From Basidiobolus ranarum (taxonomy: Eukaryota): a DNA stretch of 34,615 bases. Of this stretch, positions 1-34,615 are shown piece after piece. The notes beneath the pieces are model-generated. The model ran no database searches. It was not told the DNA's origin and saw nothing but the letters and a program-made list of their open reading frames with translations. The position numbers and the translations under genes are program-made. The DNA lies in contig JASJQH010006941.1 in assembly GCA_040143965.1 (NCBI GenBank), forward strand, positions 1 to 34,615, written 5' to 3'. Numbering within the stretch: position 1 is the stretch's first letter; every line of letters starts with the position of its first letter.

Positions 1-350
1 GAAAGCTCAAGCTCCTCTGAGTCTTCGTTGGAAAGCTCAAGCTCTTTAGAGCCTTCATCTGAACCTTCGTCTGAAAGCTCAAGCTCCTCAGAGCCCTCAT
101 CTGAATCGTCGTCTGAAAGTTCAAGTTCCTCGGAGTCCTCATCTGGACCTTCGTCTGAGTCTTCGTCAGAAAGCTCAAGCTCACCTGAATCGTCATCAGA
201 AGGTTCAAACTCCTCAGAACCCTCATCTGAACCTTCGTCTGAAAGCTCCAGCTCCTTAGAGCCCTCATCTGAATCTTCGTCTGAAAGTTCAAACTCACCT
301 GAATCGTCATTGGAGGGATCAAGCTCTTCAGAGCCTTCGTCGGAGAACTC
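1..350 (+). repeat. Degenerate coding tandem repeat of ~30-42 nt units (ESSSSS-EPSS)
   Basis: Recurring GAAAGCTCAAGCTC and GA(A/G)CC(T/C)TC(A/G)TCT blocks. Confidence 0.9.
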
Positions 351-507
351 AAGCATATTAGAATCCTGCACCGAACCCTCATCAGAGGGTCCGAACACGA
401 CCGAATCTTCTAAGTGCATAACTGAGCATAACTCATCTACAGTCAGTGTATGCACTAGGTGTAGTATTCGTACCATAACTATATGCCCAACAAAATCAAT
501 ATTTTAA
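1..507 (+). CDS. 3' end of a Ser/Glu/Pro-rich low-complexity repeat protein (mucin/cell-surface-like); starts upstream of the window
   Basis: Frame is open from base 1 (ESSSSSESSLESSSSLEPSS...) to TAA 505-507. Ends in a Cys/Thr-rich tail (VSVCTRCSIRTITICPT). AATAAA at ~544. The ORF-track start at 28 is TTG, not a true start. Confidence 0.6.
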   Translation, partial: ESSSSSESSLESSSSLEPSSEPSSESSSSSEPSSESSSESSSSSESSSGPSSESSSESSSSPESSSEGSNSSEPSSEPSSESSSSLEPSSESSSESSNSPESSLEGSSSSEPSSENSSILESCTEPSSEGPNTTESSKCITEHNSSTVSVCTRCSIRTITICPTKSIF

Positions 508-1231
508 GCCATATTGAATGACAAATATCATTTAGAGATTTCTAATAAAAATCGGTACAAATATCCTGTGTGGCTACTGAACACATTGCTACCTTGATTA
601 GAATCGTCCTTAGCAAAACATATTTGTAGTAAATGACAAATACTGATGATATTGTCTATAAATCCACGGCCTCAATATCATCTGTCTAAAATTCTTTTAG
701 TTGTATATTAGAAAAGATGATCGTGTTGGATTTATATCTAACCCGAATGTTGCAAATTTCAATTCCGAATCTCAGATCAAAGGGTTTGAAATACGAAGCC
801 ACATGATTGGATGATCCTTCTTCCATTGTTACATATCTGGAAGGGATCGTGATCATCTGGATACTCCAACCATATCATTATAAAGTGGAAAGCTGCGCAT
901 ACTAATAATCTGGTTGTCATTATATAATAAGCTTCGATTCAATTGATTTGATTATATCTATCCATTCTCCTTGTCCAATAGATAGTACTTATTACACACA
1001 ATTTCTTTAAAGATAGCGCGTGGCTCTTATCACCATATATTGGCAGTTGAATTTTTTTCAATCATATATAAATCCATTAAGTCCCTTTGGATCAGTTTCT
1101 CCCTGGGACTAAAACCTTCCCGTTCAACGCCAAATTTAACTTTAAAAATCTCACCTTGTTCTGTAACCCAATAACCTTCTACAAACGCTATCCTACCTCT
1201 TCTGAAATCTTCTAGAGATTCTAGAACAGTC

Positions 1232-2218
1232 ATGAATGAAAAAAGTTACCTTTTAACTTCTCAAAACCCAAAGTATGTTAATATAGAGAGCCAAATCATA
1301 GAGAAAGTTGCAGAGCTACCTCCCAGGATAACTTGCACTAAAATATGTGTTTGGCTAGTAGCTTTCATGGCATCTAGTGTGTTGATTCTTTTCCTATGTG
1401 TGGTCAACATTCCTTTGCCTATGCCGATGCAAGAACTCTTCACGGTATCACCTAGAGTACTATCTAATCACTCTCGTATTATTGTGGTAGGCGATGTCCA
1501 TGGAAGTTTGGAACCTTTCGAACGGTTACTTGAAAAATTAGATTTGAAAAAAGACGATACTCTAATTCTAGCTGGAGATATGGTTACTAAAGGACCCGAT
1601 TCCATTGGCGTTCTAAAAAGAGCCAAAGAAGTCGGTGCATTATGTATTCGTGGAAATCATGACAATACGGTCATTCGTTGGAAAGAGCTACTACTTCGAT
1701 ATGGTGAACATAAGATCAAAAAAAGGAAGTTACCACACGGACTACATATGAAAACAGAACATTATCGTTTAGCAAAGTAAGTAACAATCTCTTTTTATTG
1801 AATAACCAAGCTATTATCTAAGTAGTATCTTAGTGCTCTTCCAGACGATCTTTTCCAGTACCTGGAGTCTTGCCCAGTCATACTGTCGATTCCTCAATTC
1901 TCTATGTATGTTGTCCACGCTGGTTTGAATCCGTATTTGAGCATTGATCATCAGAAATCTAAGGATGTTATGAACATGCACAGCATTGTGGACCGAAAGC
2001 CTACAAAAAAGAAAGGTGTGGGCAAACCATGGTGGCATTTGTGGAATGTTGAGCAATCATCACATGCTCACCCTATGACAGTGGTATATGGACACGAAGC
2101 CAGTAAAGGACTTAACATCCAAGAATACTCTGTTGGATTAGATAGTGGATGTGTCAAGGGCAAAAGACTCTCTGCAATGATATTCCCAGAACGTACCTTG
2201 ATCCAGGTCAAGTGTTAG
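1232..2218 (+). CDS. Calcineurin-like metallophosphoesterase (Ppn2/ApaH-like) with N-terminal membrane anchor, ~309 aa; exons 1232-1776 and 1834-2218
   Basis: Motifs GDVHG, GDMVTKG, GNHD, VHAG, YGH, GLDSGC. Hydrophobic segment ICVWLVAFMASSVLILFLCVV. GT-AG intron 1777-1833 joins the two ORFs in frame. Confidence 0.85.
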
Positions 2219-2813
2219 CTAGATCCATCACCTCATCACTGATTTTCTTACACCTCATTCATTGTAAATTCCTATACATAATTTTTTGTAACAGTAATTG
2301 CTTTTTGATAATTAATTGGTCGACTGTGAAACACCTCTAATTTCACTAATACCACTATCCCCTTACATCCGATCTCACCTGATTATTCGGAATAAACTCA
2401 TTTTGTTTGTAAATTCCAATTAGATTCAATTTCCCATCTGATAGTTTCTGTTTGATTGATTTGTTGAGATGATGTACCATTGACAGCATACTATCTATAT
2501 TTAAGTAATGTTTAAAGGGAAATTGGATGTTATTTGTAAGACCATGTCCTACACTAGTTTGATAATGGAACATCACTTAACTTGCCATTGCGTTGTGATT
2601 CAATTATGGCAACGGGATCTCATCGACAGAGTTACATCATTTTATGGTCAATTTCAAAATAGCTTCCGGTTTTGAAGTTAATACTTGCTGGTCCAAGAGG
2701 ACTACTAAATGTATTTTTGTAGTTTATTAATGAGATGCGTTTGTACATAATGTTTTGAAAAACAAAAGTTAATGAGACATTTAAAATATTCTTCAGTGCT
2801 AGTATTCTGGAAG

Positions 2814-3494
2814 TCATTTCGTTTGTCTGTTCTGAGAGCTCATCGACTTCGGAATTCGAGTGAGCTCACGACGCCATTTCTTAAACTTAAGTTTAATTAA
2901 TAAAGCTCTTACCTTACCTCCCAATTTCGTATTTTTAAAGGTCCATTTTGAGGACTTAGTTGGCTGTGACTTCGGCAAAGTATGCATATCCACCTTCTTA
3001 CTTCCTTTACTATGCTTACGATACCAACGTTGAATAGTAATAGTGGCGGTAGTCACTTTGTTATACTCCACCAACAACTTTTGACTCCCTTTAGCGTTCA
3101 AAACCACTTTTAAGTGGTAAGGAGTGATAAGGCGTTTTTTGGTTTTGGTTAATGGGTGTTCATTACGCTTTCGAGTTTTCGAAATACGCTCTTGTCCCAT
3201 AAGAGATTTGAAATATGACCTAGTAACCGTCCGACGCCCAGAGACCTCTTTCTGCTTGTATATCTTTCTCGAACGTTTCGATACACTGTGCGGCTTCGCT
3301 TTGTATGCGGTAGTTGAGTTATTATGGTTCATAGGCGTTACAATTTGTTGCCACATATTTGCGGTGGTGATACGTGGACTTCCCAGTCCTTTAAAACTAT
3401 CAAACTTATACATTGGTTGATATTGAAAGCCATAGGATATTTTTGAATGTGCTGCTGCATTCATCAGTCGTCGAGTACGTAAAGAGGGGTGCAT
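2814..3494 (-). CDS. Orphan highly basic protein with one IQ (calmodulin-binding) motif, 226 aa, single exon (paralog A)
   Basis: Long ATG-initiated ORF in AT-rich DNA. IQ motif ATITIQRWYRKH. Shares MHxS, YxPMYxF and KVR blocks with 4306-4950. Confidence 0.7.
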   Translation of the reverse strand: MHPSLRTRRLMNAAAHSKISYGFQYQPMYKFDSFKGLGSPRITTANMWQQIVTPMNHNNSTTAYKAKPHSVSKRSRKIYKQKEVSGRRTVTRSYFKSLMGQERISKTRKRNEHPLTKTKKRLITPYHLKVVLNAKGSQKLLVEYNKVTTATITIQRWYRKHSKGSKKVDMHTLPKSQPTKSSKWTFKNTKLGGKVRALLIKLKFKKWRRELTRIPKSMSSQNRQTK

Positions 3495-4305
3495 AATGAG
3501 TGGAGGAAGGAAACGGGCTCAATAATGCTACTGAAGATTAGTTGAATGATTGGAAAGTTAAAGAGATCGATTAGGTTACTTTTGTTAGAAAGTAGAAAAA
3601 TTAGAGTTGGGTTTAAGTTTAAGGGTTAGCTAATTCGAACCGGAAACACATTAAATTGGAGAGATTACCATGAAGCTTGAGCTCTACATTTATTTGATAT
3701 GAAAAAAAATAAACTTCATGAATTTCAGTGTTGAGATGTGCTTTGTTCTTTCACAATATAGAAATGGTGAAACCTGCTCAAATAGAAACTCATTAGTTTT
3801 AAGATGTCCTATTTGCGACAGCCATATCTATATCAGATCAATCCCTATTCTTCTTTCTAGAACAAATGCTCTGGCTACTGCAGCGTGGGGGCACTACAGC
3901 TGACCATTTCGCCACTAAGACAGCACTATTTTACTCTAAGATCAAGTTATTTCAAGTGCAGAAGACTGAATATAGAGTGGTTACGGCGTGGTACAGGTAT
4001 AAATCAAAGTCACTTATACATATGTATTTTGTGCACAACATACTACCCAACAAGAGCAACGATACGCTGAGTCGGATCATTTTTTCATTAGATGGCTTTG
4101 TTTTTAATTAGTGTTCATGAAATATGACCGCATTCTACAAGTTAGGCAATCTGGCTATTTGATATCGGATAAATTGTTTATTTGTAAGAATGCAACTATT
4201 AGATAATGGATCTGTATATTATAATGCAGGTAATACAAATGGTTCATTGTGATGAATAGCGAAAATAGGGATATTTACAAGGAAATCTCCAAGCTTTACC
4301 ACCTT

Positions 4306-4950
4306 TCAACATGTACATTGATGGGTTTTCATATATACTTTGTGATGATTGTTCTGAATCCAAGGCTCCTTTGCGATCTTGTAAAGTTTTGAATGTCTAA
4401 TCCGTCTCATTAACCTTTTGGCTGTTCTTACTTTGGTAGCTCCATGACGTAGACACTTGCCTTCTTCCTGGTATTTGATCTTAAGATATCTTCGCCAGGA
4501 TCTTTGGATTATTTTTGCCGCTTCGTGACGCTTAAGAGTTTCTAGATCGATTTGAAGTTCCGGTTTATGAGGGTGTGTCTTCTTGGTTCGACGTGAGTAT
4601 TTCTTAGATCTGCGATGATGCGACTTAGCAGTGTTTGATCGCGAGGGTACTTTGAAAGGGTCAAAATCTGCAGGTACTTTGGGGGCATTTTGATGCATTT
4701 GTGCACTATGATTGCTCGATTCAAGGTAAATGTGATTGTGGTTTTTAGAGTTACTGCGATTTTTGGATTTCCATTGAAATTGACGATTACTGCTGGGTTT
4801 AGAGTGGTGTCTAAAGTGCGTACTGTGTGAAGCATTTGAATCATTGGCCTGAAAATCTGTCGCAATGGCTGCCGATTTTAAGTTCGAGAATTGATACATC
4901 GGGTCATAGGAGATAGAAAAGAGTGATTGCTTTTTGCGAGAAGAATGCAT
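4306..4950 (-). CDS. Orphan highly basic protein with one IQ motif, 214 aa, single exon (paralog B)
   Basis: IQ motif AAKIIQRSWRRY. Motif YDPMYQF. TATAAAG about 40 nt upstream of the ATG. Confidence 0.75.
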   Translation of the reverse strand: MHSSRKKQSLFSISYDPMYQFSNLKSAAIATDFQANDSNASHSTHFRHHSKPSSNRQFQWKSKNRSNSKNHNHIYLESSNHSAQMHQNAPKVPADFDPFKVPSRSNTAKSHHRRSKKYSRRTKKTHPHKPELQIDLETLKRHEAAKIIQRSWRRYLKIKYQEEGKCLRHGATKVRTAKRLMRRIRHSKLYKIAKEPWIQNNHHKVYMKTHQCTC

Positions 4951-4990
4951 TGGTTAGTGTTGGTGGACGTTAGTCCTGAACGGAGTAAAC

Positions 4991-4997
4991 CTTTATA
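4991..4997 (-). promoter_or_regulatory. Putative TATA box of IQ paralog B
   Basis: Plus-strand CTTTATA reads TATAAAG on the minus strand, ~40 nt before ATG 4950. Confidence 0.45.
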
Positions 4998-6598
4998 GGT
5001 GTTTATCAGTTGCAAAATTCACCAATCAACAGTCTAGACATTAAAGTTTAGCTGCCGTTTCAAGTGGAGTAATATAGAACCTACCAATATAGAACAATGA
5101 CGTCGAAATCTCATGTGATACTTATTACCGTACATAAATGGAAGTTGCATTCTGGAAAATCTAACTTTCTATCACTGCATTAGTTATAATTTGATCCAAA
5201 ATCAGAATCGACAGGTCATGAAACCTTCGTTTCAGATTAGAGTTTAAATAATGGTACCTTTTGATGTAGTGTTCTCGATTGAAAATATTTCAATTAGGCT
5301 TTTGTTGAATTTCAAGTATATATTCCTTGTATTCAAGTGCGTTCTGTATTGAAGATAACCACATCACTATATGCTAAGGAATAATTGTTATGATTTTTTA
5401 TTTAGTATCTTACCAAAGTTTATCTAATCTATTAATGATTATCTTTATGGAGGAATAGTCAATAGCAAACCAGGCTTAGCTCTAGAATTAGTAACACACA
5501 GTACATATTTGCTCATCATTATTTAGGGCGCAAATCACCTCCTAAGCGGAGTTTCAATGTGAGATGGGGCTTCTGGAAGTTATGAATGCACGTGATGGTA
5601 CAATTTCTTCGTTTTCCCTCAACAAAACTGCTTCAATGAAACCTTATCTTGAAGTACTTGCTGCGCAACACATTGGCAAATTAGTTGCTAAAGTAATTCC
5701 ATTTTCAGGGTTTTCTAAACCATGTAATTCCTGGCATCTCTGAAGTGAAGTCAGAAAACTAGAGTAGTATTGTTCATAAAACTCAATCTCCGCCATGTTG
5801 CGAAGCAAGTCTAAAGGTCGTTCAGCTTCAGATATAGCATATTGGTTATCGATGTATTAACGTATTTTTCTATTTGTCTATCATCATTACTTATAATAAC
5901 GTTTCACATCAAAACCTACTGGGAAATTTAATGCAATAGCATATCGTAAACAAATCAGCTGTAGCTCTCACGTTGACAATTTGAAGAATTAGAGCTGCAA
6001 AGCGCTAAATATATAATGCTGATCTTATGTAGCTCAGGTTACCGTCGTTAATTGCTCCTTTAATAAGGAATTTATATATATACCAGAATATTTCTAGTGT
6101 ACCAGAACTTGAATATATTTAATAGTCTTGCATCTAGACGAAGCCATCATTCTTTTGAAGAACATTGATCGAGCAAAATTTTATCCATTTACAGAAATAA
6201 CCAGATATTGATTCCAAGAATCGTATTACTAACGATTAATAAATTTCTAGGTTTTACTAGGTCAATTTGAAATTACGAAACCTAGCACATGTAAAGATTG
6301 ATTTTATTTATACATACAACCATATTTGTTGAATACAGTAACCCATCAATAACTAAGAATCACATCTTACTAGGATTATCAGAGAGAGGTATAATCCGCT
6401 TCGTATCATTTTTCAACCGTCTCGCTTTAGCTTGGAAACATGCAAGTTGTTTTGGAAATTCACACTTTTGTTCCAAGGGCCAAACTTAACCATTTAAGTT
6501 TGATGAATATTGATTAAACTAATATAGACTTGAACTTGTTTAAGTCATCTTTAAATCTATGCAACCTAAAGGATGGAGTAAATAATACCCAAATCACT

Positions 6599-6861
6599 TT
6601 CCTAAGCATAACATTTCAGCGCTAATAGAGTCCAGAATACATCTAAATGAAAGGTGGATTATTAATACATATCCTCAAGGGTGTTTGAAGCAAAATCGTT
6701 ATCACACGTAAGCACATTTTATTTATCCAACAGAAGCAAAATCGTTATCATACGTAAGCACATTTTATTTATCCAACACCCTTGAGGATATGTATTAATA
6801 ATCCACCTTTCATTTAGATGTATTCTGGACTCTATTAGCGCTGAAATGTTATGCTTGGGAA
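6599..6861. repeat. Long inverted repeat (arms 6599-6685 and 6775-6861, 86/87 complementary) enclosing a 2 x 46 bp tandem repeat (6687-6732, 6733-6778)
   Basis: Direct base-by-base comparison. The single arm mismatch is T6603/G6857. The tandem copies differ at one base. Confidence 0.97.
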
Positions 6862-7241
6862 TGTTAGCATATCACAATGTCACGTTGCTTCAATAGTATT
6901 GTTATTCTTGATATTCACAAGAGTTAAATACTAAGTTTCTAGCATTATGTTGGAAATTATTCCAAATTACTGCTTAGTAAATTGAAAGGATTAAAAGAAT
7001 ACTACACACTTGGTATTTCCACTATGGATAATAGTATGGTAATAGCTCAACATCAAATAGACAGTAAATGGAGAATCTTGGCTCATTCGTACATAACACC
7101 TCAAATAACCAAATGCTAGAATATTTAAGGGGAAAGGAGTTATCTGTTGTAAAAGGTTAGCTACGGGATTTTCATCTTGTAATCTTTAGTAATTGAGGAT
7201 TCCTTCTTGAATCTTCCACATACCACGGAGTTAGCAATACA

Positions 7242-7628
7242 ATTGGTAGAATGTTCTTTCTTTCGAAGCCAATATTACCACCCCGAAGGGGATATTTTTA
7301 TTGGATTACAACAACACTTTCAAGCTTACAAATCAAACTAGATTGGCTTGAAAAGTGTTGTATGATTATTTATGGATCAGTTTTGTTGAGTTTAGCCTAA
7401 TTAACTCGGCTGTTTCGACAATTGGATTATTAATCTCCCACGAGGGTAAACATACCACAATTGGCCTTGAACTTACCAAATGGCCTTGAACACCATTACT
7501 TTGTTGTCAGGATTACGTTTCATTCATTTGATACATTCGGGCCATTTTGTAAATCATAGTTTGCTTTGATATTTACATCCGGGTTAAAATTTTCAAATTT
7601 CTTGACTTTTTTGAAGAAACATATAAAT
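7242..7628 (+). promoter_or_regulatory. Transketolase promoter: CCAAT/ATTGG cluster plus TATA box
   Basis: ATTGG at 7242, 7300, 7342, 7421, 7460; CCAAT at 7269; TATAAAT at 7622-7628. Confidence 0.5.
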
Positions 7629-7681
7629 ATTGAGTGTAGACTTAACGTTACCTTACTTGATTGTAATCAGTGATACCAACA

Positions 7682-9715
7682 ATGCATAACATCGATCTCC
7701 TCTCAACAAACACTATACGTGTCCTTGCTGCCGACACCGTTAAGAAGGCTAATTCTGGACACCCTGGCGCCCCTATGGGTTGTGCAGCTATGGCCCATGT
7801 TCTTTTCTCCAAATTTATGAAGCTCAACCCAGAGAATCCCAAGTGGATTTCTCGTGACCGCTTTGTTCTCTCCAATGGACACGGTTGTACTTTACATTAC
7901 GTGCTTCTTCATCTTCTTGGATACAAAGTCACTATTGATGATCTTAAATCTTTCAGACAAATGAACTCTATATGCCCCGGTCACCCAGAAAACTTCATGA
8001 CCGAAGGTATTGAGGTTACTACTGGTCCATTAGGGCAAGGTATCTCCAATGCAGTCGGTCTCGCAATCGCCGAGGCTAACTTTGCAGCCACTTTCAATAA
8101 AGAAGCTTTCCCCGTCATAGATAATTATACTTATACTATCCTTGGTGATGGGTGCTTACAAGAAGGTGTCTCTGCTGAAGCAGCATCCTTAGCTGGTCAC
8201 CTCAAGTTAGGAAAACTCATTGCCTTGTATGACGATAATAAGATTCAGATCGATGGTACTACCGATTTAGCATTTACCGAGGATGTGTGCAAACGATTTG
8301 AGGCTTATGGTTGGCACACTCTTTCAGTCGACAATGGAGATAGCGACTTCGAAGCCATCGCCAACGCCATCTCTGAAGCCAAGAAAGTCACTGATAAACC
8401 AACCTTAATTAAGGTTCGCACCACCATCGGTTATGGTTCACTTTTGCAAGGAAGTGAAAAAGTCCATGGAGCTCCCTTAAGTAACGATGATTTGGTACAG
8501 CTCAAGACCATGTTTGGGTTGGACCCATCGCAGAGTTTCGCTGTGCCGCAAGAAGTAAGAGATTTCTATGGCGATATCAAGAAGCAAGGGTCTCAACGTG
8601 AAGCCGAGTGGAACCAAATGTTCGCAAAGTATTCTGCTCAATACCCTGAGCTTGCTCAAGAGCTTAACCGTCGTATTGCCAACGATCTTCCAGTCGGATG
8701 GGAAAGCGCTCTTCCAAGATATACTCCAGCTGATCCCGCAGTAGCCACTCGCAAGCTCTCCGAGATCGCTTTGAATAAGATTGCCGAAGCTGTCCCAGAA
8801 CTAGAGGGGGGTTCAGCTGATCTTACTCACTCGAATTTGACCAGATGGAAGACAGCGGTTGACTTCCAACATGAGAGTACTGGACTAGGAAACTACGCAG
8901 GCCGCTACATTCGTTTCGGTGTCCGTGAGCATGGTATGGCTGCCATATGTAATGGTATCGCAGCTTATGGAGGCTTCATTCCATTCTGTTCAACATTCTT
9001 GAACTTCATATCTTATGCACTAGGCGCTTCTCGTCTATCATCTCTCTCACATCTTCGTGTTCTCTACGTGATGACCCACGACTCCATTGGTTTAGGTGAA
9101 GACGGACCTACTCATCAACCTATTGAAACCCTCACCACTCTTCGTGCTACCCCCAACACTCTAGTCTTTAGACCTGCTGATGGTAATGAAGTCTCCGGTG
9201 CTTATTTGGCTGCTATCCAAAATAAATTGAGACCTAGCGTCCTCGCTCTCTCTCGCCAAAACCTCCCACATCTTGCTGGCTCTTCGATCGAGAATACTCT
9301 AAAGGGAGCTTATGTTCTTAGTGATGTTGCTAAACCCGCTGTCGTCCTCGTAGCTACTGGTTCAGAAGTTTCTGCTTGTGTTGAGGCTGCTCAGGAATTA
9401 GCCAAGTCTAACATCCAAGCTCGAGTTGTCTCTATGCCTTCAATGGAACTCTTTGATGAGCAGGCACAAACCTACAAGGAATCAGTTTTCCCTCGTGGTG
9501 TCCCAGTACTTAGTGTTGAGGCCTTGAGTACTTTCGGTTGGAGTAAGTACGCTCACGTATCAGTCGGTATGACTTCCTTCGGAAGCTCCGCCCCAGCCAA
9601 TCAACTCTATGAAAAATTCGGCATGACCCCAGTTGCCATTGCTGACAAGGCCATGAAGACCATTGAGTTCTACAAGAACGAGCCTTTACCATACCTCATG
9701 GTGAAGCCATTCTAA
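7682..9715 (+). CDS. TKL1: Transketolase, 677 aa, intronless
   Basis: SGHPGAPMG, RDRFVLSNGHGC, TTGPLGQG, TPP-binding GDGCLQEG...YDDN, THDSIGLGEDGPTHQP. First ATG at 7682 in ACAATG context. Confidence 0.98.
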   Translation: MHNIDLLSTNTIRVLAADTVKKANSGHPGAPMGCAAMAHVLFSKFMKLNPENPKWISRDRFVLSNGHGCTLHYVLLHLLGYKVTIDDLKSFRQMNSICPGHPENFMTEGIEVTTGPLGQGISNAVGLAIAEANFAATFNKEAFPVIDNYTYTILGDGCLQEGVSAEAASLAGHLKLGKLIALYDDNKIQIDGTTDLAFTEDVCKRFEAYGWHTLSVDNGDSDFEAIANAISEAKKVTDKPTLIKVRTTIGYGSLLQGSEKVHGAPLSNDDLVQLKTMFGLDPSQSFAVPQEVRDFYGDIKKQGSQREAEWNQMFAKYSAQYPELAQELNRRIANDLPVGWESALPRYTPADPAVATRKLSEIALNKIAEAVPELEGGSADLTHSNLTRWKTAVDFQHESTGLGNYAGRYIRFGVREHGMAAICNGIAAYGGFIPFCSTFLNFISYALGASRLSSLSHLRVLYVMTHDSIGLGEDGPTHQPIETLTTLRATPNTLVFRPADGNEVSGAYLAAIQNKLRPSVLALSRQNLPHLAGSSIENTLKGAYVLSDVAKPAVVLVATGSEVSACVEAAQELAKSNIQARVVSMPSMELFDEQAQTYKESVFPRGVPVLSVEALSTFGWSKYAHVSVGMTSFGSSAPANQLYEKFGMTPVAIADKAMKTIEFYKNEPLPYLMVKPF

Positions 9716-11319
9716 GCATATTATTTCCGAGTTTTCCCAGGCTCAGGTATATATACAGAGAAAAGATGCTAGGTTTATACTTACTGTTATATACTTTTCA
9801 TATAAGTAAAATTTTCTAGACAACACCTATTCTCTTAGTATTCTTATAGAAACCTGTCCTCAGATAATGCTCTTTATTCTGATCATTTTGACTTGAAGTT
9901 AACGTAAACTTTAAGAACCAAATAGCTTTACACTAATCGATCAAAAATATAAATAGATAGCAGGTTTTGTGGTTCATGGGTAGTAAATGTTCGCAGTTGA
10001 ATATCGATTTGTCCATATTAGCACCAGATGTTTGACTGATATCCATCATAATGTGCCAAGAATTGCAGCTTTTGTCTTAATGCACATATTAGCAAGTAAC
10101 CCGCAAATTAGCCCAGTGTTATTTATAGCTCGCATTTCGAACTGTAGCAAATAGAAAGTTGTGATATTATACTTTCATCAAGTAACATATCCTTATAAAG
10201 GTGGCTCATTTTGCAATCGCGGGATCAGGTTTCAGACCTATTTGTGAATTAGGCAATCTATTCCACAAGACACCATTCTAGTGGTCATTCATAAAAGTAG
10301 ATATTAAGATGTTGGTACCCACAGCAAAACCTGAACTCAACAATGCAGTTGGCCACAATTTCTCTGAAACAGAAGAACACTTAGCCTGACTGAGTGGGGG
10401 TAGCAACCAATGGCCAGCTATTAATTGGAGCTGCCCAAGCTATTTCCGTAACATTGTTCCCAAACTCTATCATTCTGTGCGCTGGATTTGATTGATGCGC
10501 CATTTTTGATCAGTGTCCGTTGATTTTACATCCGTTGGGCCATCTGTGTTGCAGCAGTGTATCCTGCCAGCGTCTACCGATGCGCCTCACTCGTCCCCAA
10601 GAATAAAGTTCTAGAATCAGGCACGTGAGGAGTGCATGTTATCCGTTCTTAAGCTGGGGAGATTGATTATTCAGTTAAACTAATTGGCATCCGATGTGCG
10701 CTTTCTTGAGAATAAATCGATTTCCATAACAGGCATCTTCTTATCATGGAACTCTATGGCCCATTCGATATGAACCTATATTTGGTCATAGAGTAATGAG
10801 AGGGCTCATCAAGCAGCTACTTAGTTGGTGTCTGCTTATTCTTATCACACATATGGAAATTCCAATTACACTCACTGAATTTATGTAGAGCTTAACTTGT
10901 CTTCTAGTTGTTCTAATATAAACTAGCCTACTTCAAACATGAAAATGCCGAATAAGCATACTTCAGTTTAAGCCGAAATCTCCTTCTACAGAGGTCAGCT
11001 TAGACAAAATATTTCTTTCAGATTTATACGAATATACGGATTAATCCATTGCAACCATCAGTCCTTGCTTGTTCTCATTGATCGTCACAACTCCCTCCTG
11101 TAACGTTATTGTGCTTTATCCAAACAACTTTTTTCTATATTTAACTAGAGTGTGTGTTCAGCTATTTGAAGCTTCTTCTCAGTTTTCCCTATTTTTTTCG
11201 GTGAGGCTCTATAAATTATTTCATTGAACTTTTTAAGCTTTTACTAATACTCACGGCGTTTTGATATACAGCCGAGTACACTATAGTATACTCAGTAGAA
11301 TATTTTGCTTCCTTAGAGC

Positions 11320-14300
11320 ATGAAAATAGAAAATAACTCTGACCAACCTACCACTATTTCCAATTCTTCACGCACACAATTCCACTCTGCTCCATATAGC
11401 ACTCTTCATACTGTTCGGACTCAATCCAACCTGAACTCTGTACTTGATTTTTATATTATATTTAAGTGAGAATTCAGAATAACATATTCTTTTCTTTAGT
11501 CAGTGGCGGGTTTCGTCAGAGATAGTGTCGACAGTTTTCAAAGTGGTAACAGCGATTTCGAATCTAGTTTTAATAATCGGTTTAGTGAAACAGATACTGT
11601 ACGTTTGATTGAACACATGGACATAGAGGAAGTTTCACTTTCCGACAATTCTAGTTCTACTAAACCTTCGAAATCCTTGCATACTCCGTCACGTTTGTAT
11701 TCAGTAGGAAAGGCTCTACACAGAGCCTCTACACGAGTTATTGAATTATCTACTACTCGTTTCGACCACTCACCATCCCCTTCACCCTATGAAGACTTGA
11801 ACAAAGAACCAGATGGAACCAACCCAGCTGACGAGCCTTACTCTCAGCCACATCGTCTTGGTGGCCGTTCCCTGTATATATTCGGACCCAACAATTCGCT
11901 AAGAGTATTTCTTGCAAAACTATTCAAAAAAAGGTAGTGTTGACAGTATCACCGCTTGATATTAACAATAATTAATTGTACGAATTGCTTTAGGTGGATG
12001 GGCTTTTTTATCACTTTTTTGATTATATTGAACTGGCTTTTACTATGCGTTCAATTCTGGGCCGCGGGGGTCCGAGACTATACTTTTGGTTCTAGTTGGG
12101 CTGATTACCCATTGTTTGCTATATTCATATTTTACACGTACGTGTTCTCCATGCTTGTTTGAATCGACACTATCTTTAAGCTGAATGGTCTGTATTGACT
12201 AATTCCTCGGTTTCATTGTTATTTAGGCTTGAAATGGTTGCCAGGATCATTATCTCCGGATTTATTATAAACCCTTCTGGACCTCAACTCAGAGTCCCGA
12301 GAGCAGATATTGGAAAAAAGTCACCGTTTCTCGTAGTAGAGGTTCATTCGGAAATAGATTCTCTCTTTCCTGATAGGGCGTATTTGCGTCATAGTTTCCA
12401 GCGGATAGACTTCGTAGTTGTTGTTTCATTTTGGGTTAATTTGATACTGTTGTTCACTGGACATGGTCGATTTACTGTGTTTAGTGCCTTGTGTGCTCTC
12501 CGCCCATTTCGTCTTATATCTATGACTTCAGGATCCTGGGTATGGGTTTATACATTCCAAGCCTTCTGAGTATATTAATGACCTTGTTTTTCTCTAAAGA
12601 CAATTTTAAGGTCTCTGAAGAAGAGTGCTCCGGTCTTAGTTAACGTTACACTTTTCCTGCTATCTTTTTTCTTGTTATTTGGGTACGTTTTCTACAATGT
12701 AGATTTCTCTTACGTAAAGGGATAATTAATGTCGTTTGTTTAATAGTATTATCGGTGTGGTTTCATTCGAAGGGTCGTTTGATCGACGTTGCGTCTCTAA
12801 TGGTTTGTTTTAAGCAAGTCGATATTTTGCGCGTATTATTTCCATAGTAACCAAACTTCTAGATATCCCTGATGATTTGGAGGATGCCAAAAAGTACTTC
12901 ACGATTCCTGAGCGATACTGTGGACATTATGACACTTTCACCAAGGGCTACGCATGCCCCGAGAATTTCAAATGCATGGTAAGTGTTGTTTTCTTGTTTA
13001 CATCTACATCCATACGATATCCCACTAATTATCAATTCCATTCTCTTCTGAAGAATGTTGGCAGTCCATTTGAAGGAACTCTCGGATACGACAACATTTT
13101 TCAGACTGTCCCAATTTTATTTGGTATCACAGCAGGTAAGTACGAAACTCAAATCAATCTCTCTTCATTGGGTATTGATTAGTTGTTTAGCGCAGGGATG
13201 GCTTTCATTGATGTTTCAAACCATGGATGCTGAATATCCATTGCCATCAGCCTTATACTACATCATTGGAGTCGTTATCTTTAATTTCTGGTTGCTCAAT
13301 TTATTCGTTGCGGTTATAACTGAAATGTTTGCCAAAATTCGTGAAGATACCAATCATAGCGCTTTCACTTCCTCAAGGTAAGGCATTTTATTATCAGTTA
13401 TGTCGAACCGAATGTTGGTAATTAATTCGAATTTTCTCAAGTAAAACTGCTATCGTTCTGAATGATGTTAACGAGGATGATAATCTCCAGGGACAAACGA
13501 AAGTTGCGCGCAAGCCTAATTTTCTTGAAAGAAACTTCGAGGCCACTTATTATTTTTGGATCCTCTTAGTAGCTGCTGATCTTGTAATTATGTGTGTCCG
13601 TTCGTATGATCCCGACGATGAAGAGGATGCTAAATTGGCAGACCCCACCATGAGTATGTTTTTTAAAATCCAGCACAAAGTAATGCGAACTCGACTAGAT
13701 TATATACTGAATTCCAATCTCTATCAGTTCAGGGAGAGTTTCTAACAGCCGAGCGTATTTTCACCGCATTGTTTGCAGTTGAGATACTCCTGCGTTATTT
13801 CGCTACTCCAAAACTTGGACGAAGATCTAAATTCTTTGCCTCCAAGAGAAACCGACTTGATTTGTTCTTAGCGGTTATAACTTGTATAATCCAGATACCT
13901 CCTATTCCCACTGTTTCCTCTGGAATGGTTTATCGATATCTCACTTTGTTCCAAGTAGTGAGATTTTATCGTATTGTTATGGCTATACCTCGTCTTCGCA
14001 GATTGATTGTTTGTACATTCTTACACTTTTTTTTGTCTATTGCTATTGACCAGTCTCTTTGTATTAGACTCGTACGGTTGGCAATGTTATTGGTATGATG
14101 AATTTGTTCCTTTTCATTTTGATGTGCATTGGAGTCAGCGCCACTGTGGTAAGAACTTCTCAACTTCATGAGTGTAATGTCTAATCACATCTAAGCCAAT
14201 GGATACATATTCAATAGGCAATGCAACTTTTTGGAGGACAAATAGGGCCAGATGACGACTTGGACATGAATTTTGACAATTTTGCCGCTAGCTTTTTAGC

Positions 14301-17300
14301 TCTTTTCCAGGCAAATCTAACATTCCATTTGAATTAGATATATCCGGTGTGTTAACCTATTTCAACTATTTTAGATATTTTCTGGTGATAACTGGACCGA
14401 TCTCTTATTTGGTTTAACTGGACTTCAGCGACAACACAACATGGCGGTGTTTTCATCCGTTTTTATACTGTTATTCTTTTGTTTCTCAAACTGTAAGTCA
14501 ACCACGTACTTCCATTTATCAAATGCCCTCTAATCTTTTCACTTCCTTTATAGTCATCTTGCTTAATATGCTCGTTGCCGTTATAGTAGAGAATTTTGAA
14601 ATGGACGAGGAAGAGAAACGTCGACTTCAACTTGAAGAAACCATTAAAGGAATTGAAATTAGGCAGAAAGAAAGCCAAAAAGTGATTAGGTAAATCAAGT
14701 CTAGTCAAACTCTTACTACTATATTTACTTATCAGCTCCTATTTAACACACATGTAGTCGATGGAATCCATATCGGTTTTTAAAGCCAAGCCCTAAAGCT
14801 CTTGCGGTGAATAATATCCCATCAAACCTTGTTTTGCCAGTTCAAAAAAGCGCTGCTCGCGAGTTTTTGCAAGAATCTAACTCGAAGGTAGGGATTTTTA
14901 CCACTTTAATATTCCGAAAATTGAACTTCCAAAACTTATAAATTCTCTACTTTCCAGGCAAATAGAGCACATTTGGAGAGGTCCAAATCGAAAGGATTTA
15001 CTTCCCGAGTTCGAAGGTTTTTGAAAATGGACCCCGATGAACTGGAGAATGGAAGCGCTAGTCATACAGTCTACGAACCTGAAAGTAGAGAGGAAAGATT
15101 TGTGAACGAATCTACTGATAACAAACGTGCGGATATGGATCAATACAATGAGCGCGAAGCAATTCTTAATGACTTTATGACGGCACATCCAACTTATGAT
15201 ACGTCACTTTTCATTTTCAAGAGAAACAACCCCATCAGAAGAATCTGTAAAAAGCTAGTGGGTAATTCGGATCCCTCCATTGAGAGTGTATCTTTTAATC
15301 ATTTTAAGCTAAGCCATGCGTTTAACGGACTGATTTTTGCTTGTGTTGTTGTGAGTGTTGTATTTGCTGTTCTAAATACTCCACTTGCACAGCAACAGAG
15401 ATTAATCCGCAAGTATGGCAGCTTAGAGGCTGCCCCAGTTAATCGTCGCGACATTGATTTGTTCTTTTGGATGGACGTTGCCATAACTACGATATTTACC
15501 CTCGAATTCTTGATTCGCGTCATTGCTGATGGGTTTATGTTTACTCCCGATGCTTATTGGCAAAGTATATGGAATCGAGTGGATTTCTTGGTTCTAATCA
15601 CCATGTACATTACGTTAGCAATCAATCCAAAGGAGCCCACAGGAATCCCAAGAACATTGAGAGCTGCTAAAGGATTTAGGGCTTTAAGAATTGCTAGCTA
15701 CTTCAATGCTGTTAGAGAGGTATTTTATGGTACTCTATATTCGGGATTTCCACGAATCGTTGATGCGGCAATGCTTTCACTTTGTTTCATTCTGCCATTC
15801 TCTATCTATGGCTTGAATATTTTTGCCGGACTCATGTATAGTTGTAACGACACAGCGGACACTATTGCAACTCGTGCAGATTGTAAAGGCCTATTCTTTG
15901 ACAGCGAAATGAATTTTTGGAAGCCACGGGTTTGGTCGAATCCAAATAATTTTAATTTTGACAATTTCAAGTCATCTCTCTTGGTTTTATTTGAGATTGT
16001 TTCGAACGAAGGTTGGGTCGATGTCATGTTGAATACGATGAAAATCAAGGGCTACAATGTTCAACCAGAGGATCGAAATGCTTGGTACAATGCAGTCTTC
16101 TTCATGTCCTACAATATGGTTGGCGCTGTATTTGTGTTGACTCTATTCGTCGCTGTTATCATTGAAAATTTCAACACCCGGAATGGAACCGCGTTCCTTA
16201 CAGCGGAGCAAAGAAGATGGATAGACATGAAAAACCAGTTAAAACAAATCAAGCCATCCATTCGTCCTGTTAATCCTCCAAGTGATAAAATTCGAAAATG
16301 GTGCTATGAAATGGCTATCGCAAAAAATGGATTTTTATCTAAATTTGTAGTTGGTGTTACCATCTTCGACGCTCTACTTCTTGTAACGCAATTCCATGGT
16401 CAACCTGAGAGTGTGAACACTGCCAAAGGTACACTTACCATTCGTCCGATTTTCAAATGAATTTTGACTAATATCAATCTCGCAGATATTCTATTTGGGA
16501 TGGTCTTTCTAGGTTACATGTTCGAGATTGGAGTCAAGTGTCTAGGGCTCGGTTTGAGAACGGTAGGTTATCTTCGATCTATTAAGCAAATGGAAGTTAG
16601 AATCTAATATCCTACATCATTACCCAGGTATTAATGAATCCATGGAATATATTCGATATTGTTATTACTTTTGGTCTTGCTGTTTCAACCCTTTCCCAGC
16701 TTATCCAAAAGTTCATTTTCAACACACCAAATGGATCTCGTCTTGCATTGAGGATATTCGTCACCCTCGTGCTATTCAAAGTTGTTCAAAAAGTTGATAG
16801 TTTACATCAACTTCTAAGAACAATGGCGTAAGTTCATCTTCCTGATATACGGCGTGGTATTTTTGAATAACACTTATTGTACTATTATAGTGTGAGTTTA
16901 AGGACCATTGTCAACCTGTTAGCCGTTTGGTTTCTGGTTTTTGTGATATACGCCATTGCTTTCATGGAGATCTTTAGCTTAACCAAGATGGGTGAGAATG
17001 GAGGAGCTCAGGCCAATTTCCGTAATTTCTCCAACTCTATATTGAATCTGTTGGGGATGTCTACCGGTGAAGGGTGGAATGATTTTATGCACGATTTTGT
17101 GACCCAAAATCCAGAGTGCGTTAGCTCAGCTCGTTCGTATTTAGAAACTGATTGTGGAAGTCCTGCCTGGGCCTACTTCTTGTTTATTTCCTTCAACATC
17201 ATTTCAATGTATATCTTTGCCAATCTATTCGTCGTTGTGGTAATGGACGGGTTCTCATACTGCTACCAAATCGCATCCTCATACTCTCTAATGAAGAGAG

Positions 17301-18686
17301 ATGACATCAGAAAATATCCTTTGAGTTGATTTTATATTTATCTAATGTCATTCATCTACGTTATAACCTTAACATACGCTTACTTTCAAGAAAGCATGGG
17401 GTGAAGTTGATATCAATGGTCACGGCTACATATACCAGAAAGATATAGTTAAACTATTTTCGGTAAGATATCCATTACTAGCGATTTCTACGTCAAGTGG
17501 TCCCCATTTTAACCATATAACATTTCAGAAACTATCCGTGCCGTTTGATGTCAAGATATATCCTGAACAATATTCCATCCCAGTTTTGCTACGTGACTGT
17601 CGGATCCAGGATAAGCCTGACATTACTCCCCAGCGTTCATTTAGGAAGAGCTCGAAGAAGAATGTATTCGAGCTCACTGATCAGCGGCCAGAATCCAAAC
17701 TCCCTGACCTAGCAACCTTGAATAGTCGCTTGGCTGATATAAACCCAACAGAAATACATCAACGAAAGAGAATATACAATATGGTTTATCAGGTTAGACG
17801 ATGGTTTGTGAGTTACAAATGACCTCTCTGCTAAACATTCGCTATGATCTGCGTATATAGGAAGCTATGGATCTAGGTGCAAATGGTCGAAAGATTGGAT
17901 TTACCAAGATGCTGTTACTACTATCCATTTATAAGCTGACTGATCCAGTGAAGAGCTTTTTGTAAGTTAATCCTGCATTCCTGTTAATTTGCACTACCGT
18001 ACTTACGATTGCTCATTCTTTAGACCCACAGACTACATAAAGCGTAAAGAGCGTGTGGATCAAATTGTGGATAAAGTTCGAATGGACACACTTAGGGGCT
18101 TCTTACGTATCGCTATTCAGAAAAAACGTATCCGTGAGATACGAATTCAAACTGAAAAGCATTCTGAGCTCAAGCCTGGAACTTCAAGAGAATTTCGAAG
18201 TAGAAGTGATTCAATTATTGTGTATGATTTAACTTCAACTCATCGCTTTAATTTCATCTAGAAACTCCCGTAAGACCAGAAATTAGAATTGAGAATGAGA
18301 GCTCCTCTTCCTCGGCAGATCCTCACAACCCCTTTTCTACTCCCGACAAAAAATCAACACATACCTTTGATGATGCATCACCATCTTACTCTCCATATCC
18401 GTAAGTTTCTCGCGTCGATTGTTACGAAAAAGCATACCCATAACCCCTTTTTATAGTACATACAGTGATGAAAGCGATGACGCTTGTAGTATTACTAGCT
18501 TAAACGATATGGATGTTGGTCAAGCCGATAATTTCTTGAGTGACTTCAGAAGTAACCAATGGCATGGTAAATATGATACTTTTCATCATGCTAATAAGTT
18601 AAGCTTGTACTAACCTTACCATAGATGCTCTGGTCGCCGAAACAATTGATCCGTATGAGAGTAGTACGTCTGAAGAAGATGAATAA
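11320..18686 (+). CDS. CCH1: Four-domain calcium channel alpha subunit (Cch1/NALCN clade), ~27 exons
   Basis: Four pore loops (ITAAQGW, IFSGDNW, IVSNEGW, MSTGEGW). S6 motifs LLNLFVAVI, LLNMLVAVIVENF, LTLFVAVIIENF, FANLFVVVVMDGF. LGGRSLYIFGPNNSLR N-terminal motif; AFLTAEQRRW linker. Exons joined by hand from ATG 11320 to TAA 18684-18686; the terminal exons are least certain. Confidence 0.93.
14311..14374 (+). other. Non-canonical GC-AG intron in CCH1 (domain II pore)
   Basis: CAG|GCAAAT...TTTTAG|ATA joins FLALFQ to IFSGDNW. Read-through hits TAG and no GT donor lies nearby before the stop. Confidence 0.85.
17314..17383 (+). other. U12-type (minor spliceosome) AT-AC intron in CCH1
   Basis: 5' site ATATCCTTT, branch site CCTTAAC at 17367-17373, 3' site TAC. 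Splicing gives DDIRNFKKAWGEVD in frame. Confidence 0.92.
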
Positions 18687-19208
18687 GCTTTGTAGATGGC
18701 TTTATTGACCATCCATGTATTACTATATGTATTTTACAGTCTAATCGGAGCATTTGTAAGGTCATAATTATTATTTTATAAATAATTTAGGAATACCTCA
18801 TAGCTATGAGCTACATTTCCATTTGCCTTTGCTCACCGATTTAACCCAGCTTCAACCTCATGTATCACCCATCTTTATGAATAAATTTTCCGCATTCAAA
18901 CCCCCAAAGATTCTTCAACTTCTTGCGAAGCATAACGTTGGCAATTGTATCTTTAATTCATGAACATGCTACTATCAAGCGTCAAGAAATTCTGGATCTC
19001 AGAACTAGTGGTTATTAAGAAAAATAATGCTTAGATCTGTTACTATTTCTACAACTAGGAATACAAAATCTTCCTAGTATCGTCCATTTAAACAAGAGTA
19101 TTACGAATCTTGATGAGACAAAGGCTACAAAAGGATGGTACAAATCAACCGCTTCCAAATTCCAAAACAGTAATAAAAATCCTCGACAAAACTGGAAACG
19201 AGTACTGA

Positions 19209-20955
19209 CTATGTATCGCGAGTGCCACTTTCGTAAACAGCTTTCACCGTCGGAAATCTCAACGAGATATTCGAAGAGCTTGAAGCCTTTTTATTTTTTG
19301 AAGGCTCAGTTTCGGAATAGTATTGCACCGTTATGGGTTTACCGATAATTAAAGAGGGATCGGCAGCGTATCGAATGCGCTGATCCAGGGTAAACCCAGA
19401 GCCAACGTTAACCTTGTTGTTTTTATATCTAATGATCACTGATCCTAATATCTCGCGCTCTTCATTACTTCCACGGACAACTAGATTCATCCTCGTCTTC
19501 TGAATATCCTCTACAATAAATTCCTCATCCTCCCACTGCTTGATTTTTAGAAGATTTCGGCTAAATAAAAGATTAATATATGAACAGATTTACAGCTACA
19601 AGTATGAGAGTGTACCTTCGTTTGCCTTCATATTCCGTATCTCTTCGAAGCATAAGTCCTTCCCAACGTCTTTCGAAAGCAATACTTTTTAGTTGTTGCA
19701 AATGTGCGAAATCTTTAACTTTAGTATGTTCCAGCAATTTAATTCTTGGATGATTATATCCTTTAAAAAGCTGATTGGCAAAGTCAAGACGTTCAGAAAA
19801 ACGCCTACTTGTCCCCTTCATTGAATATTCTTTTTGTGTCAAGACATCAAATACAAAGTAGAGAGGGTCACGGACTTGATGTTCATTACGAGTGATCTCT
19901 CGCATAATTGCCTGGAAATTCTCAACTTCACCTTCAGTACTACGACCATCTTTAAAGACGCATATCTCACCATCAAGCACTAACCCATCTTGAAGGGTTT
20001 GAACTAAGTCCATATGATTTGATGTCGAAATCAGCGATCTAATCGAGTCTACAACTTTTGATAGAGAAGAAAACTCGTTCCCCCTTCGTGAAAAGCACCT
20101 TATACTGAGCTCTTTAGAAGAAGGGTCGTTGGCCAACGAAACAAACGTTAAACAACGAATTCCATCCAGTTTTCGGGATGCATAAAAGGATCTTTGTGAG
20201 TTAAGGAATAGCGCTTTCTCTTCTGAGGGAAGTAAAGACTCAGCTAATGCAGTCTTGAAGTTTGCTATACTTCCCGGTTTGGCTCTATTTAAAAGTGCGG
20301 CACCCACACCAGTTCCTAAGTCACGATCTATAATATCGTATACGACGTCGTGATATTCTTCGGAGCAACACCTGTTCAAAAAGCTGAGGATAGCTCCTAT
20401 AGCATTTAAACCAGTGAGTTTTCGAGAGGATAAATCCTTTAGTAATTGTAGTAAATCTCGTGGGGGCTGATTGAAAACTCTAGTTTTTGAAGGTAATTCC
20501 TCAGCGTTCATCAGTTCCCGAACTTTCTTTGAATGAAGACCAAACGTGAGCTTCGGGTCGGATACAAAAGTTAATATAGGAAATAAATGTCGGTTTGATT
20601 CCAATATTTTAATCTTCTCTGTAATCGATTGAGTTCTCTTTAATTGTGTTTGAAGCTCAAGTAGTTGCCCTAAATCCTGGTCATTCGCTTTTAAAACATC
20701 ACAAAATTCTGAGGTCTTATAAATACGTGAACTACTCTCACACTTCCTACGAGTTGAGAAGAACCTTAAACCCGAAGGATAATTATATTGCGCATTTGCT
20801 TGTCTATGGAAGAAACCGCCCAGGTTGTTACAGTCTTTGGTTGTTAAGAAAGTTTGTCTAATTTTACCAACATTAGGTCTGGAAGTGGGTGTGCATTTGG
20901 AGTGGAGGAGAATTCTGTCCAACTGATTTGCCAATAAAGATATCCGTGTTTTCAT
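19209..20955 (-). CDS. ATP-dependent DNA ligase of T4-phage-like type with probable mitochondrial presequence, ~563 aa; exons 20955-19616 and 19560-19209
   Basis: Motif I SRKLDGIRC, Ia FSRRG, III VLDGEI, IIIa YFVFD, IV WEGLMLR, V YEGKRSRNLLKIK (across intron 19615-19561), OB-fold VGSGF, VI SLRFPT. Confidence 0.93.
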
Positions 20956-21402
20956 GCTAGTCAAAACCCAAGGCCTCTACAAACCTTTAAATCATCAAAT
21001 TACCCAGCTATTTTTTCCATCCAACAAATTTTGCGATGTAATTTTGACATCCAAACTAATTTATAGCGATCGAACTAAAATTTCAAATGATTACAGGTGA
21101 CGGCTTTACAAGATGTTTGTAACTTATGTAGGATTGAAAATGGTTCTAGAATGCGATACGAACTTCGAACTAACTCAAGTTCACTGATTCGCCTTCAAGC
21201 GTCTACCTACCATATTCCTGTATAGAAGGGATCATAGAAGTCTGGGTTTTTTTTTCAACCGTATCATTCTGGATTACCGATCTAGCCTTATTCAAATGTG
21301 CTCAAATAGCCTTAAGTGGTAGATCTAGATTTAGTTTTGATTTGGCCTACACTTCCCTATAAAATCAGACTAATGTCTAGTATTTTTATGTAACTCAAAA
21401 GC

Positions 21403-22901
21403 ATGACCATGTCCAATATCTCCGAGAAACGCGCATCAAAGGAAGAAGGGCAAGCTTGCAAAAGAGCCAAGGCTACCATTTCAAACACATTCAACCCCCG
21501 CTACTACGAGTCGGATTTCGTAAACGGTTTCAATCGCGGCTTCACTACCCGCATCCCTTTCTGTGATACTCCCGACAAATCCCAAGCTTATACCCTTGGA
21601 TATCCTTTCCGAGCAGGCGCTTTAAGTAACGTTTTTGATGAGGATTTTTTGAAGGAAGTAAAAAAGGAACTTCTCGGTGATGTATTTTATCATAAATCTA
21701 ATGATTTGTACGAGTTTTTCCAATCTGAAGACTTGAAACTCACAAAGAAGCCCTATTTATCTGCTCTAAGAGAAGCTATATATAGTCCGGAATTCGTTCA
21801 GCTTATGACACGGTTGACAGGCATCAAACTCAATTCAACTATCGACCTCGCGGGTCAGCGTTATAGCGACAAATCCTTTTTACTATGCCACGACGATGAT
21901 GTTCGTAATGAAAATGAAGGTCGACGCATTGCTTTTATTATTTACTTAGTTCCTGAAGACTGGTGCGAAGAAGATGGTGGATTACTCAGTTTGTATTCTA
22001 CGTACGTATTTTCAATATATCAATGCATCTATATCAATTGACTCGTTATTAAACTTCTTGAACTTGTAGTGATTTAAAAGATCAACCCGCAGAAGTGATA
22101 CATTCTATTGTTCCTAAATGGAACTCTGTCGCTTTCTTCCAAGTTGGAACCACTTCTTTCCACGAAGTGACAGAGATTCTTACCGCATCTAAAGACCGTA
22201 TTTCCATCACTGGTTGGTTTTACGGTACTAATGATGATGTTTCCGAGGATCCTTCTCCTGAATATCAACTATTGAAATCTGTCCCTTCTCAATCGATAGA
22301 GCAATGGATAAATCCTCAATATTTGAATGATGGCGCAAATAATCAAATTTCAGACATCTTTTTGGAACAATCAAGCGTGGAGCTTCAACATTTCTTGCGT
22401 TCGGATGTGTACGAGCAAGTTGAAAAAGCAGTGTCTAGTGCGTCTTGGACTCGTCAAATAGGACCTGCTCACGCTCGTCGCTTCAGACGGATTGACTTTG
22501 AAAATTCTCCTGATTCTACAATCCTTAAGTCTCTAGAAGCATTCCTCCAATCCGAAGAGTTTGGTCAATTTCTTTGCAAGATTACCAATCTTGAACTTCG
22601 TCATTCCTCTTGCGAGACTCGAGTTTTCGGGAAAAGTGAATACACAATGTGTAACGACCAGGCTATCGAAAAAGATGGTCTCGATGTTGTACTCTCTCTG
22701 ATCAACGATGAATGGAAGGAGGAATGGGGAGGTGCCACCCATTATGTAGCCGAAGAAGAAAATCTCTTAACATTATGGCCAACCAAAAATACCCTTTCGT
22801 TAGTTCTTAGAGATGAAGAAACATTAAGATTTGTCCGTTATGTTAACCACCATGCTGAGCTGGAGAGACGTGAGGTTTCGTTAATTTTTACTGAAAATTA
22901 A
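21403..22901 (+). CDS. OGFOD1: Prolyl 3-hydroxylase of the OGFOD1/Tpa1/Ofd1 family (2OG-Fe(II) oxygenase), ~476 aa; exons 21403-22001 and 22070-22901
   Basis: KSNDLYEFFQSEDL, LLCHDD (HxD), RRIAFIIYLV, SFHEV, RISITGWF, followed by a degenerate second DSBH domain. GT-AG intron 22002-22069. Confidence 0.92.
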
Positions 22902-24419
22902 ATCCCTACAGCTACCTTTTTTTATTCTCCTTGCCAATAGATAATTCTGATAACTATACTCTCAATTTTGTCACCCTCGAACTTTATAAGTAAAAAATAG
23001 ATTCAACAGTGCAGGCTTTAACAATTGTTTAATGCACAAAGTAACATTATATTTCAGTTGGAATATCAGATCAATGTAATTCTGTGATGATGACAAAGTG
23101 CCAGGAAAGTACTTGGAAATACTGTGAGAGAATATATGAATGCAGAACTGTAACAGGCTGATCTTATAAATTGGCATGTTATAACTCTCCATAGATTAAG
23201 CATGAAATACTTTTTGTTGTTTGTTGACAAAGAGCGTTGCGAAACTACTCATTGACGCTGGTTATATGTATGTAGATTGCCCAACCTCAAGTGGTTTTGT
23301 GATGATGGTTATATTTGAGCCCTTTAGTTTTGGTAAGATATTGTTATTGGTTGGAGATTGAGTCACATAGAATGAGTTACAATGATAGTCTAAAACATAC
23401 ATATTTTATGTATAGAGTGGCATGCAGAGAGTATCAGGCTCGAGATTTCGTGATATTGGGGAGTAGACAAACCTCCAAAGTCAAATGCTTACCATCGAAA
23501 TGAGCCCATGGACTTTACACTAGATCGTACTAGTCAGGCTTGTTCCATCAAGGCTTTGTAATCTTACTTGCAACATTGATAAACGTGTATTAAACCTGAA
23601 TCTGATCCCATCCATGGTGCAAAATTGAGCGTACTTTTTATATTACTTCATCCAATTCAATATACAGCTCTATAAATAAAATGGGAATAAACCAATTCTA
23701 TGCTCGAGGACTTGTACTCGATTATGACTGTAGTTCATGTGCTTTTACGCTGATTGGTAATTCGAGGTCAAATAAATAAACCCTCCAACGCTGCCATCAA
23801 GAATGGAGATATTGAGATGAAGTGTTTTCAGTGGTCACAACAATGTTGTGGAACCCGACAATTTGTCTGGTTTAATTTCAGTGACACCAGAAGTCCAATC
23901 CGAAATCAATCTTCTCTACTCAACAAATTTGCTCTTCTGTTGATGATATCCTCGGTGGATGGATTGTGAAATGAAGCCTAGCCAGCTTCTAGTGTTCCCA
24001 CATGATACATCATTCAGAATTATGTTTATTGTACGTTAGTACTATTGAAGGAAAATCTGGAGGGAATTTGTTCTTACTAAGGCGGAAAGTTCAAGGGTGT
24101 GTTTCATTAGTCTATGTGGACAAGAGGATAACCATAAAGAGGGACGACTTGATCTACTTATAAATATGAGCATAAGGCCTTTGAAAAATATTGGAAAGGT
24201 GTGAGAACAAGGGTTACGGACTGCAAATGTGTAGTCGATTGATATCGCAAAAATGTAAGAAAAAATATCTTCTCATGATAAGTAAATGGGTCAATAAATA
24301 TGTGCGAACAGTAAATTCAAGCGTAGCAAATCGAATAGAAACCTCGAGTTTACAAAGTGAAAAAATGGAATATGAGAGTTAAAATCCAAAATACATAGTC
24401 TTCAAAGGTTCAGCGTATG

Positions 24420-24695
24420 CTACATAACCGAACATGCACAATTGCTACTTGTATTGGGTGCGTATGGGTCATCTCTTTTCTCCACAGGCCCCCACACAGA
24501 AGGCAGCATAGGATCCCGTGTACACTTGGTGTATTTTACTAGGCTGCAAAAAGAGTTAATTTCTAAATACATCGTCTAATAGCAAGAGTTCACTTACGAC
24601 ATAGCAGCTTCACTAATAGTAGCGCGTGGCACATTAAGTTGCTCTCTAAGACGAGTGTTATGCTCGAGAATCTTTCTGAGTTTGATTTCACTCAT
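24420..24695 (-). CDS. Heterotrimeric G-protein gamma subunit (Ste18/GpgA-like), 73 aa; exons 24695-24598 and 24543-24420
   Basis: Hand translation: MSEIKLRKILEHNTRLREQLNVPRATISEAAMSLVKYTKCTRDPMLPSVWGPVEKRDDPYAPNTSSNCACSVM. GGL-domain pattern with C-terminal CAAX (CSVM). Intron GTAAGT...GCAG. Confidence 0.95.
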
Positions 24696-25691
24696 TTGAG
24701 TTTTGAGGGTAGTTGAGAATGAGAGACGTGAAATATGTGTAGAAATAGAAAGTAAAAGTATACCGAGTAACACGGTTAACTAGATATTAATCCAAAAGAG
24801 AGCTGAACAGAGGAAACCTAGCTTCTTGTTGCTAAACAGTATCCAGGGGAAAGGAAAGAATTGAAGTTTCGAATAAGAAAACTCGAGCCAAATAAGAGAT
24901 TCACGTATGACCCCACTATTTGATATCTGTCTCAGTGATACTCTTCTAGATAAGGAAAAAAGTATTAAGTAACCTATAGGACGCAGATACCATTGGTGGC
25001 TTAAGAAGACTATTTCTAGGTAGTACAGAAACCGTTTTCCTGCTGGTCTATTAACGAGCAAGAACATTTTTCACTCTGATAGAGGTCGCCATATACATAG
25101 TGGAGTTCATTCATTATGACAGCCCCATTGCATAATGGTCATCTGTGACTCGTCGAATTTATTTGCTCCACCAAGGGCTAACAAAGTTCTGGACTTGAAT
25201 TATGTATTACCTTTGGTTTCGACCTCAGTGGTTGGCTCCGATGAATATAAATGCTAATCTTAATTAAGAGTTTTGTAGGTAAACAGATTTGTCATATATT
25301 TTGAACAATCCGGTGTATTTTGTAGGGGAGGCGCCACCTTCAACCTATAAATATTTATAGGGTCTTGAATTTGCCCTAATTGAGATACGGGTTGTTGGTA
25401 AGGTTAGTGACGATATATTCCCTAAAATGTTCTTGACCAATGGCAGCGACTGCAACGATCCAGCTCATTTGACTCCGATTAATGGCTGTCATTTCCACTC
25501 CTTCCTGGTGATAAGCATACAAAGACTGATACATAGCATTCACAGTTTCATGTGTAATGTTGGTTGATTTACTTTTAAATTATGGGATTGTAATGATTTA
25601 CAAATATTCGGAAATTGAATGTACCGTATTATTATGAACAATCAAGAAGGTATCAGACAGTATAAACAGCTAACACATACGATAATGCCGA

Positions 25692-26818
25692 CTAGACCTG
25701 TGCATCCAAGTGTTCGCTAGAATGGATCCTCTGACTGGGAAAATCAGTTTCCCAGGCAGGGGGGTAGTGGTAAATGGACCATTCTAAGAAAAATACTTTC
25801 TTGACCCAGTGAGGTAGCCTGGAAAATAAAGAGGATGGCATAGGGATTACGATGCTGGTTGCGTTCAAATAGTCCTTATAGGACGAGAATTCGGGACTTT
25901 CGTAGAATTTCTTTTGCGTGGGTTTCTCGACGTAAGGGAGACCGGAAAGAAACAAAAGAATAAACATGGTAAATAGTGGGCTAGCAATGGCAGCCCATCC
26001 TGCCGAGATTCCACTTGATAGAGTAGGCTGAAGGCTGAGCAAGAAAATACCCCACCATAGTAAGATTTCACCAAAATAGTTGGGATGTCGTGAAACAGAC
26101 CACACCCCAGTGCGAATGAAATCTAAAGGACCAGATCTATTTGAATAGTGATGATTCTTTTGTAGGTCAGCCACTTACAACAATTTAAAGTCAGCAAAGA
26201 GTTGAAAATCCATCAAAGGCAAACACAACCAACCTGCTTCAAACAAAAATCCAATAGCCCAGAATACAATCCCGATGATATCCGTTGCACTGCCGAATGT
26301 AGGATCGTACTCAGAGAGTTTGTACGAGTTAAGAAAGGTAACAGGTAAAGATACTGTCCACACCCATACCATCTGGGCAATCCAAAATCCAAGGAACGAA
26401 AAAAACTTTTCACGGATTCCATCAAAACGTTGGTCGTTGTTGGTTTTTATGATGCGATACAGCTGATTACCTACAAGAATGAGTTAGTATCAACTTGGTT
26501 TGAATAACGAAAGAAGTAAGTACCAGCTAAACGACAGCCCCAAATAGCAACGAGTATGAGAGCGACAGTTTGACGAGTATGATAGACCTAAATATTAAAT
26601 GATGAATAATGTGTAGCATGTTCTAGATGGTTGATTGCACTTACTTCGCATAGAAAGTACGTTAGCAAGGCGAGTATCACGAAATTGGATCCGCCTGCAA
26701 AGTCTGTTACTTTGTCAAATTTGAATGTGTAAGCCACGAGAAAGAATATCAGTTGATATCCGATGGTGACAAGCAGTGTGAGAGCAAGGTAGAACTGATC
26801 CAGTACAAATATACTCAT
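25692..26818 (-). CDS. DUF1295 / steroid 5-alpha-reductase-like membrane protein, 4 exons
   Basis: FDKVTDFAGGSNF, WGCRLAG, DQRFDGIR, QMVWVWTVSLP, ADLQK, GVWSVSRHPNYFGEILLWWG, SGLPYVEK. Three GT-AG introns join the frames. Confidence 0.92.
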
Positions 26819-28501
26819 CTCAGCAATACGCTATCCAGTTGTAGAGGGGTTTAAAGTGATAGGGGTAACGAGCTTTGAGAGAAAAGCTGGCTTATAAAAG
26901 GTTTGCCGCTTGACATAATCTGTAGATTCATCTTGTCACGATCGTGAATTTCTGAATAAATGATTGATGGCCCTCCCAGCGAATTTTCCATTATAGGTAC
27001 CTCCTATATTAATCATGCCTTCAGATCGCAGATCGGCATTTGTTCGATTGCAAGTGACGAGAGAGTAGTAGTCACAAAGGTCAGTTCGATTTGAGTTCAA
27101 GTAATCAAGCTGGGGTAGTGCGCTCAACTCAGTTTACGAAAGTGAATTCCATTTATAATGTGTGCTACTAATACAATTGGTTACTTATAATAACAAACCT
27201 CTCAGTTGAGTTTTTGTTTTTTTCTTCCAATTCAATGTCTTCACATCTTTTACTTCGGCTGATAATGACTCAGTGCAGTTATGGTTATAGATTTATTCTT
27301 CACAACGGATCTAAGCTGTTAGAGCCTTTTTGAACTCATCCTCTGTATTGTTGCGCTAAGTTCAACTTTTCAGCGTATCATATGAGCAAGATGCTTCCAA
27401 TATCAGTATAATTGTACATAAGCGTCCGTTGTAGAGGTGGTTGCAGAGCATATTTCAACTTGTTTCATCTCACAAAAGAAGGCCGAGTTCATGATTTTAA
27501 ATTGTTTAGCGTCATATTCTCATGTCTACAATATTTATACTATGCTTCAACCAAACGATTGTTTCTTTATACTCTCCATGTAGACTACATAGTTAGTGTA
27601 ATTTCTCCACCAGTTCGTGCTTAAACATCAGATTGAGTACTACAGCACTATTAAGTCTTATCCCTACCGAAAAATCAGAGTGATAGTGTTAACTGTTTAT
27701 CAAACATAGCCATGAAGTCAGTAAATAATCCTTTCTTGTCTCATACATGCTTATTTCTCTTTAGCATCTTTTCTCAATATATTAATTCTAAGATCATTTC
27801 CATTCGCTTTGTGAGTTTTATCACTGGATTATACCAAGAATCAAGTTATAACACTGTTTCAACGCTTTAAGTGTCTGAACCATCGTGACATCTTCACGTA
27901 ATGATGGATTGTTTTGACAATCGATCGCCATTTATTACTCATCATAGCTAATTAGTTGTATATATTCAATAAGGATTCACAAACATCACAGCTCAATTGG
28001 ATAGGTGGCTCAAGGCTCAAACGTTCTGTAAAAGAATTCGAGATTGTACACTTTCTAAATCATTATCCCATATCGAAGTACTATTAAATGGACCAAGTTC
28101 AGTGATAAGGGTTCGATTATGACGATATTGCATCATTGTTTCTGTATCTCATATTGAAACACAAAGCTTAATAGATGCTGGGGATTGTGAACGACATACT
28201 TGCAGGGGCTGCCTGAACCACTGAACATCTGCTATTCAACTTTATCGCAGCTCAAAACTCACCATGGACAGATGAAATGTTACGAGGTTTTAAATTAATT
28301 CATGTATTCATTCTTGCTCTGGACAAAGCTTAATAAGATAAAAATAAATAAATGGTACCATCGTGAAGAACTAGTAATACTAAGATTGTTGAGAACTCGA
28401 AAGTAATTAAATATGAAAAAGTGCCTCAGGAAGGTGGGTGGCTTCCCATTCGATGAATTAACCCTTTAATTCATTAAGGTTTTAGAAGAAAAAGATCCAA
28501 T

Positions 28502-30112
28502 TTATGGACTTATGGGTCGTGAGGTGGAGGAGATAGGAGATCCGGGTTCAGAAGTAGGAGCAGATCTCAACTCCTTCCTAAAAAGCGAAACGTGTTAAAT
28601 AACTGGACATTGGTCAAAGGGATATGGAATTGGTATACTCTAGCAATTCTGGACTCATACGACTAAGCTTTTCAGTTCTATAGTTTTCGTAAAGTACATT
28701 ATGTGTGAGTTCTCTCAAGTCGGTCATGTGGGAGCTGGCAAGATGAAAAGAGTGGTAAGCATATATTGGATCCGTTAGATCTGTACTTGGACATTTACTT
28801 GAGTAACATAAAGCGTAAACGATCGAAATCACAGTGCTCTGGGTTGTCAACTGTAAGAGGCAAGTGTCAGACTACATCTAAAACATCGAAAGTAAACAAG
28901 GCTAACCATCAATATAGCCCCAAGGATATCTTCTTCCACGAATTTTGACACCATCTACAACAAACTCTTCTTCGTTTCCTATGACAGCAAAGGGGAGGAG
29001 TTCCTGTTCATAGGTTTAATACCTAGCCAAACCACAGGTGCAAATAGACAACCACTTACTCGAAGTTCATTGTTCTCATCAATCATTTCTTCCTCGTCAT
29101 CGGGATCGTTAGGGAAGTCGTAGATAGGAATTCTATAATATTCAATATCCTCCATAACCTGATCATGAAAGCAGACGATTGATAAGAATTACAATTCAAC
29201 CACTTGCACAAAACTACTCACTCTCTTTTTGAAAGTGGCCAATTCGGTCGGAGTCAGAGAGTCGGCTTTACCAATGACTGGTATGATGTTGACTCTGGGC
29301 CCTAAACGTTTCATCAGCTCGATATCCATCTCGCGAAGACTAAAAATAGCATTGTGTTAAATCCAAGCAAATGCTGCAGAGTATAAACTTGACTTACGAA
29401 TGACCGGTAGGAGTGATGAAATAGATGAGTGCGTGAACTCTATTATCTTGGAATTTAGGATTACGGCGAATACGAGATTCCTCACCGAGAATAATATCGT
29501 ATTGTTGCTCTACATAACTCAAAATTTCGTTGAAACTACGATGGTTATTAATAAACGAAATTAGTTTATGTTATCAAGTCAGCCCAGAAAGATTGACTAC
29601 ATACCTAGCAACATTATCAATATTATCACCAAACCCTGGAGTATCAACAACAGTAAGAGCAATCCGCATTCCATCTTCCTCAAGATCTACACATAGTATG
29701 TAAACAACAAGCTTTGTGATTTCCTATCCATTTGAATAGGCAAATATCTTACCAGCATTGATCGGATGGATTTGAACTGGAGTAGGTTGATGAGCATTCT
29801 CAGGAATAAATTCCTCTCGATTAGGAATAATTTTCTTTTCGCATAGTGTGTTTACAAAGCTGGTTCTACCCAGCCCGGAGGCACCTAAACATCATAAAAG
29901 TAAATCACTGGATGCGAAAAGTAGAACAGAGCTCAAAGGAAATGAACAATATACACACCAACGACCATGATGGTAAATTGGGTGCCTTTCTTGGCGTTCT
30001 TCCAGCGTCCACCATATCTCTAAGTTAGAATGAAGCAAATAAAGGATGAGTATTGCGTGTATGACATCTAGTTGGTATCCTTCGAGATGAGAAGGTTAGG
30101 TACCTGCGACAT
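28502..30112 (-). CDS. Septin of the Cdc11/AspA/Spn3 type, ~11 exons, with a 9-nt first coding exon
   Basis: Spliced product has KKGTQFTIMVVGASGLGRTSFVNTLC (G1 with Arg, typical of Cdc11), VVDTPGFGD (G3), IGKADSLT (G4), LPFAVIG, RGRRYPWG, HCDF, LYENYRTEKL. Confidence 0.93.
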
Positions 30113-31266
30113 TGTGTTGGTTGTAAGGAAAGTTTAAAAAGTAAATGTGTCTAGTCAATACGTTTACTTGAAACCGTGCTTTGGCTAGCGGTCGCTCGAG
30201 AAATGCAACTAAATGAAAGTGGGGACTCTATTCCGGATTGGTGGGGCAAGAGTGTGCTTCACTGAGGTAACAAGTGAAGATAACTCAGGTAAGCGGACAT
30301 TGATGAATTATTGTTTTAATGCGCATAATAATTTCAAAATTCATCGATTTTACAAATGATTTGTGTATCAATAAGAAAAGGAAGCAGGTGAGCAGGGCCA
30401 TTGGTGAAACCGTTGAAGGTTGTCACTGGTTAGAGCTGAAATTGCAATATTCCTTTTTAATTGCATTCTATATTTTATTTAGTAGCACCTACCCAAGAAA
30501 TATCGGTGATATCTCTTGTCTAACAGTCAAGGGATAAAATTAATCGACTATTCTTGACACTGTCTAATTTAAGGATTCTGATACCTAAGCCAGGCTTCTA
30601 GTCAGCGGGTGACAGCCAGACAAGTCGATGCTGACATTGATGTGGACACGCACCATTCGTTTTTACCATCCAACTTACATTTTTGGGGTCTGATGCTCCA
30701 TCGTTACTTCTATTCATTAGGTGCAGATCACCAGATATATTCATTTTAACTAGTATAGGCGATGGAAAGTTTCTAGCTCTTCTGAGCTATGAGTTTTCGA
30801 AATATACAAGGCGGAGAATGACTCGTCCATGTTATAGCTTATCATAAACACCATTTGTGCCAAATAGGCTGGCCTGACATCGATAGTGAAGCGGATTTTG
30901 ATTATATTAAGAACATTTGAAAGCCAAACTGATTCCAACATCTCGAATTGGGTCCTTCCTGTACAGGCTAGCTAGATCAAACATAATATAAAAAGGAATT
31001 AGGCTGCTGCTTATTAAATCATGTTTAGTCTTCTAAGTAGTTGGCATATATTTAAACGAACATGACCACATACTGAGTCAACATAATGTTGTGGCTCTTA
31101 CGGAACTGTTTAAATATTGTCCAATCCTCGGTGAAATTACACTTCTTGAAATGGATAGATCATGAGTATAACCTATCAGTATTAGGTAAAAAAAAATATT
31201 GTGACTCCTAGACTAGTACATTTTGTTTGACAGAACATTTTTGACTCTTTGCATACGAGAAGCAAT

Positions 31267-33947
31267 ATGAGTTTGTACTGTCGCTCGTTTTTGCGTACGA
31301 CTCTTCGTGCTCCATATGGAAAGCGCTACCTAGCAACTATTACACCCTCACCAACATTACTCGATAATTCCAAATATGATGTTGTTGTCATTGGTGGAGG
31401 TCACGCTGGGTCTGAGGCCTGCGCCGCAGCAGCAAGAACCGGTGCCAAAACACTCCTATTGACCCATAAGTTCGAGACGATTGGTGAAATGAGTTGCAAT
31501 CCTTCTTTTGGAGGAATCGGCAAGGGGATTTTAGTGAGAGAAATTGACGCATTAGACGGTTTATGTGGTCGGATATCAGGTCAGGTGCTATTGTAGATTT
31601 TGTACTTTGGAGTCCAACTAACACTTTTATACTTATAGATAAGGCTGGTATTAACTTTCGGATTTTGAATCGTTCTAGAGGACCAGCAGTCCACGTAAGA
31701 AATCTGTTATCATTTAATCGCTTTTTTGCATAAAGGTGACTCAACTATATATATCCAGGGTCCAAGAGCTCAAATCGACAGAAAACTTTACAAACAGCAT
31801 ATGCAAGAATGCCTCTCTAACTATCCGAATCTCTCTATCAAAATTGGTGGTGTATCAGATATCATTGTTGAAGAGCCAACTGCTTGTAACAATAATGAAG
31901 AGAAGAAATCTGTGTACGGTCAAATTAAGGGTGTTAAGCTGGGTATGTTTCTTGTGATCCTGCATTTTTACATTGAATATTAATCTTATTACGATAAAAT
32001 AGAATCTGGTGAAGTCATTCAAGCCGAAAAAGTTGTAATTACTACCGGAACATTCCTGCAAGGAGAGATTCATATTGGTATGAATTTCCATGTTGAAGAA
32101 CCAAAGAGATCGTTTGTACTCATCTTTGTTTATTCAAAATTTCATAGGAATGACTTGTTATCCTGCTGGGAGAATTGGTGAAAAGGCAGCTGTTGGGCTC
32201 TCTAATTCTTTGGAAAAAGCTGGATTCAGACTTGGAAGACTTAAAACAGGCACTCCACCTCGTCTAGATGGACGTACCATTAACTATAAGGACTTAATCC
32301 CTCAATATGGAGATGTGCCTGCTAATCCTTTCTCCTTTCTCCATGATAGCGTTCCATTAGAGGTATTTTGTTATTTTAATATTGCATTCTAGCCTTACAC
32401 AAACACTTGTATTAATTTTACGAAACAGAAAGAACAAATTCCTTGCTTTCAAACGGGAACTACATCGGAATCTCATAAAATCATCATGGAAAATCTTGAC
32501 AAAAGCATTCATATTCGGGAGACAGTCAAGGGACCCAGGTATATATTTTTATTCCAAGGTGTGCATGGTACGGGCTTACTCAACATTACTGATTTCTTAG
32601 ATACTGCCCATCAATTGAATCGAAGGTTATACGCTTCGCGAATAAGCCTTCTCACATGGTGTGGCTTGAACCAGAAGGTTGTTTGTTTATATGTACATCT
32701 ACATGTCAGCAGGCATGATCGATTTTTATCAAATCACTAACATCGAAGTTGTAATATCCAGGACTTGATACTGATGTTGTCTACCCCAATGGTATCTCGA
32801 TAACCCTTCCAGAAGAATATCAACTAAAACTTCTTCGTACAATTCCGGGCTTAGAGGACGTAACAATGCTTCGTCCTGGTTAGTGCACTTCAATTTCTGG
32901 TTTAATTTTCGACGCTCGCTAATTTATGGTAAAGGTTATGGTGTTGAATATGATCACATTGATCCACGTGAGCTGTATCCTACATTGGAGACTCACAAGA
33001 TTCGAGGCCTTTATATGGCGGGACAAATTAATGGAACCACAGGCTATGAAGAGGCTGCAGCTCAGGTATGTTGTTCAGGTTCTATATTGATGCTATATAT
33101 GGTTATTCATCTATTTTAGGGTATTATGGCCGGTGTTAATGCTGCTTTGGCCGTCCAAAACAAGTCACCATTGATCCTTGCCCGAGCTGATGGCTACATT
33201 GGAGTATTAATTGACGATCTTATTAATAAAGGAGTCAGCGAACCCTATCGAATTTTCACCGCTAGATCCGAGTATCGTCTGTCATTACGTGCTGATAACG
33301 CAGACATCAGACTGACTCGTAAGGGGTATGAGGCAGGTTGCGTTGGTGAAAGCCGCTACTTGCACTACCTTCAAATGGAAGAGCAACTTCTCAAGGGATT
33401 AGAAGCAATGGGTCAATATGAACTTACCCCTAATCGATGGGGCGACTATGGATTTACGGTAAATCAGGATGGAGAGCGTAGAAGTGCCCTAAGAATGTTG
33501 AGATATGCTGGTGCACAAATATCAGACTTTGAACCGTTCGTTCCTGGTATTAAAGAGTTGTCCACAACTGTTAAGAATAAGATTGCTATTGAAGGTACAG
33601 AAACTTTGCTTTAAGATCTAAGTTGAGGTTATATATTTACGTTAATTGTAGGCTTATATAGCGGGTACCTTGAGAAACAAAGTGTTGAAGTAAAAGCCTT
33701 CCGTCGTGACGAATCCATTCAAGTACCTGAAGATATGGACTATGACAGCCCTAGTCTACAATGTCTTTCAGCTGAAACACGTGAGAAATTGAAGCTGATT
33801 AAGCCTACCTCTTTGGGAGCCGCTAAACGTATTGATGGAATGACTCCTTCGAGTGTCATTGCTTTACTCAAGCATATTCAAAAACGTCAAAGAGCACTTA
33901 ATTGGGCCCAACGCCAGAGTACACACGAAGGCACTTTATCACAATAG
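31267..33947 (+). CDS. MTO1: Mitochondrial tRNA U34 modification enzyme Mto1 (GidA/MnmG), ~11 exons
   Basis: Arg-rich presequence; [78 protein letters not shown]. Confidence 0.97.
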
Positions 33948-34253
33948 AACAGAATTTCAATTTCACTCTCTCCCAACATTACATAAACATACAATCATTA
34001 TCTGCAGGTAATAAATTTATCTCGCGAAGGACTGGCTTTTGTATCATCCAAGCGATAAGCCATACAATTAGTACATAATTCTGATTTCATGTTATGAAGT
34101 GGATTTTATTGCATATACTCGAAACGAAAAATGAAGTTAACTAATAATGATCGTAGAAACGAAAGTCCTTAGAATAGATCAACTAAGATCTAGAATTTAA
34201 AATATATAATGTCCTTATTTGCGAGTGAAATGAAGAGAATACACAAGCTATAG

Positions 34254-34615
34254 TTAGAGGTTGAGTTGCTTGGGCTGTTCCCAAGAGAACTCTTCACGAC
34301 CAAAGTGACCATAACAGGCGGTTTTTGCGTAAACAGGCTTGAAAAGGTTGAGTTCTTTAACAATCACACCCGGACGAAGATCCCAATTTTTCTTGACAAT
34401 ATCAAGAAGTTCAGCGTTGGTCTTGCTGCTAGTACCGTAAGTATCAACAAAGATAGATAAAGGCTCAGCGACACCGATGGCATAAGAAAGTTGAACTAAA
34501 CAGCGCTTAGCTAAATCAGCAGCAACCAATGATTTCGCGATCCAACGGGCAGTGTAAGCAGCCGAACGATCAACCTTTGACCACTCCTTGCCAGAGAAAG
34601 CACCACCACCGTGAG
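34254..34615 (-). CDS. SAM2: S-adenosylmethionine synthetase, C-terminal part (gene continues beyond the window)
   Basis: [53 protein letters not shown]. Confidence 0.95.

Follow-up and report, generated by a model that had tools for sequence, protein, structure and literature searches.

A U12-type AT-AC intron in Basidiobolus ranarum Cch1, just past the S6 segment of channel domain IV

The conserved U12-type intron of the animal Nav1, Nav2, and Cav1-3 channel genes is located in domain I S1 (Fux et al. 2018, PMC6259924). As described there and in PMC3557258, NALCN is without this D1S1 U12 site, and no match to NALCN was found in eight supplementary files of a paper on human and mouse minor-intron genes (PMC6717393), according to which mouse Cacna1 genes often carry a second minor intron. 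The presence of the minor spliceosome in the genus Basidiobolus has already been published and is not a new finding of this study: B. meristosporus was reported to have 249 minor introns, corresponding to 0.554% and the highest density in fungi (Larue & Roy 2023, PMC10639083), and a count of 237 was given by Olthof et al. (2024, PMC11347168). For U6atac, a CC variant with [GU]CCGA in place of AAGGA was described as hard to explain by Davila Lopez et al. (2008, PMC2396436), who listed it from Trichoplax, cnidarians, a sponge, Acanthamoeba, Physarum, Physcomitrella, and oomycetes. The two fungi in that report, Rhizopus and Phycomyces, have the AAGGA box.

We analyzed a 34,615-nt stretch of B. 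ranarum DNA (assembly GCA_040143965.1, contig JASJQH010006941.1, positions 1 to 34,615 of the forward strand), referred to below as the window, which contains a Cch1 gene with an intron predicted to be of the U12-type AT-AC class (Table 1). The 5' border of the intron is AA/ATATCCTTTG and the 3' border is AC/TTTCAAG, the intron ending with TTAC, and its first nine bases conform to the U12-type 5' splice site RTATCCTTT. Near the 3' end, a box conforming to CCTTRAC is separated from the terminal AC by 10 nt (ATACGCTTAC), and a pyrimidine tract is absent. The branch box reads ACCTTAAC, without the upstream T of TCCTTAAC, and the branch A would be either 17371 or 17372. The U12 5' site, the distance of 10 nt between the box and the AC end, and the lack of a polypyrimidine tract had all been given in the original prediction, which was exact to the base.

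Table 1. Positions of the features in the window and of the rival GT-AG junction.
Feature	Position	Strand	Remarks
Metallophosphoesterase	1175-1777		Pfam match
Single-ORF transketolase	7667-9715		Pfam match
Cch1 four-domain channel gene	11320..18686	+	About 1895 aa in model, 309 aa past AT-AC junction
GT-AG intron with major-type signals	11934..11993	+	Phase 2; just before domain I S1, 13 residues before S1 Asn
Exon upstream of AT-AC intron	16891..17313	+	Domain IV S5, pore loop, and S6
Rival in-frame GT-AG junction GTG/GTAATG ... TTTCAAG/	17240..17390	+	Would delete 29 codons including IVS6 end
U12-type AT-AC intron	17314..17383	+	Intron 20 of 26 in gene model, 70 nt; phase 2, splitting Asn codon ahead of FKKAW
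5' splice site ATATCCTTT	17314..17322	+	
In-frame TGA met on intron retention	17327..17329	+	KYPLS-stop
Branch box CCTTAAC	17367..17373	+	
Exon downstream of AT-AC intron	17384..17462	+	Start of proximal C-terminal segment, aligns with Cav 'DEFKRIWAEYD'; weak GPHH match, below cut-off
ATP-dependent DNA ligase domain	19576-20976	minus	Pfam match
Ofd1/2OG-Fe(II) oxygenase	21394-22898		Pfam match
DUF1295	25695-26174	minus	Pfam match
MnmG/GidA	33120-33611		Pfam match

The pattern ATATCCTT-N30-60-CCTTAAC-N7-14-AC had one match in the window, as compared with a mean of 0.02 in shuffled sequences (2 of 100 shuffles matched). Sites matching RTATCCTY occurred 12 times on the two strands of the window, and the site at 17314 was the only one with a motif resembling the branch box in the following 100 nt. 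A relaxed scan for further U12 introns yielded two more matches in the window, at 21600 (plus strand) and 20943 (minus strand), which were set aside because both were within long open frames with Pfam hits.

The model of the Cch1 gene was constructed by mapping the public model P0001 on the window and then extending it by homology. It contained 26 introns, consisting of 24 GT-AG introns, one GC-AG intron (14311-14374), and the AT-AC intron, which is followed by six others. Four Ion_trans stretches were detected by Pfam, as in a four-domain channel of the Cch1/NALCN type. The large exon at 14925-16457 showed 99% identity with P0001, the next matches being Cch1 proteins of Basidiobolus and other fungi, and the best solved match to the B. 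meristosporus ortholog, P0002, was NALCN (E 5e-115). From just before the AT-AC junction to the C-terminal end, the B. ranarum sequence was 69% identical to P0002. The tail of P0001 was found to be misread, in that it continues into a GT-AG intron (18200-18261) and ends prematurely; with 18200-18261, 18401-18456, and 18567-18624 all spliced out, the Cch1 tail matched P0002 to its end.

The AT-AC junction is positioned just past domain IV S6, in a segment aligning with Cav 'HHLDEFKRIWAEYD'. Removal of the intron in phase 2 gave the translation ...MKRDDIRNFKKAWGEVD... (DDIRN-FKKAWGEVD), and read-through gave ...DDIRKYPLS followed by the TGA, four codons into the intron. Translation thus reproduced the predicted restoration of the frame on removal of 70 nt and the predicted stop at TGA 17327-17329 on retention. 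When 120 homologs were compared, the junction was ungapped in 107 of them (including P0106, which had no BLAST match and may be spurious), and the first full codon downstream encoded F in 75, Y in 29, and L in 3. The region was broken exactly at the junction in nine homologs and was lacking in the other four. The signals and the homologs both agreed with the prediction that the Cch1 gene of this early-diverging fungus contains an AT-AC intron of the U12 type; the intron is real, of a known kind, and expected in a genus rich in minor introns. A literature search found no description of this Cch1 intron, which may be listed in per-intron catalogues.

More than one other Cch1-like gene was present in the genome. 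The close paralog (C953), which is rich in introns and of which C9088 may be the 5' part, had a 71-nt AT-AC intron in the same codon and phase, with both ATATCCTTT and TTCTTAAC retained and the middle diverged. Read-through of the paralog intron gave KYPFNS-stop, in place of the KYPLS-stop of the gene at 11320-18686. The AT-AC intron is older than the duplication that gave rise to the C953 paralog. The distant Cch1-like copies (C57 and C276/C356) were approximately 39% identical and had few introns in the 3' half.

These data also bear on the idea that the major spliceosome acts on a GT-AG junction at this place, either 17240^17390 or 17325^17394, and that the AT-AC signals are vestigial, which we consider extremely improbable. 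In-frame options for such splicing do exist, as 20 GT/GC-AG alternatives could be drawn on paper, but each of them either loses conserved residues or exchanges NFKKA for KYPLT by means of a weak donor. The donor at 17240 (GTG/GTAATG) is a fair one, and the public model of the paralog, P0003, shows a skip of this type; however, the 29 codons removed by 17240^17390, which include the end of IVS6, are kept by 107 of the 120 homologs. The junction 17325^17394, which would change NFKKA to KYPLT, has an acceptor that is not YAG and the donor GTTGAT, the GT of which is missing in the paralog intron. Furthermore, within the intron the U12 signals are conserved between the paralogs and the middle is not, which argues against vestigial signals.

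The nine homologs broken at the junction were divided into two types. Four models read through the site and run into Y-P-F after R-K or R-Q codons, Y-P-F being the translation of ATATCCTTY: P0004 (B. meristosporus), P0009 (Funneliformis), P0018 (Choanephora), which ends there, and P0047 (Halteromyces). The other five skip the site, namely P0003 (the B. ranarum paralog), P0007 (Ambispora), P0008 (Geosiphon), P0010 (Cetraspora), and P0028 (Absidia). All nine belong to Basidiobolus, Glomeromycotina, or Mucorales, and none is from Dikarya or Mortierellaceae. Because errors of reading through or skipping recur at this site in models from Basidiobolus, Glomeromycotina, and Mucorales, we infer that the intron is old in fungi. 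These protein models and their annotation errors make it probable that Glomeromycotina and Mucorales have the intron at this site as well, in which case it would predate the split between Basidiobolus and Mucoromycota.

It had been expected that standard gene predictors would mis-model this junction. This warning failed for the gene itself, because DDIRNFKKAW is already present in the public models of this gene and its ortholog (P0001 and P0002), but it was appropriate for the nine homologs, among them the paralog in the same genome. The AT-AC junction thereby breaks nine of 120 public Cch1 models, leaving them with a truncation, a read-through, or a gap where IVS6 ends, and therefore studies of calcium channels from early-diverging fungi should re-splice this site.

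The intron was not found at this site in the Cch1-like genes C57 and C356 of the same genome. A metagenome scan for homologs gave seven loci, four of which were examined (L048, L049, L050, and L054). The intron was absent from L048; L049 and L050 had none at this site, and the intron that they carried was situated some 12 codons upstream and had major-type ends. The remaining examined locus, L054, was unconvincing as a homolog.

A covariance search of the genome detected one gene for each of the four minor snRNAs, all of full length: U11 (84.6 bits), U6atac (66.3 bits), U12 (49.4 bits, E 2e-7), and U4atac (46.6 bits, E 2e-5). The scores of U11 and U6atac were above the Rfam cut-off, and those of U12 and U4atac were below the gathering score of 53. 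In computed duplexes, the 5' end of the genome's U11 paired with positions +4 to +9 of the intron (6 bp, -5.3 kcal/mol), and GUAAGG of U12 paired with the branch box (-9.8 kcal/mol, including CCUUA/UAAGG). The U4atac/U6atac duplex had an energy of -29.9 kcal/mol, whereas the mean of shuffled sequences was -19.1 kcal/mol, and only 1 of 500 shuffles reached the observed value. Candidate proteins of the minor spliceosome were searched for with three Pfam families; zf-U11-48K, PDCD7, and Ubiquitin_4, which may correspond to 48K, 59K, and 25K, each had a match at or over the cut-off in the genome, all being single-domain matches. The presence of U11, U12, U4atac, and U6atac in this organism, as originally inferred, was thus supported by all four genes, with U12 and U4atac under the cut-off. 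The same snRNA picture is given for B. meristosporus in Table S7 of PMC11347168, where U11 and U6atac are of high confidence and U12 and U4atac are below threshold.

The strict U12 pattern matched the genome 124 times (52 forward and 72 reverse), in comparison with 12 matches in the control (9 and 3). Some 5' sites are repeated among the reverse matches, and the number of distinct U12-pattern sites was estimated at approximately 100 from 100 of the 124 matches. Thirty loci with the pattern were fetched and represented 24 distinct ones, 13 starting with AT and 11 with GT. The minor introns described for B. meristosporus are from the same genus and have the same consensus, and the ortholog P0002 of that species has the same junction sequence; the species is a different one.

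The sole U6atac found (L003:1501-1634, corresponding to G000:C89:21836-21969) had GUCGA at the position where the Rfam consensus has AAGGA, the canonical box complementary to +4 to +8 of the 5' splice site. By inspection, in the canonical register the GUCGA box pairs with +4 and +5, is mismatched at +6 and +7, and forms a wobble at +8. The box is one base off the [GU]CCGA of the CC variant. The published account of the CC variant (PMC2396436) and the B. ranarum U6atac are alike in that the box pairs poorly with ATATCCTT, the pairing with U4atac is intact, and one copy was found; they differ in the box itself ([GU]CCGA as against GUCGA). The U12 introns of this genome are canonical. A second, canonical U6atac was found neither by a DNA search nor by a covariance search in which 45 of 2894 candidates were scored, both giving lower bounds. 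Among the papers listed in a literature search for variants of the U6atac box, PMC2396436 was the relevant one and no fungal report appeared, which is weak evidence of absence. We consider it likely that the sole U6atac, with its GUCGA box, is indeed unable to pair with the 5' splice site in the textbook manner. If so, a culturable fungus with about 100 or more canonical U12 introns would be available to test a question open since 2008. With the GUCGA box, the puzzle of how a variant U6atac engages a 5' splice site of canonical sequence now includes a fungus that has many minor introns.

Folding of U6atac with the 5' splice site gave a duplex of only -3.2 kcal/mol, in a shifted register through a GAGAG stretch, and was set aside. 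A class of introns matched to the GUCGA box was also rejected, as RTATCGAY with a branch box had 12 matches in the genome as against 23 in the control. In the RTATCGAY search, we observed a repeated family of about 78 bases (C786, C1367, C7179, C7548, and C7565), which is probably a dispersed repeat.

From the sequence evidence, it is highly probable that the intron at 17314-17383 is an ordinary U12-type AT-AC intron of B. ranarum Cch1 that is spliced mostly constitutively in vivo. In the proposed mechanism, U11 would pair with ATATCCTTT and U12 with CCTTAAC, bulging the branch A, after which U4atac/U6atac.U5 would complete splicing at the AC located 10 nt past the box. Splicing would restore the conserved helix following domain IV S6 and the 309-residue tail. 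Since the stop met on retention lies four codons into the intron and precedes six further introns, the retained RNA would most likely be degraded, as in nonsense-mediated decay.

A regulated switch, as suggested in the original prediction, in which slow or condition-dependent minor splicing sets the level of full-length Cch1 through decay of the retained RNA or through a tail-less channel with a complete pore, appears unlikely to us. The stop comes just after IVS6 and would leave all four domains intact; however, any short intron rich in AT would be expected to run into an in-frame stop early on, and the read-through differs between the two copies (KYPLS-stop and KYPFNS-stop) beyond the Y-P dictated by the splice site. 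The intron has been kept in the paralog and apparently in several fungal lineages, but it is absent from C57, C356, and the metagenome locus L048. The variant box of U6atac could weaken catalysis, and rate-limiting U12 splicing has been proposed in animals (PMC4615840), whereas in Rhizophagus minor splicing was reported not to be raised in proliferating cells and retention was only modestly higher (PMC10639083). A joint reading would combine these elements: a fungus-specific AT-AC intron located where the last pore helix meets the tail, kept since the split between Basidiobolus and Mucoromycota, would tune the dose of the channel or yield a tail-less form by way of the U6atac with the GUCGA box. 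This control-point reading is improbable because of the part concerning regulation.

We also compared the position of the AT-AC intron with those of the animal channel introns. The second minor intron of the mouse Cacna1 genes is in domain II. The animal Nav/Cav D1S1 intron, as described in the literature cited above, and the Cch1 intron are alike in being AT-AC minor introns with the same consensus in genes of four-domain cation channels. They differ in position: S1 of domain I harbors the animal intron, and the Cch1 intron, past domain IV S6, aligns to Cav 'HHLDE-F'. Because the positions differ, the Cch1 intron is not the domain I intron of animal Nav/Cav genes; homology to that intron was ruled out, and the analogy with animal Nav/Cav hosts in the original prediction does not hold in this sense.

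The Cch1 gene also has an intron just before domain I S1, at 11934-11993, and at its site the R-W of the ortholog aligns without a gap to K-P of Cav1.3. We take the animal Nav/Cav U12 intron to be positioned at this site. The intron at 11934-11993 is thus probably at the same site as the animal U12 intron, and a switch of intron class may have occurred at this common position. No match was obtained when the S1 exon by itself was searched against PDB.

The evolutionary value of the AT-AC intron is modest: it is a minor intron of a channel gene in a NALCN-related lineage, at a site other than that of the animal intron and apparently common to Basidiobolus, Glomeromycotina, and Mucorales. What is added to the known systems, likewise modest, is its apparent conservation across early-diverging fungi, the recurring annotation error, and the variant box of U6atac.

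Outside the Cch1 gene, the window had Pfam matches to six other features (Table 1). An open frame at 1-507, which runs off the start of the window, encodes Ser/Glu-rich short repeats. Between the metallophosphoesterase and the transketolase, a 269-base element at 6596-6864 contains two direct repeats of 46 bases, enclosed by inverted arms that are 93 bases long and 97% complementary, and looks like a small element of the foldback or MITE type.
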